DNA of 64,000 nt. It comes from Candidatus Spongiisociaceae bacterium (GTDB lineage Bacteria; Actinomycetota; Acidimicrobiia; Spongiisociales; Spongiisociaceae). Made by a program: the position numbers and the translations under genes. The stretch spans positions 3,488,001 to 3,552,000 of the forward strand of contig CBDCOH010000002.1 of assembly GCA_965219685.1 (NCBI GenBank), given 5' to 3'. The stretch's first letter is position 1; the number at the start of each line of letters is the position of its first letter. Positions 1 to 64,000 of this stretch are shown here, in pieces. The notes beneath the pieces were generated by a model. That model saw only the letters and a list, made by a program, of their open reading frames with translations. It did no database searches and was not told the DNA's origin.

Positions 1-791
1 AGGGCCTGGCTGTAGGCCTCCTGGGCTATGCCGACGCCCCGCGCGGCGATGTTGATGCGCCCGATCTCGAGGCCGCTCAGCACCTGCTGCAGGCCGCGGC
101 CCTCCACGCCACCCAACAGGTTCGCCGAGGGAACCCTCACGTCGTCGAGCCGCACCTCGCAACTCTCGGTCCCCTTGTATCCGAGCTTGGGAAGATCGCG
201 CGACACCTCGAAGCCCGGCGTGCCGCCGTCGACGAGGAGCACGCTCATGCCCCGATGGGCCGGCACGGCTCCGGGATCGGTCTTCACGAGCACCGGTAGC
301 GGGTCGGCGAAGCGGGCGTTGGTGATCCACATCTTGGTACCGCTGATGATGTAGTCGTCACCGTCGCGGACCGCCCGGGTCTTGATCCCCTGCAGGTCGG
401 TTCCGGCATCGGGCTCGGTGAGGGCGAGCCCCGTACGCCTTTCCCCGGTCGCGAGGTCCGGCAGGTACGTCGCCCGTTGTTGCTCGGTCCCGTGCTTGGC
501 GATCATGAAGCACGAAAGGCTGTGGCTTCCCAGGATCCCGGCTATCCCCATCCACCCGCGGCTGATCTCCTCGAACACGATGGCCAGGGTGATCAGGTCG
601 GCGCCCAGGCCGCCGTACTCCTCGGGAACGGTGAGCCCGAACAGGCCCAGTTGCTTCATAGTCGCGACTATCTCGGTGGGGTAGCGGCCGCTGTGCTCCC
701 ACTCGATGGCAACGGGCCGTATCTCGCGGTTGACGAAGTCGCGAACGGTGGAGCGAAACAGCGCGTGCTCCTCGCTCAGGCTGAAGTCCAT
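1..791 (-). CDS. Acyl-CoA dehydrogenase (3' end runs off the window)
   Basis: Manual translation from ATG at 791: MDFSLSEEHALFRSTVRDFV...PEEYGGLG...LALTEPDAGTDL...ISGTKMWITN...KLGYKG, typical ACAD motifs. Not in the ORF track because the stop is outside the window. Confidence 0.92.
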   Translation of the reverse strand, partial: MDFSLSEEHALFRSTVRDFVNREIRPVAIEWEHSGRYPTEIVATMKQLGLFGLTVPEEYGGLGADLITLAIVFEEISRGWMGIAGILGSHSLSCFMIAKHGTEQQRATYLPDLATGERRTGLALTEPDAGTDLQGIKTRAVRDGDDYIISGTKMWITNARFADPLPVLVKTDPGAVPAHRGMSVLLVDGGTPGFEVSRDLPKLGYKGTESCEVRLDDVRVPSANLLGGVEGRGLQQVLSGLEIGRINIAARGVGIAQEAYSQA

Positions 792-1180
792 CAGTTCACC
801 TCCGGGTCGGTTTCGAAAACGGGAAGGTTCCGGCCATCGGCCAGCGGTGTCCACGCCAGCCGGACCGGCGCGTCACAGCGTACGCCGGTTCCGGTCACGG
901 TAGCCAGGATACGGGGTCCCTCGTCGAGGGTAACGATGGCGATCGTGTAGGGCGGCTCGAACGTGGCGGGATCCGGTGACCGGTGGCTGTGAGTGAACGA
1001 GTAGATGGTGCCGAGGCCCGCCGCTTCCACCCATCCCAGGTCTGTCCCTCCGCAGCGCACGCACATCGCTCGCGGGTAGTGCTGCCTGTGCCCGCACGAT
1101 CCGCAGCATTGGACCAGCAGGCGGCGTTCCCGGGTGGCCTCCCACCATTGCCGCGCTTCGGGGGAGACATCGGGCATCAT
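791..1180 (-). CDS. Zn-ribbon/OB-fold protein (DUF35-type), thiolase partner
   Basis: C-terminal part of ORF 791..2119: WWEATRERRLLVQCCGSCG..YPRAMCVRCG...GTIYSFT...PYTIAIVTLDEGPRI; overlaps the thiolase stop. Confidence 0.88.
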   Translation of the reverse strand: MMPDVSPEARQWWEATRERRLLVQCCGSCGHRQHYPRAMCVRCGGTDLGWVEAAGLGTIYSFTHSHRSPDPATFEPPYTIAIVTLDEGPRILATVTGTGVRCDAPVRLAWTPLADGRNLPVFETDPEVN

Positions 1181-2328
1181 CGGTCCACTCCCAGGATCAC
1201 CGTCCCGTGGGTGGAGAGCAGGCCACCGGTGCCGTGGGCCAGGGCCAGTTCCGCGCCCGGCGCCTGCCGGTCGCCCGCATCGCCCCTCAACTGGCGGACC
1301 GCCTCGACCAGCAGCAGCACCCCGTACATGCCGGGATGGCAATAGGACAGGCCACCCCCGTTGGTGTTCATCGGAAAGGTCCCGCCAGGCCGGGTGCGGC
1401 CGTCCGCCACGAATGCCCCTCCCTCGCCGCGCCCGCAGAAGCCGAGGGCTTCGAGGGTGAGGAGGACCGTGATGGTGAAGCTGTCGTACAACTCGACGAC
1501 ATCGACGTCCTGCGGTCCCACACCGGCCTCGGCGAAGGCCCGGGCGCCGGCCTCCACCGCTCCGGTCCGGGTCAGGTCCGGGATCTGTGACATCGATATG
1601 TGGGTCGTGCTCTGGCCGCACCCGAGGACCCTGACCGGCGGCATCGGCATGTCCCGGGCCCGGTCCAGGGAGGTGAGCACCACGGCGCCTCCCCCGTCGA
1701 CCACCAGGCAGCAGTCCAACCTGTGGAGCGGCGTGGAGATCATGGGGGAGGCCATCACGTCGTCCACCGTGATGGAACCGGCCCCGTAGCGGTAGGCCTT
1801 CGGGTTGAGCAGTGCCCACTCGCGGGCGGCAACGGCGATCTCCGCCAGTTGCTCGCCGGTCGTTCCGTACTCGTGGAAGTGCCGCTGGGCTGCCATGGCG
1901 TACAGCGACAGGGGGCTCAGCACCCCGTAAGGCGCCTCGTACTGGGTGCTCGGCGTGTGGGCCTCGGCCACCCCTCCGAGCCGGCGGCTGGCCGCCGAAC
2001 GCTGGTTGGAGCCGTAGGAGATGAGCACCGCTTCGCATCGTCCGGAGCGGATCGCGTCGACAGCCGCCCCCACCATGAACTCGAAGGAGGACCCGCCCTC
2101 CATCGTCGAGGAGACCCATGCCGGTTGCAGCCCCCAGTACTCGGCCATCGCCGTGGCGCTGAAGCGTTCCACCCCGGTGGTGGCGAGCCCGTCCACGTCG
2201 GAGAAGCCCAAGCCGGCTTCGCCCAGGGCGGCCCGCGCCGCCTGGGTCTGGAGTTGGTAGATGGACAGTCCCGTGACGCCGAGATCGGACTCGCCGACGC
2301 CCACCGCCGCAACCTCCCGGTCAGGCAC
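1177..2328 (-). CDS. SCP-x/lipid-transfer-type thiolase family protein
   Basis: LHRLDCCLVVDGGGAVV, ELYDSFT, NTNGGGLSYCHPG motifs. Confidence 0.9.
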   Translation of the reverse strand: MPDREVAAVGVGESDLGVTGLSIYQLQTQAARAALGEAGLGFSDVDGLATTGVERFSATAMAEYWGLQPAWVSSTMEGGSSFEFMVGAAVDAIRSGRCEAVLISYGSNQRSAASRRLGGVAEAHTPSTQYEAPYGVLSPLSLYAMAAQRHFHEYGTTGEQLAEIAVAAREWALLNPKAYRYGAGSITVDDVMASPMISTPLHRLDCCLVVDGGGAVVLTSLDRARDMPMPPVRVLGCGQSTTHISMSQIPDLTRTGAVEAGARAFAEAGVGPQDVDVVELYDSFTITVLLTLEALGFCGRGEGGAFVADGRTRPGGTFPMNTNGGGLSYCHPGMYGVLLLVEAVRQLRGDAGDRQAPGAELALAHGTGGLLSTHGTVILGVDR

Positions 2329-2340
2329 CGTCGCTACCGC

Positions 2341-3534
2341 CTAGGAGGGGAGAGCCATGGCCAGAGGGTCGATCTCGATTAGGAACTCCTTCCTCAGCAG
2401 CGAGTGGCACAGGGCGCCGGTCGACGCCGGCCACGGCTCGGCGAGGAGCCTCCTGCGCACCCCTGCCACCCCCCGGTATCCCCTCAGGCCCTCCGGCGTC
2501 ACGTACTCGATGGTCTTGATCAGGTTGCGGGGCCCCATCCCGGCCGCCTCGAGGACCTTCAGAATGTTGGAGTAGGTGTACTCGGCCTGGGCGGCCACGT
2601 CCCCCGGAAACAGCGCCCGGCCGGTCTCAGGGTCGAGAGCGGCCTGGCCGGACATGAACAGCATGTCGCCGGCCCGCACGGCGGGGGAGTAGGTGAGGCG
2701 CTGGTAGCGGTCCCATCCAGGGTTGACCGCCGCAGCCTCGGCGCGGGAGGCGGTGAAATCGTACGAGATCAGGACCCGGTCGTCGCTCGCCACCCTTTCC
2801 TGGAGTATCCCGGCCGCGCCCGGATACACCGGTCCCAGGAACTCCCGGCGGGGGCGGCCCGTGTACCGGTAACCCTCCAGCGCTTCGGGACGGATCATCT
2901 CCAGGGTCTTCACGACGTTGCTCATGCCGAGCCCACAGGCCCCGAGTACCCGCTCGGCGTTGCGGAAGATCTGGCGGACCTGCGCTTCGGGGTCGCCCTC
3001 ACCTACCAGGTCGCCGGCATCGTCGTAAGGCAGGACGGTGCTCAGATACACGACGTCCCCGGCGGCGCGGGCCGGCGCCCAAGCCTCTCTCCCCCCGGTT
3101 CCCCCACCGCATGCCCGGCCGCCTCCCCGGTCGGCGGTCACTTCGATCTCGATCAGCGCAGCCGGCCTGAGCAGGCGATGGACGACCACTGTGTTCACCG
3201 CCGGTCGGCGCGGACCGAACACCTCCCCCCGGACGGCTTCGGCCGCGGCGTAGTGGTCCACTCCGGCGACGGTGACGTTCTCGACCACCCGTGTCACGTC
3301 CTCGAAGCCCAGGCCTGCGGCCCGCAGGATCGTTCCGATCTTGCGGTAGGCGGTGCGGGTCTGGTCGGCCATGTCCCCGTTGACCACGATCCGGGACCGC
3401 TCCGGGTCGTACTCCGAGGCCGAGTGGCCAGAGAGGGTGGCCCGGTCCGGCCCCAGCGATAGGCCAAGGGAGAAGGAATAGCGCGAGTAGTCGAACCACG
3501 GGAAGCTGTCGGGCCTGATCGCGGCGGGGGTCAT
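2341..3534 (-). CDS. Rid (RidA/YjgF) family protein with three tandem domains
   Basis: Real start MTPAAIR within ORF 2341..4803; three repeats of SG..GD...Q....Y.NI..vL.AAG....V motifs, ending LIEIEV and LIEIDP. Confidence 0.8.
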   Translation of the reverse strand: MTPAAIRPDSFPWFDYSRYSFSLGLSLGPDRATLSGHSASEYDPERSRIVVNGDMADQTRTAYRKIGTILRAAGLGFEDVTRVVENVTVAGVDHYAAAEAVRGEVFGPRRPAVNTVVVHRLLRPAALIEIEVTADRGGGRACGGGTGGREAWAPARAAGDVVYLSTVLPYDDAGDLVGEGDPEAQVRQIFRNAERVLGACGLGMSNVVKTLEMIRPEALEGYRYTGRPRREFLGPVYPGAAGILQERVASDDRVLISYDFTASRAEAAAVNPGWDRYQRLTYSPAVRAGDMLFMSGQAALDPETGRALFPGDVAAQAEYTYSNILKVLEAAGMGPRNLIKTIEYVTPEGLRGYRGVAGVRRRLLAEPWPASTGALCHSLLRKEFLIEIDPLAMALPS

Positions 3535-4892
3535 GGACGGCTGGTCATGGACATGAGTTCCCCCACCGGCAGCGCGGCGTCCTCGATCACCAGCTTGGCG
3601 ATGCCCTCGGGGTTCTCGACCGAGCCCGCCACGTTCGACAGGAACTTGTCGAGCAGGGCGCCCTCGTCGACGGGTTGGCCGGGGGTGGCTGAACCCGTGG
3701 TCACGGTCCGGGAGATGGTTGTCCCGTCGTCGAGGGTGATGGTCACGTCTCCGGGCGCCTCCGCAAGCGACCCGTCGAAGGCTCGGCGATGCACGAACAC
3801 CTTGGCGGCCAGGCGGCGCACGTCCTCCCTCCCGAGTTGCTCCTCCGTGAAGTGGTCGACGCTTAGGTACCCGTCGAGGAGCATCGTGGCGACGTTCCAC
3901 TGCACGCTGAACTTGGCTTCGTGGGTCGTGCGGGGCCTGAGCCGGGACTCCCTGGGCTCGGCTACCACCACCAGGGAGTCCCTGGGCAGACCGATGTCGA
4001 TACGGCCGATGCGGCCCGGGTCCAGGTCGTCGGGTAGCAGGCCGAGGGTGTCGAGGGTGGCGTGGGAGTACTGGCAGACGGGATACGGCTTGGTGGTCAT
4101 CTGCGTCGCTTCCCAGGACTCTCCCAACCCGGTGGTGACCCCGCCGGTGTCCACCGTGGTGTCGGCATAGGCGCGGTACACCCCCCACCCGCCTTCGAGG
4201 ATGCTGGAGGGCCCGGTCGCGCCGCGGGCGGCCATGCGGGCGGCCATCACCGCCGAGAGTCCGGCCCAGCCGGGGTGGAGCGGCTTCGTCAAGGATGCGG
4301 TGGAGAGGAACTCGAGCGAGCCGGCAGCCTGGCTTCCGGCTATCCCGAGAGCGTTGACGGTCGCGCCCTCGTCGAGCCGGAGAAGGCGGGATGCGGCGAG
4401 GGTCGCTCCGAAGATGCCGACCACGCTGGTGGCGTGGAACCCCCGGTTGTGGAACTTCCGGGTGGCGGCCGCTCCGACCCGCACGGCCATCTCGACGCCG
4501 ACCACGTAGGCGTCGACCGCGGTGTCCAGAGTCGCGTCGACCACCTCGGAGACCGCCAGCACCGACGGGAGCACCGCGGCCGAGCCGTGGAGTATCGCCG
4601 CGGCGTGGGTGTCGTCGAAGTCGAGGGCATGGATGAGGGTGCCGTTGGCGAGCGCGGCCATCGGCGCCGGATGGAGGGTGCCATCTCCGAGGATGCTCGC
4701 CTCGGCGGGCGCCGTGTAGCTCATCGCCTCGGCAACGGCGAAGTTGACGGCCCCCAGCCGGGCCGCTGCCAGCCCGGTTCCCAAGGCGTCGAGCACATGC
4801 CACCTGGCGGCCCTCCTCACGTCGTCGGGGACGGCATGCAGCCGGGCGCTCCAGTCGGCGAATCGTTCGGTCAGGGTGGCTGGATCGGGCAT
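3531..4892 (-). CDS. MmgE/PrpD family protein
   Basis: AALANGTLIHALDFDDTH, RGFHATS, KPLHPG, KPYPVC, EAKFS motifs. Confidence 0.92.
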   Translation of the reverse strand: MPDPATLTERFADWSARLHAVPDDVRRAARWHVLDALGTGLAAARLGAVNFAVAEAMSYTAPAEASILGDGTLHPAPMAALANGTLIHALDFDDTHAAAILHGSAAVLPSVLAVSEVVDATLDTAVDAYVVGVEMAVRVGAAATRKFHNRGFHATSVVGIFGATLAASRLLRLDEGATVNALGIAGSQAAGSLEFLSTASLTKPLHPGWAGLSAVMAARMAARGATGPSSILEGGWGVYRAYADTTVDTGGVTTGLGESWEATQMTTKPYPVCQYSHATLDTLGLLPDDLDPGRIGRIDIGLPRDSLVVVAEPRESRLRPRTTHEAKFSVQWNVATMLLDGYLSVDHFTEEQLGREDVRRLAAKVFVHRRAFDGSLAEAPGDVTITLDDGTTISRTVTTGSATPGQPVDEGALLDKFLSNVAGSVENPEGIAKLVIEDAALPVGELMSMTSRP

Positions 4893-4897
4893 GGCGG

Positions 4898-6097
4898 CTA
4901 ACCGAGGGCGCCGCTGTCGCCGAGAGAGCGGATAGTGTCGCCGTCGTAGCCGAGCAGTCCTCCCAGTATCTCGTCCGCGTGCTCGTTGCGGCGGGGCGCT
5001 CTGGCGTAGGAGATGTCGTCCGGGTCGCCTACCCGGACCGGGCTGGCCACCGAGCCCACCGGCCCCAACACTTCGTTCGGCGTCTCCATCAGCAGCTTGC
5101 GGGCGGCGGTATGGGGATGGTTCAACGCCGCGGGCACGTCCTGGACAGGTCCGGTGGGGACACCTACCTCCTTCAGGCGGGCGATCCAGTACTCGGCGGG
5201 TTGGCGGGCGAACAACTCGTCGAGGATGGCGATGAGGGCGTCGCGATGCTCACCCCGGTCGGCGAAGGTCGCGTAGTCCGGATGATCGGCCAGTTCGGGG
5301 CGGCCCACCGTCTCCGCAACCCGGTCGAAGAACTTTTCCTTGGCGCAGCCGACCAGGAACCACTGCCCGTCGCTCCCCTGGAACAGCTGGAAGGGGACCA
5401 GAGACGGATGGGCAGACCGGGTGGTGCGGGAGGGAAGCCAACCCCGGCTGAGATGCCACGTCGCCGGGTAGGTGAGAAGCGACACGGCCACGTCGTACAG
5501 GCTGATATCGCAGTCCATCCCCTTGCCGTCGCGCCGGGCGGCGTGCACGCCGGTCAGGAGCGCGATCGCTGCGACGAACCCTCCCGAGTAGTCCACGAGG
5601 GAGATGCCGGTCTTGGTCGGCGGTCCGTCGGGTTCCCCGGTCAGGCTCATCCAGCCGGCCAGCCCCTGCAGGATGTAGTCGTAGCCGGGCTCGGCCGATA
5701 GCGGCCCGGTCATGCCGAATCCGCTCACCGACACGCAGACGATGCGCGGGTTGATCCCGCACAGATCGTCATAGCGGATCCGGAGCTTGGCCGGTACGTC
5801 CCCCCGCAGGTTCGACAGGACCGCGTCGCTCTTGGCCACCAGGTCCTCGAACACGCGGCGGCCCTCCGGGGTGGACAGGTTGAGGGAGAGGCTCTTCTTG
5901 TTCCGGTTGAAGGTCTCGAAGAACAGGCTGTCCTCGCCCTCCTGGAAGGGAGGGATGTAGCGGCCGACGTCGCCGCCGAACCGCGGGTCCTCGATCTTGA
6001 TGATCTCCGCACCCAGATCGGCGAGGTGGAGCGTGCTGAACGGACCCGCGCCGTACTGCTCGACGGCGACGACCCGTATGTCCTCCAGCGGTCTCAT
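4898..6097 (-). CDS. Class III CoA-transferase (CaiB/BaiF family)
   Basis: AGPFSTLHLADLGAEIIKIEDP, NRNKKS, GYDYILQ motifs. Confidence 0.95.
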   Translation of the reverse strand: MRPLEDIRVVAVEQYGAGPFSTLHLADLGAEIIKIEDPRFGGDVGRYIPPFQEGEDSLFFETFNRNKKSLSLNLSTPEGRRVFEDLVAKSDAVLSNLRGDVPAKLRIRYDDLCGINPRIVCVSVSGFGMTGPLSAEPGYDYILQGLAGWMSLTGEPDGPPTKTGISLVDYSGGFVAAIALLTGVHAARRDGKGMDCDISLYDVAVSLLTYPATWHLSRGWLPSRTTRSAHPSLVPFQLFQGSDGQWFLVGCAKEKFFDRVAETVGRPELADHPDYATFADRGEHRDALIAILDELFARQPAEYWIARLKEVGVPTGPVQDVPAALNHPHTAARKLLMETPNEVLGPVGSVASPVRVGDPDDISYARAPRRNEHADEILGGLLGYDGDTIRSLGDSGALG

Positions 6098-6245
6098 ACT
6101 GCGTGGATCCTAGTTTGGTTGCCGGCGGCTGGTGGCTGCTCCCGGACACCGCGGGCGGGGCCGGTCCAGGCCCGGGGACTCGATGTGGGCGGGAGCTTAC
6201 GGAACATATGGGGCCACCGGCGGCCGCACCTTCAGGGAACCATGT

Positions 6246-7826
6246 TCAGCGGCGCAGCACCCGTCCGCTTCTCGAACCGGTCTCCAGACCGTCGACCACG
6301 GTGGGTCCCCCGTTCACCAGCACGTGGCGGACGCCGGTCGCCGGACGGTTGGGTGCGTCCAGGGTCCCCCGATCCGAGAATCCATCAGGGTCGAAGACCA
6401 CCACGTCGGCCTGCTTGCCCTCGTCCAGGCGACCCCGGTCGGTGAGGCCGATCCGGTCCGCCGGCTGCGCGGTCAGCTTGTGGACGGCCTCTTCGAGGGT
6501 CAGCTCCCGCCGTTCCCTGACCATGGACCGGAAGAAGGATCCCGCCCATGTGTAGGCGCCGAGGAAGGTGGTCCCGGCCAGAGGGCCATCGGTGCACAGG
6601 GCGGTGGCGTCCGACTCGGTGGTGCACAGGGGGTGGCGGAAGGCGTGGGCGAGCATGTCGTCGTCGTAGGAATGGACGATGAGCAGGGCCCCATGGGGAT
6701 CGTCACCCTCGGCCAGCAGCAGGTCGTACATGGTGTCGAAGGGATCGCCGCTGGAGGGGGTCAGTTCCGCGATGCTGCGGCCGACCTTCCCCGGGGAGCC
6801 CTCGCTGCAGAACAGCGCGACCCGGTCCCATCCGCCCAGCCCGAACGAGGAGATGATGCTCTCGTAGCGCTTCAGGCGTTCCCTGGTGGACCGGTCGCTC
6901 AGGTAGCGCCGCAGCCGACCCGGACCTCCGTCGACCGCCCAAGAGGGTAGAACCGCGCTGAGGTTGGTGATTCCGTGCAGCCTGGTGTGGGCGTCGAACT
7001 CGACGTCCATCCCTCCGTCGTGGGCGGCCTCGACCAGTTCGATGCAACGCTCGAGGGAGTCCGGTGGACCGCCCCGCCGGGGGATGATATGCGACAGTTG
7101 CAGGCGCACTCCCGTCTCGGCGGCCGCCCGCAACCCCTCCTCGACCGCCTCGATCGCCAGCACCTCCCGGTTGCGTTCGTGCGTCGCATAGAGCCCGCCA
7201 CGGCGGGCCGTCACCCGGCACAACTCGACCAGCTCCTCCTCCGACGCTTCACGCTCGGCGGGATACTCGAGCCCGGTGGAGAACCCGAACCCTCCCGCAT
7301 CGAGTCCCTCCTCGAGCAGCCGGCCCATCCGGACGGTCTCGTCTCGGGTTGCCGGCCGAGTCACGTCCTCGACCACTGCCAGCCGCAGGTTCCCGTTCGG
7401 CACCAGGGTCGCCACGTTCAGGGCCGGTCGGGCTTCCTCCAACCGGGCCAGGTAGCCCTCCATCGTCGTCCAGTCGATCGGCAGGACATCCTGGTAGCCG
7501 TAGATGTTGCCGGTGAAGGCCTCGACATTCGGCCCCACCGGCGCGCAGCCGTGGCCGCAGTTGCCCACCAACTCGGTGGTCACCCCCTGGTATATCTGGC
7601 TGTGGGCCCGGGGATCGATCAGCAGCGTGAAGTCCGAATGGCTGTGGATGTCGATGAAGCCGGGCGCCACCACCGACCCGGCGGCGTCGAGCGACTCCCG
7701 GGCGCCCGCTCGGCTCAGGTCGCCGATCGCGCTGATCCGGTCCCCGGCTACTCCGATGTCGGCGTGGAAGGCGTCCGCGCCGGTTCCGTCCACCACGCGG
7801 CCTCCCCGGATAGCCAGGTCGAACAT
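6246..7826 (-). CDS. N-acyl-D-amino-acid deacylase family amidohydrolase
   Basis: PGFIDIHSHSD, QGVTTELVGNCG, GFSTGLEY, ADVVVFDP motifs. Confidence 0.92.
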   Translation of the reverse strand: MFDLAIRGGRVVDGTGADAFHADIGVAGDRISAIGDLSRAGARESLDAAGSVVAPGFIDIHSHSDFTLLIDPRAHSQIYQGVTTELVGNCGHGCAPVGPNVEAFTGNIYGYQDVLPIDWTTMEGYLARLEEARPALNVATLVPNGNLRLAVVEDVTRPATRDETVRMGRLLEEGLDAGGFGFSTGLEYPAEREASEEELVELCRVTARRGGLYATHERNREVLAIEAVEEGLRAAAETGVRLQLSHIIPRRGGPPDSLERCIELVEAAHDGGMDVEFDAHTRLHGITNLSAVLPSWAVDGGPGRLRRYLSDRSTRERLKRYESIISSFGLGGWDRVALFCSEGSPGKVGRSIAELTPSSGDPFDTMYDLLLAEGDDPHGALLIVHSYDDDMLAHAFRHPLCTTESDATALCTDGPLAGTTFLGAYTWAGSFFRSMVRERRELTLEEAVHKLTAQPADRIGLTDRGRLDEGKQADVVVFDPDGFSDRGTLDAPNRPATGVRHVLVNGGPTVVDGLETGSRSGRVLRR

Positions 7827-7994
7827 CGGCGACCTCCCTTGCTCCGTTCACGCCGACGGCTCCACGGTGAACGGTAACCGCTATTGCCCGCTGCCGTCCC
7901 GGCCTAGACTTCGTCGGACACAACACCCGGTCATCCTGGGAGGGGTCCGCAGCGGGCGGCCCGGTTACCGGGACCCGAAGCAAGGACGGACCCG

Positions 7995-8363
7995 ATGAAG
8001 CACCTGCGCATTCCGATGATCATCCTGGCTGCTATCCATGTCGCTTTCACCGTCTTCACCGCGATGGTGGGGGCCTTCGCCGACGGCGGCTCGATCCCCG
8101 AGCGGATCCTCGTGAGCCTTGTCCACCCGGTCGCGGCGATCCTGCTCCTCGTGGCGGTCTCCTCCTCCAAGCCGCTCGCGAGGAAACTGCGGCGGGCAAC
8201 CCTCGCGGTGGTGCTGATAGCGGTCGCGGCGGACATCGTGCTGGCTGTTCTGATCGGCCAGGGTGCGGTGAAGGGTGATTGGAGCCTGCCGCTGGTTTTC
8301 GCAATCGTTCCGGTGTTGGGCCTCGCCTACATGTCGACCACGGCCGGAGAGAGTGGTGAGTAG
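7995..8363 (+). CDS. Small hypothetical membrane protein (about 4 TM)
   Basis: 122 aa with four hydrophobic segments; GGAC-type RBS upstream. Confidence 0.7.
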   Translation: MKHLRIPMIILAAIHVAFTVFTAMVGAFADGGSIPERILVSLVHPVAAILLLVAVSSSKPLARKLRRATLAVVLIAVAADIVLAVLIGQGAVKGDWSLPLVFAIVPVLGLAYMSTTAGESGE

Positions 8364-8418
8364 TGAGTGGTGAGTAGTGAGTGGTGAGTGGTGAGTGGTC
8401 GTCCATTCACCACCCACC
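8350..8418 (+). repeat. Heptamer tract (TGAGTRG)x~7 with short inverted counterpart
   Basis: gagtggtgagtagtgagtggtgagtagtgagtggtgagtggtgagtgg followed by ccattcaccacccacc. Confidence 0.9.
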
Positions 8419-8422
8419 AGGG

Positions 8423-8508
8423 TGGGCGAGAGAGGACTCGAACCTCCACGAGCTAAAATGCTCACTGGGTCCTGAACCCAGCGCGTCTACCAATTCCGCC
8501 ACTCGCCC
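8423..8508 (-). tRNA. tRNA-Leu(CAG)
   Basis: GGGCGAGTGGCGGAATTGGTAGACGCG-CTGGG TTCAGGA CCCAG-long variable arm-GGTTCGAGTCC-CTCGCCCA. Confidence 0.97.
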
Positions 8509-8569
8509 GGACCCCGCATAGTACCGGGCGGCGTACCGGCTAGCCACATCACAGGCGTAGGCTGGTGGG

Positions 8570-8761
8570 GTGAGAACGGATGAAGGGACGACACCCGAAG
8601 ACCTCGCGGCCGCGCTGAACTCCGAGCCGGTAGCGCTGGACGCCTTCCGCCGGCTACCGCCCAGCCACCGGCGCGAGTATCTGGACTGGATCGGCGAGGC
8701 CAAGCGGCGGGACACCCGGCGCCGCCGCATCGAGAAGACGATCAGGATGTTGCATGGCTAG
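8570..8761 (+). CDS. YdeI/OmpD-associated family small protein
   Basis: PEDLAAAL...AFRRLPPSHRREYLDWIGEAKRRDTRRRRIEK pattern. Confidence 0.85.
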   Translation: MRTDEGTTPEDLAAALNSEPVALDAFRRLPPSHRREYLDWIGEAKRRDTRRRRIEKTIRMLHG

Positions 8762-8815
8762 CTCCCGAGCGGCCCCGGTCGTTTCGAGGCGCCATGAGCC
8801 ATCGGGTGGACGGGC

Positions 8816-9802
8816 GTGAAGCGTTTCACGCTCCTGGCCCTGGCAGGGCTTCTGATCCTTGCTCTCGCCACGGGCCTCGTCGCCCAAGGGCTGGGGACCA
8901 TCTGGTCCAGGGCCGCGACGATCGCTCACGGTCTCGTGGGCCTGTCCTTCCTGCTGCTGGTTCCCTGGAAGTCGCCGATAGTCGGTTCGAGTCTGCGCCG
9001 CCGGCGGAGAGGGGCCGTCTGGTCCATCGCACTCCTGGTCGCCGTCGTCGTGACCATTGCGTCGGGCCTGCTCCAGATGACCGGCACCGTCCGGTCGATC
9101 GGTCCCCTGACCACCATGCAGGTCCACATAGGGGCCGCGGTGCTTGCGGCGGGCCTGGGAGTCTGGCACTACCGGAGCCGCCCGGTCCGGCCCCGCCCGG
9201 CGGATCTGCAGAGGCGCAACCTGGTCCGGGTGGCCGTCCTCACCGCTGGCGCCGGCGTCTTGCTCGCCGGGTGGGAGACCACGGTCGGCGCTACCGGCTG
9301 GCCGGGCGGCAGGCGCCGGTTCACCGGGTCGCACGAACGGGGGAGCGGCAACCCGGCCGCGATGCCGGTCACCCAGTGGTTCACCGACAAGGTGCCCCGC
9401 CTCGACCGGACCGAGGTGACCGTCGCCGGCCGGGTTTTCGGGGCGGACGACTTCGCCAGGCTGCCCCACGACACGTTGGAGGCCACGCTCGACTGCACGA
9501 GCGGCTGGTACTCCACCCAGGAGTGGCGGGGGGTGCGCCTCGACCGGCTCCTGGGGGATGTCCAAGGGGAGAGCATCGCGGTCCGCTCGGCGACCGGCTA
9601 CATCCGCCGGTTCCCGGCCGACGAGGCCGATCGGCTATGGCTGGCGTTCGAGTTGGGGGGTGCGCCACTCAGTGCCGGGCACGGATTCCCGGCCAGGATC
9701 GTGGCGCCCGGCCGGCGCGGCTTCTGGTGGGTCAAGTGGGTCGACTCGATCGAGGTCTCCGGAGTCCCGGCCTGGTTCCAGGTCCCGTTCCCGCTCACGT
9801 AA
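8816..9802 (+). CDS. Membrane-anchored molybdopterin-dependent oxidoreductase (sulfite oxidase/MsrP-like)
   Basis: N-terminal TM helices; LDCTSGW, WRGVRL, HGFPARIVAPGRRGFWWVKWV motifs. Confidence 0.88.
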   Translation: MKRFTLLALAGLLILALATGLVAQGLGTIWSRAATIAHGLVGLSFLLLVPWKSPIVGSSLRRRRRGAVWSIALLVAVVVTIASGLLQMTGTVRSIGPLTTMQVHIGAAVLAAGLGVWHYRSRPVRPRPADLQRRNLVRVAVLTAGAGVLLAGWETTVGATGWPGGRRRFTGSHERGSGNPAAMPVTQWFTDKVPRLDRTEVTVAGRVFGADDFARLPHDTLEATLDCTSGWYSTQEWRGVRLDRLLGDVQGESIAVRSATGYIRRFPADEADRLWLAFELGGAPLSAGHGFPARIVAPGRRGFWWVKWVDSIEVSGVPAWFQVPFPLT

Positions 9803-10809
9803 TGCGGCCCTACCCGTACCGCCGCCGCCGCAACGTGTGGTGGTGGATCCTTCTCGTATGCCTGCTGGTCGTCGCCGCGGCACTGGTGGTCAACAGCCGG
9901 GAGACCGAGATCCGTCGCGAGGCATCCTTCTTCGACGCGACCAGAGCCCTGGCGCAGGAGGTGGACCAGGTTGCCGCCGGGTACCGCCGCCTGGTCACCA
10001 CCGAGTTGCGGGGAATCACGCGAGACGACTTCGAGGCCCTGATGGACCGGTTGAGCAAGCAGATGGCGCAGCACTCGGCCGGACTGAAGGAGGTCGACGC
10101 ACCCGGCTCGGCGCGAGCCGCCCGGGAGATGCTGGACATAGCGTTCGAGTCGTGGGCGGCCGGCCTCGACGAGTTCCGGATCGCAGTGACGGAAGTGGTC
10201 GACGAGCCGACCAGCACGGCTCCGGTGGCCCGGCTCGGTGGGGCCATCGTCCAGCTCCGGGTGGGGGACCTGATGTATGGCCGCTACCTGGGCGCCGCCG
10301 ATGCGATGATCGAGGAGTCCGACGTGAGGCTCGGCGAGGTCCCGACGATCGTCTTCGTCAGCGACCATCGGGTACTGCTGGATGCGGCGGGGCTGGCCCG
10401 GACGATCCGAAGCAGCACGCAGATGGGGGTCCGGCGTGATGTCGTGATACTGCAGGTGGTCTTCGAGCCGCTGCCGAGCGGAGGACTGGGCGAGGACGGA
10501 GAGCGGATCTTCCCGGTAACCGACCAGTTGCAGTTCAGCGCGGTGATCGGCAACCGGGGAAACGTGGACCAGAAGGGCCTCAAGGTCACCGCCCGGGTGA
10601 TCTCCGAGGCAGGGGAGGTCCTCACCACGCTCGACAGCCACACGGTCGACCTGGCGCCCGGCGATGTCGGATCGGTCCTGTTCCCTCCCACCGCGGTCGA
10701 TCCCGGCGCCGAGTACATGCTGCGATTCAACCTCACCGTCTTGGAGGACGAGGTCGAGACGCAGGACAACGTGTGGGAATCCCAGATACGGATCAATCCA
10801 CCGGGGTAG
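9802..10809 (+). CDS. Hypothetical membrane-anchored protein with helical region and C-terminal Ig/CARDB-like domain
   Basis: ATG overlaps the upstream TAA; N-terminal TM; beta-rich end (IGNRGNVDQ...DN). Confidence 0.7.
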   Translation: MRPYPYRRRRNVWWWILLVCLLVVAAALVVNSRETEIRREASFFDATRALAQEVDQVAAGYRRLVTTELRGITRDDFEALMDRLSKQMAQHSAGLKEVDAPGSARAAREMLDIAFESWAAGLDEFRIAVTEVVDEPTSTAPVARLGGAIVQLRVGDLMYGRYLGAADAMIEESDVRLGEVPTIVFVSDHRVLLDAAGLARTIRSSTQMGVRRDVVILQVVFEPLPSGGLGEDGERIFPVTDQLQFSAVIGNRGNVDQKGLKVTARVISEAGEVLTTLDSHTVDLAPGDVGSVLFPPTAVDPGAEYMLRFNLTVLEDEVETQDNVWESQIRINPPG

Positions 10810-10838
10810 TTGCTAGTTGCTAGTTGCTAGTTGCTAGT
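10807..10838 (+). repeat. Heptamer tract (TAGTTGC)x4 beginning at a stop codon
   Basis: tagttgctagttgctagttgctagttgctagt. Confidence 0.9.
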
Positions 10839-10931
10839 GGTGATGGATACCGGTTGTGTTCCGGGCCCAAACGGTATGCACCACCGAGGACGGGCTACCA
10901 ACTGCCGGCAGCCGGGGCGTAGAATCGGCGC

Positions 10932-12185
10932 ATGATCGACATCTCTGTTCTGAGGCAGGAGCCTGAGAACCTCAAGGCTGCCCTGGCCAGGCGGGGTCTG
11001 GATCTGGACGTTGACGCCATGGTGCTGCTTGACGAGGCCCGCCGGAACACCCGCGTGGCGGCAGAGCAGATGCGGGCCGAGCAGAGGAACCTCGGCCGCC
11101 GGATCGCTCGTCTCGAAGGCGACTCCAAGCGGGCCGCGATCGCTCGGGCCGGGAAGCTCGCCGCCGACTACCGGAGTACCTTGTCCAGAGCGGATGAGAT
11201 GGACGAGGAGTTCCGGGAACTCTGGATCAAGGTTCCGAACGTAGCACATGCCAGCGCGGCCGACGGCTTCGCGGAGGAGGACAGCCTCGAGTTCAAGCGA
11301 TGGGGCGACATACCGGAGCGTGGCTTCCCCTCCAAGGACCACCGGGAGTTGGGTGCTGCCCTAGGGATGATCGACATCGAGCGGGCAGCCAAGGTGTCGG
11401 GAAGCCGCTTCGGCTACCTGACCGGCCCGGCTGTGATCATCGAGTTCGGCCTGGTGCGCATGGCGCTCGACCTGTTGGGGCAAGAGGGGTTCACACCGGT
11501 CGTCCCTCCCGTCCTGGTTCGCGAGCGGGCGCTCTTCGGCACCGGTTTCTTCCCGGATGACGACCAGCAGGTCTACGAACTGCCACGCGACGACCTGTTC
11601 CTCGTGGGGACCTCGGAGGTGGCGCTGGCCGCCTACCACACCGACGAGATCCTCCCGGAGGACGACCTGCCGCTGCGCTACGCGGGATTCTCGAGTTGCT
11701 TCCGGAGGGAGGCCGGCGCCGCCGGCAAGGACACCTCCGGCATCTTCCGGGTCCACCAGTTCGACAAAGTGGAGATGTTCTCCTTCTGCCATCCCGACCG
11801 CTCGTGGGAGGAGCACGAGTTCCTGCTGTCCCTGGAGGAGGCGATAGTCCAATCCCTCGAGATCCCGTACCGCGTCGTCAACGTGGCGGCCGGCGACCTG
11901 GGCTCGTCCGCCGCCAAGAAGTACGACATAGAAGCGTGGATCCCCTCGCAGGGACGCTACCGGGAGATCACCTCGTGCTCGAACACCACCGACTTCCAGA
12001 GCCGCCGCCTCCGGATACGCTTCCGCTCGGAGGCCGGAAACCGGCTGGTGCACACCCTCAACGGGACGGCGGTGGCGGTGGGACGCCTCCTCATCGCCCT
12101 GCTGGAGAACCACCAGCAGGCCGACGGTTCCGTCGTCGTACCCGCGGCCCTGGGTCCCTACGTCGGCTTCGACAGGGTCGGATGA
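10932..12185 (+). CDS. serS: Serine--tRNA ligase
   Basis: KVSGSRFGYL, GTSEV, FRREAG, RVHQFDKVE, EITSCSN, HTLNGT. Confidence 0.98.
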   Translation: MIDISVLRQEPENLKAALARRGLDLDVDAMVLLDEARRNTRVAAEQMRAEQRNLGRRIARLEGDSKRAAIARAGKLAADYRSTLSRADEMDEEFRELWIKVPNVAHASAADGFAEEDSLEFKRWGDIPERGFPSKDHRELGAALGMIDIERAAKVSGSRFGYLTGPAVIIEFGLVRMALDLLGQEGFTPVVPPVLVRERALFGTGFFPDDDQQVYELPRDDLFLVGTSEVALAAYHTDEILPEDDLPLRYAGFSSCFRREAGAAGKDTSGIFRVHQFDKVEMFSFCHPDRSWEEHEFLLSLEEAIVQSLEIPYRVVNVAAGDLGSSAAKKYDIEAWIPSQGRYREITSCSNTTDFQSRRLRIRFRSEAGNRLVHTLNGTAVAVGRLLIALLENHQQADGSVVVPAALGPYVGFDRVG

Positions 12186-12198
12186 CAGGCGGGCGGGG

Positions 12199-12843
12199 TT
12201 GGTGACATCCCGCCGGCCGGACGCGGTCTTTGCCAAGATCGCCCGCCGGTACGACCTGGTCAACCGGGCGCTCTCCCTCGGGCGGGAGCAGGCCTGGCGC
12301 AGATCGGTGATCGACCGCCTCCCCCCCGGCCGCCTGCTCGACCTCGGCGCAGGCACCGGCACAGCCGGACCCCTGTTCGGCGAGCGGCCCGTGATCGCAC
12401 TGGATCCGGTCTCCCAGATGCTGGCGCTCAACGGCTCGGAGACGAAGGTGGTCGGGATGGGCGAGGCATTGCCCTTCGCGGACGGAGCCTTCGACGCGGT
12501 GTTCTCGGCCTACGTATTCCGCAACCTCGACTCGGTGGATGCCACGCTGGCTGAGATCTCCCGGGTCCTGCGGCCCGGCGGCGTGGCGGGTGTCGTCGAC
12601 CTCGGCCGCCCGAGGAACAGGCTCGCGGCAGCCGCCCATCGGGCCGGATCGGCGTTAGTGGTCCCGCTGGCCGGTGCTCTGGCCGGTGCTCTGGCCGAGT
12701 ACAGGTACCTCAACCGGTCGCTGGACAAGCTGCCCCCACCCGAGCAACTCTTCATGGACTCGCCACTCCGGGTCCAGGAACTCTGGAGGATGGGACCGCT
12801 GGGCTTCGTCTACGGCGCGATCCTGGTGAGTGGTGAGTGGTGA
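12199..12843 (+). CDS. UbiE/MenG-like class I SAM methyltransferase
   Basis: FAKIARRYDLVNRALSLG..WRR, LDLGAGTG, LPFADGAFD, RVLRPGG. Confidence 0.85.
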   Translation: MVTSRRPDAVFAKIARRYDLVNRALSLGREQAWRRSVIDRLPPGRLLDLGAGTGTAGPLFGERPVIALDPVSQMLALNGSETKVVGMGEALPFADGAFDAVFSAYVFRNLDSVDATLAEISRVLRPGGVAGVVDLGRPRNRLAAAAHRAGSALVVPLAGALAGALAEYRYLNRSLDKLPPPEQLFMDSPLRVQELWRMGPLGFVYGAILVSGEW

Positions 12844-12861
12844 GTGGTGAGTGGTGAGTGG
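12825..12861 (+). repeat. Heptamer tract (TGAGTGG)x5 overlapping a stop codon
   Basis: ggtgagtggtgagtggtgagtggtgagtggtgagtgg. Confidence 0.9.
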
Positions 12862-12929
12862 TTGTTGTTAGGTAGTCGTCGGGGGTTAGGGGTAGCTCGG
12901 GGCGCGCTCCAGATCAGCGGAGCGACGGG

Positions 12930-14168
12930 CTAGCGGGAGAGGGTGGCGCGCAGTCGGGGAGTCGACAGCACCACCAGGATTATGACCAGGGCGGGACCCG
13001 CAGCCACCAGGTTGAGCAGGGCGTACCCGACAGCGCTCAGCAGCAGTCCGGCGCTCAGGCTCCCGAGCATCACCATGGTCCAGATGGCCGAATCCGCCCA
13101 TCCCTCCACCACTTGGCGAACCTGCGACGGGGAGGAGGCGAACAGCATGGAACTGCCCGCCACGAAACTGAAACTCCATCCCAGCCCCAGCAGGAACAGA
13201 CCGGCTCCCAGTAGCCAGTTGCTCTCGTACGGGGCGGTTCCGGACACGAGCAGGGAGGCCCAGGTCACCACCGCTCCGATGCCGAGGGAAGGCAGGTATC
13301 CGATGCGGTCCACCAGCCTTCCCACCAGGGGAGCGAAGGCGAACATCCCCAATGCGTGGACGGAGAGCACCAGGCCCACGCTGTCGAGACCGTAGCCCGC
13401 ATCCTCGATGCGGAGCGGAGTGGTCGTCATTACCAGGACCATCGCCCCCTGTGCCGAAAGCAAGGCCAGGATCGACAGCTGTACCGCCGGAAGCCGCAGC
13501 GCCGGGCCGGCGGAACGCGTGGAGGTTGCCGCCTGATGCGCTGTGACGGCCACACGGGAAGGATCGGGTCGGAGAGCCGTCAGGAAGAGCAGCCAGCAGA
13601 GCAGGAACGCAACCACCGCGAGCAGGAAGGCGCCTCCGTAAGGGGTACCCAACCAGTCCTCTGTCACCCGACCCACGCTGTCCACGAGGTTGGCGCCGAC
13701 CAGGGATCCGATCGTGCCCGACCAGACCAGGATCCCCACAGCCCGGCCCCGCCGGTGGTCCTCGGCGAGTTCGGCTGCCGCATACCGGGTCAGATGGATG
13801 GCTCCCAGGCCCCCTCCCACGAACACGGCTCCGCCCACCAGCAGCCAGTACCATCCGAGCACCACCCCGAGGAGTTCCAGGGTGGCTCCCAGTGCCGAAA
13901 CCGGCGGGCCCACAAGCATGATGAAACGGCGCCCACGGCGAGCGCTCAACCTCCCCAGGAGATTGGTCCCGAGAGCCTGACCCAGCGCGCCGGCCGCCAG
14001 GGGGAAGCCGGCGATCACGGTCGACCCGGTCAGGGAGCGGGCCGCCACAGTGGCAACCGTCAGCGTCGCTACGAAAGCGGTCCAGCCCAGCACCGCACCA
14101 GAGAAGAGAACATAGACCAGCCGACGACGAATGGAGGCGAGACGGGTGTCGGGAGTCTGAGATACCAC
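12930..14168 (-). CDS. MFS transporter
   Basis: About 12 hydrophobic segments; GRLSARRGRR and GRLVDRIGY loop motifs; start approximate. Confidence 0.9.
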   Translation of the reverse strand: MVSQTPDTRLASIRRRLVYVLFSGAVLGWTAFVATLTVATVAARSLTGSTVIAGFPLAAGALGQALGTNLLGRLSARRGRRFIMLVGPPVSALGATLELLGVVLGWYWLLVGGAVFVGGGLGAIHLTRYAAAELAEDHRRGRAVGILVWSGTIGSLVGANLVDSVGRVTEDWLGTPYGGAFLLAVVAFLLCWLLFLTALRPDPSRVAVTAHQAATSTRSAGPALRLPAVQLSILALLSAQGAMVLVMTTTPLRIEDAGYGLDSVGLVLSVHALGMFAFAPLVGRLVDRIGYLPSLGIGAVVTWASLLVSGTAPYESNWLLGAGLFLLGLGWSFSFVAGSSMLFASSPSQVRQVVEGWADSAIWTMVMLGSLSAGLLLSAVGYALLNLVAAGPALVIILVVLSTPRLRATLSR

Positions 14169-14299
14169 TCGACACCGGAGTGTATTACGTACGCATCGCG
14201 GCCGGAAACGGCGACGAGGACGCCGAAGTCGGCGGAGGGAGCCACTGCCGCTTCTCGAATCCAATACGATCTCGTAGGGCCTCACTCAGGTTCTGTATC

Positions 14300-14585
14300 C
14301 CTGGTCAACCCGGCCGGGGACGCTATCACCGCCGCGCTTCCCAGCAACAACACACGCCGCGAGCACCACCCCGCCCTGCCACATGCAGACGTAGCGGCCA
14401 GCATCGCCACCATCCGAGCCTCAGCCGCCCACCCAACCACCGTCCTCGCGTTCGAGTTCCTGGTACCCACAGCCTGCCGCTCCGGTGAGTACGAGGCGCC
14501 CATTGGGACGGGATGGACCTAGACACAGCCACATGGACGATCCTTTCCTCCCGCATCAAATCCGCCCGCGAACATCGCGTTCGGT
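14300..14585 (+). pseudogene. Tyrosine integrase fragment (P4-like), frameshifted
   Basis: NPAG...HHPALP..V...LAFEFLVPTACRSGE, then after a frameshift DLDTATWTI...RIKSAREHRV. Confidence 0.8.
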
Positions 14586-14607
14586 CGGGAGTGCGTCTCC
14601 TGTGGGT

Positions 14608-15633
14608 TCAGTTCTGTTCGTTCCACAGCCGTGCTCGGGTCATGAACACAGTCGGGTCGTTCCGCCAATCGATGAAGTCGATACGGTTGCCGTCGGTGAC
14701 CCAGTCGATTCTGCTGTCCAGACAGCGGACAAGATCAACGTCGCCGGCAGCGGCCGCGAAGCCGCCCCGCTCCTCGCTGCTGGTGTCCACCGCTGTGACC
14801 ACCAAGCCACCACCCGACGCGTCGGCTGTGTCGCTGTTGCCGATAACACCGCGTGCTATCCCGTCGATCCGGCCTTCGGCCAGAGCGGTGATCAACTCGG
14901 CCTCGCCCCCGCTGTCGCCCATGTACCGGACCTGGGGCATCTCCCCCGACGCGGGATACAGATACGAACGCTGTTCGAGGCCGGGAGAAGCCCCCGCCGC
15001 GTGGATGAAGAAGGCATCAGAACCGTCAGCCGTCACCGTCCCGGCGGGTGTGGCTATCCGAACGCCCTCTGCCAGCACCCCTTCTTCGTTCGTGATGCCA
15101 GCCAAGACCAGTAGACGGGCCTCGCCGGTCGTGGCCCGCAGAACGCCGATCACCACGTCGGAACTCAGATCCGAATGGGTCGCGAACCGCTCCGCGTCCC
15201 CGGCCCGGACGAGGAGGGATTGGCTGAACGTGATGTGGCCCTTCGTGAAGCTCACCACCACGTTGCCTGCGTCGTCGCGGGTTCGGGACTCGAGGATCGT
15301 TATACCCCCGCCCACGATGTCAAAGTCCGCTTCGGCGGGCCGAAGCCAGATATCGTCCCAGCGCTGGAGCCCGTGACGCTCGAACGTCAGACCAGTGTCG
15401 TCCATGGCCTCGACCGCGGTCAACAAGTCGGCTTCGTAGCCCAGATGGACGTCGAACCCGCCATCGTCGGGACCTGCGGCAGCGCTGTAGCTCACCGGCT
15501 TGAAGTAGGCGTAGAACCCCACATCGAGAACCCGCCCCGTGCTCGGACATCCCGACACATCCGCGGTACCACAACCAGACACCACGACCACCACCAAGAC
15601 CAACGCGAGCACCGCCGCCCTGCGGGACTTCAC
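14608..15633 (-). CDS. Extracellular solute-binding lipoprotein (family 3-like)
   Basis: Signal with VSGC lipobox; VGFYAYFKPVSY, GYEADLL, DIVGGGITILESR motifs. Confidence 0.8.
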   Translation of the reverse strand: MKSRRAAVLALVLVVVVVSGCGTADVSGCPSTGRVLDVGFYAYFKPVSYSAAAGPDDGGFDVHLGYEADLLTAVEAMDDTGLTFERHGLQRWDDIWLRPAEADFDIVGGGITILESRTRDDAGNVVVSFTKGHITFSQSLLVRAGDAERFATHSDLSSDVVIGVLRATTGEARLLVLAGITNEEGVLAEGVRIATPAGTVTADGSDAFFIHAAGASPGLEQRSYLYPASGEMPQVRYMGDSGGEAELITALAEGRIDGIARGVIGNSDTADASGGGLVVTAVDTSSEERGGFAAAAGDVDLVRCLDSRIDWVTDGNRIDFIDWRNDPTVFMTRARLWNEQN

Positions 15634-16145
15634 GAACGAAAGGCCAGAACCGGGCACCGCACCCCTAACCACACCGATCGGGACACATCGTATCGGACAG
15701 CCCCACCCGGCTGGCACACGGCAAGCCCTCGCCGGGGATGAACCGGATCACAAGACCACGAAGACGTTGCCGCCCCCCAAAGCTAAGGAACCCGACTGGA
15801 CGCTGATCTCAACCCGCACCCCCCCAACGTTCTGGAACGACTCGCCCCCAGCAATCACATGCCGGAACTCCGTTCGCGACCGGTTCGGAACCCGAACCTA
15901 CCGGCTGACCCGGCGGAAAACCTCAAGGAATCGACACCGATGGTCCATGTCCGTGTCGACGCGGATCCAAGCCCGACGGTGGTGTTCTGACGGATCAGCT
16001 AGCCCCCGCCACCGAACGGCGGATCAAGGGCCGGGACGGGGAGTAGCCGGAGGCCACAGAATGTCAATCGGTACCCGGGAGGGCCCTATCCCTCGTACCA
16101 CTTCCCTACCCTCGTCGTTCTGGGAGGGACAACGGACGCTACAGG

Positions 16146-16235
16146 CGGAGGGAGTGGGATTCGAACCCACGAGGCGCGGTACGCGCCAACACGCTTTCCA
16201 GGCGTGCGCACTAGGCCAGACTATGCGATCCCTCC
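16146..16235 (-). tRNA. tRNA-Ser(GGA)
   Basis: GGAGGGA acceptor; CACGC CTGGAAA GCGTG anticodon arm; long variable arm; GGTTCGAATCC. Confidence 0.97.
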
Positions 16236-16363
16236 CGGGGCGGTCCCGCCGCGCCACCTGTACCTCCCGGAACAGGAGCACCGCCGACCCGGAGGCGGAA
16301 CCCCGCCAACGGATTCTATAGCGTACCGGAGGCATGCAGTCCGGCCCGCGTCTACACTCTCCG

Positions 16364-16643
16364 GGCGGCCGTGCTACGTGGGGCGCTAGGGGTGTCCTGT
16401 AGCCCGAAACCCTCTACATGCGGGGCGGAATGCCCGCCGAAGGGTGGCGGGGTCCCGTGGTGAGCGGCCGGCACGCGGCGTTGACGGCCAGGTCCTACGC
16501 AGCGGAACGTTCGTGAACCGGGTCAGGTCCGGGAGGAAGCAGCCCTAAGCGAGGCGCTCCGGGTGCCGTGGGAGTGCCGGGCCCGAGTTGGCGACCGGCT
16601 CGCGCCATCGGATCCACATTCGACGGCGGGCTGCTCGGCCGCC
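16364..16643 (+). ncRNA. ffs: Signal recognition particle RNA, large (Alu-domain) bacterial type
   Basis: Helix-8 core tcaggtccgggaggaagcagc at about 16523-16543; 5' ccgtgcta..gggg..tag.ggtgtcctgt Alu-like region; terminal pairing ggcggccg/cggccgcc. Confidence 0.88.
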
Positions 16644-16673
16644 TTAAGGCTGTATTACCCGGGTGGTTGGATC

Positions 16674-17138
16674 ATGCTCTGGAACGTTTGGATGGCGGCC
16701 GCCTTGAACGAGGCGTCGAAAGCACCCGAACATGATGACGTACCCGTGGGTGCGGTGCTCGTGGACGCCGGCGGGAAACTGGTGGCGGCCGACCACAACC
16801 GGCGCGAGGAGAGCCAGGACCCCACCGCCCACGCCGAGATACTCGTGCTGTCGGGGGCTGCCCGCCGGGCCGGCTCCTGGCGCCTCGACGGGCATACCCT
16901 CGTCGTCACGCTGGAGCCGTGCGCGATGTGTGCCGGCGCGTCAGTCCAGGCTCGCCTGGAGCGGATCGTCTACGGAGCGCCCGACCTCAAGGCGGGAGCG
17001 GCGTGGAGCCTCTACAACATCCCCCAGGACCGGCGGCTCAACCACCGGCTCGACCTCGTCGCCGGAGTGCTGGAGGACGAGTGCGCCTCCATCCTCACCG
17101 AGTTCTTCTCGGATCTGCGCGGCGGGCGCCAGGCTTGA
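16674..17138 (+). CDS. tadA: tRNA adenosine(34) deaminase
   Basis: DVPVGAV, DPTAHAE, TLEPCAMCAGA, LNH. Confidence 0.92.
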   Translation: MLWNVWMAAALNEASKAPEHDDVPVGAVLVDAGGKLVAADHNRREESQDPTAHAEILVLSGAARRAGSWRLDGHTLVVTLEPCAMCAGASVQARLERIVYGAPDLKAGAAWSLYNIPQDRRLNHRLDLVAGVLEDECASILTEFFSDLRGGRQA

Positions 17139-17217
17139 TTCGCCGGGCGCGGGGTTCGCCCCGCAAGATGCTCGGCCCGCCCGTCGACCTTCCCCCGCGG
17201 TACAATCCGGCACCCTT

Positions 17218-17307
17218 GGAGGGGTCGCATAGTCTGGCCTAGTGCGCGGCACTCGAAATGCCGTAGGGGGTTACACCTCCTCGTGGGTTCGAATCCCACC
17301 CCCTCCG
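17218..17307 (+). tRNA. tRNA-Ser(CGA)
   Basis: CGGCA CTCGAAA TGCCG anticodon arm; long variable arm; T-loop GTTCGAATC. Confidence 0.97.
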
Positions 17308-17398
17308 CAGCGCAGTGTGCATGGCCGAGGGGCCGTCGTGCGCATAGATCTTGCACGCCCTCGAGTCCAGCCCGGCGGGTCGCCGGCCCGAACCCTTC

Positions 17399-18388
17399 TC
17401 AGGCGCAGATGGGCTGGCGGGCGTTGTCCTCCCACCGGGCGTTCAGCTGCATCGGGGTCACCCCGTCGGCGATGCGGTCCCGGGCGTCCCACCACAGGTT
17501 CGCCCAGTCGTCGGGGTCGGTGAGGACCCGTTCGGGGTGGTCCTTGCTGCGGGCTACGAAGCCCGGGAAGACGGAGCGGCCCGTGGGTTGTCCGATCGGT
17601 TGGTAGCGGAGGTCGAAGCTCCAGCGGATGTCGTCGCTGTGGTTGTCCAGCGACCCGTGCTCGGTCAGCTTGTGGAGCAGGACCGCGCCGCCGGCCGGCA
17701 CCTCCATCGGAATGACCCGGCCGTCGTCGATGATCGACTCGGGAATGTAGATCTCGGCGGGGAAGACCTTGCCAGGACAGTGCAGGGTCATCTTCTCCCG
17801 ATGGCTACCACGCTCGACGATCAGGCAGCCGTTCTCGAGGGTGGCGTCGGTCACGGCGAGCCACACGGTCAGCATGTCGGTGCCATCGGCCTCAGCGTCG
17901 ATGACGGCGGAGTCCTGGTGCCACAGCGTCGCGGCGATGTTGGCGTCGAGGGCCGCCTCCGGCAGACAATGGGCGGGTGGCTTGATGCGGGTGTGCTGGA
18001 CGGGGTTCGAGTAGATCTCCGGCCCGATGACCGACTCCACGATGTCGAGCAGTCGCGGGTTGGTCAGGAGGCCGAACACCGCGGGCCCGGCGTTCATCGT
18101 GTGGGTGTGATCGAGCCCGTCGAACAGCGGCAGCGAGATGTCGAGGTGCTGGTACAGGTCGTACATGTCGTCGAGTTGCTGCATCGCCTCGACGTACTGC
18201 TCGGAGAAGGTTGCCCTTTCGAGCGGGCGGAGCTTGCCTTCGGCGACCAGGTCGGGTGAGACCCGATCCATGATGCCGCAGTACTCGTCCTCGAGGGCCG
18301 CCAGATCAGCTTCGGCGAGTACGTCCTCGACGATCAGGTACCCGTCCTCGCGGAACTGTTCGAGTTGGGTGGCTGTCAATCCGGCCAT
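17399..18388 (-). CDS. Phytanoyl-CoA dioxygenase (PhyH) family protein, copy 1
   Basis: FREDGYLIVEDVL, WHQD, TVWLAVTDATLENGCL, HGSLDN..DIRWSFDLRY. Confidence 0.92.
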   Translation of the reverse strand: MAGLTATQLEQFREDGYLIVEDVLAEADLAALEDEYCGIMDRVSPDLVAEGKLRPLERATFSEQYVEAMQQLDDMYDLYQHLDISLPLFDGLDHTHTMNAGPAVFGLLTNPRLLDIVESVIGPEIYSNPVQHTRIKPPAHCLPEAALDANIAATLWHQDSAVIDAEADGTDMLTVWLAVTDATLENGCLIVERGSHREKMTLHCPGKVFPAEIYIPESIIDDGRVIPMEVPAGGAVLLHKLTEHGSLDNHSDDIRWSFDLRYQPIGQPTGRSVFPGFVARSKDHPERVLTDPDDWANLWWDARDRIADGVTPMQLNARWEDNARQPICA

Positions 18389-18475
18389 CGGGGACACCTC
18401 CTCACCTGTTTGTGCGCGCGACTCTATATCTGTGGGAGCGGAAACAGGGGGTGTATCGCGAAGAAGTCGCCCCGT

Positions 18476-19465
18476 TCAGGCGCAGACGGGGAGCCCGGCA
18501 TTGACGTCCCATCTGGCGTTGAACTGCCAGGGAACCCGGCCGCCTACGATGCGGTCCCTGGCCTGCCACCACAGGGAGGCCCACTCGTCGGCATCGGTGA
18601 GCACCTGCTCAGGATGTGCCGCGCTGCGGGCAATGAACCCGGGGAACACGGAGCGGCCCGTCGGCTGGCCGATCGGTTGGTAGCGGAGGTCGAAACTCCA
18701 GCGTATGTCGTCGCTGCGGTTGTCAAGAGAACCGTGCTCGGTCAGCTTGTGGAGCAGGACGAGCCCACCCGCACCCACCTCTAGCGGGACGACCCGATCG
18801 AAGTCGATGATCGCCTCGGGGATGTAGGTGGTGGCGGAGGCGGCGGTTCCGGGACAGTGCATCGTGAGGTCCTCCCGGTGGCTGGCCCGCTCCGCGATCA
18901 GGCACCCGTTCTCGACGGTGGCGTCCGTGATAGCCAGCCACACGGTCAGCATGTGCGTCTCGTCCGCCTCGGGGTTGATGACGCCCGCGTCCTGGTGCCA
19001 GGTCGTAGCGGCGATGTTGGAGTCGGTGACGGCGTCTGGCAGGGCGTGGACAGGCGGCTTGATCCGGGTGTGCTGGACCGGGTTCGAGTAGATCTCGGGC
19101 CCGATGACAGACTCCGCTATGTCGAGCAGCCGCGGGTTGGTGAGCAGGTCGAACACGGCCGGACCGGCGTTCATGGTGCGGGAGAGGTCGAGTTCCTTCA
19201 CCATCGGCAGGCAGATGTCGAGATGCTGGTAGATGGCGTACATGTCGTCCACCTGCTGCATCGCCTCGACGTAGCGCTCGGAGAAGGTGGCGCCTCGCAG
19301 CGGCGGGATCCGCCCCTGGGCGACCAGACCGGCGGTCACCCGGTCGAGGATCTCCAGGTACTCGTCCTCGATGGCGGCCAGTTCATGCTCGGTGAGCACG
19401 TCTTCCACTACGAGGTACCCGTCCTCGTCGAACCGCTCGAGTTGCCCGACGGTGAGGCCCGCCAT
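18476..19465 (-). CDS. PhyH family protein, copy 2
   Basis: Same motifs; colinear paralog of copy 1. Confidence 0.92.
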   Translation of the reverse strand: MAGLTVGQLERFDEDGYLVVEDVLTEHELAAIEDEYLEILDRVTAGLVAQGRIPPLRGATFSERYVEAMQQVDDMYAIYQHLDICLPMVKELDLSRTMNAGPAVFDLLTNPRLLDIAESVIGPEIYSNPVQHTRIKPPVHALPDAVTDSNIAATTWHQDAGVINPEADETHMLTVWLAITDATVENGCLIAERASHREDLTMHCPGTAASATTYIPEAIIDFDRVVPLEVGAGGLVLLHKLTEHGSLDNRSDDIRWSFDLRYQPIGQPTGRSVFPGFIARSAAHPEQVLTDADEWASLWWQARDRIVGGRVPWQFNARWDVNAGLPVCA

Positions 19466-19599
19466 CCGCCACCTCCGTTCGTACCGCTCACAAGCAGGCT
19501 ATACAAGGCGCGGCCCGGCTGGGCGCGATTCTCGAGAGTCCCCATCCGGCCGGTGCGTCGATTCAGGTCACCTATCGGCCGTCTGCGATACTCACGACG

Positions 19600-19688
19600 G
19601 GAGGGATGGCCGAGCGGACGAAGGCGTCGGTCTTGAAAACCGATGGGCCCGGTGACGGGTCTCGTGGGTTCGAATCCCACTCCCTCCG
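19600..19688 (+). tRNA. tRNA-Ser(TGA)
   Basis: TCGGT CTTGAAA ACCGA anticodon arm; GGAGGGA/TCCCTCC acceptor. Confidence 0.97.
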
Positions 19689-19954
19689 CCTGTTATTGCC
19701 GGCACGCCCATCCAGACCGCCATCTCCCCATCTTTGGGTTCACTCGTAGTTCCTGGGGTCCATGAGTTCGGCTGCTCGACCGTCAACGACAGCGGCGCTG
19801 CCAGCGAGCGTGTGCGCCGCGGCCGGAGTTCGGGTCGAGTCCGGCGGAGGGTGGTCGGGCGAAGGTGAGACGACCACCGCTTGTGGCGCGCCGGAAAGGC
19901 TTTCTGCGTGTCGATGGCTGACGGGGCTTGCCGGCGCTGGGGCGGGCCTCGGCT

Positions 19955-20473
19955 TCAACCGAGTTTCGCCAGCAGCTTCTCCAGAGTGTGTCGTTGGCGG
20001 TCGGTCAGTGCGGACAGGAAGTGTTCGCGTTCGGCGGTGCGAGCGATCACGGTCCGTTCCACGCACGCTGCTCCCTCCTCTGTGATCGCGACATGCACCG
20101 AACGGCGGTCATTGGGATGCGGCTCCCGACGGACGTAACCGAGCGCTTCGAGGCGGTCGATCCGGTTGACCACTGTTGCGGTGGACGATTCGAGCCGTGT
20201 CGCCAGTGCCGTGGAGGTCATGGGGCCTGTCGCGACCCGGAGCGCGGAGAGCACTTGATAGTCGTCCTGGTTGGAGAGACCCTCGCGCTTGGCTATCCGG
20301 TCCATCGACTTGGTCAACTCGGCACCGAGCTGCACGATGCGGGCTGCCGGGCCGATCCGGTCGAACCGGGATCCTGGGAGTATCTGCTCCCACTGGTGGA
20401 TCCGCCACTTGACCGGGTCACTCCGGCCCGGTCCGGCAGGAGGCGTCCGTGGTACCCGTGGTGGGGTCGCCAT
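19955..20473 (-). CDS. MarR family transcriptional regulator
   Basis: DYQVLSALR, RIDRLEALGYVRREPHPNDRRSVHVAITEEG. Confidence 0.88.
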   Translation of the reverse strand: MATPPRVPRTPPAGPGRSDPVKWRIHQWEQILPGSRFDRIGPAARIVQLGAELTKSMDRIAKREGLSNQDDYQVLSALRVATGPMTSTALATRLESSTATVVNRIDRLEALGYVRREPHPNDRRSVHVAITEEGAACVERTVIARTAEREHFLSALTDRQRHTLEKLLAKLG

Positions 20474-20865
20474 CAGGACGCGGCAACCAGGTAGAACACC
20501 GCGAGCGAAGCCGAGATGACGACACCGGCTTCCGCGCCGTTCGCCAACTGCAGTATCTCGGTGGTCAGACAGAACGCCGCCAAGGCGATGGCGATGGAGG
20601 TGAGGACGGTGGCCTCGACCCGGCGGGTCCGCAAAGTATCCCAGTAGCTGATCACATACCCCAGGTACAGAACGACCATCAGCAGCGCCGCCGGGCTAAG
20701 CCCTCTCCCGTCGACATGCGTGCTGACGAACCCCAACGAAGCGACGACGACAATCCGCCCCATCCAGAGCAGGGATCGCTCTATCGACTCAGCCGGGGTC
20801 CGGACCACCACCTTTCGCCGGACCGACCGGCGATGTCCTGTCATGCTACGCGCAACCATCAGCAT
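20473..20865 (-). CDS. Hypothetical membrane protein
   Basis: Four hydrophobic stretches; stop overlaps the MarR start (TGATG); start uncertain. Confidence 0.55.
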   Translation of the reverse strand: MLMVARSMTGHRRSVRRKVVVRTPAESIERSLLWMGRIVVVASLGFVSTHVDGRGLSPAALLMVVLYLGYVISYWDTLRTRRVEATVLTSIAIALAAFCLTTEILQLANGAEAGVVISASLAVFYLVAAS

Positions 20866-21409
20866 TTCCCAACGTTTTACTAATAGCCATACTACCTAAC
20901 ACGGTGGCGAGATGCCAACCGGCCCGGGGACCGGGATGGGGTGGCCGGTGGCGGAGTCCCAGGAGATACCGCGTTTAGGCTCGCCGCGGGCCTAGGCTAT
21001 GCACAGGAGCCGCGCTTCCCCCTCCTTGGAAGGGGATGCTGGTATGGAAGAAGGAGAGGGTAGACGCCGCCGACTGATGGAGGAGCGGCTGAAACTCGAC
21101 TGGGAGCGGTTCGACCGTGACCAACGCCGTTCCTTTGACCGTCAACTCCTCCGCGCACGGCTTGACACACCGACATCACGTACTGCGACGCCGGCGCCGC
21201 GGGTGAGCGTCACAACCAGACGGATACGCGAATCGCGGGCCGCTGCTCCTGGAGGCAAGCCCTCGGACTCCTGGGGGCGGGGCCGCGAAACCTCATAGCT
21301 AGCCGCACTCCCCCCTATCGGGGTTTGGGGTCGGCTCCGGGGAGGTATCCGAGCCCCGTCGCCGGAAAGGCTCTGCGTTCGCATCTCGGATGCTTAAAGT
21401 GCTTTCGGG

Positions 21410-23287
21410 ATGCGCCAAGTGTTGTTACATCTTTGTATGGTTGTGATGGCGATCATTGCTTTCTTCCCGGCCGACTCCTTATCGACGGAAGACGCGGCTG
21501 AAACAGACACCGGGCAGCCTGCACCAACGCTCGCTACGTCACCGGCGGCGCTACCGACCGGCATTCCACTCATAACGGACTTGGTGCGAGAAGCGGGGCT
21601 GCCCCCCGTGTTTGCGGCTATTGCCAGATGCGAATCGAACCTCGACCCCGCAGCCGTCCATCTGAACCCGAACGGGTCGAGAGACCATGGCCTGTGGCAG
21701 ATAAACGACCGCTGGTGGGCGCCCCTGTTCGAAGACCTGCACCCATACGACCCGGTGGACAACGCCGCGATGGCAGCAGCGGTGTATGCCGAACAAGGGT
21801 TTTCGGCATGGGAACCCTCGCGATCCTGCTGGGATCAGACTACGACGGCCGTGCAAACGCCGCGCGACTGCGCCCCCTCGATACCGTCCGGATTCCGCCC
21901 GGCACCGACCGATCCGGCGACAGCCTCGCTGGAGCTGTCCGCAGCGGTCTACCGTTGCGCCCGCGAGGTGGGGCTCGCGCCGGTAGAAGATCCCCAGGCT
22001 GCGGTCACTCTGGCGGCTGCGGGTATCGACGGACCTTTGCTGCTGGTCGGCAACCAGTTGACGCTTGGTGTGGTTGCTGAACTCGAACGGCTGGAACCCG
22101 CCACGGTGCTGCTCGCAGGTGTGAGCCAGGACATCGAGCGCTCGCTGGTCGGATACGACCCGCGTGTCCTGGAGGTCGACCGCGGGGCGGTTCTCACCTT
22201 CCCAGCGACGGTGTCCGGAAAACTGATGCTGGTCGGATGGGAGGTCGTGCACCTTCCCGCACCCGCCTCGAATCCGGCGGAGGTCTGGCTGATCAGCCCT
22301 GACATTGCGGCACCGTCGTTAGCCGTCACGGCCGCCAACCTGGGAGCGGTCTTGGTGGTCGCCGATTCCGACCTGCGGACCCTCCCCGGCGAGACCCGCC
22401 GACTGATTGCCCGAGCCGAGACGCTGAGGCTCATGTCCGACCTCGGGCCTGAAGCCGCCTGGCAACTAGACGTCGTCCTGCGAAACGCGGAAATACCCGG
22501 CGGGGGCCTGGTCATGTTCGACGAGACAGACCCGAGACGGCTCGTAGCCCTATACGGGCATCCCACCACCCCTACGCTCGGCGTCCTCGGAGAACAAGAC
22601 CCGGAGGAAGGCATCGAACGGCTCGCCGCGATCACCGCGGGATACGGCGCGGACGATGCCCGGATCCTTCCCACCTTCGAGATCATCGCCACAGTCGCCT
22701 CCGCTGAGGCCGGGGGGGACGGCGACTACTCCGCCGCTACCAGCCGGGAAGTGATCCGCCCCTGGATACGAACAGCCGCCGACAACGGAATCTACGTGGT
22801 GCTCGACCTCCAGCCGGGCCGGACCGACTTCCTAACCCAGGCCAAACTCTACGAAGAGTTCCTACGCCTCCCGCACGTCGGCCTGGCCCTAGATCCCGAG
22901 TGGCGGCTGAAACCGCACCAGGTCCACCTGCAGCAGATAGGCACGGTGGACGCGGAGGAGATCAACAGGGTGGTTTCCTGGCTCGCCGCGATCGTGAGAG
23001 AAGAAGCCCTGCCCCAGAAGCTGCTGATAGTCCACCAGTTCCGACTCTCGATGATCACCAACCGGGCCAGAATCGACACACCCCCCGAACTGGCCGTCGT
23101 CATCCAGATGGACGGGCAAGGAGCTCTGGATCTCAAACACAACACCTGGAACGCACTGACCAGAGACATCGAGAACCCCAGCTTCCGCTGGGGATGGAAG
23201 AACTTCTACGACGAGGACGACCCCAGGGCCACACCCGCGCAAGTCCTGGAACTCACCCCCGTTCCCGTATTCGTCTCCTACCAGTGA
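21410..23287 (+). CDS. Secreted protein: lysozyme/transglycosylase-like domain, cell-wall-binding-like region and conserved actinobacterial C-terminal domain
   Basis: Signal peptide; IARCES...NGSRDHGLWQIN..W...GFSAW; C-terminal ALYGHP..LGVLGEQ, LDLQPGR, GLALDPEWR. Confidence 0.8.
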   Translation: MRQVLLHLCMVVMAIIAFFPADSLSTEDAAETDTGQPAPTLATSPAALPTGIPLITDLVREAGLPPVFAAIARCESNLDPAAVHLNPNGSRDHGLWQINDRWWAPLFEDLHPYDPVDNAAMAAAVYAEQGFSAWEPSRSCWDQTTTAVQTPRDCAPSIPSGFRPAPTDPATASLELSAAVYRCAREVGLAPVEDPQAAVTLAAAGIDGPLLLVGNQLTLGVVAELERLEPATVLLAGVSQDIERSLVGYDPRVLEVDRGAVLTFPATVSGKLMLVGWEVVHLPAPASNPAEVWLISPDIAAPSLAVTAANLGAVLVVADSDLRTLPGETRRLIARAETLRLMSDLGPEAAWQLDVVLRNAEIPGGGLVMFDETDPRRLVALYGHPTTPTLGVLGEQDPEEGIERLAAITAGYGADDARILPTFEIIATVASAEAGGDGDYSAATSREVIRPWIRTAADNGIYVVLDLQPGRTDFLTQAKLYEEFLRLPHVGLALDPEWRLKPHQVHLQQIGTVDAEEINRVVSWLAAIVREEALPQKLLIVHQFRLSMITNRARIDTPPELAVVIQMDGQGALDLKHNTWNALTRDIENPSFRWGWKNFYDEDDPRATPAQVLELTPVPVFVSYQ

Positions 23288-23705
23288 GCCCCTGGGATGG
23301 TGCGAAGGATCGGTTCGGACTCGGACCTGTTCAGTCCGGCCACAGGAGCAAGGCAGTCACCATGGTGAGGCCGACGAGTAGCCAGTGGGTCGGGGCCGGC
23401 CGTACGGTTCGCGTGGGCCACAGATCCCGCACCAGATAGCCGAGGGCGAAGCCGGCGCTGAACGTTCGGAACGCGAGACCGACATACTCCTTTCAGCGAT
23501 CCCACCGAGGGACGACTGGCGGGCCCGCTCGCGCATTCGGCATTGAAGGCCGCGGCCGTGCTGACGCCGGGGAGCGGCGGTCCCTGGTGTTGCTCGGCCC
23601 GGTCCCGCTGCCATGCGCGGCTGCGCACCCGGACCCGCCCCGTCTGGAGCCGTAGTTCGGGGTTCCCCTGGTGCGGTCGCCCGGCTATTCTGAGGCCCCC
23701 TGAAG

Positions 23706-23795
<90 letters not shown>

Positions 23796-24123
23796 GAACG
23801 CCTCGCTGACGGTCCGGTTGCGCCCGGTCCCCGAGGGCCGGCACACGGAACCGACTGTTGGACCCGATTCGAGATCTCCCGAAGGGCAAGCAGAGTCCCT
23901 GTCGTCTTGAGCGGCTTCCAGCCCGTCGGATTGCCTAGGTGGATCTGGCCGGATCAACCATACGTCACGCTGTGGCCCACCTAGCATTGGCTTTCAGCCC
24001 GATCAGGAAGGCCCCGGGATCCGGGGCAGGCACCCTCCGCGGCGAATCGGGCGTCCTGGTCCGGCTGGGGAGGGAAGAGTGCTGTATTGGTCGGTGAGGC
24101 GACGACGGGAAGAGCAGCAAGAG

Positions 24124-24594
24124 ATGTTCGGTCACGCGGCACGCCGGAGGGGTCTACTGGTCTTGCTGGCCATCGTTTCCTCCGGTTGGCTGGTGGGGTG
24201 CGGCGAAGGCGAGGATGACGGCTACTCGACCGCCGATGCGGCGGAGTCTCCGGGGATTTCGGTCAGTGTTCCCGACCTCTCGGACACCGCACTCGACGGC
24301 GCGGAGTTGTTCGGCGCCAACTGCTCGGAGTGCCATGGCGCCAGCGCCGGAGGAACGTCGCAGGGTCCTCCTTTGGTGGACAAGATCTACGAGCCGGGTC
24401 ACCACGCCGACTTCAGTTTTGTCCGCGCCGTCGAGGTGGGATCGCCCCAGCATCACTGGCAGTTCGGCGATATGGATCCCGTCCCCGGTCTGTCACCCGA
24501 GGAGGTGAACAAGATCATCTGCTACGTCCGGGAACTTCAGTACGCCAACGGCATTTTCTCCGATCCGGCGGGTCTGGTCGCCTGCCAGGGCTGA
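24124..24594 (+). CDS. Cytochrome c lipoprotein
   Basis: LVGC lipobox; CSECH heme motif; GPPLVDKIYEPGHH, HHWQFGDM. Confidence 0.88.
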   Translation: MFGHAARRRGLLVLLAIVSSGWLVGCGEGEDDGYSTADAAESPGISVSVPDLSDTALDGAELFGANCSECHGASAGGTSQGPPLVDKIYEPGHHADFSFVRAVEVGSPQHHWQFGDMDPVPGLSPEEVNKIICYVRELQYANGIFSDPAGLVACQG

Positions 24595-24674
24595 GATCCG
24601 ATGCGGCATGGGCCGCAGCGAGCTCGAACCCGGACGATAAGATCCCTTGCCCCATCGCTCTGGGAGGAAAAGGC

Positions 24675-25508
24675 ATGCGAAGGAACCGTTTGCGGGAGTT
24701 GCTCGACGCCGACCAGCCTACGTTGGGGACCCACATTCTCAGTTCGTGGCCGTCCATCGTGGAGTTGGTGGGGCTGTCCGGCATGTTCGACTACGTGGAG
24801 TTCGTGGCCGAGTACGGACCCTACGACCTGTACTCGCTGGAAAACCTGGGGCGGGCCGTCGATCTCTTCGACCACATGTCCTCGATGATGAAGATCGAGC
24901 AGGAGCCGCGCACGTACCTGGCCGTGAGGGCGCTCGGTTCCGGGATCCAGAACGTCCTCTTCTCCGATCCCAGGACGGTCGAGGACGTGGAGGAGTGCGT
25001 GAGCGCGGTCCGGGCCGAAGCCCCGGGCTCGGGCGGGCGGCACGGGGTCGGGATGCGCCGCGACGTGGGGCTGGTGCTGGAGGCCGGCACCCCGGCCTTC
25101 GTCGAGGCGCTCGACAGGGCGGTAGTGGCCCTCATGATCGAGAAGGACGACGCGGTGGAGAACCTGGAGGCGCTGCTCTCGGTCGGAGGGGTCGACATGG
25201 TCCAGTTCGGACCCGCCGACTACTCGATGAGCGTCGGACTCGCCGGGCAGTTCGACCACCCCCGGGTCCGCGAGGCGGAGGAGCACGTGATCGCCACCGC
25301 CCTGCGGATGGGGATCGCCCCCCGAGCCGAACTCAGGGGCAGGGAGGGTATGGAACGGTACCTGGATCTCGGCGTCAAGCACTTCTGCATCGGCACCGAC
25401 GTGAAGATCCTGTTCGACTGGCTAACCGGCACGGGCGGGAGGATCATCGAGCTCCTGGGCCGGGAGCCGCCCGGTTCGGTCCGCACATCGGGACGTTATT
25501 CACGTTGA
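24675..25508 (+). CDS. HpcH/HpaI aldolase family protein
   Basis: FDYVEFVAEY, LMIEK..AVENLEALLSVGGVDMVQFGPADYS. Confidence 0.88.
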   Translation: MRRNRLRELLDADQPTLGTHILSSWPSIVELVGLSGMFDYVEFVAEYGPYDLYSLENLGRAVDLFDHMSSMMKIEQEPRTYLAVRALGSGIQNVLFSDPRTVEDVEECVSAVRAEAPGSGGRHGVGMRRDVGLVLEAGTPAFVEALDRAVVALMIEKDDAVENLEALLSVGGVDMVQFGPADYSMSVGLAGQFDHPRVREAEEHVIATALRMGIAPRAELRGREGMERYLDLGVKHFCIGTDVKILFDWLTGTGGRIIELLGREPPGSVRTSGRYSR

Positions 25509-25582
25509 GGCCCGCCCGCCCGGCGGCACCTAACGGCCGACCCTCGGCATTGGAACCACTGCTCCAAGGTCGCGAAAAGTGG

Positions 25583-25662
25583 CAGACAACGGACACCCGA
25601 CAATGGCCCACGGCCCACGGCTAACGGCCAACCGACAACCGACAACGGCCAACCGACAACGG
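25583..25662. repeat. Degenerate heptamer tract (CCGACAA/CGGCCAA/CGGCCCA)
   Basis: 7-nt periodicity over about 11 units upstream of tRNA-Arg. Confidence 0.75.
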
Positions 25663-25734
25663 AAGGTTCCGGGTTTCGGTTCCCGTGTACCGCGACTACC
25701 GTTGTCATTACATATAGGTCCGACCTGAGACTGT

Positions 25735-25811
25735 GCGGCCGTAGCTCAAATGGACAGAGCGTCTGACTACGGATCAGAAGGTTGGGGGTTCGAGTCCTCC
25801 CGGCCGCGCCA
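25735..25811 (+). tRNA. tRNA-Arg(ACG)
   Basis: TCTGA CTACGGA TCAGA anticodon arm; encoded CCA. Confidence 0.97.
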
Positions 25812-25838
25812 TGCCGAGCCCGCTTGCGGGTTCTCTCA

Positions 25839-25867
25839 TTGACGGCTCCGCACAGATCCCATATACT
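25839..25867 (+). promoter_or_regulatory. Housekeeping sigma promoter of the str operon
   Basis: TTGACG-17 bp-TATACT. Confidence 0.75.
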
Positions 25868-26115
25868 GCCGGTTTGTGCATATGCACGTCTGTTTTCCCG
25901 TGTCCTGACGGGCTACCGGTCTGATCCCATGCCGGTGACGAGTCCGGGCATGGGTCGGCACAAGTAAGGGTTCGCTCGATCGCGGGCCGCCGGTCGCGGC
26001 GGCGCCGTGATGCGCGGACCGGTAGACGAACGGATGCGAGTCCCACCCGGTCGGTTCCTCATGCATCGAGGGTCGACGCGGGCCGGGTTTCGCCTGCGTA
26101 TCCGAGGAGCAGGAT

Positions 26116-26487
26116 TTGCCGACCATCCAGCAGTTGGTGCGCCAGGGTCGCAAGCCCAAGGCGCGGAAGGAGAAGACGCCGGGTCTCGCCGGGTCGCCCC
26201 AGCGGCGCGGTGTGTGTACCCGCGTCTACACGATCACCCCGAAGAAGCCCAACTCGGCGCTTCGAAAGGTGTGCAGGGTGCGCCTCACTTCGGGGATGGA
26301 GGTCACCGCCTACATCCCGGGAGAGGGGCACAACCTCCAGGAGCACTCCATCGTGCTGGTGCGCGGCGGGCGGGTCAAGGACCTGCCGGGTGTGCGCTAC
26401 AAGGTGATAAGAGGCACGCTTGACGCCGCGGGCGTCGAAGGACGCCGCCAAGCGCGGTCCCGCTACGGATCCAAGAAGGGCCGCTGA
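26116..26487 (+). CDS. rpsL: 30S ribosomal protein S12
   Basis: [29 protein letters not shown]; TTG start. Confidence 0.99.
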
Positions 26488-26954
26488 TGCGCAGGGCACC
26501 CGCCGAGAAACGGCCTGTCGAGCCCGATCCGGTATTCCGCAACATCATGGTGGGCCAGGTCATCAACCAGGTCCTTCTGAAGGGCAAGAAGGAGAAGGCC
26601 CGCAAGATCGTCTACCGGTCTCTCGAGATCGTCTCCCGCCGGAGCGGCCAGGACTCATTGGTCGTGCTGAAGCGGGCGATCGACAACCTCCGACCCCAGG
26701 TCGAGGTGCGCTCCCGGCGCGTGGGCGGCACCTCATACCAGGTACCTGTCGACGTACGGCCCCGGCGGGCGTCGACGCTGGCGGTGCGGTGGCTGGTCGG
26801 CTACGCCCGGGGTCGTCGTGAGAAGACCATGGCCGAGCGCCTCGCCTACGAGATCCTGGACGCCTCCAACCACACGGGGACCGCCATAAAGCGCAAGGAA
26901 GATCTCCACAAGATGGCGGAGTCCAACAAGGCCTTCGCCCACTACCGGTGGTAG
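26487..26954 (+). CDS. rpsG: 30S ribosomal protein S7
   Basis: [23 protein letters not shown]. Confidence 0.99.
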
Positions 26955-27011
26955 CACCGGCAGAACGGCAGAAACAGGGAACCAGAACGATTCGGTGTAA
27001 GAGACAAAGCG

Positions 27012-29132
27012 ATGACCACCCCCAACACCTTGACGCATCTGCGCCAGTACCCGCTGAGCCGGACACGGAACATCGGGATCATGGCTCATATCGACGCGGG
27101 CAAGACCACCCTCACCGAGCGCATCCTCTACTACACGGGCCGGACCTACAAGCTGGGCGAGGTCCACGAGGGCGCCGCGGTCATGGACTGGATGGAGCAG
27201 GAGCAGGAACGGGGCATCACCATCACCTCCGCCGCCACGACCTGCGAGTGGTACGGCCACTGGATCAACATCATCGACACGCCCGGCCATGTGGACTTCA
27301 CCGTCGAGGTGGAGCGTTCCCTCCGGGTACTGGACGGCGCGGTGGCGGTCTTCGACGCGGTGGCAGGAGTGGAGCCCCAGTCCGAGACCGTATGGCGCCA
27401 GGCCGACCGATACAGCGTGCCCCGCATCTGCTTCATCAACAAGATGGACCGGGTCGGGGCCGATTTCTTCGCGGCGGTTGATTCGATCGAGGAGCGCCTC
27501 GGCGCCGTACCGATGATCATGCAACTCCCCATCGGGGAGGAGACCGGCTTCACGGGTGTCATAGACCTGATCGAGATGGTCGCCCACACCTGGAAGGGCG
27601 ACGACGGGCGCACCTGGAACACCGGCCGGATCCCCCCCGAGTACGCGGTCCTCGCCGACGAGTACCGCGGGCAACTGGTCGAGCAGGTGGCCGAGATCGA
27701 CGAGAAGCTACTCGAGAAGTACATAGAGGACCTCGACATCTCCCCGGGCGAGATCACCAGCGCCGTCCGGGCCGGCACCCTCCAGCATCTGTTCACCCCG
27801 GTGTTCTGCGGCTCGGCCTTCCGCAACAAGGGCGTGCAGTTGCTGCTGGACGCGGTGGTCGCGTACCTCCCCAGTCCGGTGGACGTCTCCGCCATCCAGG
27901 GGTTCCTGCCGGACGACTGCCGGGGGCCCGTCACGCGTGCACCTGACGACAGCGAGCCATTCGCCGCGCTCGCCTTCAAGATCGTCAGCGATCCCCACGT
28001 CGGCAAGCTCACCTACTTCCGGGTCTATTCCGGCCACGCCCCCAAGGGCGGGAGGGTCATGAACTGCACCAAGGGCCGCAAGGAGCGCTTGGGCCGCCTG
28101 CTCCGGATGCACGCCAACCACCGGGAGGACCGCGACGACGTCTTCGCCGGCGACATCGTGGCGGCGGTCGGACTCAAGCACACCGCCACCGGGGACACCC
28201 TCTCCGCGATGGGCCATCCCGTCCTGCTCGAGGCCATGAGCTTCCCGGCCCCCGTCATCTCGGTGGCCATCGAGCCGCGGTCCAAGGCCGACCAGGAGAA
28301 GCTGTCGGAGTCGCTCGCGCGGCTGGCCGAGGAGGATCCCACCTTCCTGGTGCGCATCGACCAGGAGACCGGCCAGACGATCATCTCCGGCATGGGGGAG
28401 CTCCACCTCGACATCCTGGTCGACCGCCTGGTCCGGGAGTTCAGGGTCGATGCCAACGTGGGCCGTCCCCAGGTGGCCTACCGGGAGACGATCAGGGGTC
28501 CGGTCCGACGCGTGCAGTACCGCCACGTCAAGCAGACGGGCGGCAAGGGCCAGTTCGCGGTGGTCAAGGTGGATCTCGAGCCCACGGGCCCGGGAGGCGG
28601 CTACGAGTTCGTGGACGAGATCAAGAGCGGGGCGGTCCCCCGCGAGTTCATCCCCTCGGTCGATGCGGGCATCGAGTCGGCGCTGGACCAGGGAGTGCTG
28701 GCGGGCTACCCGCTGGTCGACGTGCGGGCCCGCCTCGTGGACGGCCAGTCCCACGATGTGGACTCCTCCGAGATGGCGTTCCGCATCGCCGGTTCGATGG
28801 TGCTCAGGGAGGCCGCCCGCCGGGCCGGCGTGAAGCTCCTGGAGCCGGTGATGGAGGTCGAGGTGGTCACGCCCGAGCAGTACATGGGCGAGGTGATCGG
28901 CGACCTGTCGTCGCGGAGGGGACGCATAGGCGAGATGGGTCAGCGTGGGAACAACCGGGTCATCAACGCCCGGGTTCCCCTATCGGAGATGTTCGGCTAT
29001 GTTACCGATCTGCGGTCCAACACCCAGGGCCGTGCCACGTCGAGCATGCAGTTCCACTCGTACAACGACGTACCGGATCAGGTTTCCCAGCGCATCGTCG
29101 CCTCGGTGCGCGGCGAGTACATAGGAGGTTGA
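27012..29132 (+). CDS. fusA: Elongation factor G
   Basis: [32 protein letters not shown]. Confidence 0.99.
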
Positions 29133-29138
29133 CACACC

Positions 29139-30326
29139 ATGGCTAAGGCGAGGTTTGAGCGGGTTAAGCCGCATGTGAATGTTGGGACTATGGGTCATAT
29201 TGATCATGGTAAGACGACGTTGACTGCTGCGATTACTCGGGTGTTGTCTGAGCGGGTGGCTGGGAATACGTTTACGGTGTTTGATGAGATTGATAAGGCG
29301 CCGGAGGAGCGTGAGCGGGGTATTACGATTGCTATTGCGCATGTGGAGTATGAGACTGTGGGTCGTCATTATGCGCATGTGGATATGCCGGGGCATGCGG
29401 ATTATATCAAGAATATGATTACGGGTGCTGCTCAGGTGGATGGTGCGGTGTTGGTGGTGTCGGCGGCTGATGGTCCGATGCCTCAGACGCGGGAGCATGT
29501 GTTGTTGGCGCGTCAGGTGGGGGTGCCTTGTATTGTTGTGGCGTTGAATAAGGTTGATTTGGTGGATGATGAGGAGTTGTTGGAGTTGGTGGAGTTGGAG
29601 GTTCGGGAGTTGTTGGATGATTATGGGTTTCCGGGGGATGACGTGCCGGTGGTGCCGGTGTCGGCGTTGGCGGCTTTGGAGGGGGATGAGGCTGCTGCGG
29701 GGGGTGTGCTGGAGTTGATGGATGCGGTGGATTCGTATGTTCCGGTTCCGGACCGTCCGGTGGATCGGCCGTTTTTGATGCCGATCGAGGATGTGTTTTC
29801 GATTACTGGTCGGGGGACGGTGGTGACTGGGAAGGTTGAGGCTGGGGTGGTTCATGTGGGTGATCCGGTTGAGGTGGTGGGGATTCGGGAGACTCGTCGT
29901 ACGGTGGCGACGGGGGTGGAGATGTTCCGTAAGTTGTTGGATGAGGGTCGGGCTGGTGACAATGTGGGGGTGTTGTTGAGGGGGGTGCGCAAGACGGAGG
30001 TGGAGCGGGGTCAGGTGTTGGCTGCTCCGGGGTCGATCACGCCGCATACTGGGTTCGAGGCTCAGGTGTATGTGTTGACTAAGGATGAGGGTGGTCGGCA
30101 TAATCCGTTTTTTGCTGGGTATCAGCCGCAGTTTTATTTCCGTACGACGGATGTGACTGGTCGGGTTGCGTTGCCTGATGGGGTGGAGATGGTGATGCCG
30201 GGTGATAACACTCGTATGTCGGTGGAGTTGGGTTCGGCTATTGCTATGGATGAGGGGTTGCGGTTTGCGATTCGTGAGGGTGGTCGTACTGTGGGTGCGG
30301 GCACTGTCACCAAAATCACAAAATAA
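29139..30326 (+). CDS. tuf: Elongation factor Tu (extreme G/T-rich codon usage)
   Basis: [33 protein letters not shown]. Confidence 0.99.
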
Positions 30327-30376
30327 CCGGAAGAACACAGGGCCGTCGAGCACTCAGGAACCAGCGAGAAAGCGTC

Positions 30377-30685
30377 ATGAAAGAACCAAGGATCCGGATC
30401 AAACTAAAGGCGTACGACCACCAAGTGGTGGACGAGTCTGCGCGCAAGATAGCCGAGACCGTGATCCGCACCCAGGCGATAGTCCACGGTCCGGTCCCGC
30501 TTCCCACCAGGGTCCATAGGTACTGCGTGATCCGTTCGCCTCATGTCTACAAGGACTCTCGCGAACACTTCGAGATTCGTACCCACAAGCGGCTTATCGA
30601 CATCCTCCGCCCCACGCACAACACAATCGAGTCGCTGATGCGGCTCGACCTTCCGGCGGGGGTGGAAGTGGAGATCGAGACATGA
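30377..30685 (+). CDS. rpsJ: 30S ribosomal protein S10
   Basis: [29 protein letters not shown]. Confidence 0.99.
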
Positions 30686-31323
30686 GCCCGGCCGCGATCC
30701 TCGGCGAGAAGGTGGGCATGACCCGCATCTTCGACGACCAGGCGCGTGCCATCCCCGTGACCGTCATCAAGGCCGGCCCCTGCCACGTGACCCAGATCCG
30801 CACCGAGGAGACCGACGGGTACGCCGCCGTGCAACTCGCCTACGGCAGCATCAAGCCCCGCGGGGCCAACAAACCGGCTGCCGGGCACTACGCCAAGGCG
30901 GGGGTCGAGCCGGCGCGCCACCTTCTCGAGGTTCGGGTGGACGACGTCGACGGGTTCGAGCTAGGCCAGAAGCTGCGGGTCGGCGACCTGTTCGTCGCCG
31001 GCGGCAGGGCGGACGTGACCGGCGTCTCCAAGGGCAAGGGTTTCCAGGGAGTCATGAAGCGTCACAACTTCCACGGCCAAGCCGCCAGCCACGGCGCCCA
31101 CAAGGTCCACCGGGCACCCGGCGCCATCGGCGCGTGCGCCACGCCGGCCCGGGTCTTCAAGGGCACCAAGCTGCCCGGCCGCATGGGCGGCGAACGAACC
31201 ACCGTCCTGAACCTCGTGGTGGTCGGGGTGGACACCGAGCGCGACCTCCTGGTGCTCCAGGGCGCGGTGCCCGGGCCCAAGGGCGGCCTGGTCTTCGTGC
31301 GGGAGGCGGTGAAGAGTGGCTGA
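30682..31323 (+). CDS. rplC: 50S ribosomal protein L3
   Basis: [20 protein letters not shown]. Confidence 0.99.
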
Positions 31324-32053
31324 GCAGACGGCCCGTCCGGTGGCCTCCATGTACGACTCGCTGGGCGCCCACCGCGGTGAGGTGGTGCTGGATCCCGCCT
31401 TGTTCGGCGTCGAGCCCAACCTGGACGTGATGCACCAGGTGGTGGTGGCGCACCTGGCCGCCCGCCGCGCCGGAACGGCCAACACCAAGACCAGGGCCGA
31501 GGTGCGGGGCGGGGGGCGCAAGCCCTGGCGCCAGAAGGGGCTCGGGCGAGCCCGGCACGGCTCGATCCGCTCCCCCATCTGGGTCGGCGGAGGCGTGGCT
31601 CACGGGCCCAAGCCCAGGAGTTACGCGCAGCGCACCCCGCGCAAGATGCGAGGCGTGGCCCTGCGGAGCGCGTTGTCGGCGCGGGCGTCCGAAGGAGCCG
31701 TGAAGGTCGTGGCCGAGTTCGACTGGGGGTCGCCCAAGACCAAGCTGGCCCACTCGCTGCTCGACGAGATCGGCGTGGACGGCAAGGCCCTCGTCGTGCT
31801 GGACCGCTCCGAGGCCACCGCGGCCCGCTCCTTCCGCAACCTTCCGACCGTGGTGCTCGGGCGGGCGGGGCGTCTCAACACCTACGACATCCTGTGGTCC
31901 GACACCGTCGTCTTCTCGGGCCGGGCCCTGGAGGAGACCACCGGCCTGCCGGTGGAGACCCTGCCCGGACCGTACGACGTGTCGGATGACGACTTCGTAA
32001 GGGTCGACGACGCGGGCACCGGGCCCGAGACGCAAGGAGACGCATCGCAATGA
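31316..32053 (+). CDS. rplD: 50S ribosomal protein L4 (acidic C-terminal extension)
   Basis: [26 protein letters not shown]. Confidence 0.99.
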
Positions 32054-32337
32054 AGGACCCGCGCGACATCATCCTGCTGCCGGTGATCTCCGAGAAGTCG
32101 TACGACCTAATCGAGGTCCACAACACGTACACGTTCATCGTGGACCGGCGGGCCCGCAAGGAGGAGATCAGGGAGGCCGTCGAGACGCTGTTCGAGGTTC
32201 CCGTGCTGAAGGTCAACACCCTCAACCGGAAGGGCAAGCGCAAGCGCACCAGGTTCGTGGTCGGCCGGCGCCCCGACACCAAGCGAGCCATGGTGACCCT
32301 CCCGCGGGGTCACACGGTCGGGATATTCGGGGTATGA
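32050..32337 (+). CDS. rplW: 50S ribosomal protein L23
   Basis: [18 protein letters not shown]; position in S10 operon. Confidence 0.98.
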
Positions 32338-32356
32338 GGCCGGAGGAGGTAGTGCC

Positions 32357-33190
32357 ATGGCTGTGAAGAAGAGGAAACCCACCTCCCCTGGGAGAAGGTT
32401 CCAGACCGTCTCGGACTTCGCCACGATCACCAAGTCGAAGCCCGAGAAGTCGCTGCTCGCCAAGAAGAAGCGCTCCTCGGGACGCAATACCCAGGGCAGG
32501 ATCACCTCCCGCCACCGGGGAGGGGGGCACAAGCGGCGCTACCGCATCGTCGACTTCCGCCGCGAAAAGGACGGCGTCCCGGCCCGGGTGGCGGCCGTCG
32601 AGTACGACCCCAACCGCAACGCCCGGCTGGCGCTGCTCCACTACGTGGACGGCGAGAAGCGCTACATCCTCCATCCGGTGGGGGTCACGGTGGGTGACCG
32701 GCTGGAGTCCGGTCCCTCCGCCGAGATCCGACCCGGCAACGCACTGGCCCTCCGCAACATCCCGGCCGGGACGGTGGTGCACGCCATCGAGCTGCGGCCC
32801 GGAGGCGGTGCCAAGATGGCGAGGGCGGCGGGCACCGGGGTGCAGCTCATGTCCAAGGAGGGAAACCGGGCTCTGCTGCGCCTCCCCTCCGGCGAGGTCC
32901 GCTACGTCCCGCTGGATTGCCGGGCCACCATCGGGCAGGTCGGCAACGCCGAGGCGGAGCTCGTGAAGCTCGGCAAAGCCGGGCGCAACCGGTGGAAGGG
33001 TGTACGGCCCCAGACCCGCGGAGTCGCGATGAACCCGGTGGACCATCCGCTCGGGGGCGGCGAGGGCCGATCCTCGGGGGGTCGCCATCCGGTCTCGCCA
33101 TGGGGCAAGCCCGAGGGCCGGACCAGGGATCGCAACAAGGCCAGCAACCGCGATATCGTGCGGCGGCGCACCAAGAAGGGCCGGAGGTAG
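32357..33190 (+). CDS. rplB: 50S ribosomal protein L2
   Basis: [22 protein letters not shown]. Confidence 0.99.
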
Positions 33191-33194
33191 TCAA

Positions 33195-33485
33195 ATGGCA
33201 CGCAGCCGCAAGAAGGGTCCCTTCGTGGACGAGCACCTCCTGAGGAAGGTGGACACCTACAGCCGGACCGGCGACAAGCGGCTGATCCGCACCTGGAGCC
33301 GGCGCAGCACCATCATCCCGGAGATGGTCGGGATGACCATCGCGGTGCATGACGGACGCAAGCACGTGCCGATCTACATCACCGAGCAGATGGTGGACCA
33401 CAAGCTGGGCGAGTTCGCCCCGACCCGCACCTTCCGGGGCCACGCCGGGACGAAGAGGGAACGGGCCACCCGGAGGGTCAGATGA
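33195..33485 (+). CDS. rpsS: 30S ribosomal protein S19
   Basis: [23 protein letters not shown]. Confidence 0.99.
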
Positions 33486-33847
33486 GATCCGTGGCTCGCG
33501 CCCGCCATGTCCGCCAGTCCCCCTACAAGGTGCGGGTGGTCCTCGACCAGGTCCGGGGCCTGTCGGCCGCCGACGCCGAGGTGGCCCTGCGCTTCTCCAG
33601 CCGCCGAGCCGCCGGGCCGATCCTCAAGTGCCTGCGCTCCGCCGTGGCCAACATGAACTCCAAGTTCGAGCTGGGCCAGGATGTGGAGGAACTGGCCGGC
33701 GAGGTCACGGTGGTCGAGGCCTACGCCGACGAGGGGATGACCATCAAGCGCTTCCGGCCCCGCGCCCGGGGCCGGGCCACGCGGATACGCAAGCGCACCT
33801 GCCACATAACGATCGTGGTCTCGGACGGTCGGGAGGAGACGGACTGA
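33482..33847 (+). CDS. rplV: 50S ribosomal protein L22
   Basis: [23 protein letters not shown]. Confidence 0.99.
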
Positions 33848-35145
33848 TGGGCCAGAAGACGCACCCCTACGGATTCCGCCTCGGGATCGTGACCGACTGG
33901 AAGTCGCGCTGGTACTCGGACAAGGAATACACGGCCCTCGCCAACGAGGACTTCCGGATACGCGACTACCTGAGACGGGAGTTGAAGCGCGGGGCCGTCT
34001 CCCGGGTCGACATTGAGCGGACGAGGGAACGGCTCCAGGTCGACGTCCACACCGGCCGTCCCGGCGCGGTGATCGGTCGCAAGGGCAGCGAGGCCGAGCG
34101 GATCCGTTCGGGCATCGAGAGGTTGACAGGCCGCCGGGTGAAGCTCAACATCATCGAGGTCAAGGATCCCGAGACCGACGCGCAGTTGCTGGCCCGGGGA
34201 GTCGCCGACCAGCTCGAGAACCGGGTGGCCTTCCGGCGCGCAATGCGGCGCACCGTCCAGACCGCCCTGAAGGCCGGCGCCGAGGGCGTGAGGGTCGAGT
34301 GCTCCGGCCGTCTCGGCGGGGCCGACATGAGCCGCCGCGAGTGGTACCGCGAGGGAAGGGTCCCCCTCCACACGCTCCGGGCGGACATCGACTACGGCCA
34401 GGCCACCGCCACCACCACGGTCGGCACCATAGGAGTCAAGGTGTGGGTCTACAAGGGTGACGTGGTCACCTCCCTCAAGACCACCCGCGAGAAGATCGCC
34501 GCCGAGGCCGCGCTGGCGGCCGGGCGCCCGGCGGGTCGTATGACCCCCGCCAAGAGCCGCGCCGAGCAGAGGGCCGGCGGGCGCCGCTCCACCCGGGTCA
34601 TCGAGGCCGGGGGCGGCAAGCGGATCATCGAGGCCGGGGGCGGGCGCAAGATCAGCGCCGCCGAGGCCAAGTCGGTGTACGACACGCGCCGTGCCGAGTC
34701 CGAGTCCACCGGGCGGCGCGGAGGCGCCGCCAAGGGCGGTGGCGCCAAGCCGCCGGGTCCAGGCCCCGGCCAGCCGGGCCGCAGGGGCGCCAAGCCCGGT
34801 CAGGGACGCGGCCCGGGTCCGCGCTCCGGTGGGGGGCGTGGCCCCGGCACGAGGGGTGGCCCTGGTGGGAAGCCCGGTCAGGGACGCGGCCCGGGTCCGC
34901 GCTCCGGTGGGGGGCGTGGCCCCGGCACGAGGGGTGGCCCTGGTGGGAAGCCCGGTCAGGGACGCGGCCCGGGTCCGCGCTCCGGTGGGGGGCGTGGCCC
35001 CGGCACGAGGGGTGGCCCTGGTGGGAAGCCTGGTGGGGGGCGTGGCCCCGGGACCAGGGGTGGCCCCGGCAGGGGCCGGTCGGGACGCGGTGGCCCCCGG
35101 AACAGTCCCGGCGGCAAGAAGCCCGACTCGGGGAAGCGGGGGTAG
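33847..35145 (+). CDS. rpsC: 30S ribosomal protein S3 with long Gly/Arg/Pro-rich C-terminal extension
   Basis: [36 protein letters not shown], then about 225 further residues. Confidence 0.98.
34792..35070 (+). repeat. 78-bp in-frame tandem repeat, 3 copies plus a partial copy, inside rpsC
   Basis: Units start at 34792, 34870 and 34948; each encodes [26 protein letters not shown]. Confidence 0.95.
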
Positions 35146-35148
35146 ACC

Positions 35149-35562
35149 GTGTTGATGCCGAAGCGCACCAAGTACCGCAAGGTGCACCGGGGCCGGATGA
35201 GAGGCTACGCGAAGGGTGGCACGACCGTGTCGTTCGGGGACTTCGGGATCCAGGCGCTCGAGCCGGGACACATCACCGCCCGCCAGATCGAAGCGGCCCG
35301 GGTGGCCATCACCCGTACGGTGCGGCGGGGCGGAAAGGTGTGGATAACCATCTTTCCCGACAAACCCATGACCGCCAAGCCCGCCGAGACCCGGATGGGT
35401 TCCGGCAAGGGCAACCCGGAATACTGGGTGGCGGTCGTCAAGCCCGGAAGGGTCATGATGGAACTCTCCGGGGTTGCCGAGGAGATGGCCAGGGAAGCTA
35501 TCCGCAAGGCCGGTCACAAGCTTCCCATCAGGACCAGATTCGTGACGCGGGAGCAGCTGTGA
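35149..35562 (+). CDS. rplP: 50S ribosomal protein L16
   Basis: [20 protein letters not shown]. Confidence 0.99.
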
Positions 35563-35605
35563 GGCGAGACTTGGCGAAAGCCGTTCGCGCCGTGAGGGGA
35601 GCGCC

Positions 35606-35815
35606 ATGAAGGCCTCGGAAATGCGCGACCTGACCCCGGCGGAACTCGTCGAGTTGCTCGACGAATCCAAGGAGGAGTTGTTCAACCTGAGGTTCCAGTT
35701 GGCGGTGAGCCAGTCGAGTGACACTGCGTCGCTGGGGCGCCTGCGCCAGCGGATCGCCCGCATCAAGACCGTAATGCACGAGGCTGCTCTCGACGAGAGG
35801 AGGGGCAATGGTTGA
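35606..35815 (+). CDS. rpmC: 50S ribosomal protein L29
   Basis: KEELFNLRFQ, IARIKT. Confidence 0.98.
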   Translation: MKASEMRDLTPAELVELLDESKEELFNLRFQLAVSQSSDTASLGRLRQRIARIKTVMHEAALDERRGNG

Positions 35816-36065
35816 GCGGGCAACCCGCAAGAGCCGGGTGGGCGTCGTGGTATCGGACGCGCGCAGCCGGACGGTCACCGTCAGGATCGAGCGCACCTCC
35901 CGCCATCCCCGGTACGACAAGATCGTCAGGACCGCCAAGAAGGTCCATGTGCACGACGAGAACGACGACGCCCGGAACGGGGACAGGGTGCTGATCGCCG
36001 AGACGCGGCCCGTGTCCAAGACCAAGCGGTGGCGGCTGGTCAGGGTCCTGGAGCGGGCCCGATGA
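35808..36065 (+). CDS. rpsQ: 30S ribosomal protein S17
   Basis: [22 protein letters not shown]. Confidence 0.98.
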
Positions 36066-36430
36066 TCCAGCAGGAGTCACGCCTCAAGGTGGCCGACAAC
36101 AGCGGCGCCCGGGAGGTGCTGTGCATCCGGGTGCTGGGCGGGTCGCGGCGCCGCTACGCCCGGATCGGCGACGTGATCGTGGCAACCGTCAAGCAGGCCA
36201 GCCCCGGGGCCGCCCTCAAGAAGGGAGAGGTGGTCAAGGCGGTGGTGGTCCGTACCGCCAAGGAGCAGCGACGCCGCGACGGGACCTACATACGCTTCGA
36301 CGACAACGCCTGCGTCATCATCCACGAGAACCGCCTGCCCCGCGGGACCCGCATCTTCGGCCCGGTGGCCCGCGAGTTGCGCGACCGCCGGTTCATGCGG
36401 ATCGTCTCGCTGGCCCCGGAGGTGATCTGA
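36062..36430 (+). CDS. rplN: 50S ribosomal protein L14
   Basis: [23 protein letters not shown]. Confidence 0.99.
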
Positions 36431-36735
36431 TGGCCGTGAGGGAGGGCGACCGGGTCATGGTGATATCCGGCAAGGACCGGGGTCGCCAGTCTCGGGTAGC
36501 CCGGGTGATGCCCAAGCAGGGGAAGGTGGTCGTCGAGAACATCAACACCGCCAGGCGCCACCAGAAGGCCAGGGGCCGGACCATCCAGGCCGGGATCGTC
36601 GACAAGGACATGCCGATCGACATCTCCAATGTGATGCTGGTGTGCGAGGAGTGCGGGCCGGTCCGGGTGCGAGCCGGCTTCAGCGAGACCGGCCGCAAGT
36701 ACCGCCGGTGCGTCAAGTGCGGCGGCGAGGTGTGA
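36430..36735 (+). CDS. rplX: 50S ribosomal protein L24
   Basis: [20 protein letters not shown]; CxxC...CxxC. Confidence 0.97.
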
Positions 36736-36760
36736 AGCCCATGAACGAACGGTGCGAAGC

Positions 36761-37327
36761 ATGAATCCGACTCCCAGACTCAAGCAGCTGTACGTCGACA
36801 CGGTCCATGCCCGGATGATGGAGGAGCTCGGCCTTCCCAACCCGATGCTGGTCCCCAGGATCGACAAGATCGTCGTGAACATGGGGGTGGGCGACGCGGT
36901 GGGCGACGCCAAGCAGATCAACGCCGCGATGGACGACCTGGCCACGATCGCCGGGCAGAGGCCCCGGCTAAACCGGGCGCGACGGTCGATCGCGGGCTTC
37001 AAGCTCCGGGCGGGAAACCCGGTGGGCTGCTCCGTTACCCTACGGGGGGATCGGGCCTGGGAGTTCCTCGACAGGTTGATTACCATCTCGATCCCTCGCA
37101 TCCGGGACTTCCGGGGGTTGAGCCCGGCCTCGTTCGACGGCCGGGGCAACTACAGCTTCGGGGTGAGCGAGCAGCTCATCTTTCCGGAGATCGACTACGA
37201 CAAGGTGACGGCGGTGCGCGGTATGGATATCACCATCTGTACCACCGCCTCCGACGACCGGGCGGCGAGGGCGTTGCTGGATGCGTTCGGCTTTCCGTTC
37301 CGGCGCACGGCGCCCATGACCAACTGA
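36761..37327 (+). CDS. rplE: 50S ribosomal protein L5
   Basis: [25 protein letters not shown]. Confidence 0.99.
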
Positions 37328-37342
37328 GATAGAGGCTGGAAG

Positions 37343-37648
37343 ATGGCTAAGAAGTCGATGATTGCCAAGAACAAGCGGCGGGCGGAGCTGATAGAGCGCT
37401 ACCGGGAGCAGCGAGCTGAACTGGTCAGCGTCATCAAGGATCCGGACGCCTCGCTCGAGGCCAAGCGGAAGGCCTACGCGGCCATCGCCAAGATGCCTCG
37501 CGACGCGAGCCCCACCCGGTACCGGAACAGGTGCGGTATCACCGGCCGGCCCCGGGGTTACCTCCGCCAGTTCGGCATGTCCCGCATAGCGGTCCGGGAA
37601 CTCGCCCACCGGGGCGAGCTACCCGGCGTGATGAAGTCGTCCTGGTGA
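37343..37648 (+). CDS. rpsN: 30S ribosomal protein S14, long zinc-independent form
   Basis: 101 aa; [26 protein letters not shown]; single Cys. Confidence 0.97.
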
Positions 37649-37655
37649 TCCGCTC

Positions 37656-38057
37656 ATGATGACCGACCCCATCGCCGACATGCTGACCCGCATCCGCAAC
37701 GCCAACCTGGCGCTGCACGCCAGCGTGAGCATGCCCTCCTCGAAGATGAAGGAGCAGATCGCCAAGCTCCTCGCCGCCGAGGGATACGTGGAGGGATACG
37801 ACGTGGCGCCCGCCGACCAGGGCACCGAGTTGACGATCAGGCTCAAGTTCGCCGGCAAGGGCAACCGGGACCGGATACTCACCGGTCTGAGGCGCGTCTC
37901 CCGCCCGGGGCGGCGCATCTACAAGGGAGCAAGCGAGCTCCCCCGGTCCCAGGGAGGCCTGGGAACGGTGGTCGTGTCCACCTCCCAGGGACTGCTTCCG
38001 GACCGGGAGGCCCGGCGGCGGCGCCTGGGCGGCGAGCTGGTGTGCGAGGTCTGGTGA
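37656..38057 (+). CDS. rpsH: 30S ribosomal protein S8
   Basis: TDPIADMLTRIRNA, RVSRPGRRIY. Confidence 0.99.
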   Translation: MMTDPIADMLTRIRNANLALHASVSMPSSKMKEQIAKLLAAEGYVEGYDVAPADQGTELTIRLKFAGKGNRDRILTGLRRVSRPGRRIYKGASELPRSQGGLGTVVVSTSQGLLPDREARRRRLGGELVCEVW

Positions 38058-38061
38058 GATC

Positions 38062-38610
38062 ATGAGCCGTATAGGAAGGATCCCCGTCCCGGTCCCGCCC
38101 GGCGTGACGGTCACCGTCGCCGGCAGTGACGTGAACGTGGCGGGTCCGAAGGGCTCACTCCGTCGCACCTTCGAGAACCGGGTGAGCCTGGAGGTGGTGG
38201 ACGGCCGCTGCGTGGTCACCCGCAGGGACGACGAGCGCCGCACCCGCGCCTACCACGGCCTGGCCAGGGCGCTGGTCAACAACATGGTCATCGGGGTTTC
38301 GCAGGGCTACAGCAAGACCCTCAAGATCGTAGGGGTGGGATACCGGGTCCTTCCCAGGGGCCGGGCGCTGGAACTCCAGGTCGGATTCAGCCACACCGTC
38401 GCCATTCCCGCCACGGAAGGTATCGACTTCGAGGTCCCGGACGCCACCACCATCATCGTGAAGGGCATCGACAAGGAACTGGTGGGCCAGGTGGCGGCCG
38501 ACATCCGCAGCGTGCGCCCGCCGGAGCCCTACAAGGGCAAGGGCATCCGGTACGTGGACGAGTACGTGCGGCGCAAGAGCGGCAAGGCTGCGGGAGCGGC
38601 GGCGCGATGA
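38062..38610 (+). CDS. rplF: 50S ribosomal protein L6
   Basis: [18 protein letters not shown]. Confidence 0.99.
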
Positions 38611-38960
38611 GCGGCGTCCGGTCCCGGGCCCGCATCCGGCGCCACCGGCGCGTGAGGAAGAGGGTGAGAGGCAATGCCTCCCGGCCGCGGCTGGCCGTCT
38701 TCCGCAGCAACCGGTACATATACGCCCAGGTGATCGACGACGACGCGGGCCGGACCCTGGCGGCGGCGTCGTCCCAGGAGGAGCAACTTCGCTCGGCGAC
38801 GCTGACCGCGGCCACGGCCGCCACGGTGGGAAGGCTCATCGCGGCCCGGGCCGCCGCGGCAGGGGTCACCGACGTGGTGTTCGATCGTGGTGGGCATCCT
38901 TTCCACGGTCGCGTGAAGGCACTGGCGGATTCGGCAAGGGAGGCGGGACTTGAGTTCTAG
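38607..38960 (+). CDS. rplR: 50S ribosomal protein L18
   Basis: [23 protein letters not shown]. Confidence 0.99.
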
Positions 38961-38979
38961 GACGAGGCGACGCGACGGG

Positions 38980-39525
38980 ATGGCCGGCTCCGGCCCCCAG
39001 TACGACGAGCGGGTCATCGAGATCAACCGGGTCTCGAAGGTCAGCAAGGGGGGACGCAGGTTCTCCTTCACCGCGCTGGTGGCGCTGGGGGACGGGAACG
39101 GTCGGGTGGGAATCGGCTACGGCAAGGCCAAGGAAGTCCCCACCGCCATCCAGAAGGCGATCGAGTCGGCGCGCAAGTCGATGTTCACCGTGCCGATGGC
39201 CGGTACCACGCTCATACATCAGGTGGTCGGCCGCCACGGTGCGTCGCGGGTGCTCCTCAAGCCCGCCTCGCCCGGTACGGGCGTGATCGCCGGCGGCGCG
39301 GTACGCCAGATACTCGAGGCGGCCGGGGTGCGCGACGCCCTGTCGAAGTCGCTCGGCGCCCCCACCCACCTCAACGTGGCTCGGGCCACCATCGAGGGCC
39401 TCAAGGGCCAGCGCCGCCCGGAGGATGTGGCCAGGGCCAGGGGGAAGACTCCCGAGGATGTCACCCCTCCCGGCCTGCTGGCCGCCTACCGCTCCACCGA
39501 GATGCTACGGGCGTCGGGTGGATGA
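38980..39525 (+). CDS. rpsE: 30S ribosomal protein S5
   Basis: [22 protein letters not shown]. Confidence 0.99.
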
Positions 39526-39535
39526 GGCGGTGGCG

Positions 39536-39721
39536 ATGGCAGAGTCCCGACTTCGTATCACCCTGCGGAGGAGCCTGATCGGCGAGAAGCCGAAGGCCAG
39601 GGCGACCGTCCGCAGCCTGGGGCTCCGCAGGATCAACGCCTCGGTGGAACACCGCGACACCCCCGACATCCGGGGGATGGTCCACCGGGTCCGCCACCTG
39701 GTGGAAGTGGAGCAGTTGTAG
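39536..39721 (+). CDS. rpmD: 50S ribosomal protein L30
   Basis: ITLRRSLIG, LGLRRI, IRGM..RV.HLV. Confidence 0.97.
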   Translation: MAESRLRITLRRSLIGEKPKARATVRSLGLRRINASVEHRDTPDIRGMVHRVRHLVEVEQL

Positions 39722-39838
39722 TGGTCCGCCCGCGAGGTGATACGCTGCGATGCTGCCGTCGCACGCCGGACCGCCACCCCGCCGCAACGACAGATATCTA
39801 GAGGACATCGACGCGAGACCTATCCGGAGGAGCCGACC

Positions 39839-40297
39839 GTGGCCACCAAGAGGAATCAACTCAAGCTCCATCACCTGCGACCCGCCGAAGGGTCGAAGCG
39901 TAAGAAGATCCGCGTCGGGCGCGGCGAAGCCGGCCGGCGCGGGAAGACCGCCGGTCGCGGCACGAAGGGCCTCAAGGCCCGGCGCAACGTACGTCCCGGC
40001 TTCGAGGGCGGCCAGACGCCCCTGCAGGCTCGCATCCCGAAACTCCGCGGGTTCAAGCCGTACAACCGGGTGGAGTACACGGTGGTGAACGTCGACCACC
40101 TCGCCGCGTTCGGCGACGGCGCCACCGTCTCCCTGGCCGATCTTCGGGAGCGGGGCCTCGTCCGCAAGCGGGGGAAGGTCAAGGTCCTGGGCAGGGGCGA
40201 GATCGATGCGGCACTGACCGTCGAGGCCCACGCGTTCAGCGGGTCGGCCCGAGAGAAGATCGAGAGCGCGGGGGGTTCGTGCGTGATCGTCGGGTGA
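39839..40297 (+). CDS. rplO: 50S ribosomal protein L15
   Basis: RVGRG, GKTAGRG.KG, FEGGQTPL. Confidence 0.98.
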   Translation: MATKRNQLKLHHLRPAEGSKRKKIRVGRGEAGRRGKTAGRGTKGLKARRNVRPGFEGGQTPLQARIPKLRGFKPYNRVEYTVVNVDHLAAFGDGATVSLADLRERGLVRKRGKVKVLGRGEIDAALTVEAHAFSGSAREKIESAGGSCVIVG

Positions 40298-40362
40298 CGA
40301 CCTCACCGGCGCCGCTGGGCCACCGGACAGCGATCCGTGCCAGGCCCGCCCGGACAAGGGGG

Positions 40363-40391
40363 TTGACCCTGTCACACGCCCGCCCCATACT
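40363..40391 (+). promoter_or_regulatory. Putative internal promoter upstream of secY
   Basis: TTGACC-17 bp-CATACT in a 355-bp intergenic gap. Confidence 0.6.
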
Positions 40392-40652
40392 TGGGAACTA
40401 CCAAGCACCTGCGCGGTCCCGGGACTGGACGTCGGCCCGACCGCCGGAGGGATCAGGTCTGCGGAGCGGCCATCCCCGGCCAGCCGGGCGAAGCGCGCTC
40501 CGAACCGAGGACAGGTGGTGGTGGGGGTGGGCCCGGAGGGTCGGCCTGTCGGGGCGTTTTTCGCGGACCGGCGGATCCGGCGCCGCGTCCGGGACTCGGG
40601 TGGACTGCAGTCCGGGTGAAGGTCGGGACAACGGTTACGGAGGGCGGCGCTG

Positions 40653-41975
40653 ATGCTGAACGTGTACCGCCACATGTTCAAGATCCCGGATCTGCGGGGC
40701 AAGATCCTGTTCACCCTCGCCATCTTCGCCCTCTACCGGTTGGGGGCGACGGTCCCGGTTCCGGGGATCGAGTTGGACCGGCTCGACGCCTTGGCCGGCC
40801 AGCGGCAGGGGGGCGCCTTCGGTCTGCTCAACCTGTTCTCCGGGAACGCCCTCGAGAACCTCTCGGTGTTCAGCCTCGGGATCCTCCCGTACATAACCGC
40901 CAGCATCATCATGCAGCTCCTGTCGGTGGTCATCCCGAGGCTGCAGAAGCTCCAGGACGAGGGCGAGTCCGGGAGGGCGGTCATCACCAAGTGGACCCGC
41001 ATCGTCACGGTCGTCCTCGCCCTCCTCCAGTCGACCGGCATCACCTACCTGTTCAGCCGGGGCAGCAGCTTCACCGGAGGGGTGGTGCTGATCGACGACT
41101 ACACGCCCACCCGCGTCGTGTTGATGGTGGTCACGATGACCGCGGGCACGGCCTTCGTGATGTGGTTGGGCGAGCTCATAACCCAGCGGGGCGTGGGCAA
41201 CGGGATGTCGCTGCTGATCTTCATCAGCATCGTGGCGGCACTGCCCAGCCAGTTCTCGCTGATCTGGCAGTTCACCGTTCCTGCCGGGCGCGCCGCCATC
41301 TTCGTGTTCATCATCGCCCTGTTCGTCTTCATGATCGTGGGCATCATCTACGTGGAGCAGGGACAGAGGCGGATCCCGATCCAGTTCGCCAAGCGGATCC
41401 GGGGCCGGCGGGTCATGGGCGGCCAGAGCACCTACATACCGCTCAAGATCAACATGGCCGGCGTGATCCCGGTGATCTTCGCCACGTCGATCCTGTTCTT
41501 CCCGGTGCTGATCTCCACCTCCATCCCCAGCACCGAGGGGTTCTTCGCCACCGTGCGGGAGTTCATCAACGTGCACCTGGCCCCCTCCGGCTACGCGAGC
41601 GGCGCCACGAGCTGGGTCTACATACTGGTGCTGTTCTTCCTGATCGTGTTCTTCACCTACTTCTACACCGCCATCCAGTTCGATCCGGTCCGCCAATCGG
41701 AGATGATCCAGCGCCAGGGCGGGTTCATCCCGGGCCAGCGTCCGGGCCGCCAGACCGCCCGCTACCTGGAGAGGATCCTCAACCGCATCACCCTTCCCGG
41801 CTCCATCTTCCTGGGGATGATCTCGATCCTGCCCGCCATAGCGTCAGCGTTGTGGGCGATCCCGGTGGGGTTCTCCGGGGTCTCGATCCTCATCGTGGTG
41901 GGGGTCGCCCTCGAGACCATGAAGCAGATCGAGAGCCAGCTCACCATGCGGAACTACGAGGGGTTCCTCACTTGA
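40653..41975 (+). CDS. secY: Preprotein translocase SecY
   Basis: SLGILPYITASII.QLL, WLGELIT.RGVGNG.SL, FIPG.RPG. Confidence 0.99.
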   Translation: MLNVYRHMFKIPDLRGKILFTLAIFALYRLGATVPVPGIELDRLDALAGQRQGGAFGLLNLFSGNALENLSVFSLGILPYITASIIMQLLSVVIPRLQKLQDEGESGRAVITKWTRIVTVVLALLQSTGITYLFSRGSSFTGGVVLIDDYTPTRVVLMVVTMTAGTAFVMWLGELITQRGVGNGMSLLIFISIVAALPSQFSLIWQFTVPAGRAAIFVFIIALFVFMIVGIIYVEQGQRRIPIQFAKRIRGRRVMGGQSTYIPLKINMAGVIPVIFATSILFFPVLISTSIPSTEGFFATVREFINVHLAPSGYASGATSWVYILVLFFLIVFFTYFYTAIQFDPVRQSEMIQRQGGFIPGQRPGRQTARYLERILNRITLPGSIFLGMISILPAIASALWAIPVGFSGVSILIVVGVALETMKQIESQLTMRNYEGFLT

Positions 41976-41994
41976 ACGGCCACACCGCCGGGCC

Positions 41995-42552
41995 ATGAGG
42001 CTGCTGTTCCTCGGCCCTCCCGGGGTCGGCAAGGGCACGCAGGCGGCGAACGTATCCACCGCTTCGAGCATCGCCCACATCTCCACCGGCGACATGTTCC
42101 GCCGCCACATATCCGACGGCACCCCTCTCGGGAAGCGGGTGAGGCGCATCATGGACCGGGGCGATCTCGTTCCCGACAGCGTGACGGTCGAGATGCTGAT
42201 GGGTCGCCTGGACCGGGCGGATGCGGCGGACGGCTACATCCTCGACGGGTTTCCCCGCACCCTTCCGCAGGCCCGGGCCCTCGACGAGGCGATCGGCGAG
42301 GACGCCCTCGACGCGGTGATCGTGCTGACCGCTCCGCCGGACGTGCTGGTGGAACGGATGCTGGCGCGCGGCCGGGCCGATGACACCGAGGCCTCGGTGC
42401 GGAACCGGCTGGCGGTCTACGAGCGGGAGACGGCGCCGCTCGTAGGCTTCTACCGGGAGCGGGGCATAGTCATGCCTGTCCGGGGCACCGGCGCCATCGA
42501 GGAGATCACGGATCGCATCCTCGAGGTTCTGGCCGGCCTGTCCCCGGCATGA
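41995..42552 (+). CDS. adk: Adenylate kinase (short-lid type)
   Basis: GPPGVGKGTQA, HISTGD.FR, LDGFPRT. Confidence 0.98.
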   Translation: MRLLFLGPPGVGKGTQAANVSTASSIAHISTGDMFRRHISDGTPLGKRVRRIMDRGDLVPDSVTVEMLMGRLDRADAADGYILDGFPRTLPQARALDEAIGEDALDAVIVLTAPPDVLVERMLARGRADDTEASVRNRLAVYERETAPLVGFYRERGIVMPVRGTGAIEEITDRILEVLAGLSPA

Positions 42553-43322
42553 TCACCATCAAGAACGAGCGGGAGTTCCGCAAGATGGCCGTGGCCGGGG
42601 CGTGCGTGGCGGCGGTTCACGAGGCGGTGGTCGAGGCGGCGGACGTCGGGGTCACCCTCCGGAGGCTGGACGGGATCGCGGCGGACGTTATCCGCTCTCG
42701 GGGTTGCACGCCGTCGTTTCTCAACTACCAGGGATTCCCCGCCCACATCTGCACGTCTCCCAACGAGGTCATCGTCCACGGGATCCCCGGCGACTACCGG
42801 CTGGCGCCCGGCGACATCCTCTCCATCGACGCCGGCGCGGTCTACGAGGGTTACCACGGCGACGCGGCCCTCACCATCGGCATCGGCGACCTCGACGAGG
42901 AGGCGCGCCGGCTCCTCGAGGTCACCCGCCGGGCCCTGTGGGAGGGGATCGACCAGGCCAGGGCCGGGGGCCGGGTCGGTGACATCGGTCACGCCGTGGA
43001 GCAGGCCGCCGCGCCCTACGGCTACGGAGTGGTCCGTGACTACGTGGGTCACGGGATCGGGCGGGCGATGCACGAGAGTCCGCAGATCCCCAACTACGGG
43101 GTGCCCGGGAAGGGCACCCGCCTGAAACGGGGCATGGCGGTCTGCATCGAGCCGATGTTCAATCTGGGTACCCACGAGACCCTCACCAAGGCCGACGGAT
43201 GGACGGTCGTGACCGCCGACGGGAAGCGGTCGGCGCACTTCGAACACACGGTGGCGCTGACCGCCGACGGACCGGTCGTGACCACCGTCAGCGACTTGCT
43301 AACCGCCAGGCCGCTGCGGTAG
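42549..43322 (+). CDS. map: Type I methionine aminopeptidase
   Basis: NEVIVHGIP, GYHGD, GHGIG, IEPM, SAHFEHT. Confidence 0.98.
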   Translation: MITIKNEREFRKMAVAGACVAAVHEAVVEAADVGVTLRRLDGIAADVIRSRGCTPSFLNYQGFPAHICTSPNEVIVHGIPGDYRLAPGDILSIDAGAVYEGYHGDAALTIGIGDLDEEARRLLEVTRRALWEGIDQARAGGRVGDIGHAVEQAAAPYGYGVVRDYVGHGIGRAMHESPQIPNYGVPGKGTRLKRGMAVCIEPMFNLGTHETLTKADGWTVVTADGKRSAHFEHTVALTADGPVVTTVSDLLTARPLR

Positions 43323-43442
43323 CATGACGCGCCGGCCCGTCGGCCGGTTCTTTCTGCGTGCCCGCCTCCCGCCAGCGTCGGGGGGTCATGCAGGAACATC
43401 CTGGTCTCGACGCCAGACGTAAGCGACGCCCTAGGAGCATCG

Positions 43443-43556
43443 GTGAAGGTACGCCCCTCCGCCAAGAGAATGTGCGACAACTGCCAACTCATACGCCGCC
43501 GCCGGCGGGTATGGGTCGTGTGCACCAACCCCCGCCACAAGCAGCGGCAGGGCTGA
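43443..43556 (+). CDS. rpmJ: 50S ribosomal protein L36
   Basis: Manual translation from GTG: [37 protein letters not shown]. Confidence 0.97.
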
Positions 43557-43566
43557 GGAGGTAGAC

Positions 43567-43944
43567 GTGGCGCGCATCGCCGGAGTGGACCTCCCGAGGC
43601 AGAAACGGCTCGAGATCGGGCTGACCTACATCTACGGCATCGGCACCACCACGTCGCGCCGGATGTGCAGCGAGCTCCGTATCGATCCCGACGCCCGCGT
43701 GCACCAGCTCACCGATGAAGAGGTGAGCCGGATCCGCACCTACATCCAGTCGAACCTGAGGGTGGAGGGGGACCTGCGCCGGATCGTGGCGCAGAACATA
43801 AAGCGCAAGATGGAGATCGGCTGCTACCAGGGACTCCGCCACCGGCGGGGCCTCCCGGTGCGAGGGCAGCGAACCCATACCAACGCCCGCACCCGCAAGG
43901 GTCGGAGGATGGCGGTCGCGGGCAAGAAGAAGGTCAAGAAGTGA
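43567..43944 (+). CDS. rpsM: 30S ribosomal protein S13
   Basis: [26 protein letters not shown]. Confidence 0.99.
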
Positions 43945-43988
43945 CGGCGCCCCGGCTAAGCCCGGGATCCTGAGGTCCGGAGGAACGG

Positions 43989-44384
43989 TTGGCCAGGAAG
44001 CAACACCAGAAGCGTGTCCGGCGCCGCGAGCGCAAGAACATCTCGTTCGGGCAGGCCCACATCAAGGCCAGCTTCAACAACACAATCATCAACATCACCG
44101 ACGTGAACGGCAACAGCATCGTGTGGACGTCGGGAGGCTCCGTGGGATTCAAGGGTTCCCGGAAGTCGACCCCGTACGCGGCGCAGGTGGCGGCCGAGGA
44201 GGCCTCGCGCCGGGCCGGCGAGCACGGCATCCGCAAGCTCGAGGTGATCGTCAGCGGCAACGGAGCGGGCCGTGACACGGCCATCCGGACCCTGCAGAAC
44301 ATGGGTATCGAGGTGGCGAACATCAAGGATGTGACCCCGATCCCCCACAACGGCTGCCGGCCCAAGAAGCGCAGGAGGGGCTGA
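43989..44384 (+). CDS. rpsK: 30S ribosomal protein S11
   Basis: [31 protein letters not shown]. Confidence 0.99.
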
Positions 44385-44387
44385 CAG

Positions 44388-45005
44388 GTGGCACGGTATC
44401 TGGGACCCCGTACGAGAAAGAGTCGGCGCCTCGGGCAGTTGCTCGACGACAATAAGGCCAAGTACTACGACCGCCGGCCCTACCCGCCCGGCCAGCACGG
44501 CCGGCGCCGCGGCAGGAGGAGCAACGACTCCGACTACCTGCACCAGCTCCGTGAGAAGCAGAAGATCCGCCAGATCTACGGAGTCCTCGAGCGCCAGTTC
44601 CGCCGCTACTACAAGGAGGCCGCCCGCCGGCGCGGCATCACGGGCGACAACCTGCTGCAGATCCTCGAGTGCCGCCTCGACAACGTCGTGTACCGGTCCG
44701 GGCTCGCCCGGACCAGGCCGCAGGCCAGGCAACTGGTCAACCACGGGCACTTCCGGGTGAACGACCGGAAAGTCGACATCCCCTCGTACCGGGTACGGGC
44801 GGGAGACGTGGTCACGGTCAAGCCCCGCTCCAGGGACATCATCGTGATACGCCACGCGGTGGACACGTCCGGGGATCGCCGGACCCCCGAGTGGCTGGAG
44901 GTGGGTATCGACGAGCGCCAGATCCTGGTCCGCGACGTTCCGAAGCGGGAACAGATCGACACCGCGGTCCGGGAGCAGTTGGTAGTCGAGCTGTACTCCA
45001 GGTAG
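44388..45005 (+). CDS. rpsD: 30S ribosomal protein S4
   Basis: YPPGQHG, LREKQK, RLDNVVYR, VELYSR. Confidence 0.99.
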   Translation: MARYLGPRTRKSRRLGQLLDDNKAKYYDRRPYPPGQHGRRRGRRSNDSDYLHQLREKQKIRQIYGVLERQFRRYYKEAARRRGITGDNLLQILECRLDNVVYRSGLARTRPQARQLVNHGHFRVNDRKVDIPSYRVRAGDVVTVKPRSRDIIVIRHAVDTSGDRRTPEWLEVGIDERQILVRDVPKREQIDTAVREQLVVELYSR

Positions 45006-45084
45006 AGCGGCCCCTCGAATCCACTAGTCCATGCACTCCGATCACTGACCAGCCAACGACGCGAAAAACCGAGAGGAAGACACC

Positions 45085-46038
45085 TTGCAAGCGTTGATCG
45101 TCCAGCGACCACAGATCGAGACCGAGCCGGCCGGCGACACCCGGGCCCGGTTCGTCATCGAGCCGCTCGAGCCGGGCTTCGGCTACACGCTAGGCAACAC
45201 CCTGCGGCGGACGCTGCTCTCCCGGATTCCGGGGGCGGCGGTTTCGTCCATCCGGATCGAGGGGATCTATCACGAGTTCACCACCGTTCCGGGGATCCAG
45301 GAGGATGTGGTCGACCTCATCCTGAACATCAAGGGTCTGGTGATCCGCATGGATGATCCGGAGCCTGCCACCTGCCGGCTGTCGGTCACGGGTCCCGGTG
45401 AAGTGACCGCGGCTTCCATCGCGGCCCCGAGCGGCGTGGAGATCGTCAACAAGGACCTGCATCTGGTCACCATGGCCGAGGGTTCCTCCCTCGAGATGGA
45501 GATGACCGTCGAGCAGGGCGTCGGTTACCGCAGCGCCGAGCGGAACAAGCGGAACGATGCGATCGGGACCGTACCTATCGACTCGGTCTTCTCGCCGGTG
45601 CGCAAGGTCTCCTACCGGGTGGAGAACACCCAGGTCGGTCAGATGACCAACTTCGACCGCCTCGTGGTGGACGTGGAGACGGACGGCTCGATCGAGCCGA
45701 GCGAGGCTCTGTCGTCGGCGGGCAAGACCCTGCGGGAGTTGCTGGGCCTGTTCGCGGACGTCGGCGAGGGCGTGGGCCTGGAGTTGGGTGAGGTCGCCTC
45801 CGACGATGCGGTCTCCCAGGACCTGGACCTGCCCATAGAGGCGCTGGATCTTTCCGAACGTCCGAGGAACTGCCTGAGACGTGCCCAGATCAACACGGTG
45901 GGGGACCTGGTGCTCAAGACGAGGGAGGACCTGTTGGATATCACCAACTTCGGGCAGAAGAGCCTGGAGGAGGTGGTCTCGAAGCTGGATGAGTTGGGAC
46001 TCGGCATCTCCGCGTCCCGAGACGGGGACGGCAACTGA
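45085..46038 (+). CDS. rpoA: RNA polymerase alpha subunit
   Basis: [26 protein letters not shown]. Confidence 0.99.
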
Positions 46039-46388
46039 TGCCCCGCCCGAGGAAGGGCAAGCGGCTGGGAGGCAGTCCCTCCCACCAGAAGGCCATCCTC
46101 TCCAACCTCGCCGAGGCGTTGATCTGGGACGAGCAGATAACCACCACCCTCACCAAGGCCAAGGTGTTGCGGCCCTACGTCGAGAAGATCATCACCAAGG
46201 CGCGCCGCGGGGATCTCCATTCGCGCCGCCTGGTGCTCAAGGACCTCCACGATCTGGAGGTCGTGACCAAGCTGTTCGACGAGATCGCCCCCCGCTACCG
46301 GAGGCGTCCCGGCGGCTACACCCGCATCGTCAAGATCGGACCCCGGCGCGGCGACCACGCCGAGATGGCGGTAATCGAACTGGTGTAG
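46038..46388 (+). CDS. rplQ: 50S ribosomal protein L17
   Basis: [27 protein letters not shown]. Confidence 0.99.
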
Positions 46389-46466
46389 GTACGCGGCGGG
46401 TTGCCCGCCGCTCCGACACGGCATCGGGCTCCGAACCCGAGCGAGTCAAGGACCGGTGAAGTGAGT

Positions 46467-48206
46467 ATGGATCGTCCTCATACGTCGCGATCTTCCCCTC
46501 CGGTTCAAGGCTCTTCCAGACCTTTGCTGTCCCGGCTGGTCCTGTATATGGCCGCCCCGGCCATGCTCGTCGTATCGCCGCTGACGGGATTGGCCTTCCA
46601 TTCTGATCAACGTATAGCGATCTACGAGTTTGCGGTTCGTTTGGGCGCCAACCCCTTCCGGATCATCAGGGAGAACATCGCGGAGATAGGCGACTTCATT
46701 CAGAAGGGCAACTTCCGGCCTGCAGGCCGTTTTGTCTTCTATCTGGAGGAGTCGGCTCGGTTCGAGGTAGCGATGGCCCTCGGGATCCCTCCGCACGTCG
46801 TACAGGGCTTCTTGCGCATGTTGATGGTTGGTCTACTCGCATGGGCGGGTACCAGCCTCGTGCTACTACTCCACAGGTCGGTCCAGCACAACGCGCCGGT
46901 CGAAGGCGAAGCAGGTTCCGGCTCCGCAGGCGGTCGAGAGCAGGAACCGCCGAGAAGCCCGGCCCTGCTGTCGGTGTTCCCGCTGTTGCTGGCCGGCACC
47001 TTGATAGTTATGCAACCACTCCATCCGATCTCCTCCTTCCCGGTGTTCCTGATCGGAATGGCGACCGTCGTCCTGCTGGTACCTCTCTATTTCGCCTCGG
47101 ACAGGGCGATGTCCGGCCGAGGAATCACCGCGGGTTCCTTCATCGTGTCCGCGCTGCTGGGTTCGCTCTCAGCGATGACCTACGAACTCCTGTACCTTCT
47201 CCCGCTGGTCATCGTCACGATGATCTATCTGCGCGCCAACCTGGCCCGTCGTTCGATACGCGACGTCCTCTCGTCTGCCGCGAGTTACAGGTTCCTTGTG
47301 TTTCTCGGGTCGTTTCTGCTGGTCTTCATCCCGAGCAGGCTCGCCATCGCGAGAGCCTGCGCGGCGAATGAGTGCTTCGGCAACACCGAGGTGGTCATAT
47401 CCGATCTGTCGGTTGGCCAGTGGCTGGGTCGCGCCTTGTCGGGGTTCCCTCTGATCGAGTGGGTTTCCGTTCTGAGTAGCGAGAGCACGCGAGGGATCCA
47501 TCCCGTCGGGTTCAGAGACATCGTGGGGAACGTCTGGCTGGCGATCGCGGCCATAGCAATCATTCTGCTGGCGGTGCGGGCCTCCAAGCAGTTCGTCGGC
47601 GAGTTGGGCCGGCCCGCCACAACCGCGCCCTACCGGGACCTGGGCATCTCACTCGTGGGCCTGGGCACCGTGCTGGCCCTGGCGGTGACACTCATGGTCA
47701 GTGCGTCAGAAAGCCTGCAAGGCTGGAACGATCAGGGACAAGGCCTCCATCAGTGGCGAGACACACTCCTCGTCCAGGTCGGTTGGGCATTCATCCTGTA
47801 TGGAGCGCTTGTCCTGGTGGTTTCGGCGCGTGCTGCGCCGGACCGTTCGCGAAGGCGGGCCCCGAGGTTGCCCAGGTCGTTCGCCACGGTGGCATTAGCG
47901 GTCGCCTTCACCATGATGCTGGTCCTCACCTTGTCGGCCAACGACCGGTACGCCAAGGCACAGCGGACGAGAGCGGACGCCAACCTCGTCAACCTCATGT
48001 CGGCTGCCAGCATCGAGTTCGAGCGTACGGAGGAGGGAAGCGAGCGGCGTTGCCGGCTCATCGCCGATTACGCCCCGCTGGCCTGCGAAGGTTGCCGGCA
48101 CAGCGGGCGACGGCTCCTGGAGCAACTCAACAACCTGTCGTTGTCCAGGTACGGTTCGGCGTTCTGCCCCGTGCCGTTCGAGGAGCTCCAAGCCGATCGC
48201 GGGTAG
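46467..48206 (+). CDS. Hypothetical polytopic membrane protein
   Basis: About 580 aa with 10 or more hydrophobic segments; codon usage less C/G-biased than neighbours. Confidence 0.75.
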   Translation: MDRPHTSRSSPPVQGSSRPLLSRLVLYMAAPAMLVVSPLTGLAFHSDQRIAIYEFAVRLGANPFRIIRENIAEIGDFIQKGNFRPAGRFVFYLEESARFEVAMALGIPPHVVQGFLRMLMVGLLAWAGTSLVLLLHRSVQHNAPVEGEAGSGSAGGREQEPPRSPALLSVFPLLLAGTLIVMQPLHPISSFPVFLIGMATVVLLVPLYFASDRAMSGRGITAGSFIVSALLGSLSAMTYELLYLLPLVIVTMIYLRANLARRSIRDVLSSAASYRFLVFLGSFLLVFIPSRLAIARACAANECFGNTEVVISDLSVGQWLGRALSGFPLIEWVSVLSSESTRGIHPVGFRDIVGNVWLAIAAIAIILLAVRASKQFVGELGRPATTAPYRDLGISLVGLGTVLALAVTLMVSASESLQGWNDQGQGLHQWRDTLLVQVGWAFILYGALVLVVSARAAPDRSRRRAPRLPRSFATVALAVAFTMMLVLTLSANDRYAKAQRTRADANLVNLMSAASIEFERTEEGSERRCRLIADYAPLACEGCRHSGRRLLEQLNNLSLSRYGSAFCPVPFEELQADRG

Positions 48207-48224
48207 CGGGTAGCGGGTAGCGGG
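48201..48224 (+). repeat. Heptamer tract (TAGCGGG)x3 starting at a stop codon
   Basis: gggtagcgggtagcgggtagcggg. Confidence 0.85.
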
Positions 48225-48328
48225 CGGCGGGCCCGCGATGCGCCCGGCCCCGCCACCGGAAGCGGCCGAAGGACCGGGGGCTGGTAGCCTTGCTCCTACC
48301 CGCATCTCCCGGAGCTTCGAGGGTACCC

Positions 48329-48808
48329 GTGCTTCATCAGATGGTCCGCGCCGGGCGGCTTGAGCCGTCCTTCTACACGTCACTGCTCTACGACGGCTAC
48401 GCCACCGGCAATGCGGTCCTGATCGTCGCCGTGGTCGGGTTCATCCGCGGCCTGCGGAACCTGTCGTTGCTGGACGCGGCGTTCGCCGCGGTGTCGGGCG
48501 TCGTGCAGGCCGGGATCGTTGCGCTGGCGGTGTGGGCGGCGGGGGTCTACCTGTTCCGGCGCTACGGCCAGATCCCCGTCTCGTTCCGTCTGGTCGGCTT
48601 CGCCAACGTCGCCCTTATCCCTTTCGCGGTCGGCGTCTGGTTCGCGGCCCGGTCGATACAGATTCTGCTGGTGGTGGTATCCGCCGTATGGTTCTTCTTC
48701 GCGGTGCGGGTGATCGCCCGCTCCCAGTTCGATCTGGAGCATCCCGAGGACAGTTTCGTCGCGGGTGCCGGGGTGCTGGCCTGGTATGTCGCGTCGATCC
48801 TGTTCTGA
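48329..48808 (+). CDS. Yip1-like membrane protein
   Basis: Five TM segments; FRLVGFA motif; family assignment tentative. Confidence 0.65.
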   Translation: MLHQMVRAGRLEPSFYTSLLYDGYATGNAVLIVAVVGFIRGLRNLSLLDAAFAAVSGVVQAGIVALAVWAAGVYLFRRYGQIPVSFRLVGFANVALIPFAVGVWFAARSIQILLVVVSAVWFFFAVRVIARSQFDLEHPEDSFVAGAGVLAWYVASILF

Positions 48809-48941
48809 GCGACCCGGACCGCCGGGCCGCGCCGTCGAGGCCGCGGGTCGACCCCCCGGATGCGGCCGGGACACCCACCCGTCCGGCAGCTCGCCGCGTT
48901 CCCCCCTGCCGCACGGCTGATCGGCGGGAACGGCCTGAACA

Positions 48942-49673
48942 GTGGCTATCTACCGTATCGACCTTTCCTACGACGGCTCCGGCTTCCACGGCTATGCCCG
49001 CCAGCGCGACGTCCGGACTGTCCAGGGAGAGCTTGAAGCGGCGCTCGCCCGCATCCTCGGGCCCACCACCACGGAGGTGGCCGGGCGCACCGACGCCGGT
49101 GTCCACGCGCGCCGTCAGGTCGTCTCCTTCTCCACGGACTCCCCGGTCGACTGCGACCGTCTCGCCCGGTCCCTGACCGGACTGCTCGCCCCCGAGATCG
49201 TCGCCCTCGGCTGCGAGCGGGCGCCCGACGGGTTCTCGGCCCGCTTCAGCGCCCTCCGCAGGACCTACCGGTACGACATTCTCAACCGGCCGTATCCCGA
49301 TCCCCTCCGCCGTGCCGTCGTCTGGCATGTCAAGCATCCGCTCGACGTGGCCGCCATGAACCGGGCGGTCACTCACCTGGTGGGCGAGCATGACTTCGCC
49401 TCCTTCTGCCGGAGGGCGGAGGGCGGCTCGACGGTCCGGACGGTTCTCACGGCCGCCTGGACGAGGGCTCCCGACGATCTGGTGCGGCTGGAGATCGTCG
49501 GCACGGCGTTCTGCCACCAGATGGTGAGATCCATCGTCGCCTTCTGCGCGGAGGTGGGAAGGGGTCGCCTGGCGCCGGAGGACACCCCGCGGGTGCTGGA
49601 AGCCCGCGACCGCAGTGCTGCGAGAGGCGCGGCGCCCCCTCACGGCCTGATCCTTTGGGGAGTAGGTTATTGA
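48942..49673 (+). CDS. truA: tRNA pseudouridine(38-40) synthase
   Basis: YDGSGFHG, AGRTDAGVHA, GEHDFASF, HQMVRSIV. Confidence 0.98.
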   Translation: MAIYRIDLSYDGSGFHGYARQRDVRTVQGELEAALARILGPTTTEVAGRTDAGVHARRQVVSFSTDSPVDCDRLARSLTGLLAPEIVALGCERAPDGFSARFSALRRTYRYDILNRPYPDPLRRAVVWHVKHPLDVAAMNRAVTHLVGEHDFASFCRRAEGGSTVRTVLTAAWTRAPDDLVRLEIVGTAFCHQMVRSIVAFCAEVGRGRLAPEDTPRVLEARDRSAARGAAPPHGLILWGVGY

Positions 49674-49893
49674 GTCGGTGGTCGGTGGCCGGCCTGCCTA
49701 GCACGCGACGCCCGACACCTGGTGCCTGGCACCCCATCTGGCGCCTGACCGGGAGGTCCGCTAGACTGCGGTTTCCCCGATCCCGGCTTGCATGCCGCGT
49801 TCAGGTGGCGGTCCCGATCCAGCGCCGAGCCTCCGGTTCGCCTACGCGCTCCGGGGCCTGCCGGGCCGTCCGACCGATAGATCGAGCGAGACC

Positions 49894-50352
49894 GTGAAGA
49901 GACTCAAGACATATGCGCCCAAGCCGGCCGACGTCGAGCGCGGCTGGTTCGTAGTCGATGCGGCCGACCTGCCGCTGGGACGCCTGGCCTCCAACCTCGC
50001 TCCGATCCTCTCCGGCAAGCGCAAGCCCGGATACGCGCCCCACGTGGACGGCGGCGACTTCGTGATCGTCGTCAACGCCGAGAAGGTCGCGGTCACCTCC
50101 AACAAGAGCCGGGACAAGATCTACTACCGGCACTCCGGCTACCCGGGAGGGCTGAGGGAGGAGTCGTTCGAGAACCTCATCAGCCGCCGCCCCGAAGCCG
50201 TGATAGAGCGGGCGGTGCGGGGCATGCTTCCCAAGACGAAGCTGGGTAGGAGGATGATCCGCAAGCTGAAGGTATACGCGGGGCCTGACCATCCCCATGG
50301 CGCCCAGTCGCCCGTACCCCTCGAACTCGGTCTTCGAAAGGTGGAATCCTGA
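49894..50352 (+). CDS. rplM: 50S ribosomal protein L13
   Basis: [28 protein letters not shown]. Confidence 0.99.
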
Positions 50353-50744
50353 TGGCTGAGGCCCTCACCCAGGCTACGGGCCGCCGCAAGCGGTCGGTCG
50401 CACAGGTCCGACTCTTCAACGGCGCCGGAGCGATCACCCTCAACGAGCGACCCCTGGAGCGCTACTTCCCGACGATGGCCCGCCGCATGAGGGTGCTGGA
50501 GCCGTTGCGTGTCGCCAACGTCGAAGGCCGCTACGACATCGTCGCCAAGCTGCACGGAGGCGGCGTCAACGGTCAGGCCGACGCTCTCCGGCTCGGCATC
50601 GCCCGAGCGCTGGTCGCTCTCGATCCCAGCCTGCGCACGGACCTGAAGAGGGCCGGGCTCCTGAGGAGGGACGCCCGGGTCGTCGAGCGCAAGAAGTACG
50701 GTCTTCGCAAGGCCCGGCGGGCGCCCCAGTTCACCAAGCGTTAG
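50352..50744 (+). CDS. rpsI: 30S ribosomal protein S9
   Basis: TGRRK.SVA, ERKKYGLRKARRAPQFTKR. Confidence 0.99.
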   Translation: MAEALTQATGRRKRSVAQVRLFNGAGAITLNERPLERYFPTMARRMRVLEPLRVANVEGRYDIVAKLHGGGVNGQADALRLGIARALVALDPSLRTDLKRAGLLRRDARVVERKKYGLRKARRAPQFTKR

Positions 50745-50820
50745 TGGCCTTCCAGCCGGACGACCTGCCACACCACGAGGGCGCCTTCCGCAGCGCCGTT
50801 CCCCTGACAGGGGGCTAGGC

Positions 50821-52161
50821 GTGGCTCCCGCTCCCGGCGCCGCAGATCGCCGCCTGTTCGGCACCGACGGTGTCCGGGGGGTCGCCAACATCGATCTCGA
50901 CGTGCCGCTCGTCTTCGACCTGGCCCGGGCCGCCGGCGAACTCATCGGAGGCGGGGCGGTGGTCGTCGGCCGCGACACCCGCCGCTCTGGCGACATGCTG
51001 GCGGCCGGACTGCAGGCGGGGTTCCACTCCGTAGGGGTCGACACCCTCGACGCCGGGATCATCCCGGTGGGCGGGGTGTCGTTCCTGATCCCCGAACTGG
51101 GCGCCCGCCTCGGGGTCATGGTGTCCGCCTCCCACAACCCCGCCCCGGACAACGGGGTGAAGTTCTTCGACGCCACGGGAGCCAAGCTGGACGACGGGCG
51201 GGAGGCCGAGATCGAGGCACGTCTCCGGCAGGGCGAGCCTTGGAAGACCCCGACAGGCGCAGGGGTGGGGGCGGCCCGTGCGATCCTCGACGCCACGGAC
51301 CGCTACCTGGCGGCAATCAGGCAGGATGCCGGCAGCTCTCTGGAGGGGCTCCGGCTGGCGCTCGACTGCGCCAACGGGGCCGCGTCCAGGGCTGCTCCGG
51401 AGCTGTTCGCCTCCCTGGGCGCGGACGTGGTCTCCCACTTCGCCTCGCCGGACGGCCTCAACATCAACGAGGCATGCGGCGCCACCACCCCCGGGTACCT
51501 GGCCGAGGTCGCCGACGGACGGCTCGGACTGTCGTTCGACGGCGACGCCGATCGCCTCATGGTGGTCGACGAGGACGGCCGGGTCGCCAACGGGGACGTG
51601 ATCCTCGCCGTCATCGCCCGGCACCTGAAGGAATGTGGGGAACTCCCCGGCAACCGGGTCGTGGCCACGGTCATGTCCAACCTGGGTTTCCGCATGGCCA
51701 TGCACGAAGCCGGTATCGAACTGGCCGAGACACGGGTGGGCGATCGCTACGTCATGGAGGCGATGCTGGCGGAGGGCGCCGTCCTGGGCGGCGAGCAGTC
51801 GGGTCACGTGATCCAACTCGACAGGGGCCGGACCGGGGACGGGCTCCGGACCGCGGTGCGCCTGCTCGATGTCATTACGGCCACCGGACGTACGCTGGCC
51901 GACCTGCGCAGCGAGGCGCTGGTCGAGTTCCCCCAGGTGCTCGAGAACGTGCGGGTCCGTTCCAAGGATCTGGAGGGGGCGGACCGGGTCTGGGAGGCGG
52001 TCCGCGCCGCCGAACGCGAACTGGGCGACGAGGGCCGTGTCCTGGTCCGGGCCTCCGGCACCGAGCCGGTCGTCCGCGTGATGGTCGAGGCCCCCACCAT
52101 GGCGTCGGCTCGCCGTGTAACCCACCGGCTCGTGGAGGTGATTGCCGCCGAACTCTCCTGA
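50821..52161 (+). CDS. glmM: Phosphoglucosamine mutase
   Basis: FGTDGVRG, SASHNP, DGDADR, GGEQSGH, RASGTEP. Confidence 0.97.
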   Translation: MAPAPGAADRRLFGTDGVRGVANIDLDVPLVFDLARAAGELIGGGAVVVGRDTRRSGDMLAAGLQAGFHSVGVDTLDAGIIPVGGVSFLIPELGARLGVMVSASHNPAPDNGVKFFDATGAKLDDGREAEIEARLRQGEPWKTPTGAGVGAARAILDATDRYLAAIRQDAGSSLEGLRLALDCANGAASRAAPELFASLGADVVSHFASPDGLNINEACGATTPGYLAEVADGRLGLSFDGDADRLMVVDEDGRVANGDVILAVIARHLKECGELPGNRVVATVMSNLGFRMAMHEAGIELAETRVGDRYVMEAMLAEGAVLGGEQSGHVIQLDRGRTGDGLRTAVRLLDVITATGRTLADLRSEALVEFPQVLENVRVRSKDLEGADRVWEAVRAAERELGDEGRVLVRASGTEPVVRVMVEAPTMASARRVTHRLVEVIAAELS

Positions 52162-52313
52162 ACCACGAGGGAACTTCAGCGCTTTGTCATGGCAGGGCGG
52201 TAAGATGAACTTGAGGCTGTAAGTTGCTTCGGGTCACCGAGGTGCATCGGTCCAACCATCGCCAGGGTCGAATCCCGCTCGCAGGGGTCGACCCTGGTTG
52301 ACGTCTGGCATGT

Positions 52314-53063
52314 CTACGGCCAAAGCATCCGCCAGGTACGGCGCTGGTACTTGACGTGGTCATCGAATAGTTTCCTCACAGCGGTGTCCGATCGTGGATC
52401 GCTCGGGCGGTGTCGGATACGTAGGCGCCGATTGAGGATGAACGCGACGAGATCGGCTAGCTGGATTCCTCTGTTTCGGTCCGATCGATCGAAGTAGACA
52501 TTGTCGACTACGTGGTCGAGCGGGATGTTGATCCCACTAGGCGCACCGATCCGCCCACCAAAGGCCTGCATCTCACTAATCAGATCCAGGGAGAACTGCT
52601 CCTGTTCCTGGTTCTCATCCGCTACCAGGAGCGCCCGCTGGCTAAGGCAGTTTTCTTGTTAACCTAGCCACTGCTCCAGCTTCTCTGTGAGAAACTGAAG
52701 GGCGAAACCATGGGGGTTCGGACTGTCGTAACCACGCGCAGCAAGTCCTTGCTTGTTGATGGATGCGTAGGCGACGCCCGCATCGACATGTCCCAAGACA
52801 GAGAGAGCCCTGGAGTACTGATCGATCCGTTGCCGAGGCGTAATCCCCTCCCATACGCCTGAACCACCGAAGAGTTCTTGACCGTGGTACTCGGTCAGTT
52901 TCTCTCTGGTAGGGGCTCTCGCAGCGAGATCGTCGAGTCGCTGGGACATCTCCTGGATACGATCCTCGCGAACCATCACAGCGACGAGTACGTGAAAGGG
53001 CTGGTCGGGATCACCGAGTTGACGGCCCGTGTTCCCCGACTCGTCGAGATAGCAGATGATCAT
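52314..53063 (-). pseudogene. DUF3800-like protein interrupted by an in-frame TAA
   Basis: YLDESG N-terminus and IQLADLVA C-terminal motif; the frame continues unshifted across TAA at 52659-52661 (EQWLG*QENCLSQRALLVADE). Confidence 0.8.
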
Positions 53064-53227
53064 CCGATCCTGCTCCTGCTGCTAGATTCCGTTGTGTACA
53101 TACTAATGACACAGGGCATAGATTGTTAACACTAGTCACTCTGTGAGTAGACGAGCGACGAACGGATTTGCCGCGGCCTTGCCGTTCCTTGCCGCCTAGA
53201 CTGGGCCTGACAACCGGATCGGGAGAT

Positions 53228-53372
53228 CTTTGAAGCGCCTGGCCCCGACCCTGGTCGGGGTGACGAGGAAGAGGGATTATCGAAACTTTCGGCGGATGCC
53301 CTCTCGGCTGTCCACGGTCGTGACGGTTCGGGTCAAAAGCCCCGGGTGACCGGGGTGACAGAGCCCGGATCG
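53228..53372 (+). ncRNA. glmS glucosamine-6-phosphate-activated ribozyme
   Basis: Conserved core AGCGCC-hairpin-GACGAGG..GGGATTATCGAAA.TTTCGGCGGATGCCC upstream of glmS. Confidence 0.93.
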
Positions 53373-53567
53373 ACGTGGAGTCCCGCCGGTCCGCGCCCAG
53401 CGGCCGGACGCGGGACCGCATGCCTCCCCCGCCACCCCGCGAGGGATGCGACGGGGCGGGCGGCACGATCCGAGGTACGGGCCTGCCGATGCGGGTTCCC
53501 CGCCTCACCCTCCTGATCGGTGAGCGGAATGCGGGTGTCCCGCATGCGGATGATCGAGGAGGACGGC

Positions 53568-55406
53568 ATGTGCGGAATCGTCGGCTACGTAGGCCCCAGA
53601 TCGGCGCAGGAGGTCCTGGTCCGGGGGCTGCGCCGCCTCGAGTACCGGGGTTACGACTCGGCGGGAGTGGCGGTGGCCCACAACGGCTCGGTGGCGGTGT
53701 CCAAGGCCGAAGGCAAGCTGGACCGGTTGGTGGCCCGCCTGGAGGAGGCGCCGCTGCGGGGGCGGTCGGGGATCGGCCACACCCGCTGGGCCACCCACGG
53801 TGTTCCGTCGGACCGCAACGCCCACCCCCACACCGACACCACGGGGGACTTCGTGGTGGTCCACAACGGGATCGTCGAGAACTACCGGGAGTTGCGCAGC
53901 GAGCTGGAGGCCGCGGGGGTCCGTTTCCGGTCGGAGACCGACACCGAGGTGCTGGCGCACCTGGTGGCCGCGGTCTACGACGGCGACCTGAAGGAAGCGG
54001 TGCGCACGGCTATCGCCCGGGCCTCCGGGGCCTACGCGCTGGTGGCGATGACCTGCCACGAGCCGGGTCGCATCGTGGCCGCCCGGATGATCAGCCCTCT
54101 GGTGGTGGGACTGGGCGACGGTGAGACCTTCCTGGCCTCCGACATGCCGGCGGTGCTGGACTACACCCGCCGCTTCCTGATCGTCGAGGACGGCGAGATC
54201 GCCGAGGTCACCGTAGACGGCGTCACCATCGAGACGCTCGACGGCGACGCGGTCGAGCGTTCTCCCTTCACGGCCCACTGGGACACCGACTCGGTGCAGA
54301 AGAGCGGCTTCGACCACTTCATGCTCAAGGAGATACACGAGCAGCCCGAGGTCATCGCCCGGACGCTGGGCGGCCGTCTGCGCGAGCACCCCGGCGGCGC
54401 CGCCGAGACGGCTCTCGACGAGCTCTCGTGGGTGCGGGGCGACCCCGCCGACGTGGACAAGATCTGGATCACCGCCTGCGGGACCGCCTACCACGCCGGT
54501 GTGGTGGGCAGGGCCCTGTTCGAGCGTCTGGCGGCCATCCCCACCGAGGTGGCCTACGCGCACGAGTTGCGCTACAGCAACCCCCTGATCAGGGAGGGAT
54601 CGCTCGCCCTGGCCATAAGCCAGTCCGGGGAGACCGCCGACACCCTGGCCGCGGCCCGTCTGGCCCGCCGGGAGGGCTCCTCCCTGCTGGCCCTGACCAA
54701 CGTGGTCGGCTCCAGCCTGGCCAGGGAGGCGGACGACGTCCTGTACACGTGGGCCGGGCCCGAGATCTCGGTGGCGTCCACCAAGGCATACCTGGCCATG
54801 CTGGTGGGGGAGAGCCTGCTGGCGATCTGGCTGGGACGGGCGAGGGGCGTCCTGGACCCGGGCGAGGAGCGGAGGCTGGCCGCCGAGTTGCGCACCCTCC
54901 CCGGGAAGGCCGAGTCGATACTCGGGGACCTGGACAGGCCGCGCCGCCTCGCCGCGGATCTGGCCCGGGCCGTCGGCATCTACTTCATAGGCCGGGGCCT
55001 CGACTACGCCACCGCCATGGAGGGCGCTCTCAAGCTCAAGGAGATCTCCTACATCCACGCCGAGGCGATGCCGGCCGGCGAGCTGAAGCACGGGACGCTG
55101 GCATTAGTCACCGAAGGGACGCCGGTGGTGGCGGTCGCCACCCAGCAGGACGTGCAGTCCAAGATGCTCCTCGGCCTCCAGGAGGTGAAGGCCCGGCGGG
55201 CCACGGTCATCGCCGTCGCCTACGAGGACGACGACGAGATCGGGCTGGTCGCCGACCACGTCCTGCGCATCCCTCGCACTGCCGACGTTCTCTCGCCGAT
55301 CCTGGCCGCCATCCCCCTCCAGCTGCTCGCCTACTACACGGCCCGCCGACTCGGTCGCGACATCGACCAGCCCCGCAACCTGGCCAAGAGCGTCACCGTG
55401 GAGTGA
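53568..55406 (+). CDS. glmS: Glutamine--fructose-6-phosphate transaminase
   Basis: MCGIVGY, LEYRGYDSAG, GHTRWATHG, SQSGET, PRNLAKSVTVE. Confidence 0.99.
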   Translation: MCGIVGYVGPRSAQEVLVRGLRRLEYRGYDSAGVAVAHNGSVAVSKAEGKLDRLVARLEEAPLRGRSGIGHTRWATHGVPSDRNAHPHTDTTGDFVVVHNGIVENYRELRSELEAAGVRFRSETDTEVLAHLVAAVYDGDLKEAVRTAIARASGAYALVAMTCHEPGRIVAARMISPLVVGLGDGETFLASDMPAVLDYTRRFLIVEDGEIAEVTVDGVTIETLDGDAVERSPFTAHWDTDSVQKSGFDHFMLKEIHEQPEVIARTLGGRLREHPGGAAETALDELSWVRGDPADVDKIWITACGTAYHAGVVGRALFERLAAIPTEVAYAHELRYSNPLIREGSLALAISQSGETADTLAAARLARREGSSLLALTNVVGSSLAREADDVLYTWAGPEISVASTKAYLAMLVGESLLAIWLGRARGVLDPGEERRLAAELRTLPGKAESILGDLDRPRRLAADLARAVGIYFIGRGLDYATAMEGALKLKEISYIHAEAMPAGELKHGTLALVTEGTPVVAVATQQDVQSKMLLGLQEVKARRATVIAVAYEDDDEIGLVADHVLRIPRTADVLSPILAAIPLQLLAYYTARRLGRDIDQPRNLAKSVTVE

Positions 55407-55660
55407 GTGGTGAGTAGTGAGTAGTGAGTAGTGAGTGGTGATTGGTTAGAACTCCACCATTCACCATTCACCATTCACCATTCACCATTCACCATTCACC
55501 ATTCACCATTCACGATTCACCATTCACGATTCACCAACCCACCATTCACGATTCACCATTCACGATTCACCATTCACGATTCACCATTCACGATTCACCA
55601 TTCACGATTCACCATTCACCATTCACCATTCACCATTCACCAACCCACCAACCCACCATC
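55404..55660. repeat. Bipartite inverted heptamer array: (TGAGTRG)x~6 facing (CACSATT)x~29
   Basis: Starts at the glmS stop; second arm 55455-55660 mixes CACCATT, CACGATT and CACCAAC. Confidence 0.97.
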
Positions 55661-55672
55661 TAGCCTGAATCC

Positions 55673-56062
55673 ATGCGCATCATCGGGCTGGGTGTGGACC
55701 TGGCCGACATATCCCGGATCGAGCGGGTGCTGGCCCGCTATCCCCGGTTCGCCCGGCGCTGCTTCACCACCCACGAGCGGGAGTACGCCGAGCGGTTCGC
55801 CCGGCCTTCCCGCCGCTACGCAGCCCGGTTCGCAGGCAAGGAGGCGGTGATGAAGTCGCTCGGCACCGGCTACCGCAGGGTGCGCTGGACCGACATCGAG
55901 ATCACGGGAGGGGGCAAACCCACCGTGAACCTCGCCGGGACCGCCGCGGCCCGGGCCGGACATCTCGGCGTCACCCATGTCGAGGTCGCCATCACCCACA
56001 CCGACACCGAGGCACTGGTGTTCGCGGTGGCGCTCGGTGAGCATCACGCGGAGCAAGCCTGA
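55673..56062 (+). CDS. acpS: Holo-ACP synthase
   Basis: GLGVDL, AARFAGKEAVMKSLGTG, ITH. Confidence 0.95.
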   Translation: MRIIGLGVDLADISRIERVLARYPRFARRCFTTHEREYAERFARPSRRYAARFAGKEAVMKSLGTGYRRVRWTDIEITGGGKPTVNLAGTAAARAGHLGVTHVEVAITHTDTEALVFAVALGEHHAEQA

Positions 56063-56118
56063 CGGTCGGCTGACCATTCAGATGTTCACCCCGTGGTAAC
56101 ACCCCGACACCCAACCAC

Positions 56119-57039
56119 CTAGGACAGTGCCCGGCGCAGAGCCTCCAGGAACGAGGCGCGGGAGACTTCCCGGACGACCCGGGCGTTGGGAGCGCGGCCA
56201 CCGAGGCCTTGCCAGTCGATGCTCTGCACCCCCCGGTCCGGACCATCGCCGGTTTGCACCTCTATATATACGTGCGCGGTCGAGGCCATCGACGGGTCGA
56301 GGGCCACCGCCATGGCGATCGGATCGGGAAGGTCGAAACCGGCCAGCCCCGTATCGCGGGCGTAGCCGTCCAGCACCGCCTGGCAGTCGACGGCCACCTC
56401 CGCGTAGGGGGTGCCCAGCGAGCGCAATGCCGCCGCCTCCTCCGGCGAGAAGGTGGCCGAGGCCACCGAGATGTCCCACCCGACGACGGTCTTGGGCATG
56501 GGCGCCCGCACCACGATGGCCGCCGCTTCGGGATCGGCCCAGAAGTTGTACTCGGCCAGAGGGGTGACGTTGCCGTGCCCGGCACCGGTGCCGCCCATGA
56601 TGTAGCAGTGGCGGATCGCCCTCGCCAGCCGGGGCGCCCGGGTGAGGGCCAGGGCCACGTTGGTGAGCGGTCCCAGCGTCACGAGGTCGATCTCGCCGGG
56701 CCGGTCCAGGAAGGAGTCGATCAGTACGTCGACGGCGTGTCCCTCCGAGGGGGTGCGGCCCCGCACCGGGAGTCCGATGTCGCCCATCCCATCCTCGCCG
56801 TGCACATCCTGGGCGGTCACGAGGTCCTGCACGATCGGGCGGGTCGCCCCGGCATGGACCGGAACCGCCCTTCCGCACAAGTCCGCCACGTACAGGGCGT
56901 TCTGGACCGCCTGGTCGATGCCCACGTTGCCTGCCACGACGGTGATGGCCTCCACCTCGGCTCGGGGGTGTCGCAGCGCCATCATCAGGGCCACCGCGTC
57001 GTCGGAGGCCGTGTCGGTGTCGATGACCACGGAACGCAT
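56119..57039 (-). CDS. Inosine/uridine-preferring nucleoside hydrolase family protein
   Basis: IDTDTASDDA, VAGN, HGEDG, LGPLTN, AEYNFWADPEAA. Confidence 0.93.
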   Translation of the reverse strand: MRSVVIDTDTASDDAVALMMALRHPRAEVEAITVVAGNVGIDQAVQNALYVADLCGRAVPVHAGATRPIVQDLVTAQDVHGEDGMGDIGLPVRGRTPSEGHAVDVLIDSFLDRPGEIDLVTLGPLTNVALALTRAPRLARAIRHCYIMGGTGAGHGNVTPLAEYNFWADPEAAAIVVRAPMPKTVVGWDISVASATFSPEEAAALRSLGTPYAEVAVDCQAVLDGYARDTGLAGFDLPDPIAMAVALDPSMASTAHVYIEVQTGDGPDRGVQSIDWQGLGGRAPNARVVREVSRASFLEALRRALS

Positions 57040-57197
57040 CTGCCGGCCGGCTTCCCGATGAAGGCCCGTGCTGTCATGGGTCACAGGCCACAGACTAGAT
57101 AGTTAGGTGTTAGCTGTTAGGTCTTCGGTGTTAGATGGTACGTGGTGGTAGCGTCGCCTGGTGTACGCGAGTGCACATACCATAATATGCTGTTGAT

Positions 57198-57476
57198 ATG
57201 TGCAAACAGCGTCTCACAGTCACAGTGGACGAGGATCTCCTTGGAGCAGCCGCCGCGGCGGTAGCCGACGGTCGTGCCGGATCGGTGAGCGAGTGGGTCG
57301 CCGGAGCCATGGCACAGCGGTTGGCCGGAGACCGGCGCCTCGCCGCGCTCGGCGAGTTGATCGACGACTACGAGGTCGCACATGGGGTCATAAGCGAGGA
57401 CGAGATGGCCGAACAGGCCCAGCGGGACCGGGAGGCCGCCGCGGTGTCGCGGATGGCCGCCAGGCAAGCCGGATGA
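57198..57476 (+). CDS. Putative RHH-type antitoxin
   Basis: RLTVTVDE..L..A..AV..G.A.SVS.WV; ATGA overlap with the PIN gene. Confidence 0.75.
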   Translation: MCKQRLTVTVDEDLLGAAAAAVADGRAGSVSEWVAGAMAQRLAGDRRLAALGELIDDYEVAHGVISEDEMAEQAQRDREAAAVSRMAARQAG

Positions 57477-57855
57477 CCGTCATTCTGGACTCGGGCGCGT
57501 TCGTTGCGCTGGAGCGAGACGAACGGGCGATGTGGCGCCGCCTCAAAGCAGCGCTGCAATCGGGTACTCCGCTGCTAACCCACGGTGGCGTGTGATCGCT
57601 CAGGTATGGCACGGGGGTGCGGGCCGCCAAGCCCGGCTCGCCCGGGCGCTGCACGCTGTCGAGACCGTCGCGCTCGACGAGGAGTTGGGCCGCCGGGCCC
57701 GTGTACTGCTCGCCCGTTCGGGACTTAGCGATGCGGTCGACGCAGCACTGGCGGCTATGGCCACCCACGGTGATCGGATCATCACCTCTGACCCCGACGA
57801 CCTCGCCGCCCTTGTCGCCGCCGGCGACCGCCGGGTCGACGTCATTCCGGTCTGA
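57473..57855 (+). pseudogene. PIN-domain (VapC-like) toxin, frameshifted
   Basis: MTVILDSGAFVALER...HGGV, then frameshift at gtgtgatc (about 57590) to VIAQVW...DAVDAAL...IITSDPDDL. Confidence 0.8.
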
Positions 57856-58085
57856 GCCAGGCCACAGGTCGACATCGACCGCCAACCGGAACGTTTGAAC
57901 TGCCAAGCGGAATGACCCTGCGGTATCCACTCACCACCTGCCGGGCGATCTCGATGCCTTCAGTTCCACAAGATCCTTACGGGAAGGTCGCGCCGGGCGA
58001 GCAGGTCCAGCAGGTGCTAGCTCCAGTGGTTTCCAGTATGGAATGTAGCTGCGACGACGTTGGCCGATCCTGCCAGTCTGCGTGC

Positions 58086-59261
58086 TCAGCGGTCCGTGGC
58101 GCTGTCGTCTAGGCGCCGGGCGAGCTCGGGTATGTCGCGGTCCTCGAGGTTGGCGAAGGCCAGGCGGAGGTAGCGGTCCTGGTCGGGTCCGAACATCTCC
58201 CCGCCGAGGCAGAGCACTGCGTGCTCCTCGAACAGCCGGCGAGCTACCTTCACTCCCGGAACTCCCTCGAAGGGATGGCGGACGTAGGCGAAGTAGGCCC
58301 CCGCCGAGACCACCTCGTAGGAACTGCCCAGCATGGCGTCCCCGAACTGCCGCACCCGGCGGTTCATGGTCGAGCGGTTCCGCTCCACCCAGCCCGCCAG
58401 GTGACCGAGCCCGTAGAGGGCCGCCTCCTGGCCGAGCCGGCTGGGACAGATGGTCAGGCAGTCGGCCACCTTGTCCACCTCGTGCAGGAGGTCGGGGGAG
58501 GCGGTCATCGCACCGACCCGGTAGCCGGGGATGGAGTAGACCTTGGAGAAGCTCTCGATGTGGATCACCGTCCGGTCCCACCGCGGATCGGCGAACAGGT
58601 CGTGGGCCGGGCCGGTGCCGGACCGGAAGTCGCGGTATGTCTCGTCGACGATCAGGTGGATGCCCGCCCCGGCCGCCAAGCCTGCGAAGTCGGAGATGAG
58701 CTCCGGGGGGTATACCCGCCCGGTGGGGTTGTTGGGGGTCACCAGGACGATGGCCCTGGTGCGCTCGTCCAGCAGGGCCGCGGCGCCCTCCACCGGGGGG
58801 AGCATGTCCTCGGAGCACTCGAGGTAGGCCGCCTCGACCCCCGCCATGTTGAGCCACATGTCGTAGTTGAAGTAGTAGGGCACCGGCATGACCACCCGGT
58901 CGCCCGGTTCGCACAGCACCGACGCGGCCAGGCAGAAGGCCTGGTTGGCCCCGGCGGTGATCGCCACCTGCTCCGGCCGCACCACGCCGCCGTAGGACGT
59001 CGACAGGTCCTCGGCCAGCGCCGCGCGCAGCGGCGCCTCGCCCAGCACCGGGCCGTAGCGGGACACCTGCGCCTGGTCCAGCCCGGAGACATGTTCGATC
59101 AGCCCCCGTTCCGGCGCGTAGCCGGGAGCGGCCTGGGCAACGTCGATCAGCGGCAGGTCAGGGTTCTGGAGCCCGGCCGCCACCCACGACCGCACCTCGC
59201 TGATGGGGGAACTGACCGTGGCCAGAACCTGTCGGTTGAGGCCCGGAGACACCCTGTCCAT
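58086..59261 (-). CDS. Class I/II PLP-dependent aminotransferase
   Basis: TAGANQA, VTPNNPTG, DETY, SFSKVYSIPGYRVG. Confidence 0.93.
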   Translation of the reverse strand: MDRVSPGLNRQVLATVSSPISEVRSWVAAGLQNPDLPLIDVAQAAPGYAPERGLIEHVSGLDQAQVSRYGPVLGEAPLRAALAEDLSTSYGGVVRPEQVAITAGANQAFCLAASVLCEPGDRVVMPVPYYFNYDMWLNMAGVEAAYLECSEDMLPPVEGAAALLDERTRAIVLVTPNNPTGRVYPPELISDFAGLAAGAGIHLIVDETYRDFRSGTGPAHDLFADPRWDRTVIHIESFSKVYSIPGYRVGAMTASPDLLHEVDKVADCLTICPSRLGQEAALYGLGHLAGWVERNRSTMNRRVRQFGDAMLGSSYEVVSAGAYFAYVRHPFEGVPGVKVARRLFEEHAVLCLGGEMFGPDQDRYLRLAFANLEDRDIPELARRLDDSATDR

Positions 59262-59496
59262 CCGTGAATCCCATCCATGGCGAAAACGTTGTGCCCGACA
59301 TTCCCTGGCCGGACAAGAGAACTATATAGATAATGAGACGTGCCCTTGCCAGATGCCGTAGATGGCCTGGCATCATTGTCGAGTGCCCTCCCCGCTGTGG
59401 GCGGTGGAAGAGAAGGCGAGAAGAATCTCGCGAACCGTGATCCGCCCCAGGATTCTCGGAGACTATCTTCTTTCCTCGGAGAATATCCCTCCAATA

Positions 59497-59556
59497 CTCA
59501 ATTAAAACTTGAGGTTTTTTGATACCCTCGCTCTTTGAAATCAAGTTTCAGTTGAG
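59497..59556. promoter_or_regulatory. Inverted repeat, putative operator of the AbiEi-like gene
   Basis: ctcaattaaaacttga (59497-59512) and tcaagtttcagttgag (59541-59556), 14/16 complementary, in AT-rich DNA. Confidence 0.65.
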
Positions 59557-59560
59557 GACT

Positions 59561-60154
59561 ATGCGTACCAGCCGCCAGGATCTCCGTCGCGAGCTGTTCC
59601 AGCTCGCCGTAACGCAGGGGGGCTACTTCACTGCTGCCCAAGCGCGGGAGATCGGCTACTCCTACCAAGCGCAGCACTACCACGCGCAAACGGGTAACTG
59701 GGTCCGAGTCGATCGAGGTCTATATCAACTCTTCGGATGGCCGGTGGGCCTGCACGACGACCTGATTCGCTGGACGCTATGGGCCGGAGGCCGAGCGGTC
59801 GTTTCCCACGAGTCCGCACTGGACGTTCACAATATCGGCGAGTTCAGCCCGGCTCGGGTCCACCTGACCGCACCGAGGGGTTTCTCGAAGCGCTCGGTCG
59901 GTGTGGTGATCCATCCGGCCACGCTGGATAGAGCCGACATCGAGGAGCGAGAAGGGTTTCGAGTGACGCGACCGGTCAGGTCACTGGTCGACGTCGCTGC
60001 CGCCGGTGCGGACGGCGACCAGCTCGACCGTGCGATCGAGGAGGGTCGGGAACTCGGCGTGGTCACACCTCGTCTACTCCGGGAACGAGCCGAGGACGTG
60101 GGCCTCAAGGCCGCCCTGCGTATCGAGCAGGCTCTCGGCAGGCTCGGTCTCTGA
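59561..60154 (+). CDS. AbiEi-family (type IV TA antitoxin-like) wHTH regulator
   Basis: LA..QGGYFTAAQA...G, RVDRGLY, VSHESAL, VT...RSLVD. Confidence 0.85.
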   Translation: MRTSRQDLRRELFQLAVTQGGYFTAAQAREIGYSYQAQHYHAQTGNWVRVDRGLYQLFGWPVGLHDDLIRWTLWAGGRAVVSHESALDVHNIGEFSPARVHLTAPRGFSKRSVGVVIHPATLDRADIEEREGFRVTRPVRSLVDVAAAGADGDQLDRAIEEGRELGVVTPRLLRERAEDVGLKAALRIEQALGRLGL

Positions 60155-60196
60155 TGCGCTATTGGTGGATCAGACTCGACGTACGGGGGAACTGAC

Positions 60197-61717
60197 ATGG
60201 CTCGGAAGACGGCAATCGCCGAGATCACACCCCATGCGAAACTAGCTGCTGCAGTGCGGGCTGCCCGCGATGCCATGCGTAAGGACGCCGGCCTGAACGG
60301 CGAGGTCGATCGGGTATTGCAACTTGCGTGGCTTCTGTTCCTCAAGCTCTTCGACAGCCTGGAGCGGAGCCGCGAGACCACCGACGACGACTTCCGGCCG
60401 GCCATCGATGCGCCGTATCGCTGGCGTGACTGGGCGGCCGATCCGGACGGCCGGACCGGAGACTCGCTCATCTCCTTTGTGGAGAGGGAGTTCACCGATG
60501 ACGGGAGGCAACGTCGGCCGGGGCTACTGGCTTACCTCCGAGACCTGAAGGGGACGGGAAGCGACGATCCCCGCGCCGCCCTGAGAGCGGTCTTCGAGGA
60601 GACCGACAACCGGATGTTCTCCGGCCATCTGCTGCGCGTTGTCATCGACAACCTCAACGAGATCGACTTTGGGTCGTCCGACGACATCCACACGATGGCG
60701 CATCTCTACCAAACGATGCTGCGGGAAGCGCACCATGCCGCTGGTGGCGCAGGGGATTTCTACACTCCCCGGCCGGTCATTCGCTTCATGGTGGGCCAGA
60801 TCGCCCCCCAACTCGGCGAGGTGATACTCGATCCGGCTTGTGGGACAGGAGGGTTCCTGGTCGAAGCCCTGGAATATCTCCGCCCCGGCGTCGGAACGGC
60901 AGGGGAGCTTCGCAGACTCCACGAGAACCTGCACGGCATCGAGAAACACTCACGTCCCTATCTTCTCGGAATGATGAACATGCTGAGGCTTCGCGAAAAC
61001 ATGCTCCTCCACGGGATGAGTCAGCCGAACCTGGTCCGAGGCGATGCGTTGGCCGAGCCGCCAGCAGAGATCGGCCTGGTTGATCAAGTTGACGTCATAG
61101 TCACGAATCCGCCGTTCGGCGGCATCGTGGAGGAGCGGATTCAGAAGAACTTCCCTGCCGACAGGCGGACAGCGAGGACAGAATGGCTCTTCATCCAACT
61201 CGTGGTCCGGCGACTGAAGGATCGTGGCCGCTGCGCGATGGTCGTACCGGATGGGGTGCTCGCCGGGGGCGGCGTCGGTGCCCGTGTCAAGGAACAACTC
61301 TTGGAGGAGTGCAATCTGCACACTGTTGTCAGGTTGCCCGCGGGCGTACTCGAGCCCTACACGGCGATCACAGCCAACCTGCTGTTCTTCGAGAAGTCCG
61401 GGCCCACGGACGAAACCTGGTTCTACGAGGTTCGCCCACCCGAGGGTCGAAAGAGGTACACGAAGACCATGCCGATCAGGTTCGAGGAGTTCGACCGGTG
61501 CCGTGCTTGGTGGAAGAGCAGGGTCGAGGATGACTTTGCGTGGCGAGTGCCGATCGAGGCGATCGAATCGGCGAACTTCAATCTAGACGTCAGCAACCCA
61601 AACCAGCCGCATGATCTCGCTCGCCGTGCGCCGGCCGAGCTCCTTGGGGAGCTCATAGAAGTGGAGTCAGAGATACTTCGGCTACTGAGGAGCCTCGAAC
61701 GGGGGATCCGGGCGTGA
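60197..61717 (+). CDS. hsdM: Type I-like N6-adenine DNA methyltransferase
   Basis: MRKDAGLNG, FYTPR, DPACGTGGFL, NPPFGG. Confidence 0.93.
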   Translation: MARKTAIAEITPHAKLAAAVRAARDAMRKDAGLNGEVDRVLQLAWLLFLKLFDSLERSRETTDDDFRPAIDAPYRWRDWAADPDGRTGDSLISFVEREFTDDGRQRRPGLLAYLRDLKGTGSDDPRAALRAVFEETDNRMFSGHLLRVVIDNLNEIDFGSSDDIHTMAHLYQTMLREAHHAAGGAGDFYTPRPVIRFMVGQIAPQLGEVILDPACGTGGFLVEALEYLRPGVGTAGELRRLHENLHGIEKHSRPYLLGMMNMLRLRENMLLHGMSQPNLVRGDALAEPPAEIGLVDQVDVIVTNPPFGGIVEERIQKNFPADRRTARTEWLFIQLVVRRLKDRGRCAMVVPDGVLAGGGVGARVKEQLLEECNLHTVVRLPAGVLEPYTAITANLLFFEKSGPTDETWFYEVRPPEGRKRYTKTMPIRFEEFDRCRAWWKSRVEDDFAWRVPIEAIESANFNLDVSNPNQPHDLARRAPAELLGELIEVESEILRLLRSLERGIRA

Positions 61718-62889
61718 GTGTCGAAGACCGCCCGCTCCGCGAGGTTCTCACCCTCGACCTAGACCCGGTCCGGGTCGAAGCGACCACCCGCTACCCGCTT
61801 GCGGGTCTGTACAAGTTCGGACGCGGGCTGTTCAGGAGGAACGACGTCGCGGGGTTTGGCACAAGCTACAAGACCCTCCATCGTCTCCGAGCGGGCCATC
61901 TGGTCGTGAGCAGGCTACAGGCCTCCAAGGGAGCGATCGCTGTTGTACCCCCTGAGTTCGATGGGTTCCATGTCTCTCCCGAGTTCCTGACGTTCTCACG
62001 CCTGGAGGGGGAACTCGACGCGCAGTTCCTCTCGCACCTGTGTGCCTGGCCCGACTTCTGGCAGCGGGTGGCGGCCCCACATAGGAAGCGCGGCACTCTT
62101 CGCGAGCGGGTCCGCCCTGAGCGGTTTCTTGAGATCCGGGTTCCGATCCCGGATATCGACAGCCAACGGAAGGCAAGCCACACGCTGACCTGTTACAGAC
62201 AGAAGGTCGAGGCTCTGGATGCGCGTGCAATGCGGGCGAAGGAACTGAGCGAGGTTGCCGCAGTCGCTCTTGCGCGCCGACCCGATCTCTCCGAGTCTGA
62301 GAGGAAGGCAAGAGGTTGGACGAAGGCTCCGCTACGCCTTCTGATGGAGCAAGTTGCTCACCCGGTATCGGTCGATCCAACGGAGGTGTATCCAAGCCTC
62401 GGTCTCCACCGCTTTGGCCACGGTGTCTTTCGGAAGGAACCGATCGACGGTTCCCGAACCTCGGCCACGACGCTGAATCGCGTCAGGGTCGGCCAGTTCA
62501 TCTACTCCAAGAACCTCGCCTTCGAGGGCGCCTACGCTCACGTTCCGATGGAGTTCGACGGCTTCTTCGTTTCCGGCGAGCTTCCTACATTCCAGACGCA
62601 CGCTGATGAACTGGACGCGCCTTGGCTGGCGATCTACATGCAATCGGCGTCGAACTGGATGGAACCTGGCACTTGGGGCAGCGGCCTCGGCCGACGCCGC
62701 CAAAGACTCAGCGTCGACTCCTTCTTGGACTTCGAGATCTGGAAACCTCCACTCGCGGAGCAGCGCCGGGCCTTGCGAAAGATTCAGGCACTTGCCCGTC
62801 ATCGGAAACTGCGAACCGAGTCAGGACGATTCGTCGCGGCGCTTTGGCCGTCGATACTCCATGAGACGATGGCCACACCGACCGGGTAG
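61714..62889 (+). CDS. hsdS: Type I-like specificity subunit
   Basis: Two related halves, each ending in a P-(I/P)-P-x-x-x-Q-R type motif; GTGA overlap with hsdM. Confidence 0.82.
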   Translation: MSVEDRPLREVLTLDLDPVRVEATTRYPLAGLYKFGRGLFRRNDVAGFGTSYKTLHRLRAGHLVVSRLQASKGAIAVVPPEFDGFHVSPEFLTFSRLEGELDAQFLSHLCAWPDFWQRVAAPHRKRGTLRERVRPERFLEIRVPIPDIDSQRKASHTLTCYRQKVEALDARAMRAKELSEVAAVALARRPDLSESERKARGWTKAPLRLLMEQVAHPVSVDPTEVYPSLGLHRFGHGVFRKEPIDGSRTSATTLNRVRVGQFIYSKNLAFEGAYAHVPMEFDGFFVSGELPTFQTHADELDAPWLAIYMQSASNWMEPGTWGSGLGRRRQRLSVDSFLDFEIWKPPLAEQRRALRKIQALARHRKLRTESGRFVAALWPSILHETMATPTG

Positions 62890-63042
62890 CCCGCGCATGC
62901 AGGCGTCTGCGGCGAAGCAGGCAAGGTACGCGGTGGGTGTGACGCATCACCTCCCGGCGGGGTAGGACACGCGAAAAGTTCTCCTGCAGGGATGGGAACA
63001 GCCCTCTTCACAAACGAGCACCCGTAATGTATCGTTACGACC

Positions 63043-63774
63043 ATGGAACTCGATCTGACAACGCTGGGGTTCGGCGGCACGCTGGTCCTGCTCAGTATCT
63101 CCCTGTTGGCAGTGATGGTCCGGGTGTATCGCCTGCTCACCGACCTGAGCGCGAAGGTCGAAGCGACCACCGCGAAAGTCGAAATCAACACTGCAAAGAT
63201 CGAGGCCCTCGATGCCAGGGTCGAAGCCGTCGCTGCCGAAGTGGCCGAGAACAGAGAACAGATCCGGCTGTTGCGCGCCGAGTTCCGGCTCTTTCGCGCC
63301 GAGGTGAGCGAGGAGTTCCGGCTGGTTCGCGCCGAGGCTAGCGAGGAGTTCCGGCTGGTTCGTGAGGAGTTCCGGCTGGTTCGCGCCGAGGTGAGCGAGG
63401 AGTTCCGGCTGGTTCGCGCCGAGGCTAGCGAGGAGTTCCGGCTGGTTCGTGAGGAGTTCCGGCTGGTTCGCGCCGAGGTGAGCGAGGAGTTCCGGCTGGT
63501 TCGCGCCGAGGTGAGCGAGGAGTTCCGGCTGGTTCGTGCCGAGAGCCGGGAGGACTCCGGGGTGTTCCGTACCGAGATCCGGGACAGCCTCAGCGAGATG
63601 GGTCGTAGGATCGATAGGCTCAGGGACAGGGTCGACGCCAACGCCGTCAAACATGACGCCAACGTCATTGACGTAGGCAAACAGGTGGCGGCGTTCAACG
63701 AGCGGGTATCGAGGGTCGAGGGATACATCGACGGGATGACCGGTGGAGAGTGGCCGGTAGCCAGCGGTCATTAG
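63043..63774 (+). CDS. Membrane-anchored coiled-coil protein with internal tandem repeats
   Basis: N-terminal TM; EFRLVRAEVSE and EFRLVRE repeats; ends ERVSRVEG. Confidence 0.8.
   Translation: MELDLTTLGFGGTLVLLSISLLAVMVRVYRLLTDLSAKVEATTAKVEINTAKIEALDARVEAVAAEVAENREQIRLLRAEFRLFRAEVSEEFRLVRAEASEEFRLVREEFRLVRAEVSEEFRLVRAEASEEFRLVREEFRLVRAEVSEEFRLVRAEVSEEFRLVRAESREDSGVFRTEIRDSLSEMGRRIDRLRDRVDANAVKHDANVIDVGKQVAAFNERVSRVEGYIDGMTGGEWPVASGH
63280..63552 (+). repeat. 33-bp and 21-bp in-frame tandem repeats
   Basis: gagttccggctggttcgcgccgaggtgagcgag and gagttccggctggttcgtgag units. Confidence 0.95.
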
Positions 63775-64000
63775 GTGTTAGGTAGTGATCGGCGGTTAGC
63801 GCTAGGTCGGGTACTTGTCCGGTTTCGGTGTGTTGTCCGAGCTTCCCCTCTCGCTACCCGGTCGCCGATGCAGGCGCCGATCAGGAGCATCAGCAGGACG
63901 AGCAGTAGGAGCCCGAGCATTATGGGGATGGCGGCGATCGCCGAGATCACCAGCCCGGCTACGGCCCACTCGCGGCCCGCCGGGCCGCAACCTGTCCGGC
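63771..64000 (-). CDS. 3' end of a membrane protein (DUF4190-like), partial
   Basis: Manual translation GREWAVAGLVISAIAAIPIMLGLLLLVLLMLLIG; 5' part outside the window. Confidence 0.45.
   Translation of the reverse strand, partial: RTGCGPAGREWAVAGLVISAIAAIPIMLGLLLLVLLMLLIGACIGDRVARGEARTTHRNRTSTRPSANRRSLPNT

Follow-up and report, generated by a model that had tools for sequence, protein, structure and literature searches.

The tuf gene at positions 29139-30326 (+ strand) of the window, i.e., the entire 64,000-nucleotide stretch of DNA analyzed here, is one of two nearly identical copies in its genome, and almost all of its third codon positions are G or T. We propose that this composition results from strand-polar, keto-biased gene conversion between concertedly evolving repeats, with NucS/EndoMS as the presumed agent (rough probability 0.6). 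According to this proposal, tuf would owe its G/T-ending codons to membership in a pair of homogenized copies in a group of organisms whose repeats are driven to G+T on the leading strand; we infer both the direction of the bias and its mechanism from base composition. The skew is tied to concerted duplicates and confined to the repeat, advances as a 5'-to-3' front with a reversed 3' end, takes its polarity from the direction of replication, and separates G/T (keto, K) from C/A (M) with transversions included.

The share of G+T at third codon positions (K3) is 0.95 in this fusA-linked tuf, which encodes an EF-Tu of 395 amino acids that is intact, as the preliminary description had stated. Its 396 third positions comprise 226 G, 151 T, 15 C, and 4 A (57%, 38%, 4%, and 1%, respectively), compared with approximately 50% C and 5% T in the neighboring genes. 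Considering that K3 ranges from 0.38 to 0.48 in those neighbors (0.44 in fusA, 0.47 in rpsG, 0.48 in rpsJ, 0.38 in rplC, and 0.47 in rplD/rplW/rplB), the abrupt switch to T/G-ending codons described earlier is real, and the hand counts behind it are exact (3 C and 20 T in 29581-29640; 20 C and 7 T in 28321-28380 of fusA). The operon partner fusA (27012-29132, + strand; C3 52%, T3 5%) forms a sharp 5' border of the skew, and rpsJ (30377-30685, + strand), with ordinary codon usage, flanks tuf downstream. GC3 is 0.61 in tuf vs. 0.91 in fusA, 26 of 27 Leu codons are TTG, and GAT, CAT, and TAT outnumber GAC, CAC, and TAC by 25 to 3, 11 to 0, and 8 to 0, respectively. G+T amounts to 0.70 over the whole gene and to 0.735 in a 600-base window at tuf, the highest value found anywhere on the 4.39-Mb chromosome and about 6 standard deviations above its mean (0.499, sd 0.037). 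The genome-wide comparison called for in the preliminary description also revealed tuf as the sole outlier in T3/(T3+C3) among 2936 non-overlapping open reading frames (ORFs) of at least 200 amino acids; the next values do not exceed 0.65, and the GC1/GC2/GC3 pattern of those ORFs suggests off-frame readings. Other ORFs with K3 of at least 0.8 (besides the two tuf genes) were rejected since their translations, judged by eye, resemble wrong-frame reads. Within tuf, the skew begins at codon 2 and ends at codon 387 (about 30299), and the end of the skewed stretch has to be corrected in that the last nine codons are reversed: K3 is 0.97 over codons 1-387 (29139-30299, + strand), whereas eight of the nine terminal codons (30300-30326, + strand; stop included) end with C or A. 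Just 11 C-ending codons are left in the saturated part, and all but one occupy 2-fold pyrimidine sites; within alignment codons 1-380, residual C is found at 1 of 207 4-fold sites vs. 10 of 82 2-fold sites (Fisher p 1.9e-5).

A second near-identical tuf, whose existence the preliminary description had asked about, is present in the same genome (G000; other G numbers denote the other genomes compared). The repeat common to both copies starts 5 bases ahead of the ATG and ends 5 bases beyond the stop codon (29134-30331, + strand, and C2:2697911-2699108, - strand), with one mismatch over 1198 bp (99.9% identity). The genes lie 820 kb apart, at C2:3517139 (+ strand, after fusA) and C2:2697919 (- strand, downstream of tRNA-Tyr/Thr/Met), and G000 has no tuf with ordinary composition. 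The two tuf copies are also 98.7-100% identical within the genome in all 20 relatives examined, and protein identity between genomes is 76-97%; in these relatives, the repeat begins 15 to 0 bases ahead of the ATG and ends 1 to 89 bases beyond the last codon. Because the copies are so nearly identical, they are probably kept so by gene conversion. At sites where copies differ, the tRNA-linked one was the richer in K 15 times and the fusA-linked one 9 times (other, 18), with no clear source copy.

The skew follows the copy state of tuf. In the Acidimicrobiia sample, K3 was 0.39-0.52 in all 15 genomes with a single tuf and 0.64-0.94 in 22 of the 23 genomes with two copies; the copies of the one exception (G105) are just 85% identical. 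Among NucS-bearing genomes, K3 was at least 0.6 in 45 of the 47 whose copies were verified as near-identical or scored equally vs. 1 of 12 with single or diverged tuf, and six of seven independent pairs on supported branches changed in the expected direction with none opposed (sign test, median p 0.03), all of which indicates that the skew accompanies repeats homogenized by gene conversion. G298 is a counter-example, which possesses NucS and tuf copies with 99.5% identity, yet has a K3 of 0.43; it could be a case of recent duplication (three other genomes of its family are single-copy). Skewed tuf genes are spread across Acidimicrobiia and some other Actinomycetota. A one-off process, or a locus-targeted one as suggested earlier, does not hold, since the same bias is found in other duplicated genes and in the tuf genes of relatives.

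The substitution spectrum provides further information on the nature of the bias. Of the 18 4-fold sites occupied by C throughout the five ordinary tuf genes, nine are G and nine are T in G000. Within the genus, 4-fold sites show 22 C<->G and 22 C<->T differences, together with six A<->T and seven A<->G. Transversions thus equal transitions in share, and the target therefore appears to be G or T rather than the product of C-to-T deamination alone. At the protein level, 35 amino acid changes in EF-Tu were towards K (G/T) and 14 towards M (C/A); among amino-acid-changing steps, A>T was as frequent as A>G and occurred 13 times vs. two T>A. G<->T also makes up 16 of 42 differences between tuf copies and 67 of 122 variant places across four runs.

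Deamination of single-stranded DNA, which the preliminary description had favored, may be considered in a form linked to recombination or replication and spread to both copies by gene conversion. In this case, the leading-sense strand would be exposed while serving as lagging-strand template or, once a break has formed, as a 3' tail, with C converted to U and A to hypoxanthine. Such a process would raise G+T on the leading strand, in the direction of the genome-wide skew, changes at 2-fold sites are C-to-T by necessity, and the loss of coding C on the left side and of coding G on the right would fit 3' tails flanking a break; in addition, A>G and C>T are raised on the leading strand of nucS-deleted Streptomyces according to the available part of PMC11109965. 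However, the expected C-to-T/A-to-G signature was not found, because 4-fold C became G as often as T, even within the genus, and the 3' end is reversed; the excess of A>T steps, the prevalence of G<->T rather than C<->T in copy and strain variation, and the leftover C at 2-fold instead of 4-fold sites also disagree with it. Moreover, ten genomes from eight families without NucS or MutS have tuf copies with 99.7-100% identity and ordinary K3 (0.38-0.46), although exposure of single-stranded DNA should be equal in them. A repeat-triggered deaminase, another earlier suggestion, is not favored either: the YwqJ-type profile (PF14431) had no match, two UDG genes are present in G000, and the search for DddA-like deaminases (PF14428), although also without a hit, was uninformative as its control matched in no genome. 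The transversions weaken the deamination hypothesis, which we consider unlikely; C-to-T changes combined with genome GC pressure could, over long times, yield G at 4-fold sites.

Duplicated genes other than tuf carry the bias as well, which bears on the earlier question of whether skew peaks coincide with multi-copy DNA. In-frame tandem duplicates in G000 (Pfam-confirmed) have K3 of 0.76, 0.72, and 0.79 when co-directional with replication and 0.06 and 0.30 when head-on (origin and terminus located from cumulative skew), and the Pfam domains of these other skewed repeats are intact. In relatives, four tandem-duplicated binding-protein genes have K3 of 0.77-0.84 vs. 0.40-0.47 in six single-unit homologues, and the sign of the skew agrees in all eight cases with the leading strand, which was assigned from 70-100 kb of flanking sequence after masking of the gene itself. 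One orthologue (96% amino acid identity) flips between a K3 of 0.65 where it is co-directional (G013) and 0.18-0.31 where it is head-on. As the G+T-rich strand is always the leading one, repeated genes in head-on orientation are C/A-rich on the coding strand. In G002, the orthologue of the head-on gene has one detected unit, yet its K3 is 0.28; two exact tandem duplicates in G000 (units of 1031 bp and 927 bp) are unskewed, and repeats of at least 300 bp are mostly mildly skewed (mean deviation 0.047 vs. 0.024; 3% exceed 0.15). The rRNA genes could not serve as a second old repeat because G000 has just one operon. A search of 24 relatives at E <= 1e-15 yielded no orthologue of the FAS1 gene, and the within-gene contrast of the latter is weak, with the sign alone used, because the "outside" part lies mostly upstream of the likely start. 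Among strongly skewed 300-bp regions, 109 of 173 are multi-copy vs. 12 of 173 controls; this count was rejected as support, as the regions are mostly IS elements, HNH genes, and low-complexity Thr/Pro/Gln-rich coding sequences that are C/A-rich on the coding strand in either orientation.

These orientations bear on the possibility of transcription-associated mutagenesis, in which the exposed non-template strand of heavily transcribed tuf (possibly in self-reinforcing R-loops) would decay to G+T. Although the coding strand of tuf is the G/T-rich one and saturation peaks at its 5' end, this explanation is already contradicted by the head-on duplicated genes with their C/A-rich coding strands and by the orthologue that changes sign with orientation; polarity is set by replication direction and not by the gene's own transcription. 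In addition, fusA is unskewed up to the ATG of tuf, the 5' UTRs of both tuf copies are unskewed (G+T 0.30-0.54) and that of the tRNA-linked copy is C/A-rich (0.30-0.46), and single-copy tuf genes are ordinary in 15 members of the class. We regard transcription as a very improbable cause.

The distribution of the skew along tuf differs among lineages. It is saturated in the 5'-to-3' direction from codon 2 up to a lineage-specific front, located near codon 45 in G031, 160 in G004, 240 in G019, 355 in G014, and 388 in G000, whereas the gene is saturated along its whole length without a front in G005, G006, and G029. Past the front, tuf is C/A-rich (A3 17-29% and G3 10-33%, compared with 0-4% and 40-50% in ordinary tuf genes), and this 3' zone reaches up to approximately 100 codons in relatives. 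Selection on tuf mRNA or decoding, through weak folding of a G+U-rich message, escape of a C-poor one from RNase E/Rho, or a special codon preference, would agree with the fact that codons maximize G+T wherever the amino acid permits (e.g., TTG for Leu), and EF-Tu is one of the proteins that cells generally express most strongly. But the reversed 3' end does not suit such selection, and the copy-number contrasts already contradict it: the trait is missing in the 15 single-copy tuf genes, in diverged duplicates, and in the ten two-copy genomes without NucS. It is also absent from single-copy, highly expressed neighbors (fusA and ribosomal protein genes), unlike what translational codon selection would produce, and unrelated duplicated genes are biased with a sign that depends on replication direction. 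Since wobble pairing lets the same GNN tRNAs decode T-ending codons, no decoding gain is expected; the chance that selection accounts for the skew is slim.

Horizontal acquisition of tuf from a donor that uses T/G-ending codons throughout its genome, or chimerism of the assembly, would explain the abrupt shift at the gene borders, but is for practical purposes already refuted, because EF-Tu proteins are less alike the more distant the relative (identity of 97% in the genus, 83-93% in the family, and 76-81% in the order), gene order and flanks around tuf are native in all relatives, no genome with such codon usage appears among 80 named loci, and the fusA/tuf junction is bridged by contigs from runs of three studies. 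These contigs are X1 (28600-29393, no difference), X5 (28614-29393, three differences), and X6 (28600-29213, six differences), and X1 also spans 30298-30900 without difference; the check covers contigs, with uncovered parts and the small-share RNA runs X19 and X20 excluded, and short joints inside tuf (sides of <31 letters or low depth) were taken as other organisms or repeats. Both checks proposed in the preliminary description, on junction reads and on a foreign donor, thus came out in favor of a resident gene.

We return to keto-biased gene conversion and its potential agent. G000 contains nucS (PF01939, 120.5 bits), and mutS was absent (no match to PF00488). Of the 48 two-copy genomes with K3 of at least 0.6, 45 carry NucS; expressed by NucS state, 45 of 47 two-copy genomes with NucS and 3 of 21 without it reach this value, a comparison that amounts to just two independent contrasts and no significance, as the EF-Tu tree, whose shape the bias may have distorted, contains just two changes of NucS state. 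The NucS-bearing families f55 and f87 have tuf K3 of 0.68-0.79. In the MutS-bearing family f59, K3 is 0.61-0.65 in three of eight genomes. Genus g14 shows K3 of 0.53-0.81 unrelated to NucS detection, in genomes just 72-85% complete, and NucS was detected in three of seven genomes of family f8 (57-93% complete; K3 0.53-0.81). The available part of PMC8228993 reports that NucS cuts G-T, G-G, and T-T mispairs, acts weakly or not at all on A-C, and curbs homeologous recombination. In vivo, according to the available part of PMC11551744, survivors carrying the edit are rarer by orders of magnitude with oligonucleotide-borne dG-dT than with dA-dC, and NucS-active mispairs are repaired at near 100% in short patches. 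These substrate classes split the bases exactly as the skew does (G/T vs. A/C, transversions included), a pattern match which suggests that NucS/EndoMS is likely the agent of the bias.

Under this proposal, the dispersed tuf copies would be kept identical through a gene conversion that is biased in this lineage, such that the G/T allele on the leading-strand sense beats the C/A allele wherever copies differ. NucS/EndoMS would act on G-T, G-G, and T-T in the heteroduplex between resident and imported strands and ignore A-C, so that correction or rejection would miss only an imported A or C facing a resident C or A; C/A would then accumulate on the imported (lagging-sense) strand, and G/T would be retained or gained on the resident leading-sense one. 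Over long times, every free site of the repeat may be filled with G/T on the leading strand, which would override the C-ending codon preference of the genome and push some amino acid changes. The coding strand of tuf would be G/T-rich because both copies are co-directional with replication, and repeats in head-on genes would become C/A-rich on theirs. The involvement of repeats and directional gene conversion in the preliminary description is thereby retained, while its locus-targeting and deamination spectrum are not. A more general version, in which NucS/EndoMS (blind to A-C, C-C, and A-A) imposes a keto-biased, replication-polar drive on every long-lived repeat in the organisms dependent on it (Actinomycetota and perhaps Archaea with gene conversion), a drive powerful enough to recode the cell's most conserved and most highly expressed protein gene, altering some of its amino acids and flipping upon inversion relative to replication, is offered tentatively, at slightly less than even odds.

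Several known systems share features with the proposed drive. In GC-biased gene conversion, a bias in heteroduplex repair acts like selection and shifts composition where recombination is frequent. Composition shifts against codon preference here too, but in favor of G+T over C+A on one strand instead of G+C over A+T on both: GC3 of tuf falls from approximately 0.9 to 0.61 with T3 at 38%, and the sign depends on replication orientation. Replication-associated skew makes the leading strand richer in G and T; the tuf bias has the same sign and reference strand, whereas the genome-wide excess is 1-5% and tuf, with G+T of 0.70 and third positions at 0.95, exceeds it within repeats only. Fungal RIP and kataegis act on duplicated DNA or recombination intermediates and mark one strand coherently, and duplicated DNA is targeted and one strand marked in the present case as well; unlike in those processes, the genes here are intact and functional, transversions count equally with transitions, and the bias has built up over evolutionary time and not in a single burst. 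Concerted evolution of tuf by gene conversion has been described for tufA/tufB of Salmonella and E. coli and in six phyla including Actinobacteria (available parts of PMC6053082 and PMC5485169). The present copies resemble those cases in their classic fusA-tuf and tRNA-tuf contexts and in being near-identical within a genome and diverged between species, with identity confined to the coding region. However, the accounts in the available parts of both papers concern homogenization without a change in base composition ("GC content" occurs 0 times and "codon" once in that of PMC6053082), and the conversion described for Salmonella in PMC5485169 initiates uniformly and runs both ways, unlike the 5'-to-3' front and strand bias observed here. 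NucS/EndoMS, the non-canonical mismatch repair system of Actinomycetota and Archaea, has its known roles in the correction of replication errors and the restraint of homeologous recombination, in contrast to the lasting compositional drive suggested here. Our search of literature outside subscription journals found no account of a G+T bias in tuf or concerted repeats, nor of a compositional drive by NucS.

If the proposal is correct, a second kind of biased gene conversion would exist, keto vs. amino and strand-polar, and the substrate range of a repair enzyme would be readable from genome composition. A non-adaptive force would override the codon usage and, partly, the protein sequence of EF-Tu, which would bear on codon-usage indices, expression prediction, and composition-based detection of horizontal transfer, and convergent amino acid shifts would affect tuf/EF-Tu as a phylogenetic marker. 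The 5'-to-3' front and the reversed 3' end may record the site and strand of the heteroduplex, and comparative genomics could then test how conversion proceeds geometrically in bacteria and which strand NucS chooses (an open question in the available part of PMC8228993). A minor consequence of the composition is an antisense ORF of 457 amino acids across tuf (28980-30353, - strand), a by-product that is not called as a gene and probably stays open because A-ending sense codons are nearly absent (A3 = 1%).

The tuf gene of the window (29139-30326, + strand), which lies between fusA (27012-29132, +) upstream and rpsJ (30377-30685, +) downstream, codes for an intact 395-residue EF-Tu. Its third codon positions comprise 226 G, 151 T, 15 C and 4 A, and their G+T share (K3) is 0.95, versus 0.38-0.48 in fusA, rpsG, rpsJ, rplC, rplD, rplW, and rplB. 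TTG accounts for 26 of the 27 Leu codons, and the T-ending form prevails in every two-fold pyrimidine codon set. In this Candidatus Spongiisociaceae genome (G000; 4.42 Mb, 65% G+C), where the window occupies C2:3488001-3552000, the most G+T-rich 600 bases of the chromosome fall in tuf (0.735 versus a mean of 0.499, sd 0.037), and tuf is the sole outlier in T3/(T3+C3) among 2936 non-overlapping long ORFs. The skew extends as far as codon 387, and C or A ends eight of the nine final codons. The skew noticed in the preliminary description is confirmed, and its two hand base counts, from stretches of tuf and fusA, were exact on recounting. An open frame of 457 aa antisense to tuf (28980-30353, - strand) is expected because sense codons are almost never A-ending, and does not in itself point to a gene.

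A second tuf copy, whose existence had been proposed as a check, is present at 2697911-2699108 of contig C2, on the opposite strand to the window copy and downstream of tRNA-Tyr, tRNA-Thr, and tRNA-Met. The two copies differ at 1 of 1198 bases, their identity begins 5 bases ahead of the ATG and ends 5 bases beyond the stop codon, and the genome has no ordinary (unskewed) tuf. The closest named relatives are Acidimicrobiia. The same order provided 29 genomes with full-length tuf, of which 19 have a K3 of 0.84 or higher, 4 have 0.68-0.73, and 6 have 0.56 or lower; in all 20 genomes with both copies readable, these are 98.7-100% identical and the identity stops at the gene borders. EF-Tu identity declines with decreasing kinship, and the fusA/tuf junction is spanned by contigs assembled from runs of three studies. 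The trait is old and widespread, and its presence in relatives, the EF-Tu identity tracking kinship and the bridged junction therefore exclude a single mutation burst, a foreign EF-Tu donor and a chimeric assembly at the tuf border.

In the class-level sample, K3 is 0.39-0.52 in 15 of 15 genomes with a single tuf and 0.64-0.94 in 22 of 23 with two copies; the exception (G105) has copies just 85% identical, both ordinary, and in another relative (G186) copies 89% identical have K3 of 0.65 and 0.52. On an EF-Tu tree of 59 genomes with the mismatch endonuclease NucS, where the state scored was two near-identical (verified) or equal-scoring copies, the two-copy state changes 10 times, and of seven independent pairs on supported branches six go in the expected direction and none in the opposite one (median p 0.03). 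The 5' UTRs of both copies are unskewed, that of the tRNA-linked copy being C/A-rich, and therefore the skew belongs to the repeat, not to the transcript. As to copy number, tuf is single-copy in all 10 Acidimicrobiia examined in the class sample for which the NucS search was negative; of the 29 examined that were positive for both NucS and tuf, 23 carry two copies, and one more carries an intact and a broken copy. The second tuf of four genomes of genus g14 (G232-G235; loci L188-L192) is interrupted by frame breaks or a stop and reads as two or three segments, and G232 has three tuf versions with K3 of 0.52-0.90; this could reflect breakage of the copies, errors in long reads or mixed bins.

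Genes other than tuf show the bias too, with a sign that tracks the direction of replication. The G000 origin lies at about 3.46 Mb and the terminus at about 1.15 Mb by cumulative GC skew, and both tuf copies run in the direction of replication. In several lipoprotein genes of this genome the whole mature domain is duplicated in tandem and in frame; Pfam matches (Fasciclin, Peripla_BP_4, and PBP_like_2) confirmed the frames. K3 in the repeat is 0.76 for co-directional 924-bp units, 0.72 for co-directional 858-bp units and 0.79 for a co-directional 676-bp repeat in a giant gene; for head-on repeats it is 0.06 in a Fasciclin gene and 0.30 in 1006-bp units. Head-on exact units of 1031 and 927 bp have no skew, nor do tandems at 85-92% identity in both orientations (in this diverged set, two co-directional tandems have an unambiguous reading frame, and that of the 86% one is doubtful). 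Homologues of the 924-bp gene in relatives have K3 of 0.77-0.84 when tandem-duplicated (n=4) versus 0.40-0.47 when single-unit (n=6). In seven members of the genus, counting G000, the head-on gene's orthologue has K3 of 0.18-0.31; in G013, at 96% protein identity, the value is 0.65. To infer the leading strand in relatives, the gene was masked and 70-100 kb of its flanks were used; in G000 this method gave the correct sign for each of 39 100-kb windows. Skew sign agrees with the inferred leading strand in 8 of 8 cases, which include non-independent orthologues within one genus and thus represent fewer than eight separate events. In G013 the gene points with replication and is G/T-rich; the other cases are head-on and C/A-rich. 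This flip is hard to explain by codon preference, message properties or the gene's own transcription.

At least nine lipoprotein genes, mostly for solute-binding proteins, have such duplications, with units 85-100% identical, and the duplication is common to orthologues in relatives (extracted loci L194:522-2975, L195:514-2580, L196:471-2711, and L193:515-1873, all - strand; further genes at C2:1822985-1825234, 428611-430986, 4304561-4306810, 4163785-4165767, and 2378544-2380610). Two giant ORFs with internal repeats, one of 7916 aa (C2:172364-196114, +) and one of 7552 aa (C2:2993780-3016438, -), are co-directional with replication and have raised K3 of 0.66 and 0.63, the genome averaging 0.47 (sd 0.05).

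The bias favours both G and T rather than T only. At 18 four-fold sites that are C in all five ordinary tufs, G000 has nine G and nine T, and G009 has 15 G. Four-fold differences of C or A versus G or T between G004 and a congener comprise 22 C/G, 22 C/T, 7 A/G, and 6 A/T, and residual C in the G000 tuf occupies 10 of 82 two-fold sites versus 1 of 207 four-fold sites (p 1.9e-5). Of the first- and second-position changes in skewed lineages, counted at residues invariant in ordinary tufs, 35 are towards G/T (A>G 14, A>T 13, C>G 4, C>T 4), 14 towards C/A, and 13 neutral. G<->T accounts for 16 of 42 differences between the two tuf copies of 16 genomes, and for 67 of 122 variant places among contigs of four runs on window 28600-30900. 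A pure C-to-T plus A-to-G process, as expected of deamination, is not supported as the source of the skew: it does not predict a spectrum with C/G equal to C/T and many G<->T differences, although the genome's GC pressure could shift T to G at four-fold sites over long times.

Codon-by-codon alignment of tuf genes reveals polarity within the repeat. G/T saturation always starts at codon 2, and its 3' limit (front) differs by lineage, lying at about codon 45 in G031, 160 in G004, 240 in G019, 300 in G021 and G022, 355 in G014, 370 in G009, and 388 in G000; in G005, G006, and G029 nearly the whole gene is saturated. Beyond the front the composition is opposite, not ordinary: the final 48 codons of tuf in G004, G024, G023, G019, and G022 have 17-29% A3, 44-64% C3, and 10-33% G3, versus 0-4% A3 and 40-50% G3 in ordinary tufs. 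The 27-base 3' tail of the window tuf is a remnant of this zone.

The best reading is strand-polar, keto-biased (towards G/T) gene conversion on long-lived repeats. Of the earlier proposal, the repeat-associated part holds, and deamination at one locus is not supported, given the bias in other repeats and the transversions. The tuf gene is the most extreme product of this conversion in G000 because it is the sole pair of old dispersed repeats identified; the rRNA operon, which would be the other usual candidate, is single-copy and provides no second old repeat. Concerted evolution of tuf duplicates, Actinobacteria included, is described in PMC6053082, and the kinetics of tuf conversion in Salmonella in PMC5485169. 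Full-text literature searches found no report of G+T bias in tuf or concerted repeats, or of conversion bias due to NucS. Among known phenomena, GC-biased gene conversion, replication skew, RIP, and break-associated deaminase clusters come closest, and each misses at least one defining feature tested here.

NucS/EndoMS is present in G000, and MutS was looked for and not found. The enzyme is described as preferring G-T, G-G, and T-T mismatches, with weak or no A-C activity, and as curbing homeologous recombination (PMC8228993). In M. smegmatis, edited survivors are reported to be orders of magnitude rarer with oligonucleotide-borne dG-dT than with dA-dC, and NucS-active mispairs to undergo near-100% repair with patches that spare a site 5-6 bp away (PMC11551744). 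In a heteroduplex of resident and imported strands, only imported A/C opposite resident C/A would then escape, so that the imported strand's sense would gain C/A and the resident sense would keep or gain G/T. One candidate for the resident strand is the leading-sense 3' tail of a broken fork; alternatively, the imported strand might anneal to the lagging-strand template; both variants would produce a G/T-rich leading strand. The upstream end of the repeat would most often lie within the 3' tail, and the downstream end would more often be donor-copied and then annealed back, which would yield both a front and an opposite-signed 3' end. We infer this scheme for the tuf bias.

In the comparative data, 45 of 47 two-copy genomes with NucS have K3 of at least 0.6, versus 3 of 21 without; NucS state changes just twice on the tree, giving only two independent contrasts. 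Ten genomes of eight families outside Acidimicrobiia, in which neither NucS nor MutS was found, have two copies 99.7-100% identical with K3 of 0.38-0.46. NucS-bearing families f55 (four genomes) and f87 have two copies about 100% identical with K3 of 0.68-0.79, and a single-copy member of f55 has 0.43; NucS-bearing G329 has copies 96.8% identical with K3 of 0.58, and the MutS-bearing family f59 has two copies with 0.41-0.65. G298 is a counter-example (NucS present, copies 99.5% identical, K3 0.43), and in genus g14, among genomes 72-85% complete, K3 varies from 0.53 to 0.81 independently of whether NucS was detected. Family f5 (G028, G039) has ordinary tuf, and NucS was not found there. We therefore place NucS as the agent at about even odds. 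Two named MAG contigs labelled Gammaproteobacteria (L034, Wenzhouxiangella; L039, Thiogranum) have tuf K3 of 0.73 and 0.65, and most Proteobacteria in the same list have 0.40-0.57; duplicated tuf of MutS-reliant lineages may have a milder G/T bias.

Further compositional features were observed elsewhere. A 402-aa ORF without Pfam match (C1:4663-5871, that is L197:664-1872, +; copy at C1:24816-26024), situated in a 99.8% identical duplicated stretch of the 30-kb second contig, has A or C ending 88% of its codons (A3 31%, C3 57%), the mirror of tuf. Within the window, 13201-16200 has a strong A-over-T skew (0.24-0.34), 52201-53400 has a G+C content of 0.57-0.60, and 55201-55800 is a low-GC stretch with a GC skew of -0.275.
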